Shown: one piece after another, positions 1-64,000 of the stretch | Position numbering within the stretch: the stretch's first letter is position 1 | Layout: each line of letters opens with the position of its first letter | Source: Oopsacas minuta | Taxonomy: Eukaryota; Animalia; Porifera | Reading direction: 5' to 3' | NCBI GenBank assembly: GCA_024704765.1 | Contig: JAKMXF010000341.1 | Coordinates: forward strand, 1-64,000 | Length of the DNA: 64,000 nucleotides | The notes under the pieces: generated by a model | Seen by the model: the letters and a program-made list of their open reading frames with translations, nothing else | What the model was told of the DNA's origin: nothing | The model's database searches: none | Translations under genes and position numbers: made by a program

Positions 1-1292
1 CCCTTCTATTCATTAAACTTAATGGCCCTCCACTTTCTATATGGGATCCTAGCGATTATGCTAGATGTTGGCTAAGAAATCATCGGAGTGCATCAGATAC
101 TCAAATAAGGGGTAGCAATAGTCAGATAGTTGAAGAAAACCCAGTTTGGAAGTATATTTGAATAATATACATAGCATTTAGGCATTTACAAGGTATGTTT
201 CACGCAGTTGTTTTTTATCTGATACAAATATAAACACACCGCTATATATAATAATAATCAGTGGTATTTTGGAGGGAGCACGCAGGTGGGAGGTATGGCG
301 CACCCACTTCATTATTGGGGGCCGTTTTCACCTATGTTTTCTAAGAAAATGCTAAATTTGAAAAGAGAGCGCCCCCCCACTTCTTTTTTTGGCAAAACAC
401 CATTGCCTATAATTTTAACCATTTGTCAAATTAATTGCTTTGTTTGCCAGAATAATAGAATTTTCAGTGCAGTTGCCAAAATAATTGAATTTATTTGCCA
501 AGTTTAATGGTGCATCCAAAGTTATATCATGCTATTACGTATATTGTGTCACACTGTCGTGTACACTCATGTGTATTGCAATCTGGTAGAGTTATAGAAA
601 CAGGATCAAGAACAGAATTTATATCAAACTAAAGAGTCAGATTTACAATAATAATATTCAGTAGTATATGAGCAATGATAAGCAGATTAGTTAGATAGCT
701 TATCTAAGGAAATTAGGGAAATTTTATCAATTTATAACGAGGCAATCAGGAATGTGAATTATAAGTATCCATAGTACACGACTATATAATAAGCCAAAAC
801 CTATCAAATGATGATAAATAGAAATAAATAAATCTAGCTGATGTACACAGGAACAGAGACTAATTACAGAGATCAGCTGATATCTCATCCATATTGCATA
901 AAGAGGAATAGTATATAAAGATTACTTTCTATAACATACAAGCGAATAAATATGTTATTCATAACAGGCACTGATACAGATAGTCTGTGTATGACGTCAT
1001 ATGTGTGTAGCGTATGAATACATTAACCAACTATAATCTCTTACACACTGTATGTACACAATTCCCCCGTGATATTATCTCTGAATGATGTTCTAATAAT
1101 TAGTGACCTTCCTCTTAAATCTTTGATATGAATATATATCCTATAATGAATAATCTAGATACAAAGCTACTACGTAGTGTACAGTATTGATCTCTTATTA
1201 TAAACCTGATTACTATGACAAATAATAAGAGTCTCGCGGGGGTTCACTATAAGTGACCCTGACTGTACTTATAATATCAATTCCTTGAATAG

Positions 1293-4200
1293 ATGGTTAG
1301 AGGCTAAGAGAGGTAAATTTCAGATTTGTGACTGGCAGACCCTAGCCAAGATATGGTATTTAGAGAAAGAGCGGACTTCTGAAGAGATGGATGCGACAAG
1401 TATTTTCAAGAAGGTGAGTATCTCATTATAGCGTGTAATGATCATATGCTACTACTAACAAATGACGTATATCTATACTAGTTATTACTATCAATCTTGT
1501 AAAGTCAGCCAATATAATACTGAATTTCACAGACTAAGTTATGTAACTCCTAAAGTTGGTTACATCTAATATAAAACCACAGATTTACTATACACGAAAC
1601 TTATCTAATAATCGTTAAGAAGAATACAATCACTACGTAATGTATACTTATATTTCATAAATATTTACTCAGCTAACTTCAAATCCTTGGCGGTTGCTTC
1701 ATTAGAGTTGTGAATATAACTTAGTTTTGATGTTGTATATACATGTATGATGTATGGGAATTATTATCAGATAATACTTGCATGATTCTTATTTCTTAGA
1801 TTATTATCTACGAAAATCGCGTCCCTTAAATATCATTCTTTTAGGACGTACACTTAAATAGGAGACGTTGAAACGTTACGTAATCATATAATTAAGCAAA
1901 ATTATAATTAATTTCCAAATTTAGTGTATGCATAGAATTATTTAAGGGTCATGACCCATGGCCAATTTGCAGCTCTACTCTCCTAGCATACGCATGTTTA
2001 TTTTCGAGAAATAAATAATATGTAAAATAAAACAGGGACGTAGGGAAGCAATAAATTTTTGACGCAACAACCGCCGCGCCTGCCGCACCGGCCTTTAAAG
2101 GATTTAAAATTTTTGCACCTTTCAGGAATAAAATCATAACAGCTTGATACATTTATAAGTCATGCAACCTTTGAAGTAATAAACACACGATATTAGATCT
2201 ATTTTCTAAAATACAAATTATTTCCAGGATACAAAATTAATACAGAAGATAAAAAATAGATAGAACCCTGATACCGGCTCCTAAGGCTCTGATAAAACAA
2301 TTTTGCCTCTTGGTCAAAACAGGGGTGTTAACCTACTGTTGTTAGTCCAGCTGTACTTAGATTGAATAATCGCTTCACGAATAAACACGATAATCCATTA
2401 TATGACATAATATTTAATATTAATTAATTAATTATGGCTGTTTATAAACATAAAAATATTAAATTGATCTAACTATATAATAATTATGTAATAGTAAATA
2501 CGGTCATGTTCAGCTGAAGTATACCTCGAGGTGTGAAGCGCCAATATCAACACGAAACAACGAGCCAATATAGCTCTATATTACTCATTTCTTAATACTT
2601 AAATATCAGATAATGAAATCATAGACATTATGAAATGCGTTGAATCATTTCAGTCATCACGAAATATGAATTAATCGAATATTTCTTGTATACGTGAATT
2701 CGTCAAATTTGCGTCATATTTTACTTCTAAATACATTATATGCATGTCCATAGTGCGAAATATTAGGAGTCGTTACAAGTGTAGTGTGGCTTTACGCTTC
2801 AAATTAGAAACTAATTATAGAACGGATATTAATAAACATGTCTTGGAAGAGGTACAACGAGTGCTACCTCTTGTCCTGGAGTATCCCAACTTACTTACAA
2901 GGACCCTAGGAGTCCAGGACAAATTTCTACTCAATCCAAAAATAATACCAGGGCAGTGCCTGGCGGTAGGGAATAACAGACCTTAGACTCCTTAAGTGGA
3001 TTAAAGGGCTTAATCTAGCTAGTCATATCATAAACTGTTATTCATATTATTCATGTCTAGAGCCCTAGGATACACTTTTCCCTGGACTCCTCTAATGACT
3101 TCGGTAGCTATATACGCTCTTCCTTGCCTTTACAAATCCTGCACCCAGCCTGCTAGCCCCAGTATTTTCGTCTCTGAGTTATATATTAGCTGAAATTAGT
3201 TTATCTATAGGTTATGTGTAAATACCATTCGGAAACTTGTACTCACCGATTCTGAGCGCAAACAACTATGTGGCAACCTAAGGGGTCCATCTGTATCTTT
3301 AGAGTTTAGATATTATCTTAGTTCATTCTTTAGAATTAATAAAGGAAATAGAATTAAACTGGATTAATTCTATCGGATGTGATGAATCCGATTTTCACAC
3401 TTTTGAATCAATCATTGTTGTTGTTGTTGCATGGTTGCTGTGGGAATGGAATTTATATTCAGAAAAATTGATATGTTGAGGGGTCTACAGCGCGAAAATG
3501 TTATGAAACGCTATTTCCTGATTCTCAGAGAGGTAAAAAAAGCACATTCCATACGGCAATTTGTGTTTATGTGAATAGAAAGTAAGCAAATAAATTATCT
3601 ACTCAACTTGACTATGGATGGTATAAACTTTTTATAGGGTGTCTTGGACATTTTTACGCTTCGAACAATTATATAGCTTACTAATACATTCACACACCGT
3701 CACTTATTGAAATTTTTCGGGAAATTACGTACGTTTTCTTTATTAGTCCAGTTTAGTAACATAGATGCCAACCTAGCGTCTCAATAATTCATGAAACACC
3801 GTCTAACAATCCGTGTAATATCTATGAGAACACTGAAAATCCGTTCGGTAAAAGTGATAGGAAGATGGCGGATACCCACATTTCTTTGTTGAATCAAGTC
3901 ATTATGATGCACTTACTGCTTTAAGTTGTTTGGGAATTTCCCATGGATTAGCGCAATCCATGGAATTGCTTGTTTACGATATCATATTTGGAACTCAGCA
4001 TATTCGATTATCCCAGAATAGCCATTGAAAGTATGAATCTACTACGAATTTGAAATTCGCTTTGTTTATGTACCTAAAAGTAAACAAATAATTCACAATA
4101 GGTTGTTTACAATACCATATTTGGGCTCAGCATACTCGATCACCTCAGTATTGTCGTTGAAACTATGATTCTACAACAATATCGAAATTTGTTTACTTTA

Positions 4201-6052
4201 TATTCATAAAAACAACAATAAATTTACATATGATTAATCCCAAAGTGTGAAAATCGGATTCAACATGTTCGATATATTTAGTTTTATTGATAAACACGAT
4301 AAATACAGAGTTATGCGACAACTTCAAAATTGCATACTGTAAATCCTTTCAGATAAACAAATATGCTAAGCGAACATCTAAAATATGTAAGTGTAGCTTA
4401 TGTCGTTAAAATTTATGTAATACAGAGAAATTCCTGAAATTTCTTTCAAGCTTTACGAAATGTCTGAACAGCTCTTAATTATTACATAGTAAAATTCCAA
4501 TTTCCATAGCAACGAAATTAAAAATCAGGAATTTACAAATACAAAAATAACTAGTGTTGCTGTTTAGATGTAAATTTTGAGCACCCTACATATCCATATT
4601 TTGTGATCTCCCAAAACCTTAGAAATATTTGAATACAGAATTCAAAACTACAATTGGAACTAAACTAATTCAAATGTATCATTGAATTGCTTTACTTGTA
4701 TGCATTGTGTATTTTGCATCAGGTAGTATTTATGGAATTGTAAACCTACAAATATGTCGTCTTTTAAGAAATGTATCATCTCCCTAGTTAGTTGCCAAAC
4801 CTCCGTTATCGCATTACTCGATACATATTACTTATACAACGAGGACTTCGTCATATATTTCATGGTAATGTTGTATTGTGCAATCACGTGGCTATGAGGA
4901 GGGAAGAGGATACGATAGGTAATTACTTCGCGTTCGTTCGATCCGGAGGGTAAAGCCACTGAGATTTCGAGTGGCAGGGCCGAATGCTGGTTTGACAAAT
5001 CTTGCTGTCCAAGACATCGTGATCACAAATTTGGATATCATCGCACCAAGAATAGGTTCTAAAAATGTTATTGGTTCCTAGTTCGCACTAGCGTCACGTG
5101 TTCATATAATATTCGACGTTGCACTGTATCCTTTATAATATGTCAAAAATAGACTATAATTTTACAGAAATAAATGTAAATATAGTAACAGAATAATAAA
5201 CTCACAATGCTTCCATCATCATTAGGGTTTATCTAAAGCTTTTCCAAATCTCCAAGAAGTAAAAAACATGAGTATCAAGGAAGGAACCCTCTATAAGACA
5301 AGGGTGTTTGAAGCACCAAAAGAATTATGTGATGGTTAGTTTTTGCTGATTGGTATAATTCCATTCATTATCTTGTAAATATCAACAAATATCTCTTTAG
5401 AAGTGTACAAATTTGTGAAGAATCCACGTACACCAACAATTCCCTTCGTGAGTTCTTTCAAATACGATTATTATGTATTCACTGGCTAAATATTTGTATT
5501 TATAGAATATTCATTCATTGAATGTATATCTGCCTATGTCCTAAATACACCCTTCCAATTCTAATTCCAGTTCAGCAATCAGTTCAATTATGAATTGTTA
5601 TGTGGAATATTGTAATTGATATCAAAATGTAACACTATTGGCTAGCGAATCATGATGTTAACAGCATTAGAACTTTGAAATAGTCGACGAAGTGTATATA
5701 ATTAGAACCTAGCACAGCTATCGAAATTCGAATTCCTTTGATTAGTTCAAGAAATTAGTGTGATGAATTGACAACACATAGAGAAAAGTAATTACGCGCT
5801 ATGAATAGCTAGGACAATAAAGCTTTAATTCTGTATACATAGCTATTAATAGAACCAATTCTCAGTGTAAATTTACTATATTACACCATACTGCAGTATA
5901 CATTTCCTGATAAATAAATATAAGAATTTATTTTTGATAATTAGAGAGGTTTACACGACTTGTATCTGTTATTATGTATATCTCCGTAGGAATATGCTGT
6001 AGTGTATCCTGCAAATGCAACTCCTACTCTTTTAGAACCTTACCCACAGGTA

Positions 6053-6087
<35 letters not shown>

Positions 6088-9000
6088 GAGAATCTATTTT
6101 TAGATATTTTAATTCTTAAATATTATGGAAATGCCCACAAGACTGAAATTACGTAACTTTTACTATTTGGGAACAGTCAATTCTTAGCTCAAGCCTCACA
6201 TTTTCAAATTGTACCTATTTTTAGTCAATACGTCTATAATTGCCTCCTTACTCTTTCATAACATGTTAGGCACTGGTTCGTGTCCAGTAATGCATCCACA
6301 GCTAGTAATTGCCGAAATATAATGAATATCTGATGGAGGATAAGAATTCATTTACTTTTGAGGGTCCTAAGGGAAATTAGTTTAATTGTCCAGGGACGAG
6401 TTCCTGGGCTACTAGCTCATAGACCCCAACCTATTCTTCCACCGTTGTTACGGTATATTGCAAAATATAGGCGAGTATTGAATAATTCATGATTATTGTT
6501 TCTATGAAGATATGACACTAACATAGCATTGGTAAATTTACATCATTTCCCAGAATAATTCAAATTTTCGTATTAAGTTATGGCTACAAATGCAAGGGGC
6601 TTGTCAAAGGTAGACCTTATGGGAGGCGACCACTATATAAAGTGGCCTCAACCAGCATTTGGCTGGTCACTTGCGGTGTATGCCAGCTGAGTGTAGTTTG
6701 TTATTACTTGGTTACTGTTGTTATAGGCTATGTAGCATATAATACCTGCAGCATATTCCAGATAATCCCGCTGAGTCACTCCATATTCTGAACATGGATA
6801 ATCAACAGTTGCATATACTTGTCCTTATGTAAGACAATGTATTTACAAATGCTTGCTGTATAAACCACAAGTGATTCAGTCAGGGTTGCCGTGGGAATGA
6901 ATTCTTGATACCTATCCCCATATACATATACATATATTGATGGGATGGGAATTCCTATTCCCACTGATAACCTGGCTTCTATCCATTGTAAAACCCCCGC
7001 ACTTGAGATTGGGCGCATTTTCTAATCAGCTACAAACTGTTTTTATTAAATCCAAAATAGCGTTTATTCTTATTGTTAATTCGGCAATGTTGTCAGATGA
7101 TGTGTCAAGTTAATGCAACACACTAGAAAGTTGATGACATGTTCATAGGCCCTCAACACCGGAGCAGGGGGCTTGAGCTGCCAAAATTCCGGTGTGAAAG
7201 GGGTATTAGAGGGAACACCGACCCAAGCTTTAAAGAATCATTTTGGTCACCATTTCTTTCTTAAGTTTGTATTAAATGTATAGCTGAGCTACTTATATTA
7301 GCTCTCTTTAAAAACTTAAAACTACGCAGTGTTGATAATTCACACAATAATCAACAAATATTCCAAATTTGTAACATATTGTAACGCAACTTAGCACTAC
7401 CAATGCCTGTAGACCAGCATTTGGCTAATCTCTATTGTATTTATTCGTATACTGTAACTGTATCTCAAATATTGTGTATAGGTCAATCTTACAAGTTGTA
7501 ATCAGCTTGCTACGTCCCTGTAACGTATTAGAGATATTTATTCAATTATACTGATTCAAACATATAATTTTCTACAGAATATTAGCGTTAATTATTATTA
7601 ATTAACTTTACTTTTATTAATTCTCGCTAATACAGCGTATCAAAAATGGTAGGTAGCATCCCCAAATGTCTAGAAGATTAGTCCTCATTATATGTATTTG
7701 CATTGTTACGTATTTATCCTATATGTAACTGGAATCTGGAATTCGTTATTGGTTTATTAATAGATTTAATCTAGCATTTACATTGGAGAAATTTGTAAAT
7801 TCAAATCAGAGAAATATATTTAAACTGAATAATAAGCATTCATTGGATTTATATAATTTTCTAGGAAATTATTAATTCCTCTTAATTCTCCTTTTAGAAT
7901 AATCAGTTTGCTCCTACTATGTTCCGTAAGTTAGCATCTATTTTATTCGCATAATTCACTATACAGTATTTCTTGCTATTAATAGTTTTAAGTAATTCTT
8001 AATTATTGCAATTTATAGTCTTAGTTTAGCAAAGTAGTTCAAATTCCATTTTTATAATTCAATGTTAGTAGTATTCTAATTTGAAATATTAATATTATTC
8101 ATTTTCCTCATCTTTATAGCAATCGGACCAAATAATGTAAGTTAAATATTTTTGTATATTTTTTTATATATCACTGTATTTTTATGTTATTCACACGGCC
8201 ATCATTCTATTACTTGTTATCTTACAAGTATTTCTGATTACATATTTAATAAACAATTATATAGTTTTACGTATTATTATCCATAAGCTGAGGTTAGATA
8301 GCTCCATTATCAGATGATTACAGTATATTATATATTCGGTGTATATTAATATTTCATGATTTAGAATCAGGTGTTTGATGTAAGCTTCCCTCATATTGCT
8401 CCAAAACGAGGTATTTTGTATATTTCATTTACATTACAATAATGCAATTTTATTCTAAAGTACATAATAAATAAAACATCCCATCCAATCTTGTTAAATA
8501 ATATAATCTCAGTAAAATAACAACAAAAATGTATAAATCTATTAGTTATTATCAGGGAAAATGTTTGTATAAATTTTCATGACACACAAAGCTATTTTCC
8601 AATTTATATGCTGTAACGAAACTCGTTTTGATATCGATATTATAGAACAGGCATTCCAGCCACAAGTTCACCCTACTTACCCTCACAACATCCCCATCAA
8701 CCAACAGCAACAGATTCCTTTCAGAATCTTTCCCAGACCAGTTCAACAGGTGTATCCTAGTCAGATAATAAATCAACAGACTACCGATGTAGCTGTAAGT
8801 ATGACTATGTTCTACAGAATTTTACAAAAACTGAGTAATTGTAACCCAAAATTATGTAAATTTAATCAAAAGTTAAGTCCATTTATGTTAGTTTAAGTTT
8901 GCTAAATTTATATTTGAAATATTACAAGCAATTTTGAATTTAAATATATAAATATTAAGAAATCTGATAGAAAAAATTTAACAAAATTAACAAATGTATT

Positions 9001-11450
9001 TTTATCAAAATATATGAGTAATAGACATTTTGTAATCTTAGGAATTATATGGTAAAGCCCACCACAACACGATGCTACAAAGTTCGTAAGAGTTGCATGC
9101 AATAATGCTGCAAGAAACTTTGTTGCATGGAGAGTAACACATTCTATTTTCCTACAACTATGTTACATGAAAATTTAATTTTATGCAACACCTTGTATGT
9201 AGCTTGTTGCATGTAACAAAGATACATCGTGTATGGTTTGCTTAATAAGAGTTTGTTCCCAGATTATCAATTGCCATCAAACTCCTTTGAATGCTTTGTT
9301 GTTAGACTAATCTTATTAATTAAACACACCCTTTTATTCACGTACAATGGATATATGTCTATTCTTTTGCGATTTAATTCATCATAACAAGGAATTTTTT
9401 TCAAAAATAACTATTACAATCACTATCTTTACCTTTATATATCTTTTATACTTCTAGCAACCCGAGTATACTCTCCATTCTATATCTCAGCGTAAGTTTT
9501 GCTCTAATTCTCTCTTCAAAACAATGAATTGTTATGTAATCATCTGGTTAATTATTCTTGTACTTTATATTATAGAGATTCTGAATGGTAATATGGTTCC
9601 TGGCAATGCAGTATATGCTCTACGTGATCCGGTAATTATTATGCTTCATTTCTAATTCATCACTAATTGAACTCTTTGAATAACTAGAATATATCATGCT
9701 GTAAAATGTAATGAGAAATAATCTTTGAACATGGTTACTCATTTTTGCTTGACACATAGTAATAGTAAAATTTGTCAACTGTCAAAAGCGAGTATACATC
9801 ACGATCGAATTACTTGGAATGGCATATGTACGTGGTTTCAAAACAGCTAGAGACCTTGTGTAACCTACTGTAAATTCTCATGACACCATCTCTGTTGAGT
9901 CGACTAGGGACGAGTTGACTTAGTACGAGTTAGTATTTGGGACGAGTTGACTGGCAATCCTCTAGATGCACATCCTAATCATTACCAGGTGTTGATATTA
10001 CATACATCCTATAGGATCAAGTTGTACCTGAGAACTCCTTCAGTCCGGAATCTACTTCATTCTATTCGCAGGTAGAGACCGAGCCTAATACCCAGCAATA
10101 TGCTCCCCATGGTCAGTGTGGAATTGAGGACTGTGTAGACATTCCCTGCAAGCCATCCCCAGGATCAGATCACCACCCCATGGTACCGTCTCCCCATGTA
10201 CACCAGTTTGAGGAGAATGTCCCTAGCAATATGTACAGTTCTTCGTCTTCTTACACAGAGAGAAGTGAGTTGATATTTGTAGTACAGTTAAACCTCCGTT
10301 AGTGAACACCTCTACACAATGAACACTAGTCTTCGGTCCCGAAATGATCCCAATCATTAAATGTGAACCTCTGCTTAGTGAACACCTCGATATAGTGAAC
10401 TAAAATTTCAGTCCCGAGGCGTTCACTATAGACCTAATATCACGCGATCAATAATAATATTTGATTTATTCAAACCACAAAATACGTAAATATATTTGCG
10501 ATTTCCAATTATGACAAATTAATTAAGTACCCCCCCCCCCCTGACCCCTGAGAGAGAAATGTCATTTCTTTTTGTTATATTACCAAATTTTACTGAAATT
10601 TATAGGAAACTAGAATTATATTCGTTAATTAGTTAGTGAATTCCAAACCAGTAAAGTTATAAATTCATTGCAGTTCCGGATTTGTAATTTTCTTATAATG
10701 AATTTTCATTTGTAAAAAATAGTTTACAACATTTGGTGATTTTTGATATTCAATCTTGCAATTTTGAATTTTTCCATTAATTATCTAATATTAAAATTCA
10801 TAGATATTGGACAAGATTTTACTTGTATAGAAGAAGAATAGAACAATTTCCCTAAATCTATTATAATCATAATTCGTCTTCTCTTTGGTTCGATCTATTT
10901 ACATATACGTACTCGTATATATTGTATCAAAATAAATGTATTTACTGTCTACTCACTATTTATTGGATACTACAACACTATAGGTCCTATCGGACATTTG
11001 GAGAACCCATTGATTGAACAGAAAGATGTGGAACATACATACCAACAAGTGAGACCAAGTTATTTAACTATATGTACCTATACGTATACGAATTTCTATT
11101 ATACAATATACACTACATTCTATTTGCACGAAAACTGTAAACTCAAAGTAACAATGTGAATCATTCATTATGTTAATGAGAGTTCCAGGGTATATTCTTG
11201 GTGTTCATATCGAGAATTATTCAGTATATTTCTCTGATCGATAAGATAGTAGAAATTAGCTAGAAATTAAAATGGTGCATAATTTTGGTTAATGTCGTTC
11301 ATGTTTGGATTACAAATATTCAATTATATACAACTTATACCCGTCAGCTGACACAACAGCTGTTTTTTTTGCATTATCAAGATTTAATATAACATGAACC
11401 ATTCCTTCTACAGGTACAAGAACAGTCTCTCATAATGTCAGAGTACTTTG
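1293..11450 (+). CDS. Multi-exon gene, both ends unresolved: divergent ETS/IRF-like winged-helix transcription factor with a Pro/Gln/Ser-rich C-terminal region
   Basis: Phase-compatible AG/GT exons at 1293-1413, 5226-5334, 5401-5447, 5990-6049, 7907-7925, 8646-8794, 9458-9491, 9576-9631, 10015-10264, 10984-11048 and 11414-11450 join with no stop. Peptide: WLEAKRGKFQICDWQTLAKIWYLEKERTSEEMDATSIFKK|GLSKAFPNLQEVKNMSIKEGTLYKTRVFEAPKELCD|EVYKFVKNPRTPTIPF|EYAVVYPANATPTLLEPYPQ|FAPTMF|QQAFQPQVHPTYPHNIPINQQQQ... The first exon matches the spacing of the ELF-type ETS core (W-x5-G-x-F-x-L-x-D-x3-V[AS]-x2-W-x3-K). The exon chain is well supported; the family call is less certain. Confidence 0.6.
3970..4350 (-). 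mobile_element. Internal fragment of a non-autonomous Helitron family, with a diverged ~133-bp tandem unit
   Basis: Shares the block AATAAATTTACATATGATTAATCC..AAAGTGTGAAAATCGGATTCA..GATAAACACGATAAATACA..GTTATGCGACAA.TTCAAAATTGCATAC with copies near 30440, 57850 and (reverse) 59400. TTGTTTAC.ATA.CATATTTGG recurs at 3970 and 4103. Confidence 0.65.
6053..6086 (+). repeat. (TTA)n microsatellite in an intron
   Basis: About 11 tandem TTA units just after the 5990-6049 exon. It produces the poly-Leu in the spurious ORF 5974-6156. Confidence 0.9.
9090..9230. repeat. Dispersed TGCAAC/GTTGCA-rich repeat (copies also at ~21180-21290 and ~53090-53200)
   Basis: GTTGCATGCAA.AATG.TGCAAGAAACTT.GTTGCAT.GA...TTCTATTTTC.T.CAA...TGTTAC.TGAAAA is shared between ~9091 and ~21183; a related motif occurs at ~53170. 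Confidence 0.55.
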
Positions 11451-13640
11451 GTGAGCTACGAATGATTGCTATACTTTATATAATATGTGTCGATCACCTA
11501 ATATATGATCACGTTCATGATCATTTTTCCGATCACTTTTCTGAAATTATAAACACATCCTATAGGGAGATTCTCTATTACTTGCATCCGTCCTCCCCGC
11601 GGCCATGCGAAATCTACCGATTACTATGAAATTAATACATACATTTTGATATCATTTTGGGTCTATATATATATTCGCGAATTTTCAAATTCTGTCTGCA
11701 TAAAACGCTCGAAATAGGATTGAAAATCTTTCTGGAAAAAATGATCTTCCATATTCGATCACTGTTTATAAAATGATCAGTAATCATCCTCTGATTGTCA
11801 AAAATAGATCACGGTACTAATGTTGTACACGTGACTGGTAATATATCTATAGTAATATCCAAATTTCTCTTTCCATTATCTTTTCCTCTAATTTTGTAAC
11901 ACCCGAAGCCTTGCTTAATTTAATCTACATATATTTCTAGTTATTCAGTGTGCAGAAAATATTTCCGTCTGTGTTTCCATTTCCTCATATTGATAACTAC
12001 GGCCTCACATGATTTATAGTTGCGATAGCTAGATTCCTTCCTTCTTGTAATATCCCTTACCTGAAGGATTGTTAGAATTGCACAAGTAGCCTCTTTTACT
12101 TCAAAAGCTACCTATGACCTATAATATAAACTATTCTCAATTAGATATTACATTGAAACTAATAGTTTATTATACTTCAATTATCCAGATGATTTATAAT
12201 ACATACAATTGTACTCAATATACGCACATCAACACTGTATTTTACGTGTATATGCTATATGCTATATGCTATATGATATATGATATAGTTCTGTTTCTAA
12301 CCTTTCGTATTGCAGAATTAACCATAATATTACTTCCAAATTTGGATCAATTAGTTGTTATTTTATCTCTACAGTTGTGATTATATCATTTATGCATACA
12401 GTGGAACCTGCAGCAGATGACTTTGAATAACCGTATGTTCATCCGTATTTCTGATTTTACAGGTGTCAGATTATGCAAGTTCCATTGTACGAACATAATT
12501 TCTTTAATTCCTTTATTTATACGATTCGATTGATCTGTTTGAATGCAGGACTTGTTTCTTAGAATTTTACCTACTATCCGTTTTAATTTTCACCCAATTT
12601 GTTTTCAATATTATGGATTTGTATCTCTATAGGATGTTAAGTATAATAATGCTCCTAATTAGAGTCCCGGCGCTTCTTATTTTTGTCGGAATTTTTGGTC
12701 GTATTTTTTCGATTTTTGATAATGCAAAAATGTTATGACTTTCATTAATCCATTCACTTGGGAAACGCCTAAAAGGTTACTCTTTGTTATTTGTACTGAT
12801 GTGTGTATTTTCTAAATCTATCAAATTATCGGTTTATTGCTAACTCTATAAAACGCATCCAATTCGACACTGGAACTGTACTATCTGTACTAACTGTACT
12901 ATTTGTACTATTGATTATCTTAATAGATAATAATGGTTAATTTGTCTTTGCTGAGGGTGCATTTATAAATGAAACCTATAGTAGTATTTAGAACTATACA
13001 CATCACAATAAATCCATATATAATATAGTTACAGTTTCAATTAAGTAATAGGATGATTTTAACAAAAATAAAGTCATAACAACATAACATTTCCTTATAT
13101 ATTTGATTTATCATATGGTAATTGCATGTGAAGAATGTGTATGTTTTGTGTTTAATGAAATTCTGCACAAATATGGGAAGAATATACGAAATATTTGAGC
13201 AAATATTGTCCGTTTTTCTGTGTTTGTGCATTCTTGAAAGTTGAATTGATTAAGGTCTATACTTCAAATGGTAGCCCCCTCCCCTAAATACCGCTTCCTT
13301 GGATTACTCGCCCCCTAGAGGAGGGCCATATATTCTAAACATCTTCTCCAAAGTCCTGCCAGAATCAATACAGATAAACATCTGAGATACGGTATTATTG
13401 GGAGTATTAGCTTCATACCCAATATGTAAAGTGGCTGGGCTCATTAACTCCTCTCTCCATAGGACTAACATTGTTTCGAACAATGTTTTACTAACAAATG
13501 AAATCAATCAGACGGATTGGGGATACTATATCCGGGGAGATCTGCCGCTTTTGGAGGTTTGCCTGTAATCGCGCCAATAGATAGAAAAATATGACCAACA
13601 TATACGCCTATGAACTACCCCGTACGTAAATATATATATA

Positions 13641-14565
13641 TATACTCTAAGTGGACAAAAGTATTTCAAAACACAAATATATTGTCATAAATTGTATACT
13701 CTTTCCCGTTCCTATATATTGTGTAGTCTATATTCGTAGCTGCTATGTAGTAATTTGTATAGAATAACATATGTTTTTCAAGAATTTCAAAAGAATATTT
13801 TCGATTTACACTTTTTGAAGGTGTTAATTATTAATAATTATTAGATAATTATTGATAATCAAAATATGTGGTAATTCAAAGCCTATTAAGAATCTATAAT
13901 TTCTGACTTGATATTTGAATTCTACGTAGGCGAGTTACCCCAGATTGAAATTTCCAATCGGATTGAACAATTTTTACTAAAGTTATAGTAGAATTTCAAT
14001 TTGTCCTACTTGTGCCACTTTTTTCAAAAAGTGGCATAGGTGGCAGGAAAAAGCGCCACTACAAGGAAAGCAACTAGGGCTAGGAGGAATAAGTCGAAGT
14101 AATATTTTCGAATGATATGACTATGCTAACCCTTGAATTCCATAATAACCTCTTGGTAGCGGCCACTTGTGCCACCTTGGGCAAAAGGTGGCACAAATGG
14201 CACAAATTGAAATTCATCTATAACTCTGGTAAAAATTGTTCAATCCGATTGGAAATTTCAATCTGGGGTAACTCGCCTACGTAGAATTCAAATATCAAGT
14301 CAGAAATTATAGATTCTTAATAGGCTTTGAATTACCACATATTTTGATTATCAATAATTATCTAATAATTATTAATAATTAACACCTTCAAAAAGTGTAA
14401 ATCGAAAATATTCTTTTGAAATTCTTGAAAAACATATGTTATTCTATACAAATTACTACATAGCAGCTACGAATATAGACTACACAATATATAGGAACGG
14501 GAAAGAGTATACAATTTATGACAATATATTTGTGTTTTGAAATACTTTTGTCCACTTAGAGTATA
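13641..14565. mobile_element. Foldback-type (Tc1/mariner-like) non-autonomous element with ~360-bp inverted arms
   Basis: 13641-~14003 is the reverse complement of ~14201-14565. The outer part matched in every 10-mer I checked; the inner ~35 bp has a few mismatches. Ends read TATACTCTAAGTGGACAAAAG / CTTTTGTCCACTTAGAGTATA in a TA context. The ~200-bp spacer has no coding signal. Confidence 0.85.
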
Positions 14566-15928
14566 TAAATAACCCTTTTGAAGCATTAAGTCACGTTTGA
14601 ACGTCCCTAATTAGTTGCATTGTCAAATGAGACGTAAATTTCATTAATCAAATTGTCCTATAGGGTGGTGGTAAATTTCTATTCACAAGCCTTAGAGTCT
14701 TTTCTGGTTCCCAGCGCGTATTCAGGGAACTACGGTATTCCTGAAAAGGCCAGTTTATCTTAGAATTTTTGAAAATTACATATCATAAATTGATAGAAGC
14801 AAATTTGTCTTCTAATGTTTTCCAGATTTGAGAACATATAACCATCAGTCTATCACTTATAAGTTCAAAACCTTCTCACTTCGTATGAGGCCCAATTATG
14901 CGATGATGTCAACATTAATTCACTTTGACTCCTTGAGTGCTAATCATCTTATGTACTTTATTTGTTTGAGATGAAAATTCTTTTGTATACAACCAACAAC
15001 CACATTTTGTTAATTAAATATCATCGAAAAAACAGTTGTTGGAGGAAGTAACTATAAATATTAACTCAAAAATCTCTGGTTAAAGGACATTTGCATTTGA
15101 AATTTTAAATAGGGAATGGGAGTTATCAGGAGATTCGCCGGCCAGACTTCCCCCACTTATAGAGGTTCTACTGTATTACAACGAAAATTCTCAAAAGTTC
15201 TTGATAATATCAGATTGGGATATTTCATCATAACTAAATCTGGCTTCAATTTTCGCAAATGTCATTTTACGAATATTTATAGCTTTCATTATTGTTTTGT
15301 AAACCAATCTGGTACTTTTATTTATTATTGAAACTGCTTTTAGGAACTTAAAACCAAAGTTGATTATTTCCTTATTAAGTTATGCATGATAATGCTTCAA
15401 ATGAATTAATACAAAATTCCAGGTTATTCCCGATTTGTCCGAATTTTACTAAATATTTTCTGTACAAACCTAAATATATTTTCGATTTCCTGAAAATTTC
15501 AATACAATGATAATATGGAAGCTATTGGAAGTACTATTTATGTGCTTTTTCGACTAATTCTTTTAATACATAATTCATAATTCGAATAATTTATAATTCA
15601 TGTCCACTTTCAATGAATTAGTCAGTTAGATCAAAACTAATGTGTCCTGATTCCTCGAATTTCTCATTGCAATACATTTAATATGGTGTTAAGAATACAA
15701 GATTGCTGGAAATATCTCGTCAGCAATTCTCGTTCATAACTCACATTTTTACGAACTAGCCTAGCGAAAATATTCAATTTACTGGTGTTCTTAGAAGTTT
15801 GATAATTATACAATCAACACACCTAGCGCATTAACACTAGTAGTGTAGAACCACATATTTTGTTTCATTATTTCCACATCTGACTATTCAAGACAGAGAT
15901 TATGTGCTATTCATCTGCGATATACGTA

Positions 15929-16235
15929 CAGTAGAAATCCGGTCAAGACGTACTAAATTATTCTTCCCAAAACACCAAAATGCATTTAATAATACTCGGA
16001 TAAGAGGTACTCAATGATATTACAGCATTCATCCTTAAATATTATCAAATCTGATTCAAATCACAATATGAATATATCTTGTCTTTAAATCTGGATAATA
16101 CTAAACTTCTATTGACTATTTCGGGGTAATTATTCGTATACTATGTACGTAGAATCATAATGATATGACAACCTCGGTTAATACGTACTATTCTTTGTTT
16201 CCTACCAGCGAGTACGTCTTAACCGAGTTCTACTG
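15929..16235. mobile_element. Tc1/mariner (pogo/Tigger-like) MITE
   Basis: TA|CAGTAGAAATCCGGTCAAGACGTACT ... AGTACGTCTTAACCGAGTTCTACTG|TA. Same TIR family as 40516-40701. Confidence 0.8.
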
Positions 16236-16672
16236 TATAAACTTCCTGCATTTAATAGGAATACATAGTACATTAGTTATTAACGTCAGAACAGCCTAGA
16301 ATAGCCCTAGTTTATTGTAATTTGTTTGATAGTAATCACATGATTGGGTAGATTATTCATGCATATCCTTTTTCGACATTTCCCGCTCTCAATGCAAGTA
16401 TCGAATTGGCATTGTCTCTAAATTCTTTCGTAATGGAATTATTAACAATGAGTTGTATACGAAGCCTTGCAGAATAGCTTTATCTCTTCAATGCAAGTTC
16501 CCTTTTGTAAGAAATGTGGTCCTTATTCAATAAATGGTATCTTTAGTAAAAACTAATATGATATAGTTTCACGATGCAACTAGTTCTGTTTCATAATGTT
16601 AGCTACTATATAAGCTAGCGAATAGTTCAATAGATACAATAAGTATTCTACACTCAATTATATTATATTGCA

Positions 16673-19089
16673 ATGGAACAAATAGTTAAACAAAATACTG
16701 AGAATAACCAAAGGTCACAATTGGATAAATCCCATCGTCAAAACAAGAATTCTATATCTCATATTTTCTTTAATTCAATACAACCTTCTAATCCTTTAGA
16801 AGTACGTGTTACTCCAGCTCACAGCCCCATTCAGGTAATACATTTACTAATATTTTTAAGACTTTATTATTATATATAATTTGAATTATATGCATATTTA
16901 TAGGGTGGAGGAGACCTGTGTCTCGTGTTTTCACAACAAGATCATCCAGTCCCCCAAGGAGAGAAGTTCCTGCATTTTGACTCAATAATAGCTCCACATC
17001 TAGTAGCAATAAACCAGGACATGGGTTATGCTCTCTTCACACAAATACCTGCTCACCCAAGAAGTGAGACTCTCCAAATATACGTCATGCTAGCAGAGAC
17101 CCGCGCTAAGATAGCTTCAGCTGAATTCACATACACAGATTCCAGTTATAGTCCTTACACGATTGAGGTATTGAAGGGATTGACACAGAATCTAATCACT
17201 AACGAGCACTACAAGAGCATTACTGCAGATTTCTCTAGCAATCAGTTCCATAACACTCAACAACAGACACCTAACCAGTTCTACAATCATTCAGGTGAGT
17301 TAGTCAATTCAATATTACTCTATAGAACATTCTAGAATACTCGTTTATATTATTCTATTTATATCCAGGTTATAATCCAATATATAAGATGTTAGTATTA
17401 GCTGCAGGTCTCGGTCTAGAACCTCTGTTATACGTACTGCTACAGCCCCGCACTCATCATAACCTCCTGTTAATGCCATCGCCTGCTGGCCTCCTGCCTG
17501 AGGACTATGCTCATAGGTTCGGACATCACAGAATATCTGTCTGTCTCGCTCTAGTTAGGAAACAGTAAGTTAGATACATGATAATCTATGTGTTATTTCC
17601 GTTGAATTAATATCAATTCACATCGTATAATTAGTATAAATTATTTCTCTAATTGCAAATTAATTAATGAACAAAGTAAAGTTCATTGAATGTTAGTTAC
17701 GTAATCAGCCTCTTAGCTCTGTTTCATTATACATGTATGGCACAAGTTCAAATAACAACGAATATGTTTAGTATTAGAGTCATTTGCAGATCTTACAGGT
17801 GTTCTAAGATATTGAAACTGTTTAAGTGCACTTCTAGTTCTATGTCTTATTGGAAGTATAGCTCTAAATTAGCATATTTATAGACATCACTGAAACTAAC
17901 CATTACTGATTATGTATTATAATTTGCTATTCTTAGATATGAACATACAAGTGGTGTACAAAATGACGAAACAGAAGATGGTGAAGTGGAGACTACAAAG
18001 CGTGATAATAAATCTAGTTTCTATCCAAAGGGAGATCCTCTGGAGCTCATTAATAGAGGTGGAACAACCCCAAAAGGTAAATAACAATAATAAACTACTT
18101 AACACTTCGGTTTAATATTACCTTTCCAACCATTAATTTATACTTATTTTTTTCACAGAGACTACACAAGCTATAATGGCATATCTCACTAAGCTAATGA
18201 CTCCTACTCAGGTTCAGCTTCAGCCCATACCCTCTCCACCTGCAATCGTATCTACATCTTCTCCAGCAGACAAGAAGACTATAACCAAGGCATGCAGTGA
18301 GGATGTTTTGACTAAGAAATCTTCTGTAGGTAAACAGGAACCTGAAAATGAACCCAGTCCTAAACCTTATGACCGCGGACATTCAACACCAAAACGTAAG
18401 CCTTTGCCAGAATGATTAGCATTTGTAGATAGTCTAATATATTTTATCTCTATCAATTTCTATTTATAGTTGGGAGCTCAAGCAGCAAATCTTCATCTTC
18501 CAATGTGTTAGGAGATTCAGGGTACGAACCTAGCTTCGAGTCTTTCAGAGAATCCCGAGACGGTGACGTAATAACTGGTGAAATAAATCTAATCTCAGGA
18601 CTGAAGTACACTAGGAAATGTGACCTAGGAAGTATCAATTCGATAAACCATCATAAAGTTGATAGAATGCTAGAAAAGGATGCAATTGACCTACTCAATC
18701 AAGAGCTGAAGGGTCTCCGTATGGAAGGAAGACCCATGGTACTCACTGCAAGAGGAGAGTTCGAAGCCACTCTCAAACTAGAGCCCCTACAATCCACACA
18801 AGATTTGCAGAAAGTGTGAGTGTCCCTCATCTTGGGACTGAATCTCTTAACAATTATTATTCTGACTGAATCGTGTGTATGCAGTTTGTATATTTCAATA
18901 ATAATTAATCAAATAAATGAGATTTTTATCTAATTCGCTCATTTCAGCTTTGATTCTCGTGAAGTGAAGATTACCAAATCTGACGAATCAAGTTTCGCTA
19001 TCGTCGGTGGGGACCAAACTGGAATATTCATTCACTCTACTAAGAACACCACTCAGAATCAACGGGCTCCTGGGGGCCAAATACTAGCT
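16673..19089 (+). CDS. Multi-exon gene, 3' end unresolved: DBB/IPT-like domain + ankyrin-like repeats + Ser/Pro-rich linker + PDZ domain(s)
   Basis: Phase-compatible exons 16673-16834 (start uncertain), 16904-17294, 17369-17564, 17937-18076, 18159-18395, 18470-18815, 18948-19089. VRVTPAHSPIQGGGDLCLVF...LFTQIPAHPRSETLQIYV...IASAEFTYTD resembles the AKAP13/ARHGEF28/BCAP N-terminal domain. LAAGLGLEPLLYVLLQ...AGLLPEDYAHRFGHHRI is ankyrin-like. SINHHKVDRMLEKDAIDLLNQ and SREVKITKSDESSFAIVGGDQTGIFIH...GGQILA are PDZ-like. Confidence 0.7.
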
Positions 19090-21475
19090 GTGAGTGTAAC
19101 TCCCCCAGGCGACTACTGGTAATTAGATGGTAGTGTATGCGAGAATTGAAGGGGTTTAGTTAATTTAGCTAATACTCGCCAACCTGACTGTAGAAAATAT
19201 CCAGACAGAAAAACGCTAATTTATTGGAACATTGCGTGAAGTAGCATATTAGCACTTAATTAATTAAACTGGGAGGAAGCAGATTTGGAAAGTTTCGTTG
19301 GGATGTCGCGCTAAAGTGTGGACAGTTGGTAAGTATGCTAGCAATAAATTAGTGGGGTAAGTAATACTCGGATTATAAGGAGTTGGTTGAATGTATATGT
19401 TAATGTATTTTCCATTACCTTATACTGATACTATTCCACGTACGAAATATCAATTGGATTAGTCATTATTGGCATGGCAGATGATAAGCGATGCCAGTTT
19501 CAGTTGTGTTCATATTGGAGATGAGGTACAATGTTTTGTAGCCAAGTTTGCAGCAACAAAATCCCTGAATATTATCCGCCAGTATAATCTCGGTGTAACA
19601 ATATTAATTTACCATGGAGTAATAGGGTAATATTACATATCATTTGCAATCAAACCTGATTTATAGCACCGCCATATAACCGTTACTTACCACAGCTCAC
19701 AGTCAGATTTCTCAGTATAATACCCTGTGTTATATAATTTCCACTGTGTTGACTATTCTGAGATTCAATCAATTCTTAAATCTCAGATATTAGCTGAGAA
19801 ATAAATTCCAGATAAATTTGAGTTAGTTATACGAATTTGTTATTGTTTTATAATTATAGTGGATGCATATTTCGAGGTAACAATTATGCGATTCTATCCT
19901 AATCAATATTTGAATAATTCATAATTCTCTACAATGTTCAATGAATTATTCAGCTTAGAGTATAGTTGGAGAATATAATTTTGCTTTAGTATACAAGGGT
20001 GTGAACAGAATAATATTGCATTTAGTACTGTTGAATTAGATCAAATTGTTAGGTTAAAATTCGTGAGACCTTATGGAAAGTCAATATTGAATTGAATTAC
20101 ATTTGGTTGCAAAGGAAATGACATTACAATGCACATATTCCATATGACATCCTCAAACTACTTAATTTCTTGTCTGACCACCTTCTAGAGTAACAGGGAA
20201 TATGTTGGTGATCTCTTACTGGTAAACCATGGAAAATTCTAAAGTTGTATTTGATTAATCTGTTGTTTGTATAATATACAGTACATCCTCGCAAATCCGA
20301 ACAGCGCTGTTCCAATTGCAAAATAATTCGTTCGGATTAGCGATATGGATAGAAATAATACTATAGGATTTAGGGACATAATTTTTGAAAGTTGTACAAA
20401 CAATGAAAAGGTTGCCGACATATTTAATATAGTAATATGAATTTGTCTACAGTAGAATTGGATACAATTAGTTATTTTTGAATATTTCCAAAGGTTGTAT
20501 AACCTTATGGATCAGTTGAGATTAGCGAGAATTGGGATTAACCAGGTTTGGATTAGCGAAGGTCTACTGTACCGGCATATCAACATGTCGTTAATGCAAT
20601 GATAACGCTTATAAGAATAGCATTTGAGAGTAGCAAAAAATAATTTTTTTTGTCTTTTAGATATACATACATGAGTATATGAATACCGTGTCCAAACGAC
20701 GGTTCTTATAAGAGATATTCACTGCCTCAGGACAGGTTCTTATATGCGGCAGTAATTCAAGGGAGTAGAATACAAATGATTGGGTAAATAGAGCTAGAGT
20801 CCTTGTAACCGGTGCTTTAGTAAAGGCATTTACAGTTATAATCAATGTATTACCCATGTGTGTACAGCAATTACACGCTGTCTACGTAACACACGGCTTA
20901 TCAATAGCTTGACAAACTTGTTGACAAACAGTACTAAGAAATATAGAGTCAACAGCCGTTAACTCGAACCTCAGGGGAAGTTAAATGGTTCCCAATCTGG
21001 GGTCCATGGAACCCTTTGGTCGTCAACGGACAACAGCAGGGCTCACAGGATCCAAACATTTGTACTGCAGATTTGCAGTATGACAGTCCTTTCATTTCGT
21101 AGAAAACCAACGGTCTACCTAAAGCCTACCATGCAGGATGCAACATTGTTGCATTTGTTTATGGAATTTTGAGGGAATTATTTTGCATGCAAAATGTTGC
21201 AAGAAACTTGTTGCATTGAAAAAAGGAACTTTTCTATTTTCTTGCAATAATGTTACGTGAAAAGTAAATTTTTCATACAACATTTGTATTGTACATATAA
21301 CTAGATTTTACACTCTAACACTCTATATTTTGCAATGATAGCAATCATTTGAATGCACTCAAATTCTCCCATAGACCGGACCTAATCCGGACCAAAAAAT
21401 AGTTTCATCCGCCGTTCTGGAACGGACAGGAACATTCTATCAGTGCAGTATATGTACATTATATATGATATTTAA

Positions 21476-23136
21476 GGAGTCTTGCCGCGAACTTTGTATT
21501 ACGGTATGGGCTATTTTCTAAAGTATAAGCTATTCTACTTCCTTAATGTATTCCAGTTCGTTGGACTTGCCAAACTAAGAGATAATAATCATAAACCCCG
21601 ATGTATCTAGTGTGTATTACGAATTGGGCATGAAAAGGTGGCAAAAGTCCTCCCATAGGCGTAACATTAAAGTTCGGGACATATTTTCTAATGTTTTTTG
21701 AAGAAGGACTATTGCCTAAGACCTATAAATTGTTATATATGCTTACCATATGTAGTTCTAATTTCTGGACCACAATTAGGCCCGAGTACCGCTCCAATAA
21801 GAAGATATTAACGGTTGAAGGGAGGTTTGGTAAAAATAGGCTAAAAACCGGAGTCCGCATGACTTAGGGTGGGATATCATGAAAATTATTCGTTCATTCA
21901 TTCCAAATGTGGTCCAGATTTTAGATAACATTGTATAAATGCTTCCCCAAAATTTTCAGAGCACAAGAATTAGTCTTCAAAAAACAATAGACTATATGGC
22001 GAAAAACATAGTTTTGAGATAATTGAAGTTAACGATTCATGAAATATATTTTTTGAATATATACATATTATAGTGGTGTTTCGTCCCGCTAGGACTCATC
22101 AGTTAAGCTATGCCTTGTCTTAAGACAACACCTTCTTTTAACTGTTAACAAACAATAAAAAATAAGTCAAAAGGTGTGATAATTTCAACTCAAGACTGGG
22201 GTACAGCATGGAGATTATCAAGTGATCACTCAAGCCCACTGTCCAGTTCTGTACATCTCTGATAGAAAGGTCAAAAGGAGCAAATAAATATTGTATAAGA
22301 CTAAGTATAGTAAGTGTAAAAGATATTATTAGAGCTAAAAATACATTCACTATTGTATCTAAGTAAAGCTATAACATGGTGTTTATACCACCCAAGTAGT
22401 AGAAATTACGTAAATACGAGTATGCACATACTCTGTTATGCATATTCTCTAAGAAAGTATCATATAAAATGCATTGTATATAGCAATAGCACAACGAGTA
22501 ATGTCACAAATTGAAGAACTCACAAATTTTATTTCTATCGCTCAGCACCCCCAGAATCGGGAGGCCTTAATCAAGATTCTCGGAGACGTGAAAAGGGAGA
22601 AACATGAACGTGAGCAGGTCGCTCGCGTCTTTGCAAAATGGAAACGTTTTGCAAGGGGGCGACGATCGCGACGTTCCATGCGGCCCATTCCACGTGCTAA
22701 GAGGGTCAAGGCCGATGATCTACGTATACAGTGGGCATTGTTTTGGTGGAATTATTCCGCCCAATGTCCATCTGATGCGTATGCATTGCGATTTTTCCGT
22801 GAGGAAAGTGACCGACGCAGGTTCTGGGAGGCTTCGTAGCGAGCTGGCTTTTTTTAAAGCCCGCAGGAAATGATGAATCTGATCCTGCGTCATTTTTACA
22901 CAAAAGAGTAAACGCATGAATTAATAATAACTTGGGATCAAATATATAATTTTTGAAAAAATGGCTATTTTTAGAAGAAGATGACGTCACAAATTGTTAT
23001 ATAACTCACACTAGAATACTCGGATTGAAAAATTTCAATGTAGGAATGATAACAATACATGTGAGTATGTTTCCAAATAATAAACTCAATAAAACTAATT
23101 TGCCTAAAAAATGACCAAATTTCGCGGCAAGACACC
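21476..23136. mobile_element. Non-autonomous Kolobok-type DNA transposon, 1661 bp
   Basis: TTAA on both flanks (21472-21475, 23137-23140). 21-bp TIRs GGAGTCTTGCCGCGAACTTTG and GGTGTCTTGCCGCGAAATTTG (2 mismatches). TTAA TSD with purine-purine termini is the Kolobok signature; piggyBac ends begin CC. No transposase inside. Confidence 0.8.
22474..22839 (+). CDS. Orphan basic ORF (112-121 aa) carried inside the Kolobok-type element
   Basis: Uninterrupted ORF, visibly more GC-rich than its flanks. TATAAAA at ~22462, second ATG at 22501. Arg/Lys/Trp-rich; no family recognised. Confidence 0.35.
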   Translation: MYIAIAQRVMSQIEELTNFISIAQHPQNREALIKILGDVKREKHEREQVARVFAKWKRFARGRRSRRSMRPIPRAKRVKADDLRIQWALFWWNYSAQCPSDAYALRFFREESDRRRFWEAS

Positions 23137-23215
23137 TTAATACATAGCATTGCTAGATTGCATCAAATTAATGTGTAAGCGATTTGCATATAATTAATGT
23201 CGACAATGTAACGTG

Positions 23216-23890
23216 TATATGTTGCAGTGTAAATGCGAGTTTGGTGTGATTGCAATCACACCAACTACCTAGTGTACTTGCAATCACACTGGTGTACTTG
23301 CAATCACATCAACCTATTGGTGTAATTGCGAGCTTTAAATAGAATCAATATAAGTATATTGCGTATTCATTGTTTTCGTAGCTCATTTAATGGAATGAAA
23401 GTCACTGTAGATGAAATCATTGACATGGCTAGTTTGATGTTTATCAAACACAGTTTACGCACGTATAGATGATTATTTCCCCATTTCTAATGTTGATACA
23501 TAGATGACTTTTGATATATCCAAGTATAAATACTCAATTCTCCGAATAATTTTTAGGGAAATAATTATATTTTGAAGATTTGAAGATGTTTAGCCCAGGG
23601 ACTCAATCTAGAGAAGAATCATTCTTAACTTCAATCGAATCACTTTAGAATCTTGTAGTTCCATTATGCATAGTAATATGCGTAGGGTGATTGTTAGTAT
23701 ATTGTTAGTACCTTAGCCTAATTATTCCAAATTAGGATTACTCATATTCCATATACAGAGATCAGTAATTAAAATTTACCCAATATTGATTCTATTCGAA
23801 GCTCGCACTTACACCAATAGGTTGGTGTGATTACGAGTACACCAGTGTGATTGCAAGTACACCAAACTCGCATTTAGAATGCAACATATA
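23216..23890. mobile_element. Foldback/MITE with ~130-bp TIRs built from short tandem modules
   Basis: Left arm TATATGTTGCAGTGTAAATGCGAGTTTGGTGT...GCGAGCTTTAAATAGAATC mirrors the right arm GATTCTATTCGAAGCTCGC...ACACCAAACTCGCATTTAGAATGCAACATATA. The TGCAATCACA module occurs three times on the left. No clear TSD. Confidence 0.7.
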
Positions 23891-24703
23891 TATTCATTTA
23901 ATAATTTGTTGTCTTCATTTTGTGATAAACTGGTAATACTCTGTTTCTTTGAGTCACTTTGGCCAGATTGTGTTTTGAGAGAATTATGCTGTTTGCTAGA
24001 TTAGCGGTATGACAGTGCCACGTGTCCCCTCGGACATTTGACCCTAATGCCAAGAGTCTGGGAGACATCTCATCCTAGGGGTCGCCAGTCGGTGGGAAAC
24101 ATGACACTATGACAGCAGAACTGTTTATCTAATTTATTTAATAATCAGGTGGTGGTGATGTATCATATAACTAGCCATAGGTCGTAATATAATAATCACA
24201 AATTATTAGTTATTGCTTGCTACATTATCATTTTCGAATTCAGGACTTTCTTACCGGTTTTACTGAGACACAGTTCCTATATAGTTCGATAGTATAATTA
24301 TCAACAAAAATTGTTGATAATTATTACAAAATTTACAGTTTAGTATTTTGCAAGTTGAAAAATTTAAATGATGAAATATTAGCGTGATGGACTGATGGAC
24401 TGATGGACTGATGGATCGAACCAATGACTTCACTTTCCGAATCGGCACATAATATTTGTTTGCAAAATTGTATATTCTTGATGAGAAAAATAGATACAGT
24501 TATAATATATATGCAAAATAGCAATGACAATAGAATATATAGAATTTAAGAAATGATAAGTTCATTAATTATATTTCGAACCTTTGTATCCATTAATGGC
24601 AATGTCTCTCAATTTGATTTGAGTGAAAGGATCCATGTTGGGCAGTAGCCTGTTCAAGTAACTATTCTCGTTTTTAAGCATTAGGAGTGGAATTTCAAAT
24701 TCA

Positions 24704-24871
<168 letters not shown>

Positions 24872-25441
24872 TCAATAGAAGCTTGTTGTAACGAGGAAGA
24901 CCTTGTCAGACAAGTGGAATCTCCAGAATATCCTGTATCCGTTTCAGAGCAATCAAAGATTCTCTTGCTGTCAAACCTCCAGTCCCAAAGTATAGAATTG
25001 CTTCACTGTTGAAAATGAGAAAAATAAATGTTAACTGAGATGTGGCCAATGGGTAATTATTAGTAATTACTACAATACTTACAGAGTTAGTAAGGAATAA
25101 TGCAATGAATAATTGAATTTGTTACTGTGTATGTAGAGTGAGATAGTTATACTTTGACAGAAACAAGCTAGCCTGTCATATTTCCTTTCTTCTCATCTCT
25201 TTGATCTGTTTGATAAAATAATTCTCCCAAAATTTAACCACACACATTCTTCTGATTATCTGATCCATCAATTCTATCCATTTGTCTCCTGTTATGGATT
25301 GATGATATCTGAAGTGACCAAAGAAATACCTAACAACCAACTCAGGAGGTATATTTACAGTTATTTAGACAAGACCAATAAAAGCTACAGGGTAAATGTA
25401 GATTTGTGTGAGTACAATCGATACTAGAAGTAAGATGGGAC

Positions 25442-26396
25442 CAGGCACGTAGCTACAGGGGGGGCAGTCGCCCCCCCCAGATAAATTTGGAAGTTTTCGT
25501 TTTATATAAATTGTAGTTAACTTATTAGCAATATTGCTCTATTAGCAACCAGCTTTCAGGTCCCTAACGGGATATAATGTTAATTTCGTTGCCTTATTAG
25601 CAACCAAATTTTTGCAAAATCCGAGTTGCTAATGAGCGATCTCCACTGTAGTTAATAGCCTATGTACTTCAACTGCATCGTCAAAACTATGAAATTAATA
25701 ACTCGCGTTGCGATGATGGTTTTAATACTAGACAGGAAGTAACGCTCATTGATAGTAAACTCGTTCTATTTTGATATGCACTGAATTTCTATGTTAAATT
25801 TAATTGAATTACCACAGACCGCTAGTAATTGTTGTCAGAAGTTAGACTGTCCATTGAAGTGATTGAAGCATTGGTGATGCTCTTAGTGTTTCAGTTTTTA
25901 AAGCTTGTTTTATACCAAATTCTTGTGACTATCCCTCAGACGTCTTGCAAAGTTGAGCGAATGTTCTCATCTGTTAAGAGGATAAAAACTCGTTTGCGCT
26001 CACAAATGACCACTGTGCGTCACAACCATATTGCCCTGTTGTCTATTGAATAGATATTGTAGAAACACTTTGCTATAATGATGTGATTGAACATTTTAAG
26101 TAGATGAAGCATCGCAGCTTTCTTTTGTAATGTCAAATAGTATCCCTGAATTGAGTTTAGTATCTTAATAAATGCTCTTACTATATGGCATTCTATATAA
26201 TGTAGACTAGTCTAGTGCTCCATAGCTTAGTAATCTGGTACTTGATGAATTAAAAAGGTTGTACATTTAAGAAAAGGAGACTGGGTTGTACTTGTTATAC
26301 ACAAGTAATTAACATTTCAAAAATATTTATCCCTGCAATTGCCCTCCCGAAATACTTCTTGCCCCCCCTGAATTTCTTGCTCTAGCTACGTGCCTG
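25442..26396 (+). mobile_element. hAT element (ZMYM1-like transposase remnant), 955 bp
   Basis: Perfect 8-bp TSD GATGGGAC (25434-25441, 26397-26404). 14-bp TIR CAGGCACGTAGCTA. ORF 25829-26053 carries the hAT C-terminal dimerisation motif (VTIPQTSCKVERMFSSVKRIKTRLRSQM). A MITE fragment is nested at ~25500-25650. Confidence 0.92.
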
Positions 26397-26635
26397 GATG
26401 GGACAAGTCCAAAAGTAATTAAAATGTTCTACAAATCCAATTATAAACTTCATTTGATATCAAATTGATAATATGACCAATAGAAATTATATTCAGAGTG
26501 GATTATTGTAGGTCATAGCTTTCTTGAACAAAGCAGTATTGTACACATACAATTCTCAGCTGCATTCCTATTGAAAGTGCAAGTTGTGATCCAAGCTATA
26601 GGTAGGATTAATAGGGGTAAAACTTATATTAGAAG

Positions 26636-26820
26636 CAAGGTTGCAACCGAATAGTTCAATATTCAGTTCAACCGAATAATATTTGGCGAATAGTTCAATA
26701 TTCGGTTACCAACCGAATATCAATATTTGGTATTGGGTCGGCCCAAACCGAATATTATCAGTATTCGGTTAGGTTGCTATTCGTGAATACTGATATTCGG
26801 TTTGGTCGGTTTCAACCTTG
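26636..26820. mobile_element. hAT-type MITE, 185 bp
   Basis: Perfect 8-bp TSD ATTAGAAG (26628-26635, 26821-26828). TIR CAAGGTTG[C/A]AACCGA. Interior packed with ACCGAATA / TATTCGGT motifs in both orientations. Confidence 0.9.
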
Positions 26821-27690
26821 ATTAGAAGAAATATTCCTGTGATTATGAAATGATTATTAAAAGCTTTTACAAGAGTAATCTTAATACCGGGTTTAGTTCT
26901 TTTCTTCAGCTCTATGTTCAAATACTTTACAAATCTATCTATCGTATAGATATTCAGAACATTGTTCTCTTGGACAAGGAATAGGTCATTTTACCTTTTA
27001 TCTTTCTAAATCCTTTTAGCATCAATTTCTCGATCCATAAATATGTAATCTGAACAAGGAAATTTCCTCTATAATCTAACTTTTGAGGATTAATGTTCAT
27101 CTCATAAAAATTGCGAAGTTCGCCCATATAGCCCAATTTTCCGTATTTGCCTTGACTTATTGGCAACCATCTTTTCGCCAGATAATCTTAATTTTCTGGG
27201 GTCTGGCCCAATAAGATCTATGTATAAAGTATGTTTCGGAACAGTTGGAAGTGAAATGTCCAGCCGACAGTACAGCTAAACTTGGGTCATATTTCTACCC
27301 AATACAAAGGTGTGGGTCGGCTATTTTCAGGGGACCAAAATTTTCATGACTGGTCCACAGACCTATGTGCATGTAATCATGCATACTCATCCGTTTGACC
27401 CACTGAGCATGCTGCATGCACACTCGACTTTTCATACCTCAGTTTTTCATGGTATGCCGCATTAAAACGTCAGTATTTCTAAAAATATTTGACGTAGAGC
27501 TCTAATTTTTCGTAGCTTTGGATTGTCTTATAGTGTACGTATAAATATTCAATGAGATATTTTCGGGGGTATCGCTGAAAATGGCGGTTTTCTAGTAAAC
27601 TCACCCGTTTAATTTACTAAATATCTATAATTCCGTATCCAAATCTATGAGAAATCTATCCGCATGCAAATTGACAATTTATTATAGAAT

Positions 27691-27705
27691 CCTGACGTGA
27701 CTTCC
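27691..27705 (+). promoter_or_regulatory. Candidate VPS15 promoter motif (CRE-like TGACGT overlapping ETS-like ACTTCC)
   Basis: CCTGACGTGACTTCC lies 40-55 bp upstream of the ATG. A similar CACTTCCCGTCCCGGAAAT lies upstream of CEP76 (47462-47480). Short motifs; function not shown. Confidence 0.3.
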
Positions 27706-27745
27706 CTGTTGATTATACTAGCAATACTGTAAGGTAGACCAATAT

Positions 27746-30700
27746 ATGGGTAACCTACCCACTACTATCCTCCCTTCTCTCATTCTACCTGTAGAGCATT
27801 ATGTATCTGAGCTCTCAGAGGTAGATAGACCGCTCAAGAATTTGGGCTCCACCCGCTTCTTCAAAGTAGTGCGAGGTAGACACACAGAGGGCCCTGTTGT
27901 CGTGAAGGTGTTAGTCAAGCATGATCCCAACCTAGTGCTGAAGCAGCATCAAGATCAGTTGTCTTTTATTCTGGAACAGCTGGGCTCAGTCCCTAACATC
28001 CTCCCATTCTCTATCTGGAGAGACTCGGACAGAGCTGCCTTCCTGATACGACCATTTGTCCGCTACAGTCTAGCTGAAAGGATGTTCTCTCTCCCCAGTT
28101 TGGAGCCTCTAGAGAAGAAGTGGATAGTGTACCAGCTACTCACGGCACTGTCCAGTTGTCACCAGTTAGGGGTTAGTTATTTAAATGATCTAACAAGTAG
28201 CTCCTAATCTCTTATACAGGTACACCTCCGAGATACGGTATCCTCGAGGGTAACCGCTTGTAAGAATGTTCGTAGAATGTATTATTTATAATCTTAGGCG
28301 TCGTAAACCATCCGGGTGGCCCAGTAGCACACTCGGAGTTTGAATTGTGGAAAATTCTTCGCGAAAACATCCAAGCAAGTATGGCCACTAATCTAGAGTA
28401 AATAGTCTTCAAATATAGCCAGGATACATCAAAATAGCATAGAACGACAAATTTTCCGCCATGAATTTCTGATAGCGCTAATAACGAATTCTGTTTTTCA
28501 AAATCTAGATATTAGTCATATGCTGAAGAAACGAATATTCGTTTCCTTCGTTTTTATGACAAAGTATTTAACACAGCTGTATCAACTAATTTTGAGTTGG
28601 CAAAAATCCGAAACAGAAATGTGTTATAGAAGATAAATTATATTTTAATTAGTTATGAGAGAAGGTCCAATGTATTGAATACTTAGTAGGTTAGCTCTCA
28701 ATGATTTAGGGAAACAGGGCCTGTTTTGGTCACCGCCGCTATTCAATTAACTGCTAGGATAAAATATTTTCGGCTAACCGAAGAGTGTCATCACCAATAT
28801 TTTCAGTGTTCCAAAGGATTTGAGAAGTACGAATTTATATATAACATGAATTCTGCTTGCTCGGTATTTATGAGATGTGACATTTTATGTCCGAAATCGG
28901 TTAACCAACCACAGCCCTGTGCGAAGCTAAATTTTCAAATTGAGTGGTAAAATATTACGGAGAAATTGCAAACGTAACAATTCGAAAATTATCCATGGTG
29001 CAATGACATAGTAATAGTCAGTTTTCAACAATAAATCTTCGTATTGAATTTGAAGAGATCTACAGGTACATATTTAGTTGGACTATATTTTTCAAAAATT
29101 GGATAAAAGGTTACAAATATAGTGGAACCTGATAATCCGACACCTCTATAATCCGACAGTGTTTATAGTACGAATGAGCTTCCGACTATCACCATCTCAG
29201 GTTCCACTGTTTGGATATGTGATGATTTCACCCATGAAAATCACTGTCCCCTATATTTAATGAAAAACAATATTTTCAATTGCAAGTGAGCAAATAAATA
29301 CTTTCTTTACCCCAAATAACGAACAAAGCATCTTTGAAATCCTCACAAGAACTATTCAACCAATTTTGATATATTTTATTTCTTATACGTATGTTTGTAT
29401 CTTATATAATCAATTAATGATATTGCATATAGTGATAATTTGGACGAAACTTTGTGTCCCTGACATTCTCACTTATCACAAGATCTAATATCTACCAGCA
29501 TATCTACCAGCTATACTGTAGACACATATCGTTGGGCATAAGTATTTTGTGTTTTAGGATGGTATATTGATAATATCATATTTCCCTGATTCTTTTCGCG
29601 GGCATTTTTCGTATGAATTTTTGTGATTGCTATGCCCCCAATATATCTACTCAAAGGAAAGAAATACGAGGAAAGGCATTTGAATTTGTATTGTCGGAAG
29701 CCATTTCGGAGAAGAAACATTCTCGGATTATACAGGTGTCGGTTTATGCAGGTTCCACTGTAATTTCTTCTTTATACAACTTGATTTTCTGATATAATCC
29801 GCTTAGCCAGTAGAAATTTCGTTGAACACGTGATATTATTCCTGCTATATTATACAACTTGTATCTATGTGTACCATATATTGTGACGCATAAAAATATG
29901 TATATTAGCTATCTTATTTACTAATGCCTAGATTAATTTAGTATATAACTTGTATGTAGATTTGTCATGGAGACATTAAAGCTGAGAATGTGTTACTGAC
30001 AGGCTGGAATTGGGTACAGCTAACTGACTTTGCTAGTTTCAAACCTACTTGTTTGCCTCCTGATAACCCAGCCACTTTTTCCTTCTTCTTTGATACTTCT
30101 AGACGTTCCTACTGCTATATAGCTCCTGAAAGGTTCACAGACTCCAAAGAGGTAATTGATTAAAGTGATAAGTACATGCTTACTGAGTTAGTGTATGATG
30201 TATGGTGAATTTATTCATATGTATTTATTTCCATATATAATATTTAATCACGTAAGTATTTTGATAGCTGAATTCAATAGAAATGTCTTCCCAGTCCCCA
30301 CTGGATCCACATATGAGAAATATGAAAATGCGAAATTCTGGTTCAGCGTACTGTGTTCCCCCGTGTAGCCGTTTGGAGCAAGCATGTATTTATATTTTGA
30401 GATGTGGCTAATTTGTTTACTGTATATTCATAAAAACCACAATAAATTTACATATGATTAATCCAAAAGTGTGAAATTCGGATTCAGCATGTTCGATATA
30501 TTTAGTGAAGTTTTATTGAATTCTATTTACTTCCTTGATAAACACGATAAATACATAGTTATGCGACAATTTCAAAATTGCATACCTTAAATCCTTTCCT
30601 TGACAACAGACAATAAACAATAATTGAGATTTAATAATATAGATTCAAAAACTTTAATTTACGTATAGTGACGCCTGTTTCCAATCCAATATCTATTACT

Positions 30701-33700
30701 GATACTCATATATAGGTACAGGAGCTCTCTCCTCGCATGGATATCTTCTCTCTGGGCTGTTTGATTGCAGAGCTATTTACTAACGGACAAGTCCTATTCG
30801 ATCTTCCCCGTTTGTTGGACTACGCTAGCGGTAAATCCTCTCCTGACTCTACGTTAGATCTTATAACAGATAAAGAGATACAATCTCTTGTTCGTCACAT
30901 GATTAACGTGTCTCCCGCTAACAGACACACTGCATCTAAATACCTAGATGTATGTCGTGGTAAAGTCCTTCCTGAGTGCTTCTACTCTTACTTCCATCAC
31001 TTCCTTACTACCTTCAGTGCCTCTGTAGATCCTTCACATCTCAGAATACGACAGTTACACAGAGACATAGATCAGGTGATTATACATTTATTTACTGATG
31101 TTATTACCTTATAATATGGGGATTACACAATATAATCCAATATTCCGGCGATAATACATATACACATTTTATTCATACGTAACGTAACGTTTTAAATATT
31201 ATGGCAAATTAGCATAAATATTATAATGGTATGTGTGATTTCGTTGATCTAATCATAATAGCACTGGAATCCGATTATAAGAACATGTAACTGGCATCCA
31301 CTGTATATAATATGTTTCTATACTTTTTTCTAACAATATTTTCGTTATTAAAGTTATGTACAAATATAATTGTGCGAAACGATTAAAATTACATATATCG
31401 AACAAATAAGGTATATCCTCGATAATATCGAATTGGTACCTTATGGCTTGAATAAATGTATTATTGATAGATAATAATCAATACTAGTCATATATCGTCC
31501 AACTAGTCCCAGTTCGAAATGACGTCATCTGTTTGGTTAAAAGGGTAATATGTGGTTAATAATCTCCCCATTTTAAAGCTATGATAAACGATCACTAGTG
31601 CGTCTTTGTAATTATATGTATAATATCCTCAGATCACTTGATATCAATTCTGAGATCAAAGACGCACTAGTGATCGTTTATCATAGCTTTATAAATGGGG
31701 AGATTATTAACCACATATTACCCTTTTAACCAAACAGATGACGTCATTTCGAACTGGGATTAGTTGGACGATATATGACTTGTGTTGATTATTATCTATC
31801 TAACGCACTTCCTACCTAAACTCATCATAACGTGGCAGAATATCAACCCGCCGCTAAAACACGGAAATGCTATTCAGTGACATAGACCTTGATAAGATAA
31901 AAGAAGAATTTAAAGTATTTGCTAGTATTGATGTCTGTAGTCATCTAACCCTAGGTGCTAGTCAGAATATTAACGAGAGCCTACACGCCACTATCTGGGG
32001 GAACTGTCTCAAAACTAAATACACATCTCTCATATGTGTGTCTATATCCGTAGCATTGAGTGTGTTGTGTTACAATGAAGGGAAATCTGCTCTTGCTGGT
32101 GTTCTGCTAGCTCTCGGGGTAAAACCGTCTCTAAACCCAATCAAAGAGTTTGTCACAGCTGATAGAGAAAGGTGTCGTGTGCCGGAAAGGGGAAGAACCG
32201 TGAAAAGTAAGGCTACCAGACGTCAGCGTAGACTGGACAGTAAGAATAGAGAGAAAGAGAGACGTAAGAAAGATAGAGATGCTGCCCGTATCCCATACCA
32301 GTCTGATAGATTTGGTATTGAAGTTGGAGGAGGCGAAATTACTGCGAAAATGAATAAAACTCATACAAAACAGCAAACGAAATCTAATACTACAGCTATT
32401 GATGCTGGTCCTTGTTCTATTTCTATTTCTACTTCTATTATTACTACTACTGAAGCTATATTGCTGATGATAATACCAATATTGCTAATACTGATATCGT
32501 TGTTGAGAAAGAGACTACTTCGCAAGAAGTTATTCCGAAAGAAGTGATGATACAAATGTTGTAAAACAGAAGAAAGTCAAATCTTATAAGAAAAAAGAAA
32601 AAGTAAAACCTTTGAAGAAGCCCAAATTTGTGAAGCGAGCTAGGATGGTGTCTAATGCTTATTCTGATGGGGAGCTAGTGTTATCTGAGAGAGAGATCCC
32701 TGAGAAAGGAGAGGATGAATTACACCGAAAAAAGGTAAATTCTGTAAGAAAAGAGGAAAAGCAAAATCCATGAAGAAGTCGAAATCTCTGAAGCGACCCA
32801 GGAAAGTGTCTAATTCTGATGAATATTCTGGTGGGGAGCTAGCGTTGTCTGAAAGACAGGAACCTGAAAGAGGAGAGAATGATTTATTGCCAAAAAATGT
32901 TAAATTCTCTAAAAAAAGCAAAGCAAAAACACGAAGAAATAGAAATCTCAAAAGTGAGGTAGGAATCTGCCAGACTCTGAGGATTCTGATTGAGGTCGGT
33001 ATTATCTGAGAGAGATAACTCTGAAAGGAGAGAGCATGAGATATTACAGATGAAACATAAATCTAGTAAGAATCGAGCTAGGAGGGTGTTATCTTATGAA
33101 GAATCTAGTGATAAGTCTGATAGTAACTCTGACGGGGAAGAGAGTGATGGGGTATGTCAGGACTGTGACAGCAGGTTACCTACCGGACTGCTTGAAGGAG
33201 AGTGGCATTGGATTGGCTGCGAAATATGTGAGAATTGGTCCTATGATTCCTGTCTTGTCATTCATTTGAACGATTATGAGCATAGAGACATTATTTGTAC
33301 ACGTGTTCTTCTTAAATTTGAGTTATATATTTTGACTACAGCATGTATTATAATACATAAGTTGTTATATAATAAAATTTTTAAAATATATACATAGTAT
33401 ATATATATATTCATTAAAGGAGGTATAATAATTTTGAATTGCTAGCCTTTTGTGTTTAAGATGTCTCCAGTAGAAATCTAGACATACCACAGGGAGATAT
33501 GTATTATAATCATTCTCAATGCCAGCTGTTGTTAATTTACTTATACTCTATGTTGTCAAGAGTCTCTATAGCATAATATATCCTATCACTGATTTGGCTT
33601 GATAAACTTATATACCTTGATTGAATGAAATTTGTATTTAAATATCTTTTAATCGATTAGGCACATATAAAATGATCATATAATCCTGTAGGTGCTGGAT

Positions 33701-36700
33701 GCTCTCACAAGAGATACAGATCGTCGTCTCAAAGACTCCCCTCTTCTCATCCTCCCCTGTGTAACATGCTTCATCCACACGTCTCGTTTCAGACAGGCTC
33801 GGTTAGAAACTCTTGAACTGCTACGTCTCATTTCTGACAATCTATCCGACCCTCCCATCTTAGAGAGGGTTGTACCTTACATAATATACTTCCTAAGAGA
33901 GGACAAAGGGGCTACAGGAACAAACTCTGCCTTCTCGGGAGGAGAGGAGCCTGAAGTGAGAGCACTAGCTATTGAGACCCTCTCTCACCGTGTTTGTAAA
34001 GCTAAACACGTGCCTAACAACGAGCTAGAATTATTCCCCAGACACATTCTACCAGCCCTGAAGCCTCTAATAAGAGACAGTAACATATTAGTACAGTGTG
34101 CATTAGCTAAGAGTATCGGCACAATAGCAGAGACTAGTATTAGATTCCTGGAGTTATCTCAGCTAGCTAGCTGTAAGCGGGCTATGAGGACTAACTCTAC
34201 TCCTACTTCTTATGACGAGGAATGGAATGAGCTCAGGTATGTCATAGTTATGTAGCTTTAAGTTAATTCTCATTCAATCAGTCTCTTATCATTGTGTGAA
34301 GGGTTCTGGAACAATTTATGAGTGAGGTTATTGTATTCGCTACAGAGTTAACGCAAGTCAACAATGCAACTAATTCTTAGTAATAAATTTCCGCATATTG
34401 GTGCAAATATTTGATTTATTAACACGAGATTCAGATTTTCGAAAGTCGACTAAAAATAGTTTCAGCTCCACATGATAAGCAATCACCTGAGTATTATATT
34501 ATTTATTTAAGTCCACCATGTACATATGCGATACAACTTGTTGAATAAATGAAGTTGGTTCAGTGTTAAAATATAACAAATAGAATTTTATAGAGTTGCC
34601 GTGAGAGCAGAATTTCGATCCCCATACCCATTCCGTTCTCATAGGATTTCTGTGGGGATTCCTATATGGCAGGCTCATAACCTGGAAACCTTCAAAATCG
34701 TGAGATTTGTCTAATATCTCACGATCCTATTGAGATATGTGTAATTTAGTATTACTATTCTATGAACAGACCAGGGATTCTGCAGTATTTGTAGACCCCG
34801 AAATCGTGAGAGTTGAGAGCACTGATATGGGGATCCATATGGGAATCTCCACAGGAAAAACATCAATCCCATACCCATGGGGATTACCATATCCACGGCA
34901 ACCCTGAAATTTAATACTTCCTCTATTATTGAAAAATTGATCATTAGATATAGTTGACAAGAACGTTTATGTTTTATGCGAAAATTGCATCATGTATGAC
35001 CGGCTTTAAAATGCCCTTAGTCTGGTTTACTGCGAGCTTATGTGTGGGCAAAGTCTTAGGTTCTATACAGGAAGTGGATGAAAGAGTTTGCAGTTTATCC
35101 TAGAGACTAGATGAATATTCTAAAATTCAGATGATCAAGCCTTGTTTGTAAACGGTTATAATAAGTAGTTTTTTACTTAAAAAACTGACTGACAGCATTT
35201 ACCTGAATCATAATCCACGCCTGAACATATACTGCCGTATATTGATTGAGCAGCTAATGTTATTGCAATTTCTGTATTATTATGTAATTTGAGCATACAA
35301 TCTTTGTAGAGAATCCATCCAGCAACTGGTAGTACATCTACTCTCATCCACACAACACGAGGTTAGGAAGACTCTCTTGCTAAACTCCCTCCCCCAGCTG
35401 TGTGTATTCTTCGGACAGCTGAGAGCTAATGACATCATCCTCTCTCATATGATTACCTTCCTTAACGACAAGAAAGATTGGGAACTGCGAGCTGCTTTCT
35501 TCCAGCATATTCCTTCTGTCGCTGCATTTGTCGGTCTCTCCTGTCTGTCTATGATATATCCTCTCATCTACATGGGTCTATCTGACCCTGAGGAGGTTGT
35601 ATGTTGTAGAGCAGTAGACGCTCTCTCCTCTCTGACAGAGCTTGGTCTCATGCGCTCCCAGGAGCTACCTAAGGTTCTACAGAACGCTACCCCTCTACTG
35701 GTACATCCTAACTTATGGATCAGACATGCTGCTGTCGGGTTCATTATATCTCTCATCACTACTCTAGACATAGTAGATACTCAGTGTAAACTACTTCCAG
35801 CAGTGAGGATGTATCTCAAAGAACCAGCTAAGAGTCAGATGTTTGGATTATCCTCCCCCGAGGCATTAGTGCTGTATGAGTCTCTACATGTACCGATTAA
35901 ACGGGACCTATTCAACACTGCGCTATCTATACCTGGCATACACAAGCTGCTTCAGGAGAGACAGACTTACAGAGATAGACAAGAGGCTGTGCGGACACAA
36001 CGGACCATTAACCCAAATCTCACCAATAGTGATTATGCAGCTATAACCAAGCTACACTCTATAGGAATGGTAGATGAGATAGAAGGGCTGCTGTATGCAT
36101 GTCTCCCTAAAGGTAGGACTACTCAGGGTTTACAGGTAATTAATGTATTCTATAGGTATGATCTGATTAGTGATCAGCTGTTTGCCATCTCTTTAGGAAT
36201 CTGAAACCAATTGCTACATCAGACTGGATGACGTCACACAAATACATAAGGAGCATTTACATTTGAATTCAAAGACTCCTCCCCCGGACAGGAAGGAGGC
36301 TAGGAGGTCTACACTCCTCCCTGGGAAACGTGTCCCTCCCAATCCTGAGTTAGAGATAGCCTCAATCCTGAGTAACGGATGGGCTCAGCAGATAGCTAAG
36401 GAATCAGCTGAGCAGTCTCTAAGCAGGGCTCCTGGAGATGAAGCAGGGCTAGAGACAGGAGATGGGAAGAGACAGCATAGAGCTACCTGTGCTGCTGAGT
36501 TGCACTCCCTGTTAGAATTTAGACGTAATAGGTATGATAAGGATGTACAGAAGAAACCAGCTTATTCACTACAGGGTATAATGACGGAAGATCTTAATGG
36601 TAAGTTGTATAGAAATCATACTGCTAACTGTCCAGCTTTTTCCTTCCCTCAGGTTGACAAGCATGACATTTAACAGTAGAGTATTGTACCTTGTATTACG

Positions 36701-38851
36701 TATATTCAGAGTTGCACGCGGGCCAGCCGGGAAATAATCCCATCATTATCCGCATTAAGCTGCTTTAATCAACTCCGCAGGCTCAGTTACCTTTTGAATT
36801 GTCACACGTTATCAATTGGAATACTTAGGGGTAACTCGAATCATATTTCCTCCGGGAATTTTTGCTTTTGCGGGTTTTTAGCGGTCCGACTAATTCAATC
36901 GCGGGCCGCGGCTAGAAATTTCGGCCCACGTGCAACTCTGCGTATATTGTATACAGTATGAAACTATGAATATGTTTATTCTGTTATTCACCAGTATCAC
37001 ATATTATTTCCTATCTATTTAGCACTTGAACAAGTTGGTGCTACTCGTACAGAGAAGCGCGGTTGGAGACCTCAGGGTCTGCTGGTAGCACACTTCCATG
37101 AACATGGATCAGCTGTTAACAGAATAGCAGTGAGTGACCAGCAGAACTACTTCGTGACGTGTTCAGATGACGGTTTCGTGAAGTTATGGAATATGGACAG
37201 AATAGAGGGACGGAAACTTGGATGTAAGGCACGTAAATCAATCCCTCTGAATGCTGGTAGGATCAAGACAGTTAAATTCTGTAGAGATAATGTTCTGGTG
37301 GGAGCTACAGATGATGGATCTATTGTATTGGTCCGTCCATTAGAACCTGGATCTAACAATTCAGTGAGTTACTCTTTGGATTTTAATTAATAGTGAGACT
37401 TGTTATCAATCCGCTATCTAATAACGTATTTATTAAATTCTTATTTCTACTTTTTGCAACACATACAGATATGAATTTATTAAATTAACATACTAACTGT
37501 ATAGCTGTATATGCTTTAACGGTGTAATAGATTAACAGTAGGACGGGCAGAACCTGATACTTGTAAAGTTACTGGCTTGTGAATAGCGACTAACATAATT
37601 TACAAGTAGTGGGATGGTCTTAATTCTGAATAAATGTGTTACAATCCCCCCTGAATTACTTGTACGTACTGTACTATTATGACAGTCCACAGTTGGCCGT
37701 ATTGATTTCCAAATATATTAAGAAGTTGGTAACAATTCCATTAGCTTCACGTTAAAACTAGCTAATCTGTAATTATCTTTAATCTATTCAGATAGTGTAC
37801 AAACGACAGCTGGACGTGTGGCAGAGCGGGTCTGTAGTTGATGTGTTCCCCTTCTGTTACCACAGTGGAGAGCTACTTGTCTATGCTACAGAGCACGGAA
37901 CTATGTGTGGTCTGGATGCTAGGAGTAATCTCCCTGCTTGGGAGGTTCAGAACAAACAGAAGTTGGGTCTGGTTACCGCCCTTGCTGCTGACCATGGACA
38001 GTCCTGGGTTACTCTGGGTACATCGCTAGGAGCTTATGTGTGCTGGGATATCAGGTTAGCAATATGTAGTAATACGTACTCGACATGACGAAAGTTCGAA
38101 ATGGTGTGCAGTAGAGATATATATAAAGATAAATCAAATGGAGGGGAAATGAAAATTCGTTCGAGATAGTGGATATTGAGACTGTTGTTTCTACAACATA
38201 TCATTTGTATGTATCTTGATCTATAGATTCTTGTTACCAGTAAATGAGTGGAAACATCCTCCCTCTCCCAACACTCCTAAGAACGTCTACAAGACCATCT
38301 ACCGTATGCAGCCTCATCCCATCGTATCCAACTCTATGCTAGCATCATTTAACATTAATAACGAGGTAGCGATATGGGACCTGGAGACAGCTGCTGTCAC
38401 TCAGAAACTATGGGCAGGAGTAGGATCTGATTTAGCTGGTAAGATGAGTCCTAGTCAACACTCCGTCCGAGCTATCCTCCCATTCATCTCTGACGAGATG
38501 CCTCTGGTCCTGACAGCAGGGACAGATCACTGTATCCGGTTATGGGACCTGATGTCAGCTGAGCGATCTGTGAGGATTGTAGAGGCAGCAGACACAGAGT
38601 ATGTTAAGAGAGAAATTAAATTTAACGAAGTGTTCAAGAACGATATAACGATATTCCAGGAGGAGACTAGTCCCCCTCGTGTTATCCACAAGGGGACTGA
38701 ATCTAGACAGAAGTTGGAATCTCCTCCTAACGGACATCAGGACACTATCACAGATCTGGCAATGGTACGTACGTCACCCCTCAGAGACTCTGCCTCACAT
38801 AACTTTATAGTGAGTGTGTCACGAGACGGAGTTATGAAGGTATGGAAATGA
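27746..38851 (+). CDS. PIK3R4: Phosphoinositide 3-kinase regulatory subunit 4 (VPS15): pseudokinase, HEAT and WD40 domains; 9 exons
   Basis: Exons 27746-28171, 29960-30151, 30716-31075, 33692-34236, 35310-36135, 36197-36599, 37023-37363, 37792-38054, 38227-38851 are all phase-compatible. Motifs: MGN myristoylation start, [88 protein letters not shown]. Confidence 0.96.
30350..30643 (-). mobile_element. 5' part of a non-autonomous Helitron in VPS15 intron 2
   Basis: The minus strand begins A|TCTATATTATTAAATCTCAATT at 30643 and aligns by eye with 59353-59650 for ~290 bp. Confidence 0.75.
31466..31800. repeat. 335-bp palindrome (143/144-bp arms, 48-bp spacer) abutting a transposase relic
   Basis: 31466-31608 is the reverse complement of 31657-31800 with about 4 differences (3 substitutions, 1 indel). 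Confidence 0.92.
31867..33397 (+). mobile_element. Decayed DNA-transposon ORF in VPS15 intron 3: transposase C-terminus, Lys/Glu-rich repeats, PHD finger
   Basis: [22 protein letters not shown]...[11 protein letters not shown] resembles the QNxNESxxxxIWxxxPK...AVxxFNxG motif of Mutator-like/Kolobok-related transposases. Three degenerate ~165-bp repeats start at ~32651, 32811 and 32976. CQDC...[15 protein letters not shown]...ICTR is a degenerate PHD finger. Frameshifts separate the pieces. Confidence 0.75.
34591..34905. mobile_element. hAT-type MITE in VPS15 intron 4
   Basis: TIRs TAGAGTTGCCGTG and CAGGGTTGCCGTG. Flanks GAATTTTA / AAATTTTA (7/8 TSD match). A related left end CAGGGTTGCCGTGGGAATG occurs at ~6880. 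Confidence 0.75.
36707..36940. mobile_element. hAT-type MITE, 234 bp, in VPS15 intron 6
   Basis: Perfect 8-bp TSD CGTATATT (36699-36706, 36941-36948). TIR CAGAGTTGCACG[C/T]GGGCC. Confidence 0.9.
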
Positions 38852-39309
38852 AATTCCATCTATGTCTATAATGTGTATATTATGCATTTGAAGAGAGATA
38901 AATATCTGGCAGGGGCTGTGGCTAATATAGTAGTGTATAAGATTAGTTTCTTAAGAATCTGTGTAAACGTGCTAATTTTGCTTCTAGGCTTGTCTAGGCC
39001 AGTCAAACGCTAAATTGGCAGTATTAATCAAATGAACAATCGAAGTGTCTATTAGTACTGATTTAATGAATCATCGTTTGTCAGATCGGTTCAAATTGTA
39101 TATTTTGTATCAACTGCATAACAGCTAATAGGAAAAATTGTATTGAAGCTGAATCAAATGCTTACAGCAATCAGGCCTTGCATTGATATTAATACTTGAA
39201 TCTACCCTCAATATCTTACTATTAATACTCTTTCATCCTGTCATATCTGTTATTTCAAATCTCTATGATGTTCTTATGTATAATACTGTATTCGTGTATA
39301 ATATAATAG

Positions 39310-41776
39310 ATGATTAGAATCCTTACTTTTATACAACCACCTAGATGTCTCATATACCAGAGTTTGTATCTATCCAGCTCTCCATTGGATACTCCACTTG
39401 ATGTAGACACAACTACTGTATGGCCACGGTATAAGCGGAAGAAGGACAGACACGCAGTGCTAGACGCACTAGCTTCTACGGTAAAACCAATCACACCCCC
39501 TCTCATGTTTGGACGCGGTCCTACTGATCCCTACTTTATACATAAATCTAGAGTATCCTTGCTACAACACGCTCAGTACTGGCTAGCTGGGAAGAGCGCG
39601 GCCAAATACGTCATAGACAGAAATCCTGATTTGTTTCCTGGTTTCCGTGCTCTCCCAGAGATGGTCCCCGACCCTGAGCTTCCTCCATCCTTAGAGCCTA
39701 CCCTAGAGAGACTGCAGTATCTCGTGAAGATAGGTTTAGCTGAGGAGTCATATGCACTATATACATTACTCAAGACAGAGCATAGTGATGTCAACATGCC
39801 TGTGTCTCTCCTTGACAACCTGTTAGAGTTAATGACGTATAAATGTGTGGGTGGAGATTACAATCTTATGAAAGGTGGGAATCGACAGAGGATTAGTCAA
39901 CCTGACTTAAGGAAAGTTCACGGTGAAGATGATGACTCTACACTAGCTGATTCAGCTTACTTTACAGGATCTAGTAAGAAATGGAAGAAGGACGGGCCTT
40001 GTGATCAGCTGTTCCAAGAGATGAAGGAACTAAAAGTTGTTACAGCTGACTCATATAACTCTATGCTGATGGGAAAATATAGGTAAGTAAATTTCCTACA
40101 TACACTTATCTTATTTTTGAAACATTTGCTGCTACAGCTAACTTTAGTTGTGACTGCTAGTTTTCTATATTAATACAGATACTCCGGTTAATTGGACCAC
40201 TTTCTCCAGTTATTTGGTCCGATAATACGGTGTGTGAGGGTCCCGAGAATGTGCATACTATTTTAAAGAATTGAAATCTAAACATTATACGTAACTCATA
40301 CTATGTGCTCTGAATAATCTTCAAACTGTATTGCTTATAATAGCCTAATCCTCTTTACTTCTCTGCAAATCTGTCCTAAACTCTACAGCTATGCGAGATA
40401 TTATTAAAATATCGAAGCTCATGGGCCGTGACGTAACCCTTTGTGACCCTATAGTAAAATCCTAAAATTTGGTTCCAACCTCTGAATTCTAGCTTGTATA
40501 ACATTTTAACATATACAGTAGAACTCGGATAAGACGTACTCGGCTTAAGACGTACACTCGGTTAAGACGTACTATTTCTTATATCCCAAAATATCAGTCA
40601 TCACTATTTGTAATGCAAACATATTCGGATAAGACGTACACTCGGTTAAGACGTACTAATTTCTGTTTCCCGAGGGGGTACGTCTTATCCGAGTTCTACT
40701 GTAGTATCATTATTTGTTTCAGATATGACACTCTGAAGGAGTTCTCTGATCTTTATAACGAGATGTTAGAACATAATCTACAACCATCTCTGTTGGTACA
40801 TAATAGCTATCTCAAAACTATAATATTAAATCCTGCTGAGCTAGATGTGGAACGATCTGAGAGGATAGAAATAGTCAGACGTATCATTAAGCGTATGAAC
40901 ACAGAACCCGTGGTACAACCGGATGCTAGTACGTTCTCATTTCTGACTAGATTAGCTAGCTTCAACACTGCCATATCCAATGGATTCCCTACTCCATACC
41001 AGATATTCCGTGAGATGTTGAGTCGTGACATTAAACCTAATCTCTCACACCTGACTGCTGTCCTCCGGTGTAATGATACTTACCTAGATGAACTTATTAG
41101 TTATGTTAAGAATAACCCTGATATACTGAAGTTCTCTACAGATATAGACGAGCAGAACTTCTTTGGCAGTGCCATGCAGAAAGCTATTGCTAAGGATAGG
41201 TATCAACATGTGGAGTATATTGCTAAGTTAAATAAAGAGACATTTGGTCTACTGGACAGTCAAGAGCCTGGTGTTCTTAGGTATTACGTTAGCTACAAGT
41301 TTGGGTTCTGGAATGTGTTAAGTGAGCCTGGGCGTGCAGATGAGATGTGTAAAATCCTGATGGAGTATATCCAGATGGCTGGGTATCCCTGTATGCCTGA
41401 GATTGAACAAGCTACCAAGTTCTATCAAATCGGTAGATTCGATCTATTTCTTAACATCATGAAAGAGGCATTTATAGCACATGATGAATCGTCTATAGAT
41501 GTCATTATCTCTCTAATGAGGATGCTCATTAGCTTTCTATCTGATCACATCCTCACTAACTCTCCCACGAACTCTGACCTCATGATAGAAACAGCTGATT
41601 TTGTGTGGTTATTAGTAAGCAGATTTGAACGGTCTTATCTTATGTCTAACGCAGGAGTATTCTTTGAATTGTGTAGACTAGCTCTGAAGATATTTGAGCC
41701 ATTAGATCAGTTCAAGTACAAACAAATTAGCAGATGGTTGTCATTGAACAAGAGATTGAAGAAAGATAATATATAA
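39310..41776 (+). CDS. PTCD3: Pentatricopeptide repeat protein 3 / mitoribosomal mS39; 2 exons
   Basis: Exons 39310-40082 and 40723-41776 (phase-2 join R|YDTLKE). AVLDALASTV...DPYFI and AAKYVIDRNPDLF match the PTCD3 N-terminal motifs. PPR-like helices follow (SYNSMLMG, YNEMLEHNLQPSLLVHNSYL, QPDASTFSFL, KPNLSHLTAVL). Confidence 0.85.
40516..40701. mobile_element. Tc1/mariner (pogo/Tigger-like) MITE in the PTCD3 intron
   Basis: TA|CAGTAGAACTCGGATAAGACGTAC ... GTACGTCTTATCCGAGTTCTACTG|TA with a perfect 24-bp TIR. The CTCGG.TAAGACGTAC motif is reiterated internally. Confidence 0.92.
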
Positions 41777-42458
41777 CAGTAATATATTTAATTATATATT
41801 AGTGTGCGAAATTATTGCAACCATGCTCACTTATTATGTGGTCTACTTGTATATTATTAATGTAAGATCTCAAATCACTGGCTATATACGATGTGAGAGA
41901 AGCAGATTATTCTGGAGATTTTCCATAGAAGTCTTCTTATACTGTCTGAAATTCGAATTATCATAAAACTAATCTCTACTGTATAAATGGCTTAATGGAT
42001 TGTATCAGTATCTCCAATTTTCGTGTTAATAGGACCATAAATATTCAACTTGGCTAAAAATGACGAAAATATTTTTGTGGCAACGGTGTGGCCACTGTGG
42101 CGTTTGTCATTTCCAATGTTCAGAAGGTCAATTAGTTACTAAATTTCTCTCTTTGTTGTATAAATTTTTTATTCCTCATTCCTAGTTGTAAAGAACAAGT
42201 AACCATCACTGCATCACATTCAAAAGGTTTTTAACAAATAAGCTATAAGTTCCACACTCTTCTGATGAGATTTCTTAGAGATAGTTCTTATTTCGTTGAA
42301 AACGTGAAAATGAATACGCATCACATAATACATTTCTATCTATATTAAACTACTGCCATACCTTTTCTGGTCCCGAGTATTCGAGTTATACTGTAGTTGT
42401 TATATTCCGAACTTTTGGCATGCACCCTAATAAAGTTGAGTATTAAAATTTATTTTTC

Positions 42459-44243
42459 TTAATCCATCTGATTATCTGTGAACTTGTACTTTTTATCTAC
42501 CCGCTGCTTAATAAGAGCAGATCTTATAACTCTTCTCCATCTTTCAAATACTTTCTTCTCTCTAACAACCTTCTCTTTCTCTCTCTTCTCCTCCTTCCCC
42601 TCTCTCCAGGCTTCCAGTAACACTCCCTCATTCTCAGTTGCTACTACCACACCTCTGAACACAGGATGACAAGCTATACCGTGGAATTCCCATCCTACCA
42701 TTGCTAGTGCATAATCTATACCTAGCTTCCTAGCAACAATAGCTGCTCCAGGAATGTCAACATGTGCAGCTCCTGATGGTAACATGGACTCCTGGAATAA
42801 TTCTACATTTCCGAACTCATTTTTAGGAACCTTACCGTCTACAACCGGAGGAGCTATGTATATCTCTGTCTGCCATTTCCCGAATAACTCGATCTTCCTC
42901 TCCTGCTTGGGATCAGACCCAGGCTTAGTCCTCCCCCGAGCTAGCTTATATGCCGTGCTCCCTTTACTAATGACCCGGCCCTCCTTCAGCCAGTTCTCCC
43001 GTGTATGTAGCTCCATCACATTATCTCTATGGTATACTCTATCTCCTCTGAATATCCCTACAGGTAGTACATCAGCTGGGTAGATAGCCTGGAATTTCAG
43101 GATGTGTCTCTCCAGTATGTAGATAGGGTTACACTTGTATTGACTCAGTGTAGAAGGAGATGGGAGAGAGAGTTGTATACTCATCAATTGTTTATCTTCT
43201 AGTCTATCTTCTTCATCTCTGGAGTCACACCATAGAGACAGGATACGTAGCCATGAATCATTATCTGGTTTCATCTTCGCATATTTCCCTCCCCAGTCTA
43301 GACAGTACCGAGCTGACACATCTCTCACCTTACCTTCTCTCTCAGAGGCTACTACATATTGAAATGAGTTAGGTGTTGCTAACTCTACACAACTGTATGC
43401 ATTTGTTAGTTTACATAGCTTGCAATGTACTGGTACCCAATCCTCTTCTACACTTATTTCTAACCATTCATCTATATACTTATCTGAATGAGAGATACAA
43501 GCTTCTCTATCCGTTGCTACTAGCTTCTTTCTGATCTTCTTAGGGGTCTCAAACTCCTCATCAGATGCCGTATGATTCATCCGAACTGATCTGGGTCTCT
43601 TAAATTGCTGAGACCGTGACTGTTTAGCATTAGACTGGAAATACGGGCTTTTGTCACAGCTGGTAGACAGCTGCTCTCTGCTACCACCCCTCTTCTTATT
43701 CCTACTCTGTTGTTTATTACCTCTCTCCTCTCTAACAGGTGTAGCTATCATATTATTTACTATTCTAGTTCTGTAACCTAGAGATCTTAGCAGGGCCACT
43801 AATGAGTGTAAATCTGTCAGCTGATATTTTTCTATAGAGTTTCTCACCTCTTCATCCAGCTGACTAGCTTGATATTCTTGTTGGAACCATAGCAACACAT
43901 TCTGTAGATTGGTATGTGAATGTGTAGTGAGGTGTAATGGGAGTAGAGATAGAACAGCTGATTGTAGGAGCTGATCACTACAGAGTCTACTCACCAGTTC
44001 GAGTCTCCCTAGCAACAGCATGAGGTGTGTGTTATGTTTTCTAATCTTCTGTGCTCTTTCATACAACTTTATGCATCTGTCTATCATAGACTGTTTGCGC
44101 TTATTTACAGAAGATTGTAGTGTAATCTCTAGTGTATGTGACGTCACGCTACTGTCTAGATCAGCTGTTGTATCTGGAAGCACACTTGACTCTACTTCAA
44201 TCCAATCTGAATCAGACTCACTGCTATCACTAGCATATGTCAT
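42459..44243 (-). CDS. XPC: DNA damage recognition protein XPC/Rad4, single exon, 594 aa
   Basis: ALLRSLGYRTRIV (transglutaminase-like fold), EWLEI..EEDWVPV, RDVSARY, YKCNPIYILERHILKFQAIYP (BHD1), ELHTRENWLKEGR (BHD2), VPKNEFGNVELFQESMLP and GWEFHG..CHPVFRGVVV (BHD3). Confidence 0.95.
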   Translation of the reverse strand: MTYASDSSESDSDWIEVESSVLPDTTADLDSSVTSHTLEITLQSSVNKRKQSMIDRCIKLYERAQKIRKHNTHLMLLLGRLELVSRLCSDQLLQSAVLSLLPLHLTTHSHTNLQNVLLWFQQEYQASQLDEEVRNSIEKYQLTDLHSLVALLRSLGYRTRIVNNMIATPVREERGNKQQSRNKKRGGSREQLSTSCDKSPYFQSNAKQSRSQQFKRPRSVRMNHTASDEEFETPKKIRKKLVATDREACISHSDKYIDEWLEISVEEDWVPVHCKLCKLTNAYSCVELATPNSFQYVVASEREGKVRDVSARYCLDWGGKYAKMKPDNDSWLRILSLWCDSRDEEDRLEDKQLMSIQLSLPSPSTLSQYKCNPIYILERHILKFQAIYPADVLPVGIFRGDRVYHRDNVMELHTRENWLKEGRVISKGSTAYKLARGRTKPGSDPKQERKIELFGKWQTEIYIAPPVVDGKVPKNEFGNVELFQESMLPSGAAHVDIPGAAIVARKLGIDYALAMVGWEFHGIACHPVFRGVVVATENEGVLLEAWREGKEEKREKEKVVREKKVFERWRRVIRSALIKQRVDKKYKFTDNQMD

Positions 44244-44467
44244 ACTGCGTAGAGCTGTGGTACATGCATCAGTTTATTTATTGAGTGATCAGTAATTATA
44301 GAGGATTATAATATACCATAGATTTATTCACTATCATAGACTCATAACCTGTAATCTGTGAGTCAATTCAGACCCTCGGTTATCAGAATTATAGAAAAAG
44401 CTTAGCATTGGAATTTGGAAAAGCACTTGGTTTGTAAAATTTCGTAAAGCTTAAGAACAGTATTTCG

Positions 44468-44969
44468 GGGCCTCCCTAATTCATGGAACGGAACAGGCAA
44501 GGTTTTTTGTATGAATTAAAATTTGTCACTTAACACATATTAGACCTGAAAAATCACAGAAGAGTGTAGAACAACACTTGTCAAGCATTTATTATGACAT
44601 TTCACGTTGATGGCAATCAATATGTCAAATTTGTATCCATTTGTACAATATTAAAGTATTTTCCCCTAGAAAAATTCCCTCTCTAATTTCTTATCTCCTC
44701 CTCTTCACTAGAGGGAGGTAGTTATCCAGCCGAAAGCTGGTCCATATAATATTCGCAATTTTAATGATGAAAAGTTGTTGAAGGTATTACTAGATAGACT
44801 TCGTTACAAAATTATGAAAATTGGTCACCGCAGAAGTGAAATGTCAAAAAATATGCTTGGCAACCGTCATGATACAATATTCTGTGATTTACAAATGCCA
44901 AATGTGCAACGAACAACAATTTTGAATTTCCTTAAGAAAACTTGTCCCTTCCGTGAATTAGGGAAGCCC
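44468..44969. mobile_element. Non-autonomous TIR element, copy 1 (superfamily uncertain; Merlin- or hAT-like 8-bp TSD)
   Basis: Ends GGGCCTCCCTAATTCATGGAACGG and CCTTCCGTGAATTAGGGAAGCCC. Flanks GTATTTCG / ATATTTCG (7/8). Confidence 0.6.
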
Positions 44970-45283
44970 ATATTTCGAAAGAAAGTCGTGATGTTAATCC
45001 CTTATTCGTAAAGAGGATTATGATAATGACATGACATCTTTAAATATACAGTCAAATATCCTTAATATCAAAAATACCAAAATACATTCCATCGTATGAT
45101 TCGTATCACCAAGCAATGAATTTCACACATATCAAAATAAATTCTTTCAGTTAACCAAACAGTAAACTTGAAATTATAAGATGAATGTATTACGTATTCT
45201 GATAACTGAGGGGGTTTACAATGTACTGATACGATACAGTTTATACAATGTTCGAAACTTAATACATTCATACAATAAATTCA

Positions 45284-46711
45284 TCATTTCTGATCATTAT
45301 CACTATCCGCTTCTTGTATTGAAGTATCTGTATCATTAATCAGTTGATCACCCTCTGTTTCAGATATAATACTCTTTTGTTTCATGGCCATGATGTCGTA
45401 TACCATGAGTACAATAACAGCAAGAGCAGGCAGTAGAGTAACTCCACCTACTAGATAGAATATCCAACTGGGGTTGATGAGTCTGAGGGTAGGATACAGA
45501 CTATTAAACACCACCACACTAATAATACTGCTTACAGCATTCAGTAGGGATATTATACTGAATAGACTCCCGTGCTGAGAGGGTAGCACTAGCTTAGAGA
45601 GGGAGGATCGGATAGAGGGTACACCTAGAGAGGCTAGTAGAGCTACGCCAGGTACCACCCCTAGTAGTCCCCAGTCTGTATTCAGAACACCAGTTAGTCC
45701 ATATACCAGTGCTGAGTCTAGTGTGCCTATTAAGATTAGAAGATTGTCTGGACATCCGCATTTGAATAGGAAAGGTAGGAACAGGTAGATACCTATAAAA
45801 CGAGCCAGGTATGTCAGTCCAAGGTACCAGCCCTGTTTACTGGGTCCCCAACACAGTGGAGGTGCTAGTGCATAGAGAGGGAATATGCTAAGAGTAGTAA
45901 CTACATCTCCTACAATGAATCCAAATACTGTTAAGTATATAGCGAATTTGAATCTATCTTTATTACGTATAAATAGCATGAGGGGAGTTATGCCCTGTCT
46001 GAGGATAGTTTTAGTTGTATGGTATATGCCGTTAGGAGATGAATTATTCGCGGATTTTGGCAAAGATTCTGGTACGAACAGAATGTATAGGAGAGTAGTT
46101 ACGTACATAATAATAATAATAACAAAACTCCACATAAACCCTATCCAATCCAGCAGGTATCCACTAACTACTTGGAATATACAGGTTCCCATTAGGATAC
46201 CTGACTCCATTATACCCAATCTGAAAGTTCGTCTCTTTGGTGATGTTATATCTGCAACCATGGATGATACAGCTATTGTCACAGACTGGTGATTACCGCC
46301 TATCCCATCTATAATCTCAGGGAGTAGAATAAAGTATGGGTGTAGATTAAACAGGTGTATGAGTAGGAATATAATTGAGGACAGTATGGAGGCAGCTAAT
46401 GCTGTGATTAGGATAAGCTTCCTGCCTCTGACGTCAGACAGAGTTCCAGCTAGTAGTATCGTGAGTAGAGTAGGTACTGTATACAGCAGCTGAGCTACAA
46501 GAGATAGATAAGAAGCATAGGATTGTATAGAGTTTATAGAGTAAGAAGTGTTATAGCAAGGTACTGATTGATTCTGGTTGAGTATGTTTGAACAATTCCC
46601 GCCCTGCAGCTGTCTACAGCTGGAGTAGTATATGTACTCTGGTAGGATAAATCTCTGGAATGAAAGGGAGGAGAAATACAGGAATATGATAGGTTCTGGA
46701 GGTAGTATCAT
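45284..46711 (-). CDS. SLC46-family MFS transporter (PCFT/SLC46A1-A3-like), single exon, 475 aa
   Basis: EPIIFL N-terminus, MFS motif A (AGTLSDVRGRK), VADITSPKRRTFRLGIMES, PSIRSSLSKLV.P.QHG, about 12 hydrophobic segments. The paralogue cannot be resolved by eye. Confidence 0.88.
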   Translation of the reverse strand: MILPPEPIIFLYFSSLSFQRFILPEYIYYSSCRQLQGGNCSNILNQNQSVPCYNTSYSINSIQSYASYLSLVAQLLYTVPTLLTILLAGTLSDVRGRKLILITALAASILSSIIFLLIHLFNLHPYFILLPEIIDGIGGNHQSVTIAVSSMVADITSPKRRTFRLGIMESGILMGTCIFQVVSGYLLDWIGFMWSFVIIIIMYVTTLLYILFVPESLPKSANNSSPNGIYHTTKTILRQGITPLMLFIRNKDRFKFAIYLTVFGFIVGDVVTTLSIFPLYALAPPLCWGPSKQGWYLGLTYLARFIGIYLFLPFLFKCGCPDNLLILIGTLDSALVYGLTGVLNTDWGLLGVVPGVALLASLGVPSIRSSLSKLVLPSQHGSLFSIISLLNAVSSIISVVVFNSLYPTLRLINPSWIFYLVGGVTLLPALAVIVLMVYDIMAMKQKSIISETEGDQLINDTDTSIQEADSDNDQK

Positions 46712-46873
46712 TACTCAGGATATGATTTTTCTAACCTTCATTGTGCTATTATATTTGATGCTAAGTAAATTAATATATTTTAGTTGACTCAAGCTGGCTT
46801 CCCTTCTCCACTATCTATGAGATGTTTCTAGAATTGGTATTTAGATTGTTTGAGAAGATTAGTACAAAATGGA

Positions 46874-47341
46874 GGGCTTCCCTATTTTATGGAACGGAAC
46901 TGCCCATTTTGATACCCTACTTTTAGGGAACAGACACATTTTTACATGAAGAAATTTCAAATTTGGTGTTTGCTACACATTTGGTCTTCAAAATCACAGA
47001 ACATTGTAACCGTTGTCAAGCATTTGTTATGATATTTCCAGTAGACGGTATTAACATATGTATATTCATGCCAAGCAGTGGCGTCTTGTGGCTTTGAAAT
47101 CTGGGGGGAGGGGGCCACAAATTCTGGATGAGGGTCTATGGGCCGCTGTAACCAATAAAGTCCAGGACCGAAACCCATCGCAAGAAATAACGTTTGATTT
47201 GCAGTTAACCCAGAAAGTTTTTTCTGGTCCCTTGGAGTAATGATGCGGGAGTTTGGAGAATATTTGGGGAGCACATATAGCACGACGCCCCTGATGCCAA
47301 ATTTGTACTCATTTATGCAAAACCAAGAAATCGGGAAGGCC
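46874..47341. mobile_element. Non-autonomous TIR element, copy 2 (related to 44468-44969)
   Basis: Begins GGGCTTCCCTATTTTATGGAACGGAAC and ends GAAATCGGGAAGGCC. Shares AAAATCACAGAA and TTGTCAAGCATTT.TTATGA.ATTTC with copy 1. No conserved TSD. Confidence 0.55.
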
Positions 47342-47564
47342 ATTCTATAGTATGCTATCGCCTTTTTCAAAGATCGCCGGAAAATAATTATTGGGAACGT
47401 TGGAAAATTCCCTGGAAAAGATTCATGTCTCATACTTTAGGTAGATTGATTTCTGTGCGGTCACTTCCCGTCCCGGAAATTAGGCATGTATGTTAAAATA
47501 AGAAGTAATTCTCAATCCCCAATTTCTGATCCATCTTTTCCCATAATTACAACTTAGCAGTACC

Positions 47565-49523
47565 ATGGATAGCGAAGTATCCATGGAGTCACAGGTTGAT
47601 GAGTATCGCGAGGACATCAAACAGCTGGTACATACTCACATGACTAGCATTAATATGTCTGAAGAGGTGAGACAGCTGATGGAGGGGATGGACTCAGGAG
47701 ATGAAGTGGATAATGACGTCATATTCCAGAAGTTAACAGATCGGGGTTTAATCGGCCCTGTATTTGATAGTGTAGATAAGTTTGTGAAAGAGAAACAGGA
47801 GGTTATAGTACCTCCCCCTCACTCCTCCCTCATCAGGAGAGAGGTTAAGGATAAAGAGAGGTGTCTGGAGCTTACCCTACAGAGGGGAAGAGGATTTCTG
47901 GAACACCTCCCATCAGATGATCTACTGCCCGGTACTCCAGCACCCACATTCTCAATCCATGCAAGTTTCCAGGGACAGAGACTGAGCTCAGGAGATCTCT
48001 CTTGTCTCTGTGAGGTAGAGATACAGCATAGCTTTAAGTTCTCTCTCTCCGCTTCTCTGCAGGTTGATAAGAAGGGGCCAGACCTGCTGGCTGTGAGTGA
48101 GGGTGTGTATCTTGTCCTGGTGAGGAGAGAGTTGGATGGACGCAGGGTCCTGATAGGCTTGGGAAAGTTAGAATGGAGACGAGTACTGACAGAGAGAGGA
48201 CAAAGGATGGAAGGTAGTCTAGATGTGTTGGGGGTGGGTAATGAAGCTACGGTACCTATAGGAGCTCTTGAGTACTCCTTAAATATGAACCTGTCACCAG
48301 GAGATACTGCATTCTTGAGAGACAACCCGATCACTAGACAGCTGTTGGATACACAGCTGGGTGTAGAGCAGGGGAGGAGAGATGAACAGCTGAGACTATT
48401 CCTTATTTACAGCAAACAGTGGTGTCACGAGTATTCTCAGCTCAGACCGTCACACCGTATCCGTAAGCTCCCTCTCTTCTCATCCTCTGAAGGCGGATCC
48501 CCGAGTCTAGCCTGCATTTACGTTACACCCCTCCGTACTCACAGATTAATAGAGTCTCCTAGATCAGCTCTCAGATTCTGCTCTCTCATACCACGACGTT
48601 CTGACCCCTTATGCCCAGGACAGACCTCTCTCGGTGAGTTGTGGCTCAGTCGCCTAGCTGTCCTCTCTTCTCGAGGGGCGGGGGAGGCGGATAGAGCTGT
48701 CCTCCTCTGCTCCCTCCTATTAGGATTCGGTCTGAATGCGTTCGTGTGTGCGGGCACCAATAGGATCGGTACTTGTTATTGGGTAGCTACGCTAGACACC
48801 TCGGGTCCTACCCTATTCTGGGATACATCGTCTGGACAGAGATACACACATCAGCGACAGACTGTATCAGATGCTCTGGAGGGTCGTGTACATCCTAAAG
48901 AGTACCCCTATTTAACTCTGGGTTCTGTATTTAATCACAAACACTTCTACGCTAATTTACAGGAAACTGATTCTGTTCCTCTCTGCTCTTTTGAAGTAAA
49001 TACACCCTCTTTATGGAAGCCTCTGGACTATGAAGCTATCAGAGCTATCTCCCTCCCTTCCTGGCCCCTAGCAACTGTCCCTCTCCTCCCTCCAACCCTA
49101 ACGGGGGCAGAAGCCTCCGAAGCAGTGGAGAGGGAACTCAAGGGCCAATTGGTTCAGTTCCGTATGGAGCGTGACCTCACCACACACTGGGACGATCAGC
49201 TAGAATACATCCTAGCCCCAGCTCTGGTAGCCTACGAGGCAGAGAGAGAACTAGGGTGTGTATTAGCTAATGAAGAGTTCCAACAGGCTGTCAGACATCA
49301 CGTTAAGCCAGGACACACATTCAAAGGGTATCCTGTACAATTTAACAGCTGTGAAGGAGGTAAGTTATTTAGACACTCTTTAAAATCAGAACTATGTCAA
49401 GAGATAGTATCGTGTAGAGGAGACTCCTTACAGTACTCAGTACGTGCTCGTGTTACGTGTTATCCTGATGAAGTATTTGGTGTATGGGTTATGTGGGCGT
49501 GTCATTACGCTTGTGTGCTTTAA
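47565..49523 (+). CDS. CEP76: Centrosomal protein CEP76 (C2 + transglutaminase-like domains), single exon, 652 aa
   Basis: WCHEYSQLRPSH, PLRTHRLIESPRSALRF, LLCSLLLGFGLNAFVCAGT, YPYLTLGSVFNHKHFYANLQ, FQQAVRHHVKPGHTFKGYPVQF, VRARVTCYPD...VWVMWAC all follow the CEP76 pattern. Confidence 0.92.
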   Translation: MDSEVSMESQVDEYREDIKQLVHTHMTSINMSEEVRQLMEGMDSGDEVDNDVIFQKLTDRGLIGPVFDSVDKFVKEKQEVIVPPPHSSLIRREVKDKERCLELTLQRGRGFLEHLPSDDLLPGTPAPTFSIHASFQGQRLSSGDLSCLCEVEIQHSFKFSLSASLQVDKKGPDLLAVSEGVYLVLVRRELDGRRVLIGLGKLEWRRVLTERGQRMEGSLDVLGVGNEATVPIGALEYSLNMNLSPGDTAFLRDNPITRQLLDTQLGVEQGRRDEQLRLFLIYSKQWCHEYSQLRPSHRIRKLPLFSSSEGGSPSLACIYVTPLRTHRLIESPRSALRFCSLIPRRSDPLCPGQTSLGELWLSRLAVLSSRGAGEADRAVLLCSLLLGFGLNAFVCAGTNRIGTCYWVATLDTSGPTLFWDTSSGQRYTHQRQTVSDALEGRVHPKEYPYLTLGSVFNHKHFYANLQETDSVPLCSFEVNTPSLWKPLDYEAIRAISLPSWPLATVPLLPPTLTGAEASEAVERELKGQLVQFRMERDLTTHWDDQLEYILAPALVAYEAERELGCVLANEEFQQAVRHHVKPGHTFKGYPVQFNSCEGGKLFRHSLKSELCQEIVSCRGDSLQYSVRARVTCYPDEVFGVWVMWACHYACVL

Positions 49524-50243
49524 TTCAGTTTTAATTATTTTAATGTATCTATTGTATTTTACATTCTTATCTAAATATAGATTGTAGCTTAAAATAGATA
49601 CTGATTAATTAGACATACTTAGTGTATATATTGAGAGGATTGTATTACTCTAAATAGATTATATTGATGTGTTGTAACTTTATGCTTTCCTCAAGTTTGA
49701 CATAATAGGGATGTGTCCTATGATGATATAAAAACATACTTGGTTTTAAAATATTCTTAATTTTAGGCAACTGTTAGTTAGGAACATGTGTTCAGCTCAT
49801 CTGATTTGGCTACCGCACGAATATTGTCATTATTTGATCATTTACCCAATGTACTTCATCTACACGATGTATAAACTAGCTGTTAAGACAAGATAGATGA
49901 CCTTTTCTTCGTATTGCATATTCTCTTATCAATTTTCACTTTTGTCATTTTGAAATATTTATGAGTCGACCAATTTTTCCGTTGATACGTCACAAAATAA
50001 TGAGATAATGATAATGAACCGCCCGCCCGCGTACAGGCTCTGATAGATCTCATGTAGCCTTATCTAACTTTTCAATCGATGTTTTTACGTCCTGACTATA
50101 CGAGTTTACTCCTGTACCTATTTGTTAGCTATAAACGCCGTATTTGAATATTCCACTTATATTTATTATGTATTCTGACTTGAGTGGTGTCAAATATTGA
50201 ATTATACTTAATTCTGTAGCAAATTATTATTATTATATTAGAA

Positions 50244-50498
50244 ATGCCTTTGTACGAGGATCTCCTCCATCCAAACCCAGAAACAGAGAAGAAGAAGCAC
50301 AAGCTAAAGAGGCTAGTACAGAGTCCTAACTCTTACTTTATGGATGTACGCTGCCCCGGGTGTTACAAGATAACTACAGTGTTTAGCCACGCCCAAACAG
50401 TAGTGCTATGTGCTGCATGCTCTATGATCCTTTGTCAACCGAAAGGGGGAAGGGCTAAGCTGATCGAAGGGTGTTCTTTCCGGAAGAAACCGAACTAA
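50244..50498 (+). CDS. RPS27: 40S ribosomal protein eS27, single exon
   Basis: [10 protein letters not shown]...[40 protein letters not shown], 84 aa, C4 zinc finger intact. Confidence 0.98.
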
Positions 50499-50695
50499 CG
50501 GTCTAAGACTTCTAGGAGAATTCCCGAATGCCAAGATCCATTTCCCTGCAATATGCCGTTGCATTAGTTATGCTATTAATTTAGTTAGTTAGTTGATATA
50601 GCAATAATATGTACTTACTGTTATTTCAGTGATGTATTGAGTTGTTATGTAGTGATGTTATATAATAGAGAAATTGTTTCTTTAATTAAGTAATA

Positions 50696-50880
50696 CAGCG
50701 ACTCCGCTTAATAGGGTCACATCGGGACCAGGCCATTTTGACCCGATTAAGCCGAGTAAAGGTGTCGGGCTGATTAACCGGAGTAATATAACACTATTTG
50801 TATGGTTCTGTTTCGGGCCAAGTGACCTGATCAACCAGGTTTAGCCGAGTAACTCCTGCTCTATTAAGCAGAGTCTACTG
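50696..50880. mobile_element. Tc1/mariner-type MITE
   Basis: TA|CAGCGACTCCGCTTAATAG ... CTATTAAGCAGAGTCTACTG|TA; imperfect TIR. Confidence 0.7.
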
Positions 50881-51946
50881 TACTTGTATTGGTTAACTAG
50901 GAGACTAAAATGGATACTTTTTAGGCAATTTTGAGCAGATAATTTAACTACAAATAATTAAAGTGAAAACTATCAATTTTGTATCAATCATCTTCGATAT
51001 TATTTATCCCCTGATTAGGTGCGTCACCACTGGGGGGGCATAGGGGCTTGGTGGCCTTGAGCCCATCCTTCCTTCCTAAAATTTGATACGAACTCGTCTA
51101 AGTTAAATCCTTACCTACGAAATATCATGTCAAAATAATAATCATTATATATATCATGGGCATGGCATTAATCTATAATTGCAGGGTCGGAGCCACCAGT
51201 CCAGTTTTAACCGGATCACTTTTTGGTGCTTTCAGTACTGTTTCTATGGTAGTGAGATTTCAACCGGACCACTTTAGCACTGGTAGAGCCACATTGGTAC
51301 ACATGCGAGGTGGTGGCTAAGTTAGCTACCACGGAATTTCAACTTTGTTGAGCGCTGTCACTATTCACTAAAGGAGGTTTCACTGTAATTAAGCGTATTT
51401 TCACATGATTTTTGACTGCAGATTCCTAATTTCATATTACCCAAGCTATATCTAGAAATTTATTATGACTACGCACTTCGCTTGCTAGGTCTCTGCGCGA
51501 CAGCTTAGTGTCCTCAAGTTAGCTTAATTATTAAATAGCAAAATTTATAGTGTTATTAGTCGCTACGCGATAGGATATACTCGGCACTACGTGCCTCTAA
51601 TTCACAGAATAGTTAAAATTTAAGATTTTATTATCCATGGTTCGTCTAAATTACATTGAATGGCCTTCTGTAGTGACACTGGAGATGCTATGTTGCTTTT
51701 GGTTAGTAATCTTGGCACTTCGTGCCTCGGGTATTAAGAAATTCTGAAAATTTGGATATTTTTAATTTTTGTGTACAGTGACAATGATCTCATAATTTCG
51801 TCATAGTTGTGAATTTTCGTCCAAGACTCGAATTTGTCCGAGCCAGGCCCAAAATACCCCTGTATGCGAAAATCACCCTGGGTCCTCCAGTTTCTTTAAC
51901 CTATTCTGGACATATAAACATATATATATATACACACATACATATA

Positions 51947-52130
51947 CAGTGGAGTCCCCCAATAACGGACACATTAGGGATTAGGTTTTGTCCTTTGTAG
52001 GTGAGATGTTCGCTTCTCAGAGATTTATTAAGTATTGTTTTCATGTATTATAACTTATTTCGTTCCACGAGCTTGTCCGTTGAGAGGTATTGTCCGCTTT
52101 ACGGAGTGTCCGTTTTGGGAGACTCCACTG
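51947..52130. mobile_element. Tc1/mariner-type MITE
   Basis: TA|CAGTGGAGTCCCCCAATAACGGACAC ... GTGTCCGTTTTGGGAGACTCCACTG|TA. Confidence 0.82.
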
Positions 52131-52699
52131 TATAGATTAATTGTGTTTTAATAGTATAAATTAATTATGTCACACCTAGGGAATTCATGTCAAGTCATTT
52201 CACCAACTTCAACCGATTTGTCTAAAAGTTGGTGTGTAGTAAGATATCAACAAGTCAAACATCTGTGAAAGTTTTTTATGAATTAGTCAAATTTTTTCCG
52301 AGTTATGACGTCGTAATAATTGATTTTTGCATTCTGGGATGAAATTTCCCAACATCGAAAAGTCGCCATCTGACTATAAATGTCTATAATTTGAAAATGT
52401 TGACTATGATTACGCTAAAATTCCCAATAATGTGAATTAGTGATGAGAAGTTTATAAATTTGGTAAAATTTTATTTCGAGTTGGTCTAATATGCGAAAAC
52501 TGGAATTGAAAGTGATAGCACGAGTCAAACCGAACTATGACGTAGACCCGGAGATATTTTTGGGCTTAATTATTTGTTGTTGTACCTTTTCATTGTTAGC
52601 GGTTCTCATTGTAGGAATAATGACTAATAATTCGAAATCTCGAAATACACGTAGAGACTAGCTATCAACTGGTATAATGGAATAACAAACTGTGCTGAA

Positions 52700-52855
52700 T
52701 TCGAATTTCGCATTTTTAAGTTTCGCATATGTAAATAATTGTTGATTTCATGATATAATGAATCTATCTTGCTATGTAATTGTGAATTCCTGAACTATGC
52801 TGTAAAAGGGCCGTCAATTTTGAGAATATAGGATACCTCGAGGGACAAAGGCTAG
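52700..52855 (+). mobile_element. 3' end of a non-autonomous Helitron
   Basis: Ends ...GGCCGTCAATTTTGAGAATATAGGATACCTCGAGGGACAAAGGCTAG|T (canonical CTAG). Resembles 59730-59815 and the reverse of 30300-30335. Confidence 0.5.
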
Positions 52856-54075
52856 TATTGAAATATATGAATGGTATTTTAGGATACCGTAAATACCTGA
52901 ATATTTTGTCATGGACAAGTGTTAACAGACGGTTATTTCAATAAGAGCTATCTTATTGTTACCCTCTCACGTTAATGATATATTATACACATTTAAATCT
53001 TGTTTTGTAAATCCCATCTTATCAATCCCATCTTATCAATTACCATACATGACGCAACTCTATTGGATTAGAAATACAATTCTCATTCGACGTTTTTGCA
53101 TCAAAATAGCAAAAAAACTATTTGAAGGCAATTCCTTGCATGGAAAATTACAAACACGATATACGCGCGATGCAACTTTGTTGCATGCAATCAAGTTTCA
53201 TCCTGTATGTTGGGCTTATGATTTCAGATTGTTGCTAAGTACTATCAAAAATATTCATCTGTATCTACTAGCTACTACTTCACATCAGTCATTCATGCAT
53301 TTAATAAATTTGCATATACAATACAGTAACACTGTCTATTGCACCACCAGGCTAGCATGGCATAATTATTGTTCAATCAACTCAATTAACCGAAATTCTT
53401 GATATTTGTCATAAGTAATGATTTGTGTTAGTTTATACAAGCAATTTCATTATATTAATTATATATTTCGAATCAATGTTTGACATTTTATACGGTATTT
53501 ACCTGAATAACAGCCAGGCGCTTAGGAATCCTAATTGGTTTAACAGCCAGGAACTTTTCAAGCCCGCTGGTTCATGCATCGTTTACAAAATCATTTGATA
53601 ATTTAGAATAATACAAACTAGTACAGCTGAGCACTTTACCAAATTGTATGATCACGAATACAGAAATTTATCTTATCGTGGATTTCCTTGTAGGCCCTTA
53701 CGTAGCATGATTTTAGGTAACTACTTTATGATATGGTAATAACACTGATAAATGTATTTGATATTCCGATATCGAATTCATTACTACCAAATCTAGCTAT
53801 ACTTACATTATTTAGTCCTGAATGAGTAATCGTAATTAGCGAGCGAATTCAGATAGCATTTTGTAAGACATTTCATAATGAGTTAAGTAGTTCACTGCCC
53901 AATAGTGATTGATACCATTCATGGACAATGTTGGGCATCTCGCGGATACGAATAAAAATACGTATGTATCAAACTATCAATATAAAGTTGCAAAAGCAGA
54001 AATGCAGATTTAATATTCACATAAGCAGTCAAACATTAAGCATTATATAAGAATCCAATTTAATTAAAACGCGGC

Positions 54076-54414
54076 TTAAAATATTATTTGCGGGCTGCTG
54101 CGCTGTTCAGATTGCTTTTCGAGATCATCTAGCTGCTGCATAATTTCTAAATGAAGTTTAGTTTCCCTCAAATCATTAACTTCACTGATAATCCCTTCAT
54201 ACTCTCTTAGCAATTTTTCTTTCTCCGCTTCAAGGCTTTTTTGGAGCCGTTTCTTTTTCTCGCGCTGAGCTTTATTATACCGACTCATTTTCTTGAGGCG
54301 CCGCGAGTACTTTATAGCTTTGGCTTCATCAGGACTGATGTTATTGTTTTTAATAAAATTATTGAGTTTTTTTATCTCAATATCTGCGATGACTGCGCAA
54401 AATGTTGGGTCCAT
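54076..54414 (-). CDS. Small Maf-like bZIP protein with a divergent basic region, 112 aa, single exon
   Basis: IEIKKLNNFIK...SPDEAKAIKYSRR resembles the Maf extended homology region (SVRELNRQL...SKEEVIRLKQKRR). RRLKKMSRYNKAQR aligns to RRTLKNRGYAQSCR. A heptad zipper follows (LEAEKEKLLREYEGIISEVNDL). Confidence 0.75.
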   Translation of the reverse strand: MDPTFCAVIADIEIKKLNNFIKNNNISPDEAKAIKYSRRLKKMSRYNKAQREKKKRLQKSLEAEKEKLLREYEGIISEVNDLRETKLHLEIMQQLDDLEKQSEQRSSPQIIF

Positions 54415-54463
54415 GTCTTTATGTTTCTTTTGCAGCTCGGATGAGACCTCTTCTCCCCTCTAC

Positions 54464-54537
54464 TATTTATAGTAATCAAACTAACTACTGCTGAATCCTA
54501 CCTAATCGCAATAACTCCTTGGCTAATCCATTTGCAT
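54464..54537 (-). promoter_or_regulatory. Candidate promoter of the Maf-like gene (TATA, half-MARE, octamer)
   Basis: TATAAATA on the minus strand at 54464-54471, ~50 bp upstream of the ATG. TGCTGA at 54489-54494. ATTTGCAT at 54530-54537. Confidence 0.35.
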
Positions 54538-55083
54538 GATATTATTAATTCTATAACTTATACATGTCAAAATTGTGTATACTCTGTTTTCTTCATTTTA
54601 TTTGCTAATATATAATTCAAAAAAATTTTGCGGTTAAGTAAACGTATATTTGTAGACTCTAATTTACACTTAATTTTGTTAAGTTCCTTCTCTTTACATA
54701 GCAAAAATATTAATTTCCACATACTTAGGATATTGACCTGCAGAAAATAATTCAATAATACAAAAACAAATAGAAATACGTAAACTAACAAAAATCAATT
54801 TATTTCCATTTATAATGAGTTCGGCATATCTCTTCATGTTCCTCATGTGCAGACATTCCTAAGTACTCCTTGACCTAAGCCTATGATTTGTTTTATCAGG
54901 AATAATTATAATTATCTAGATTTAATGAGCATCTACTCCTTATAGCACGTGTTAATATCAGTTAAGTTATCTTACCGAATGACAAATCAAATCCTCTCTG
55001 CTCTGTAATATATCTTATTAGTCGTATCTGCACCAGAGTATTTACTACATCATTCCAATTTGGACACATAAATTATCGACATA

Positions 55084-55330
55084 CAGTAAACTCTCGTTAC
55101 AATGAAGTGCTCAGGGCCCCTGCTTCATTTCACTACATACTTACCAACTCCTTGTAACTGTTTCCCAGGATATTTTTTTAATGCAAATAATATGAACTTT
55201 CCCTCTTTTATGAGTAAGAAAATAAGAAATATCAAATATTTTCCCTGGATAGTTGTCAATTATGTCGTTATAAGCTGAGTAAAATAGGTTTGGGAGTAGA
55301 GAATCACTTTGTTGTAACGGTAGTTTACTG
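55084..55330. mobile_element. Tc1/mariner-type MITE
   Basis: TA|CAGTAAACTCTCGTTACAATGAAGTG ... CACTTTGTTGTAACGGTAGTTTACTG|TA. Confidence 0.78.
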
Positions 55331-56856
55331 TATTTACTAAATTGATTGTTTAAACTTCACTCATAAATTACTCATGTCATCCTCTGAGTAGTATGGGTGA
55401 CGGTATATCCATTCTGATTGCTTTATAAATATAGTAGGAAAGTTTGTTTAATTTTTATAAAATTTTCAGATAGAAGAATTGAATATGATCAGATCTGTGT
55501 TATGACCTAATGTGGATCTTATAAACGTGTATAAGTTAGAAACAATCGTGACTGATGTATTAGAATATAATATTATATCCACGGTGATGATCAGTAATTG
55601 TATTCAGGGTACAAGTAAAGGTAACAAGTTAAATAATAACGACTGTGAATTCAGGGTGTAAGGGTATCTGTCATATACCTCATGGCATTATAAACTGAGA
55701 GAAGACAGTTTCCTATCTCTAGCGACCCAATAGACTAATTTACGTTATTTGAAATATTTCTAATATGTTAGTTAATATTAAATTTCAATACAGTAAACCC
55801 TGGCTACTCCGAACAGCCTTGTACCAATCAAATATTAAATCGATCCGATTATATGGTGGCTTTGCGTTTCAAACGAATTAGTGAATAGCTTTGAGACAAT
55901 TACTGTATTTCCCTGATTAACCGCCCCGGCGTTTATCTTTTCATTCAGGAGTTACTCGGCGCTTATTCAGGGAAATATAGCAAATAGGATCTAGGAGTAC
56001 ATATTTACGAATGTTGTATTAACGATAAAAGGCTCCACACATGTCTATTATAGCTCTATATTATACTCTGCAGCAAAAATAGATACATTTAGTTTATGAA
56101 CATGTTGACCATTTTCCAGCAGGTTGTATCATATTTATGCCCTGTTCGAATTAGCGCGGCTACTGGACTTAATTCAGAAATTTCAAGAAAATTTTATCCC
56201 GATCACAATTTGTGACTAGTTGCAATCAAATGCTCTCAAAATTTGAGGCAAAATATAAGTTGAGACTCAAATTATATTTTGTACTAATCAGATATGTTCT
56301 AATTACAAAGACACAATATTGTGATTGCCATCAGTTGCCTATGCTGCAGATTTTCTGCTACATCATGTATTCGATATTTCATTGAATTTATCTATAATTT
56401 CTAATTATCGAATTTATTGTCTTAGTTAAATATCCTGCTGCTGCCCTAATGATGTACGTACCATATATTTTATTGGATAATTCTATCGTACAGGTAACAT
56501 TATCTAGTAACTCTTTTATGAGACACTAATTAGCGTTTGATTAGTAGGCTCTTGTTTATGTTGTGTCATGCGAGTATTGTATTCTTATAAATAGCTTTGG
56601 ATGGGTGTGTTCCATGTATTTATATACCTGCATACACCTTTATACTGTTTATGAGGATGATTGGAAACTCAAGTGATAAAGGAGAAGTCAAGGCGAAATT
56701 GACTTAAGATCTCACAGCCGAACTAAATCACCTCTCTCACCCCTCTCACCCCTCCCACCCCTCCCCCCTATTATATGATTTATACCTTTACTTTTTATTT
56801 AAATTCTTTCTCATCCCAATTATCCTCCCGGAGTTGTCAAGTGTTGGATAGCCAAC

Positions 56857-56949
56857 TACATTATTATTGGAAATTAACGTCGACCTTATTAACGCGATTA
56901 TTCTTAATCGCGTTAATACAGTCAGTCGCTAATTTCCAATAATAATGTA
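56857..56949. other. 93-nt isolated imperfect hairpin
   Basis: 20-bp perfect outer stem TACATTATTATTGGAAATTA, a mismatched 10/11-nt segment, a 14-bp perfect inner stem TATTAACGCGATTA and a 4-nt loop. Confidence 0.85.
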
Positions 56950-57558
56950 TGCTAATACTCAGGCAATTACTAAGTCTGTTTGTTGTATTACAATTCATCT
57001 GTGTTCTAGTTTCTGTTCTTTTGGAGTCGTTTCTTATTTTCGCATGAGCTTTGCTATTCTACATGTGTTGGCTATTCCTATAGTCAGTGGTATTACCAGA
57101 ATCAGATGTTTTACATGTCTTCATACCTCACTGTTCACTGACCTTGGTAGGCTATAATGACTTAACAGTTCTGAATTCATTAATATTTAAATAATATCTT
57201 TTCTTTGCATATTTCTGATTAGTATATCTATATTTCAGAAAACTTATATTTCTATTTATATTAATAGTTCTGTAATCAATTAAGCTATTACAGATATAAT
57301 AATTGATATTTAATAATACGTACTGTATTGTAATTGGTTTGTTTACAAATTCTTAATTAGGAAATAATTACTAATCTTACCAATTAACTGTAACAAATTT
57401 TTCTAATTAGGTAACTAATAGATTACTGATTATTTCTGTTTAAATATGCCTTATACAGAACTACTGAGTATAATTCGCTAGGTTTATCGAGATACTACCA
57501 ATCCAATAACATACAAAGCTACAAGAATAAGGCTTTCTTGATAATAGTTTATTTATTA

Positions 57559-58292
57559 CGAGCGCGCTTCGTTGGCTCGCGCTACGCGGTTGTGGACACG
57601 TTTTGTCTAGACTCGAGCCAATGACCCTCGAGTAGATAAACTCATAATCTTAACCGTAGCAAACATGATACTGCCATAATCTATAAATCTGCTTACTTTA
57701 TGTCCACAAAAGTGAACAAATATTTATGAAATGTTGTTTACAATATCATATTTGGACTGAGCATACTCGATTACCTCAGTATAACCATTGAATGCATGAT
57801 TCTACCTGAATTTTAAATTTGTTTACTTTATATACATAAAAACAACAATAAATTTACATGATGATTAATCCAAAAGTGTGAAAATCGGATTCAGCATATT
57901 CGATATATTTAGTGAAGTTTTATTGAATTTTATTTACTTCTTTGATAAACACGATAAATACATAGTTATGCGACAATTTCAAAATTGCATACCGTAAACT
58001 GGGGCTACTTTGGCCCACTGGGTTTGCTTTAGCCCAAATATTGAAATTTGCTTACGTATCGAATAGATATTGTATTTGTATTCGAAATTGTCTACCGATA
58101 TTTGAAAATTCGTTAAAAATTTGGCAAGTCATTTTCATGCATAATACTGAATCTAATCTAGTTTCTTTGAAACTTTGATATTTGGACTAAAGCAAACCCA
58201 GTGGGCCAAAGTAGCCCCAGTTTACGGTACCGTAAATTCTTTCCTTAACAACGGACAACAAACAAACAACAATTGAGATTTAATAATATAGA
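57559..58292 (-). mobile_element. Apparently complete non-autonomous Helitron containing a nested MITE
   Basis: 5' A|TCTATATTATTAAATCTC at 58292. The 3' end reads CGCGTAGCGCGAGCCAACGAAGCGCGCTCG|T at 57559 (GC hairpin, insertion between A and T, no TSD). Confidence 0.75.
57992..58227. mobile_element. pogo-like MITE (236 bp) nested in the Helitron
   Basis: TA TSD at 57990-57991 and 58228-58229. 50-bp TIR CCGTAAACTGGGGCTACTTTGGCCCACTGGGTTTGCTTTAG[C/T]CCAAATAT with 1 mismatch. The empty site is visible in the sister copy near 30575. Confidence 0.93.
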
Positions 58293-59352
58293 TTCAAGGT
58301 ACATAGTAAAGACGATTCCGCTTAATTGATATAGTAGATTCCAGGTAAATATCGAGAAAATCAAAAATGGATACTTTGATAATCTTGCCAACGGATTTCT
58401 CGATTGTATTCTTAATAATAGTCCAAACAGGATCGGTTGAAGTACAGTGGAACCTGCTTAATGGCCACCTAAATAAAGTTTTGATTTCTTAGCTTATACA
58501 GAATTAATCACTGGTAGTGCTCAATGCAAAACAAGTTAATTAATAATATTTATTTGGTCTGTCAAATATATTCACCGTATTTTTCAGTTAATATTTTGAT
58601 TATTAACCCATCAAGTTAACATTACATGTAAACTATTATGAATGACAAATATAGTAATGAACATGTTGTAAGTTGACCTTAAGATAATATTCAGACTATC
58701 AGATGATTACAGAGTATACTCATATGAAAAATTACTGATAAATTACCAAATTAACTCGATAAGTTAAATAATTAATTAATTATTCTATTAGTTATCTTGT
58801 TTACCTTGCATCTTATTAATTGTTTATGATTGTTAGAATGCTAATTGGCTGACACATTAATTTTAACAGATAGTTATAGACACTATACACCATATAATGC
58901 AATCTTAATGCCGGGATGCATAACATTTACAGCTGTGTGCTTTTCGCAGCAACGAACTAATTAAACACAAACTACTCGGTAAACTACTTATTATGAGAGC
59001 TAGATCATGTTTTCATTAGTTTCGTGTAAACTGATTATATCGCAGATATTTCAAATTATGAGATATTCGTGCTTTCATTTGCTCACTCATTGAGTCCACA
59101 AGTCTAGCTCCACCAAAATTATTGCATGTAGAGCCAAATGTATAGTTTAATTATGAATACCGTACACAGCTATAATTTTGCGATTTTATTATATTGATCA
59201 TTATGCGAATCCTACCGAAATATAGTTATGTAGCACCTGTAGAACCAGTTGTTGCAAGTAAGCTAGTTGGTTATAAATTAAAGTTATGCGTTAATTAAAT
59301 AGTGCAGAATACGAAAACAGCACATTTAGCAAGATTGAATATATCGTACAAA

Positions 59353-59815
59353 TCTATATTATTAAATCTCAATTGCTGTTTGTCCGTTTTCAAGGAAAGG
59401 ATTTACAGTATGCAATTTTGAAGTTGTCGCATAACTGTGTATTTATTGTGTTTATCAATAAAACTAAATACGTATTTGTGTGTTTGAATACTTTTGTCCC
59501 CTGACTGTATATCGAACATGTTGAATCCGAATTTCACATTTTCAAGTCTCTCATATGTGAATTTATTGTTGCTTTTATGAATATAAAGTAAACAAATTAG
59601 CAAAATCTCAAAATATACGTAGATGCTTGCCCTCAACGGCAACAAAGGGGGTTGATCTTACAAAATAATTTATGACATATACGTATATTTGTGAATTACA
59701 TTGTTCTAAATATATCTATATTATAATACTCAAAGAGGCCGTCATTTTGGAGAATAATCGATATCTCGAGGCGCAATGCGTCGAGTTCATCGCGAAGCGA
59801 CGAGCAAAAGGCTCG
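59353..59815 (+). mobile_element. Non-autonomous Helitron (possibly two tandem pieces)
   Basis: 5' A|TCTATATTATTAAATCTC at 59353 and a second TCTATATTATAATAC start near 59714. The 3' end reads TCGCGAAGCGACGAGCAAAAGGCTCG|T. Confidence 0.72.
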
Positions 59816-60641
59816 TAAGTCTGTATATCAGGGTTCTGTAAATTGAAATGATCCTTTGTATGACCTATTAGCCCAATGCAATGTAAATATGTATAAAATC
59901 ACACCGGGAAACCAATATTTCTATATAGTATGGGTTAACTTTGTAAATCCAACTCATCACGATGGATTTCTATTAAATTTTGAGAAATTGGTCGATATTC
60001 AATGATATTTTCGGTTTATTTGACCTGAATATAATTTTAACAAGTTAGACTGGCATCATTCTGTTACAGTTAATATACAGCATATTGATATATCTGTATG
60101 TGGTAATGTTGATAACTATGATAATTAACCTTCCATATTTAGATATTATATCTACTAAACATCTAAATTAGACATTGTGAGGATAAAATAAATTCCTTTT
60201 CGATATTTTTGCTTCTTAACACTGAATTGCAACAACCCAAGTATAAGAACAGGCTGTTCCAACACATGAATATCTGATAATCATATTTGTAACACTGACT
60301 TGAAGAACCTTACAATATGTTCAAAAATTGTTGATTAACCAAACTCCAAATTAGGTTAATTAGACTGTAATTTGTTAAATTAATTTCCATCACCAAATTC
60401 TCGAATACTAACTTTATAATTCATTTCTGATACTATTATCTTATAACAGGTGAACTAAGAAATATTATAATACAAATACAACGAGTGCACTCGTAATCCA
60501 TTAGTAGCCTAATAAGGTTACAATATCTAGCCAATTAGTACAGGTATTACCTGTAAGTTAGTTGGTGATACTATTCTCTAGATAGAGTCATCACGCTATA
60601 TTGAGTGGGTTTTTAATGTACATCTGATACGTATCATTAAT

Positions 60642-61220
60642 TCAGGAATGTTCTTTCTTTTTATGTTTATGATCCTTCTTCTTGCTGGCTACTTTCATTA
60701 CTCCCATCACTGCTAGAATTCCATCCTTAGTCCTGCTGACTGCTCTAATAATGAACTCTACAATCTCTCCTGGTGTCAGCTCCACATCTCCTACCATATC
60801 TACCGATGCGTTGAAACAATTATAAACTAGACAAGCGAGTTTATCTTCTCCAACTTTAGTCACTACGCCTCGTAAGGTATCTCCCTCATGAGGAGAGAAC
60901 ACATAATACCGTGCCCATATTTGTACCAGGACATATCCACTGTCCAATATCTTAGGTGATGTGTCTACTTTGAGTAGATTCACAGAGAGAACTACACCCT
61001 TAAATGTCTCTACGTATTTAAGCAGGTTCCTCTTGACGTGCTGTAACACCCCATCGACAGGACTGGTAAGATCAAGAGGAGACAGTGTGAGATTCTCACT
61101 CACATGGAACTCACGCATTCCACCCAAATGTCCATCTTCTATTTGTGTTTTGAGAGTAAGTTCTTCTTGAGAGGATATTGTTGTCTCAGAATTCATCGTA
61201 GTATCACGAGAACTTGCCAT
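60642..61220 (-). CDS. POLR1F: RNA polymerase I subunit RPA43 (TWISTNB), single exon, 192 aa
   Basis: LTLSP...LLKYVETFKGVVLS (SHS2-like), YYVFSPHEGDTLRGVVTKVG...LACLVYNCFNASV (S1/OB fold), Lys-rich tail. Confidence 0.88.
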   Translation of the reverse strand: MASSRDTTMNSETTISSQEELTLKTQIEDGHLGGMREFHVSENLTLSPLDLTSPVDGVLQHVKRNLLKYVETFKGVVLSVNLLKVDTSPKILDSGYVLVQIWARYYVFSPHEGDTLRGVVTKVGEDKLACLVYNCFNASVDMVGDVELTPGEIVEFIIRAVSRTKDGILAVMGVMKVASKKKDHKHKKKEHS

Positions 61221-63107
61221 GCTTCCTACTTGATAAACTGGCTAGAAATCCTAAGGTCACAACATTCTATAATTTCCTACCAGTAAACATGTGTGCTATT
61301 TTACGTCTGTTAATTGTACCGCTATCGCACCATCAGACATTAATCACATGATTAACACCACCAACTTGTGTATAATTAATTAACTCCTTAATGGATACAA
61401 GTTTAGAGATATTAGCACAAATACATTAGCCGGTACAGATGGTTAATTAAACGCTAAATATATAACTTTGATCAAATTAATCATACATGTTGTGTCTTGG
61501 GTTTTAGTGATGTTTAAGTGATAAAAAGCTATCTTAATCTTATACCAATTCCAGATTTGTACAATTATTATTCATGATGCCTAGTTACCTACTTGTGTCG
61601 TAAGTATTTTGCAAAGGTCATTTGAAATTTAATATTTCCATAATGCTACATTTTTCGTCCTAATAAATGTATTTCTTACTTGTGTGAACTGCAAAGCATG
61701 GCCGTAAGAGACAGTCCGGTTGATCAGGTTTCAACCGGGCCAATAGATAACTGCTTGCTACGGCCCTGTAAAGGATGGACAAATAAGTTTTCTAACCGGC
61801 AACCCTATGATCACGTCACAAAATAGGTTGCTGGTTAGAAAAGTCCTTGTGCAAATACATATCTCAATACACGAAACTGTAAATTTGTCAAAATTATCAC
61901 AATTATTTGCATAATAACCATGATTCGGCGCGGATATATTTCGAACTTTCATAATCTCCAAACGTGATAAATACTGCATCTTAGCCTTTCGTAACGTTTG
62001 AACGATCTCAAATACTTAGTCTTAAGGTTCTAATACTTCTGAGCGAAGAACTGATGTCCATTAATGGAATTTACGTAGTTCTAGTATAGTATCTCTTCAC
62101 TGTATTGAAATTAGACTCATATGAGTCATATCATGACATTAGCATTACCATTATCATGGAATCCTTTTCATCATTTATATACTTTCGATTGGCATTGCAC
62201 ACCTACGATCCTCCTATCCACGAACGAAACTGACAGGTTATCTTGAGGACTGTGAATAAGGTTGTTAGCAGCCAAAATTCTACTAAAAGACTTTGAAGAG
62301 ATACTAACTAGCAATATATATATTTGCTAGTAACCATCAGTAACAAAAAGGGTGCAGATTTCTTCAAATATTTACGATTGGGGATAAGAAAAGATATCCA
62401 GCAATGTCAAAATTAGAACCTAAAACCGATTACCCCTGACTAGTCGTTGAAACGAAATTTTGCTTCACTGGAATTTAACCAATTTTTTGTGTCACTCGGA
62501 CACGTACGGACCGGACGTCTCTTATCATCCATGCGGACCATGCCATTAGTGCATCTCTCTATCCTGCACCAGAATCGTCAAGTTTATATACATAATTTGG
62601 TACTATTCTAATACCGAACCTTGCATGAATTCCATTGCAAATACTACGTAAACTTGCTGCTATATTCGAGGAAGTATTTCCAATACGAAATATAGAGCAA
62701 AGTGTAGAGTAGTGGTCGAGCGGTTATATGGTATTGTAGTATACCAAATTGTACACTCAATTGGAACTATGGAAATCATTTCGGAGTATTTTCCTATTTT
62801 TATCATTCGTGCACTGGCACGATGTGCTGAGTGCTCCTAAACAACCGCGGATGTTGTGTAGGTGTCTCAAGTCCTTGCAAATTGTTAATGTGTGCTATAT
62901 AGCTTATCTAATAATTTATATAACTAATGCTATATAATTTTTTATCATGGCCACACTCAAATCGATTACTATATTCAAGTTCGTTCATATTGATCACATT
63001 CGGTCCATTTGGCAATGGTACCAAATTATTTATCAATAAATGAAACATAGCTATACACATGTATGTACACTTTTATTTTAGCATTATTGAATTACTGAAT
63101 CACTTGT

Positions 63108-64000
63108 ATGACTAACCTAGACCTTTCCGCTGTGTTCGGGTTAGATCAGCTGGATTTACAGCAAGATAAAGCCCGTGCAGATGAAGAGAAAGCTAGAGAG
63201 GTAGAATTGAAAGAATTTCTAGCCAGAGAACTGCCAGAAGATCTCCTGGATGATTTCTCTGAATCCTCCTCAGAAGCATCAGAAATAAAAGAGGACTCTA
63301 CCTCCCAAGATGTGGGTGTTCCCACACAGAATTTTAAGGTGGAGGGTATCACCAGGAGTGCTCCTCCTAGACAGCAACCCGATTCACAAGCATGTTTGTT
63401 AGATGAACAGTTCTTCCATTCTAACCAGGTGCTAGTAGCTTCTACGCCCTCTGGAGCTAAAGAAGGATGGGCACCAGAGCAACCCTTATCTCCCCTAACA
63501 GTCTCTAAGGAAACCTCTCCTGTACAGAAGCAATTAATATCTATCTCACCACTTCAGGGTGGTGGAGAGGACGAGGAGTTGCTGGGTCTTAGAATCCTTA
63601 ATGAAGCTCGTTGTAATGAGATCAGGACATTACAGGAGCAGATACAACACATGAATACAGAGTACAGACAACAGGTATGTCAGCTTTCTGAACAGCTGAC
63701 AGAGCAGAGAGAGATTGTCTCCCAGGCTAACTTAAAACTTGAGGAGGTACAGCGTGACACACGCCAGTCACACTCCCACTTGTCCCAGCTGGAACAGAAA
63801 CTCATAGAGACAGAGAGGAATAGAGAATCTCTTAGAGATGAGAATATAAAAATGAGTAATGAGTTACATTCCGCACTGCTACATCTTGACAACTGTAAGT
63901 CTCAGCTGGAGACCCTCTGTCGAACTGACGTCATAGACCGTCTCAGAGAGCAACACATACATCTGATACAAGAGAGCGATAGTGATCATATGCTGGAGCT
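63108..64000 (+). CDS. CEP152: Centrosomal protein CEP152/Asterless, 5' part (runs off the window)
   Basis: Open frame from ATG 63108 to the window end; absent from the ORF track because it has no stop. MTNLDL...DEEKAREVELKEFLARELPEDLLDDFS matches the acidic PLK4-binding N-terminus of CEP152 ([25 protein letters not shown]). Coiled coil follows (LRILNEAR..EI..LQEQI; LETLCRTDVIDRLREQH). Confidence 0.75.
   Translation, partial: MTNLDLSAVFGLDQLDLQQDKARADEEKAREVELKEFLARELPEDLLDDFSESSSEASEIKEDSTSQDVGVPTQNFKVEGITRSAPPRQQPDSQACLLDEQFFHSNQVLVASTPSGAKEGWAPEQPLSPLTVSKETSPVQKQLISISPLQGGGEDEELLGLRILNEARCNEIRTLQEQIQHMNTEYRQQVCQLSEQLTEQREIVSQANLKLEEVQRDTRQSHSHLSQLEQKLIETERNRESLRDENIKMSNELHSALLHLDNCKSQLETLCRTDVIDRLREQHIHLIQESDSDHMLE

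Follow-up and report, generated by a model that had tools for sequence, protein, structure and literature searches.

The window analysed here is the whole stretch of 64,000 nucleotides at positions 1 to 64,000 of the Oopsacas minuta contig JAKMXF010000341.1. It contains the gene LOD99_8717, which is on file at NCBI as a partial hypothetical protein and begins there with the exon that we call exon 2. The NCBI product P0007 aligns exon by exon to the window by tblastn, with direct joins, and the segments 1293-1413, 5226-5334 and 5401-5447 are exons 2-4 of this gene, which is expressed. The features of the locus are the following:

647-775, + strand: decayed relic of what was ancestrally the first coding exon, with the start codon, the Trp-rich helix 0 and helix 1
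1293-1413, + strand: exon 2 (WLEAKRGKF...DATSIFKK), encoding strands 1 and 2, helix 2 and the first part of helix 3
1414-5225, + strand: intron, 3,812 nt, GT..AG, expanded by repeats
4792-4864, + strand: candidate alternative exon with splice-like signals, unsupported
5226-5334, + strand: exon 3, encoding the remainder of helix 3, then the linker, the wing (strands 3 and 4) and the first part of helix 4
5401-5447, + strand: exon 4, encoding helix 4 at the C-terminal end of the domain, (E)VYKFVKNPRTPTIPF
5990-11629, + strand: other annotated exons of LOD99_8717, a Q/P-rich region placed by tblastn of P0007 on the window
16904-19119, + strand: downstream conserved exons with beta-rich, helical repeat-like and PDZ-like parts

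The first base of exon 2 (1293) finishes a split codon and 1294-1413 yield a 40-residue peptide, WLEAK...IFKK, with canonical splice signals on both sides (AG 1291-1292, GT 1414-1415). Exon 3 follows an acceptor AG at 5224-5225, translates as GLSKAFPNLQEVK...ELCD plus a G, and ends at 5334 with the donor GT at 5335-5336. Exon 4 has its acceptor AG at 5399-5400, and a glutamate is split G|AA across exons 3 and 4; the end of exon 3 and the extent of exon 4 are two small corrections to the first-pass annotation. Further downstream, tblastn of P0007 places Q/P-rich blocks near 5990-6049, 7898-7924, 8365-8409, 8645-8797, 9458-9490, 9596-9631, 10015-10266, 10983-11062 and 11411-11629, the last of which looks like read-through. 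Searching the genome with exons 2 and 3 for paralogues returned only the locus itself.

RNA-seq from the same study is reported in the O. minuta genome paper (PMC10280926). One public run, X4, is RNA-like by its behaviour, while the public record does not label it as RNA. In X4 the junction 1413>5226 (GT..AG) appears at a depth of 2386, and it is found in none of three DNA-like runs. Depth in X4 is 2200-6150 over exons against 23-266 over introns, with exon 2 at 4997 against 106-266 alongside. The loose ends found at 5400 and 5448 read into the exon 3 end and the beginning of the following exon, so that 5334>5401 and 5447>5990 are also joined. The direct join 1413>5226 is likewise present in Oscarella, in the Vazella transcript P0002 and in the genomes of three further hexactinellids. 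The first-pass annotation had proposed both the exon at 1293-1413 and its direct splicing to 5226, and both stand, with matching translations and canonical signals.

It had also raised alternative splicing as a switch for the DNA-reading helix, with exon 4792-4864 and an acceptor at 5239 yielding an isoform with an R-x-x-R helix. The path is physically there: AG at 4790-4791, GT at 4865-4866 and AG at 5237-5238 are in place, and with 73 nt added and 13 nt removed the frame is kept. Against its use, X4 depth over 4601-5000 is 104, equal to intron background and far from the roughly 5000-6000 of the exons, and among the best 15 of 34 X4 joints (weaker ones lying outside these) only 1413>5226 occurs at these exons, neither 1413>4792 nor 4864>5239 being included. 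The candidate exon is not conserved in the introns of the relatives (440, 753 and 2,513 nt; all matches E 0.14 or worse), its ETS-profile score is 0.1 bits, and the path would remove G-L-S-K from a nearly invariant motif while adding 24 unrelated residues. No hidden helix-3 exon turned up in the intron when every + strand piece of 1-9000 was scanned with a local ETS HMM. A splicing switch is thus already close to refuted. The intron itself contains a very high-copy element of ~380 bp (3970-4350) and, at 3342-3415, an inverted fragment.

We consider it likely, as one combined reading, that exons 2-4 are spliced constitutively and directly, that together they encode, from strand 1 to helix 4, a winged helix-turn-helix domain of ~100 residues which defines a strongly conserved and as yet unnamed family in sponges, and that this domain is best read as a very divergent ETS offshoot. 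Exons were queried singly, with the natural proteins P0007 and P0002 (Vazella) as stand-ins for the whole domain. The family comprises 66 matches, with a nearly invariant helix-3/wing motif, and occurs in Hexactinellida, Homoscleromorpha, one demosponge-host metagenome and many unlabelled marine assemblies; the protein word search covered proteins 0.55-1.75 times the query length. A literature search found no paper describing it.

Three other glass-sponge genomes encode the same peptides exon for exon. Over exons 2-3, 17-24% of nucleotides differ from these relatives with only 1-5 residue changes (dN 0.03-0.09, dS saturated), and exon 3 differs at 20-25 of 108 nt with only 1-3 of 36 residues changed. 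Judged by such comparisons, the exon peptides are far beyond chance. The most conserved motif is K-G-L-[SP]-[KR]-A-F-P, within a helix 3 that reads [ML]-L-R-K-G-L-P-R-A-F-P in the family and I-F-K-K-G-L-S-K-A-F-P in O. minuta.

Kinship with ETS is carried by helices 1 and 2, strands 1-2 and the short spacing between helices 2 and 3, in a winged helix fold that has the ETS order and the ETS spacing. The only Pfam family matched was Ets, by 13 of the 14 members tested (E 1e-4 to 0.036, profile positions 2-50); exon 2 alone matched it at E 0.01 (16.6 bits, positions 21-50). Whole orthologues scored 14.8-23 bits over positions 2-50 only, under the PF00178 gathering cut-off of 26.9 bits. Searched against the PDB, the family profile gave 35 ETS matches out of 35 (best E 0.0045), and hhalign to a further ETS protein, P0004, together with the six ETS domains of this genome gave a probability of 84% (E 7e-6, 43 columns). 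Homology from helix 1 to helix 2 is detectable in the orthologues (L-W-Q-F-L-L, I-x-W, E-F-K-L, V-A-x-x-W-G-x-x-K), and O. minuta has no intact exon for helix 1. In language-model clusters the nearest were Spi-C-like ETS domains (0.87), with IRF first appearing at rank 25. Scans of the genome with PF00178 and PF00605 recovered six ordinary ETS and two IRF genes and missed the LOD99_8717 locus; with this family overlooked, ETS-type domains in sponges are undercounted.

The helix-3 R-x-x-R-Y of ETS domains, whose two invariant arginines and tyrosine read GGA, is absent, O. minuta having F-K-K-G-L-S-K-A-F and most members L-R-K-G-L-P-R-A-F. That O. minuta lacks both ETS arginines, as had been noticed at first pass, is borne out, with K and S-K standing where most members have R-K-G-L-P-R. 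Only the first Arg/Lys can be aligned to ETS helix 3, by way of a divergent subfamily reading L-M-R-A-L-S-R-A-F, whose K-L-M-R-A-L resembles the ETS K-L-S-R-A-L. Compared with ETS domains of the SPI/PU.1 and ELF types, the sponge domain has ~7-11 additional residues between helix 3 and the hairpin, as well as two extra helices, the Trp-rich helix 0 and, at the C-terminus, helix 4. The HSF DNA-binding domain, of related winged-helix topology, was among the Foldseek matches.

ETS and IRF factors each originated in animals, and we know of no documented link between them. It is quite unlikely, in our view, that the family truly lies between the two, or is an IRF relative, with a linker and wing that were inherited and not convergent. 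These parts are family-specific and locally like IRF-1/2, and the helix-3/wing part fits no ETS profile. IRF-2 is the second PDB match of the C-terminal-half profile, at the equivalent position (13.8 bits; E 0.31, not significant), and in its predicted fold the domain is about as close to IRF as to ETS, having an IRF-type fold as well.

Against an intermediate origin, Pfam IRF (PF00605) gave no match up to E 10 with whole proteins or even with C-terminal halves alone (HMMER filters drop most matches above E ~0.1), and hhalign to O. minuta's own IRF reached 2.9%. Helices 2 and 3 are only ~6 residues apart, an ETS-like spacing that leaves no room for the long loop of IRF. The five spaced IRF tryptophans are absent as a set: the core has three invariant tryptophans (44, 57 and 64 of P0002), and at most three of the five have a counterpart, as mapped by eye. 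The resemblance is greatest to IRF-1/2 of vertebrates and less marked to the IRF of this sponge, and PU.1-type ETS domains likewise have an E-V-K strand after helix 3. The originally proposed ETS core with an IRF-like wing largely stands: the first half does score as ETS, at sub-threshold level with PF00178, and the fold fits both families; the IRF part did not reach significance and drew nothing from PF00605. Since the sequence evidence is nearer to ETS, "intermediate" serves as a description and implies no ancestry.

The 5' end of the gene in O. minuta tells a different part of its history. Exon 2 opens mid-codon, and an upstream coding exon must therefore exist. The segment 647-775 was the top match of the family N-terminal profile among the 4,659 ORF pieces of the window (E 0.043), tblastn agreed with its position, and an open reading is left only at 695-753 (AYLRKLGKFYQFITRQSG). 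Aligned at the DNA level with three relatives, the remnant shows TGG>TGA and TGG>TAG changes, a 2-nt gap, a 5-nt insertion and a stop, GGA>TGA, at 755-757; its identity to the relatives is 41-56%, against 74-82% among the relatives themselves. The damage is not an assembly error, because no run contains an indel. On this alignment, the ancestral first exon, with its start codon, helix 0 and helix 1, has decayed. Rescue through a new in-frame donor at 754 is unlikely, because the whole exon has drifted to that level of identity and has no exon-level RNA depth. Searching the assembly with the Vazella peptide and the family profile found no intact first exon elsewhere, in a weak search whose first look had missed the remnant too.

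One could take these lesions, the failure of that weak search to find an intact copy and the partial NCBI model as signs that LOD99_8717 is a dying pseudogene in O. minuta, its exons being leftovers. We regard this as very improbable. Constraint on O. minuta exons 2-4 equals that between the other three species, and these exons are precisely spliced and abundant in X4. The mid-codon start of exon 2 demands coding sequence upstream, transcribed sequence in X4 extends at least to position 420, and the contig begins within a repeat. LOD99_8717 is mis-bounded in the annotation, with its 5' end missing and its ancestral first exon lost. As regards the contig start, the piece 3-113 was considered as a second ETS-like fragment and rejected, since it is where a repeat present in at least 40 copies ends; the 336-residue ORF of the repeat had no Pfam match.

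Turning to function, the domain carries a net charge of +3 to +9 (pI 8.9-9.9), like the ETS domains of this genome, and basic residues are conserved before helix 1, in the helix-2/helix-3 turn, in helix 3 and in the wing. These would be placed where ETS domains contact DNA, and basicity at ETS level together with this placement makes nucleic-acid binding probable. From sequence features of this kind, we propose that helix 3 and the wing are the probable contact surface and that the specificity would differ from GGAA.

The possible larger context of the domain comes from Oscarella, where the protein P0071 (1,423 aa) has it at the N-terminus, with PDZ and Guanylate_kin domains above the Pfam cut-offs and a coiled coil. 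In at least one species, then, the domain heads a PDZ/guanylate-kinase protein and has no PNT domain as its partner, unlike a classical ETS factor. In O. minuta, the exons at 16904-19119 are co-linear with residues 395-595 of P0071. Another hexactinellid has the same order on the same strand, starting 1.7 kb past its LOD99_8717-like exons. These exons are probably the continuation of LOD99_8717, which would then run on into the "hidden gene" at 16.9-19.1 kb, and the domain would sit at the N-terminus of a long protein. Pfam gave no match on exons 16904-19119 or on Oscarella residues 380-620, leaving a "DBB/IPT plus ankyrin" reading of the region unconfirmed, and an AlphaFold2 model of Oscarella residues 395-640, from four sequences, was set aside at a pLDDT of 45.6.

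This architecture raises the possibility, which we hold to be real if rather unlikely, that the domain lost DNA binding and became a protein-interaction or regulatory module heading a cytoplasmic coiled coil-PDZ-guanylate-kinase scaffold. The PDZ and Guanylate_kin domains of the long Oscarella form point this way, as do the loss of the ETS arginine pair and the Gly-Leu-Pro inside helix 3 of most members. On the other hand, the domain equals real ETS domains in basicity, its basic residues are kept at the four places named above, and short isoforms with little beyond the domain exist in Oscarella and Vazella. Nucleic-acid binding thus remains our preferred reading. Much bolder, and distinctly improbable when its parts are taken jointly, is the idea that the family is a surviving side branch from an ETS/IRF split, its mixed features recording the origin of the IRF helix 3 and wing from an ancestor of ETS type, and that it serves as the nucleic-acid-binding head of a scaffold of the membrane-associated guanylate-kinase type, an architecture that we do not know from any ETS or IRF protein.

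Under the Pfam threshold, then, there is a strongly conserved sponge family at the edge of ETS, with a rebuilt reading helix and an IRF-like wing, which offers a concrete protein for studying how new DNA specificities, or non-DNA roles, arise within this fold. Should the fusion to PDZ and guanylate-kinase domains prove genuine, a transcription-factor fold would here be coupled, unusually, to a scaffold for junctions or signalling.

The NCBI product of the locus, P0007 ('hypothetical protein LOD99_8717, partial [Oopsacas minuta]', a database match), aligns to the window one exon after another; its joins between exons 2 to 4 are precisely the direct ones, and about nine further blocks follow exon 4, up to 11,629. 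The window covers the opening 64 kb of its contig in a 61.46-Mb, 365-contig assembly, published as an Illumina/PacBio hybrid assembly of 365 scaffolds and 61 Mb, with genes predicted under RNA-seq guidance (PMC10280926). The coding pieces of the domain, all with canonical AG/GT ends and compatible phase, are:

1293-1413, forward strand: exon 2
5226-5334, forward strand: exon 3, donor at 5335-5336
5401-5447, forward strand: exon 4

The first-pass translations of the exons at 1293-1413 and from 5226 onward proved correct on re-translation; exon 3 ends two bases before the point implied by plain read-through.

The same annotation had proposed, as one of two readings, that alternative splicing through 4792-4864, then to an acceptor at 5239, switches the DNA-reading helix. 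We compared four public runs of one study, none recorded as RNA, over positions 1-6000. Three have flat, DNA-like depth, while the fourth, X4, behaves like RNA, with depths of 4997 in the exon 2 bin, 6157 and 2201 in the exon 3 and exon 4 bins, and 106, 104 and 23 in introns. The joint 1413>5226, flanked by GT..AG, occurs in X4 at depth 2386 (after a stated 2-base shift) and was not found in the three DNA-like runs; X4 loose ends at 5400 and 5448 bear the last bases of exon 3 and the first bases of the exon that follows (5990). For 4792-4864 the bins have a depth of 104, the intron background; the joints covered are 15 of 34, and rare forms could be among the remainder. The orthologous transcript of Vazella pourtalesii (P0002, EukProt) joins the same residues directly, and three other hexactinellid genomic loci have the same four exons, their introns orthologous to that between 1413 and 5226 (440, 753 and 2,513 nt, all GT..AG) containing no counterpart of 4792-4864. 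In addition, the alternative path would strip G-L-S-K from the most conserved motif of the family and add 24 unrelated residues. Direct splicing is thus borne out by the X4 joint, the Vazella transcript and the three loci, whereas the switch, given its intron-level depth, missing conservation and disruption of the motif, is not supported.

Sequence comparison places the domain closest to ETS. Its sole Pfam match is Ets, which scores 16.6 bits for exon 2 and 14.8-23 bits for 13 of 14 complete family members, all under the Pfam cut-off of 26.9 bits; the domain is not an ETS family member in Pfam's sense. The matches are confined to profile positions 2-50, from helix 1 to the turn past helix 2, and the C-terminal halves alone have no Pfam match. 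Against all PDB sequences, the family profile returned 35 matches, every one an ETS domain (SpiD, SPDEF, PU.1 and ELK1 among them; best E 0.0045) and none an IRF. In hhalign, the family aligned from helix 1 to helix 2 with the six ordinary ETS domains of the genome plus P0004, a further ETS protein (probability 84%, E 7e-6), versus 2.9% for the sponge's own IRF domain. The nearest language-model clusters are Spi-C-like ETS (0.87), IRF clusters beginning at rank 25 (0.79). A divergent subfamily, whose helix 3 reads L-M-R-A-L-S-R-A-F, connects the family motif with the ETS L-S-R-A-L-R-Y-Y-Y: through its alignment the first ETS helix-3 arginine pairs with R of the family (K in O. minuta), and the second with P or S, followed by R or K.

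Three of the six ordinary ETS domains themselves form a divergent group (69-73 bits; G000:C330:49156-53734 and G000:C44:578177-578407 in the O. minuta genome), with helix 1 reading Y-L-L-L-F-T in place of L-W-Q-F-L-L; two lie in tandem, 4 kb apart.

AlphaFold2 gave a confident model of the complete Vazella domain from a 39-row family alignment (pLDDT 92.6, pTM 0.86), with these elements in Vazella residues:

9-22: helix 0 (extra)
27-38: helix 1, then two strands
57-67: helix 2
74-88: helix 3, then a linker
100-112: hairpin
115-126: helix 4

With this model, Foldseek ranked IRF4 and IRF2 first (TM 0.50), then PU.1, ETV6 and HSF2, with no E better than 0.02. Exhaustive comparison with 48,161 PDB representatives gave a top 15 of only ETS (8.3-7.1) and IRF or viral IRF (7.3-6.5), the next fold scoring 5.3 and HSF 4.7, and an ESM-atlas shape search again returned the ETS and IRF pair. 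Since these searches rank ETS and IRF on top, the predicted fold belongs specifically with ETS and IRF. ETS has a slight lead in structural fit and coverage, IRF in identity.

The IRF-like wing of the first-pass annotation was reproduced by a profile of the C-terminal half, whose best winged-helix match in the PDB is IRF-2 at the equivalent position (family F-P-x-L-E-E-V-K-x-x-S-V-K-E-G against 15 IRF-2 residues), but the match is not significant (E 0.31). The likeness is weaker against the sponge's own IRF, and E-V-K right after helix 3 also occurs in PU.1-type ETS domains. We accordingly classify the domain as a new branch of the ETS kind, very divergent and bearing IRF-like traits, and not as an IRF. 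The reading as a divergent ETS-type winged helix with an IRF-like wing stands, while the suggested ETS/IRF intermediate is not demonstrated.

Among PDB sequences, the C-terminal-half profile matched a flavivirus capsid protein best (5ow2_A, E 0.016, 17 residues), pairing N-R-A-I-N-M-L-K-R-G-L-P-R-V-F-P-L with the family D-A-x-x-M-L-R-K-G-L-P-R-A-F-P (encoded at 1393-1413 plus 5226-5250), probably by chance.

Searched against 1.84 billion representatives, exon 2 alone retrieved the Vazella protein, a single ordinary ETS protein and more distant relatives (50-55% identity). Querying by word search first with those relatives and then with their alignment brought the family to 66 proteins or exon-sized ORFs. 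No named protein from a non-sponge animal was among them, but the protein length window of the search makes this negative uninformative. Two sponges are named as sources, Vazella (Hexactinellida) and Oscarella pearsei (Homoscleromorpha); a further member sits on a 30.7-kb metagenome contig whose BioSample comes from a study of the demosponge Mycale hentscheli (PMC7157528), and the rest are in unlabelled assemblies from ENA, JGI and Logan, in some cases on megabase-sized contigs. The consensus comprises, in order, a Trp-rich stretch, R-K-R-G-K, A-Q-F-I, W-[IL]-D, G-K-F-E-L, W, I-A-x-x-W-Y, D-A-x-x-M-L-R-K-G-L-P-R-A-F-P-x-L-x-E-V-K, K-[ED]-G-T-x-Y and R-V-F. This family appears not to have been described before: Pfam lacks a model, NCBI labels it hypothetical, and literature searches found no paper on it. 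Over exons 2 and 3, only 1-5 residues separate O. minuta from the three hexactinellid relatives, against 17-24% of nucleotides; with dN at 0.03-0.09 and synonymous sites saturated, strong purifying selection thus acts on the domain, in O. minuta as well.

The three relatives encode the start codon and helices 0 and 1 in their first coding exon. A decayed counterpart of it is the window's best match to the N-terminal profile:

647-775, forward strand: decayed first-exon counterpart

Its lesions are two Trp codons turned into stops, a Gly codon turned into TGA at 755-757, a 2-nt gap and a 5-nt insertion, and the assembly here agrees with all four runs. Identity to the relatives is 41-56% (74-82% among the relatives themselves; about 76-83% for exons 2-4), and a weak search of the assembly found no intact copy elsewhere. 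Because exon 2 starts mid-codon and low-level transcription extends upstream to position 420 or further, an additional exon on that side must supply the N-terminus, possibly beyond the repeat in which the contig begins. That repeat has an ORF tail at 3-113 on the forward strand, with at least 40 genome copies. It lies in the stretch 1-600 and has an intact 336-residue ORF at L019:649-1659; its tail resembles, by eye, a hAT-type transposase C-terminus, but Pfam gave no match.

One transcript cluster of Oscarella has forms of 192 and 1,423 residues with a common N-terminus, the longer matching PDZ at 27.7 bits and Guanylate_kin at 25.2 bits, both at or above cut-offs, preceded by a long coiled coil (by eye). 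For residues 395-595 of this form, conserved and co-linear exons lie at 16,904-17,565 of the window, on the same strand, and in another hexactinellid those exons come only 1.7 kb after LOD99_8717-like exons.

16904-19119, forward strand: exons of the 'hidden gene', co-linear with a central part of the 1,423-residue Oscarella form

Judging from gene order and 21-30% identity, the 'hidden gene' of the first reading (16,673-19,089) probably continues LOD99_8717, whose 3' end at 11,629 is probably a read-through. Pfam gave no match on these exons and did not confirm the DBB, IPT and ankyrin assignments. The piece 18934-19119 looks PDZ-like by eye.

The domain has a net charge of +3 to +9, as basic as the genome's true ETS domains, and it retains basic residues ahead of helix 1, past helix 2, along helix 3 and within the wing. 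Our preferred reading, at roughly even odds, is a putative nucleic-acid-binding head with a non-GGAA specificity; the main rival, possible though rather doubtful, would make it a protein-interaction module within a scaffold.

The large intron between exons 2 and 3 carries a very high-copy repeat of about 380 bp at 3970-4350 (at least 40 copies scored, 79-86% identity; summed contig depth up to 350,000 in public runs), with an inverted fragment at 3342-3415. Further along, an ORF at 27746-28207 on the forward strand, starting M-G-N-L-P-T, resembles a myristoylated N-terminus and kinase start of the Vps15/PIK3R4 type and probably marks the next downstream gene.

Follow-up and report, generated by a model that had tools for sequence, protein, structure and literature searches.

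LOD99_8718 of the glass sponge Oopsacas minuta, a candidate first sponge DBB-module protein

A module made of a DBB-type TIG domain and an ankyrin part is found in the adaptors BCAP, BANK1 and Dof, which serve FGFR, BCR and TLR receptors in flies and vertebrates, and the N-termini of AKAP13 and ARHGEF28 appear to have it as well. The origin of the module has been placed in the Eumetazoa, and Hensel and colleagues (PMC7260276) detected none of Dof, BCAP and BANK in Amphimedon, Mnemiopsis and Trichoplax. Does a glass sponge encode such a module, and to what is it attached? The question is raised by a locus at positions 16673 to 19089 of a 64-kb window (the whole stretch of DNA analysed, 64,000 nucleotides of contig C341) from Oopsacas minuta, a glass sponge with a 61-Mb genome. 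The original prediction had proposed here a hidden gene with a new combination of DBB/IPT, ankyrin and PDZ domains.

The gene model itself stands. All seven exons are open in the frames given, join in phase and are bordered by GT-AG, and their lengths add up to 1614 nt, or 538 codons. They are the same gene as a GenBank model of 548 aa, "hypothetical protein LOD99_8718" (record P0012), in which the seven exon translations occur as exact substrings in the same order, exon 7 being extended past 19089 to a stop at 19122. Since this model was already in GenBank, the gene is not hidden. The GC content of the exons is 0.33–0.46 versus 0.13–0.30 in the six introns, codon usage is of the coding type across the exons solely in the predicted frame, and a search of the O. 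minuta genome returned no paralogue. LOD99_8718 is a real, single-copy glass-sponge gene that was already annotated.

The exons, all on the + strand, are numbered here with the residues of P0012. Exon 1 (16673–16834, residues 1–54) starts at the first ATG after a stop, in an open frame, and encodes a polar N-terminus of 40 aa and the first strand of a TIG-like domain (..EVRVTPAHSPIQ). The core of this DBB-type IPT/TIG-like domain and a helical stretch lie in exon 2 (16904–17294, residues 55–184), while exon 3 (17369–17564, residues 186–249) carries an ankyrin-like helix-hairpin pair (MLVLAAGLGLEPLLYVLL... and GLLPEDYAHRFGHHRISVCLAL). An acidic linker in exon 4 (17937–18076, residues 251–296; codon LLR +0.47) is followed by a Ser/Pro/Thr-rich linker in exon 5 (18159–18395, residues 298–375). 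Exon 6 (18470–18815, residues 377–490) holds a run of Ser and then a conserved C-terminal domain of about 90 aa and unknown fold. The last annotated coding exon, exon 7 (18948–19122, residues 492–548), encodes a 57-aa tail ending in ..PPGDYW, and TAA follows. Pfam and PDB searches were queried with exons singly, and whole-protein steps used the database records P0012, P0002 and P0009.

Transcripts of a second glass sponge, Vazella pourtalesii, encode a protein with 80 % identity to LOD99_8718, and the orthologue in Vazella is expressed. The "complete" Vazella ORF has the same start Met, with 63 % identity over exon 1, and identity amounts to 87 % in exon 2, 85 % in exon 3 and 76 % in exon 5. 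Exon 6 is 83–84 % identical as far as ..LEPLQST, where all Vazella ORFs end, and its domain (84 % identity between the two species) is as conserved as the TIG part. Spliced Vazella transcripts match junctions 1/2 to 5/6 without gaps. Of the series 17564/17937 to 18815/18948 that the original prediction expected in transcripts, all are thus borne out except the last, 6/7, which lies beyond the end of the Vazella ORF. In one isoform (i15) the intron after exon 4 is retained in frame. Two further ENA contigs also carry ORFs that are 85 % identical over exon 2 and diverge directly past the donor.

What, then, is exon 7? The original prediction read in it a PDZ domain of the GG-x-x-x-GIF type, preceded in exon 6 by a degenerate C-terminal half of another. 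By eye, the exon does contain a motif resembling the first half of a PDZ domain (FAIVGGDQTGIFI...GGQILAV). Statistical methods recovered neither domain. The Pfam profile PF00595 found nothing on exons 6 and 7, P0012 or the six frames of the window, and in a six-frame search of the genome none of the 111 PDZ matches fell in the window; the true PDZ genes of O. minuta scored 23–77 bits in that search. With an HMM built from 20 PDZ domains of the O. minuta genome, exon 6 reached 5.4 bits, the maximum of the 64 kb, and exon 7 reached 2.0 bits; since the score exceeds 5.4 bits nowhere in the 64 kb, there is no second PDZ half in the window. PDZ probabilities from hhalign were 4 % for exon 6, with a second value of 1 % when the family was compared with the genome-built PDZ profile, and 4 % for exon 7. 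A PDB sequence search with exon 7 gave no match. Moreover, a complete PDZ domain comprises about 80–90 residues with six strands and two helices, and only 57 residues separate the exon 6/7 junction from the stop.

A complete domain would have to extend further, as would be the case if splicing used the GTGAGT at 19090 as a donor and the PDZ were completed by at least one unannotated exon further downstream, giving a DBB, ankyrin and PDZ scaffold. The original prediction did place a donor at 19089 and expected exons beyond it. Exon 7 is indeed coding-like, its FAIVGG..GIFI and GGQILAV are spaced by eye as in a PDZ domain, the consensus GTGAGT directly follows ILA, the GC content of 19090–19700 (0.33–0.42) is higher than that of the confirmed introns, and a phase-0 piece at 19481–19630 on the + strand lends itself to a reading as the second half. 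However, this candidate exon 8, which is absent from the annotation, was rejected: its codon LLR is +0.05, with 30 % of null open pieces scoring higher, and the "intron" before it has a GC content of 0.38 and a weak pyrimidine tract, compared with 0.13–0.30 and a tract of 0.60–0.80 in accepted introns. For this piece hhalign gave a PDZ probability of 3 %, and the PDB held no match. No other coding-like piece occurs on the + strand between 19123 and a kinase gene at 27746, and the annotation runs on from 19089 to its stop. The stretch 18816–19900 is unique in the genome and not repeated DNA. A downstream GUK or DH domain, which was also to be looked for, was not recovered either: GUK (PF00625) has no match on contig C341, and RhoGEF (PF00621) has 38 matches in the O. 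minuta genome and none on this contig. Together with the Vazella stop ahead of exon 7, these results make an extended PDZ gene highly improbable.

The PDZ-like motif of exon 7 is too short and too weak for the name of a PDZ domain. As PDZ is unsupported, so is the proposed new architecture of DBB, ankyrin and PDZ, of which profiles recover neither the first nor the last element and which depends on a last exon that is untranslated in the transcripts of the nearest relative. Both results, from profiles and from transcripts, go against the original prediction under refuting conditions that it had set itself. The case calls for caution with half-domain motifs (GG...GIF, GDxIL-like), which by eye led to a PDZ call that gained no support from any statistical method.

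The Vazella transcripts raise a different doubt, namely whether the mature mRNA contains exon 7 at all. If it does not, the O. minuta protein would end one codon past 18815 (..QDLQKV*, 491 aa), close to the Vazella end (486 aa), and the annotated exon 7 would be an extension made by the gene predictor. Four Vazella isoforms extend into exon 6, and each has a "complete" ORF with the end LEPLQST*, its stop falling five codons ahead of the exon 6/7 donor of O. minuta; none of the Vazella ORFs contains a counterpart of exon 7; in O. minuta, the unspliced frame stops at 18819. The annotation comes from BRAKER/Augustus with RNA-seq hints and not from full-length cDNAs. A word search with exon 7 found no relative, a result that is uninformative since short ORFs are rarely called. 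However, the four isoforms are not independent, because they have a single assembled 3' end in common and intron retention is frequent. In addition, the codon usage of exon 7 equals that of the confirmed exons, its LLR of +0.36 being above that of all 145 null open pieces, and the AT-rich interval of 132 nt before it, which has GTGAGT as its donor and a T-rich CAG as its acceptor, resembles the other introns. A protein without exon 7 is thus unlikely, if less so than a completed PDZ domain. We favour exon 7 as a coding exon that gives the O. minuta protein a 57-aa tail, one that is missing from the ORF of the Vazella orthologue.

The N-terminal part, which the original prediction assigned to a DBB/IPT domain with ankyrin repeats, was recovered by some methods and not by others. 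A Pfam hmmscan, run with P0012, with P0002 and with each exon, yielded no match to any family at E≤10, DBB, TIG and Ank included. A six-frame search of the O. minuta genome with the DBB profile (PF14545, cut-off 22.2 bits) was likewise without a match, although the controls also matched nowhere. PDB sequence searches with exon 2 and with the family profile returned noise only and did not reach the BCAP DBB entry 6SWS. With hhalign, the family had a probability of 0.8 % against a TIG profile built from the O. minuta genome; a start motif of the IPT type (V.P...P..GG..L) is aligned with this profile at the expected place, though not significantly. Two AF2 runs, on alignments of 5 and 6 rows, ended at pLDDT 30 and 33 with unusable models, and Foldseek of the second against the PDB produced noise, with no match below E 0.3. 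Both low-confidence runs place strands at about 58–131, helices at about 139–161 and two helix pairs at 188–255; at pLDDT 30–33, this order fits that of TIG, helices and ANK described for BCAP (PMC7128310).

The ESM Atlas gave a different picture. By language-model features, residues 38–262 score 0.97 with an AKAP13 fragment cluster (219 of 256 features), 0.96 with a "DBB domain-containing" cluster, and 0.93 and 0.91 with clusters of PF14545; these four separate DBB/AKAP13-type clusters share 187–219 features with the query, and the neighbours carry Ank/Ank_2. Exon 2 alone led to IPT/TIG clusters at 0.88. When the Atlas model was compared by structure, the best alignments were with a DBB cluster (TM 0.51) and a BANK1 cluster (TM 0.47), followed by TIG-bearing RHD (TM 0.40), plexin, ARHGEF28 (TM 0.55 by the row's length) and TIG clusters. 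The feature and structure searches of the Atlas count as one source, not two, and a score of 0.95 is reached, according to the Atlas, by 1 in 100 shuffled proteins, the scores being uncalibrated for parts of proteins. The DBB/IPT and ankyrin reading, recovered only through language-model features and the Atlas model, is a lead.

Could the N-terminal module be no homologue of DBB, but a glass-sponge orphan with another or a generic Ig-like fold, its Atlas neighbours reflecting a shared composition or pattern of secondary structure? Such an origin would fit the missing HMM, PDB-sequence and profile-profile support, the score attained by some shuffled proteins and the reported absence of Dof, BCAP and BANK from Amphimedon. 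It would also fit an exhaustive phmmer search with exon 2 against 1.84 billion representatives, in which only the Vazella cluster and two bacterial repeat proteins (E 3e-5 and 3e-4) came up. On the other hand, four clusters of the DBB/AKAP13 type agree, the structural ranking has DBB and BANK1 first, exon 2 points independently to IPT/TIG, and the IPT-type start motif lies where a TIG profile would have it. We regard an orphan fold as rather unlikely, though the least unlikely of the three alternatives considered here.

The account that we find reasonably probable is that LOD99_8718 is a scaffold or adaptor in which a DBB-like TIG and ankyrin module precedes a Ser/Pro linker and, at the C-terminus, a conserved domain of unknown fold. 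The product would most likely be a cytosolic protein of about 490–550 aa. Residues ~40–250, for which we infer DBB homology at the level of the language model, would most likely fold into an Ig-like TIG domain of the DBB type, with short helices and then a pair of ankyrin-like hairpins after it. The BCAP DBB consists of a TIG domain and two helices and dimerises the protein (PMC7128310). By analogy, the TIG part may dimerise LOD99_8718, its ankyrin-like part and the ~90-aa domain of exon 6 may bind partners, and the Ser/Pro/Thr-rich linker may act as a flexible, probably phosphorylated spacer.

LOD99_8718 is in this respect a candidate first sponge DBB-module protein. That the DBB (TIG and ankyrin) family has a genuine, though very divergent, representative in glass sponges, with its module coupled to a new and conserved domain at the C-terminus rather than to a Tyr-rich tail or a GEF, and that the module arose at or before the base of the animals, we consider possible at not quite even chances. 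If the DBB reading is true, the origin of the module of BCAP, BANK, Dof and AKAP13/ARHGEF28 moves to the animal base or earlier, the dimerising module is older than the FGFR, BCR and TLR receptors that it serves in flies and vertebrates, and the sponge protein shows its attachments before the gain of TIR, phosphotyrosine tails or RhoGEF domains.

Among known systems, the PDZ scaffolds and MAGUKs (ZO-1, DLG5, CARMA) resemble LOD99_8718 only in motifs read by eye (FAIVGG, GIFI and GGQILAV in exon 7, INSINHH...DAIDLLNQ in exon 6), and the sponge protein differs from them by the missing PDZ profile signal, the 57 residues to the stop and the lack of a GUK on the contig. A TIG domain followed by ankyrin repeats also occurs in CAMTA and in NF-kB p100/p105. 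The TIG domains of CAMTA1 and NF-kB have been compared with that of BCAP (PMC7128310). In LOD99_8718, however, there is no room for a CG-1 or Rel-homology DNA-binding part, because only about 40 residues precede the TIG; the Atlas feature matches are DBB/AKAP13 clusters, RHD being only a weaker structural neighbour. The N-termini of the Lbc-type RhoGEFs AKAP13 and ARHGEF28 provide the best of these feature matches, but in the sponge no C1, DH or PH follows the module and no further coding-like exons lie downstream. BCAP (PIK3AP1), BANK1 and Dof (stumps) differ in having a Pfam DBB match and an N-terminal TIR domain, whereas the sponge ORF starts about 40 aa ahead of the TIG part. Between O. 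minuta and Vazella no YxxM is conserved and there is no other Tyr-rich docking tail; the sole YxxM, YTPM at 186, is found in Vazella only, at the exon 2/3 junction where the ankyrin-like part starts, outside any tail. In place of such a tail stands the conserved ~90-aa C-terminal domain. What LOD99_8718 would share with these adaptors, as far as the models can be followed, is the order of the parts: an Ig-like TIG, short helices, ankyrin-type hairpins and a long region of low complexity.

The seven exons re-derived from the sequence, all on the forward strand and each with an open frame, lie at 16673-16834, 16904-17294, 17369-17564, 17937-18076, 18159-18395, 18470-18815 and 18948-19089, a total of 1614 nt or 538 codons. 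All six introns have GT..AG borders and T-rich acceptors, and the GC content of exons is 0.33-0.46 versus 0.13-0.30 for introns. A codon log-odds score, trained on 8,098 codons from long ORFs elsewhere in the Oopsacas minuta genome, is positive (+0.20 to +0.47 per codon) in the predicted frame of each exon only, and introns score below zero. Taken together, open frames, splice borders, GC content and codon usage indicate that the in-phase exon chain of the original prediction is real. However, the gene is not hidden, since GenBank already holds it as the 548-aa "hypothetical protein LOD99_8718 [Oopsacas minuta]", which contains each exon translation as an exact substring in the same order. The O. 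minuta annotation, made by BRAKER/Augustus with RNA-seq hints, reads exon 7 past the predicted donor to ..AVSVTPPGDYW and a stop at 19120-19122. The genome comprises 365 scaffolds of about 61 Mb (PMC10280926), and a paralogue search found LOD99_8718 to be single copy; the assembly searched has 61.46 Mb in 365 contigs.

Database searches were run with single exons rather than a joined exon peptide as queries. With exon 2, a word search returned, on an ENA contig of 536 kb, a 128-aa ORF that is 85% identical, while an exhaustive search gave one relative, a 486-aa Trinity/TransDecoder prediction from Vazella pourtalesii, also a glass sponge (EukProt EP00800, gene TRINITY_DN97_c0_g1, seven isoforms) with 88% identity over the exon. 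This protein as query led in turn to LOD99_8718, whose relatives in the exhaustive search are confined to glass sponges. Residues 64-118 of exon 2 (AEFTYT..SYSPYT) also match six to seven stretches in each of two long bacterial repeat proteins (E 3e-5 and 3e-4), probably reflecting many copies of a short beta-strand motif rather than homology.

The Vazella proteins share the position of the start Met with LOD99_8718 and align with it without gaps at junctions 1/2, 2/3, 3/4, 4/5 and 5/6. Identity rises from 63% in exon 1 to 87% in exon 2; exons 3 and 4 show 85%, exon 5 shows 76% and exon 6 shows 83%. Some isoforms show intron retention, which is frequent in the orthologous gene (isoforms P0005, P0006 and P0010): intron 4 is kept in frame and adds 23 residues, and retention of intron 5 leads to an early stop. 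The transcripts thus bear out the predicted junctions up to 5/6, but not junction 6/7. The four isoforms that reach exon 6 all end in ..LKLEPLQST, are labelled complete ORFs and stop five codons short of the donor that O. minuta has at 18815, so that the nearest relative lends the exon 6/7 junction no support and its ORF lacks the "PDZ" exon. As this 3' end is common to all isoforms, it counts as one observation only. Left unspliced after exon 6, the O. minuta ORF would reach a stop at 18819, and without exon 7 the two proteins would measure 491 aa (O. minuta) versus 486 aa (Vazella).

Nevertheless, we hold it quite likely that O. minuta does translate exon 7, since none of 145 open pieces of comparable length, taken from non-coding sequence in the window, reaches its codon score (+0.36 per codon), and an AT-rich interval of 132 nt with a GTGAGT donor precedes it. 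We think that this tail is either absent from Vazella or was missed by the Vazella assembly through intron retention. A perfect GTGAGT donor consensus also stands at 19090-19095, directly after ..GGQILA of exon 7, and the annotation runs through it. Downstream of it, no splice acceptor leading into a coding-like exon was found, and the GC content of 19090-19700 (0.33-0.42) is higher than that of the LOD99_8718 introns.

The PDZ domain assigned to exon 7 and the degenerate PDZ C-terminal half assigned to exon 6 are motif-level resemblances without statistical support. Pfam detects no PDZ in exon 6, exon 7 or the whole protein even at E<=10, and a six-frame search with PF00595, which yields 111 matches in the genome down to 16 bits, yields none in the window. 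An HMM built from 20 O. minuta PDZ domains was run unfiltered on every stop-free piece of the window (1,427 in all); its top score, 5.4 bits, falls on the helix-B region of exon 6, and exon 7 ranks 16th with 2.0 bits. Against the genome PDZ alignment, hhalign gives probabilities of 4% each for exons 7 and 6, and the family alignment reaches 1%. Moreover, the 57 residues that exon 7 encodes with its read-through are too few to make up a PDZ domain. The proposed DBB + ankyrin + PDZ architecture is therefore unsupported.

A candidate eighth exon at 19481-19630 (+, phase 0) can be read by eye as a second PDZ half. It was rejected: its codon score is +0.05, with 30% of null pieces higher, the putative intron before it has a GC content of 0.38 and a poor pyrimidine tract, hhalign gives a PDZ probability of 3%, a PDB search returned nothing, and it is absent from the best 25 of the 1,427 pieces in the HMM search. 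From 19123 to the next gene no other forward-strand piece scored as coding, and the contig contains no RhoGEF or guanylate-kinase match; the expected exons after 19089, with GUK or DH-PH parts, thus did not appear.

The interval up to the next gene contains transposon remains, among them what is left of the C-terminal dimerisation region of a hAT transposase at 25829-26053 (+; PF05699, E 8.9e-4, below cut-off). A stop-free piece at 24704-24871 (-), which reads like the last part of an ATP-binding domain of ABC transporters, has coding-like codon usage on both strands; its 56 residues gave no Pfam match at E<=0.01, and it may represent either a fragment of a gene or one small exon. The next gene (27746-31114, +) contains protein-kinase exons, with weak matches to Pkinase at 27746-28204 and at 30737-31111, and starts with MGNLPTT..; it may be a Vps15/PIK3R4-type kinase.

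For the DBB/IPT and ankyrin parts the evidence is divided. Pfam DBB, TIG and Ank find no match in the exons and proteins, nor do PF14545 and PF01833 in the window, and a PDB sequence search gave no hit, to the BCAP DBB entry or any other. An hhalign comparison with the O. minuta TIG profile sets RVTPAHSPIQGGGDLC on the TIG N-terminal motif, but with a probability of 0.8%. On the other side, the ESM Atlas does favour the original prediction: it places exon 2 alone among IPT/TIG clusters (0.88), and for residues 38-262 of LOD99_8718 it gives as neighbours a cluster of AKAP13 fragments (0.97, with 219 of 256 features), a cluster named "DBB domain-containing protein" (0.96) and two clusters with PF14545, at 0.93 and 0.91, of which one is BANK1, on a scale where about one in 100 shuffled proteins reaches 0.95 and which is uncalibrated for protein parts. 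The Atlas model of these residues aligns best with DBB and BANK1 clusters (TM 0.51 and 0.47), with RHD, ARHGEF28, plexin and TIG clusters as weaker structural neighbours. AlphaFold2 on five- and six-row alignments produced poor models (pLDDT 30 and 33), and Foldseek on the second returned noise. Both nevertheless show strands at 58-131, helices at 139-161 and two helix pairs at 188-255, an order that matches that of BCAP, namely TIG, two helices and ANK (PMC7128310). On balance we lean slightly towards a DBB-type homology of the N-terminal region.

BCAP dimerises through its TIG domain (PMC7128310). By analogy, LOD99_8718 most likely acts as a cytosolic dimeric scaffold, in which the ankyrin-like part and the conserved exon-6 domain, joined by the Ser/Pro/Thr-rich linker, would hold partners.

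Among known proteins, LOD99_8718 comes closest to the DBB adaptors and to the N-terminal regions of AKAP13/ARHGEF28. In comparison with the former, it has no Pfam DBB match, TIR domain or conserved YxxM; it lacks the tails of both groups, the GEF of AKAP13/ARHGEF28 and the MAGUK part of MAGUKs. Since the Pfam membership test failed and the known tails are absent, we place it as a variant rather than a member. Published work reported that none of Dof, BANK and BCAP could be identified in Amphimedon, Mnemiopsis and Trichoplax (PMC7260276), so that a DBB module in a sponge, if true, would be a modest but real extension.
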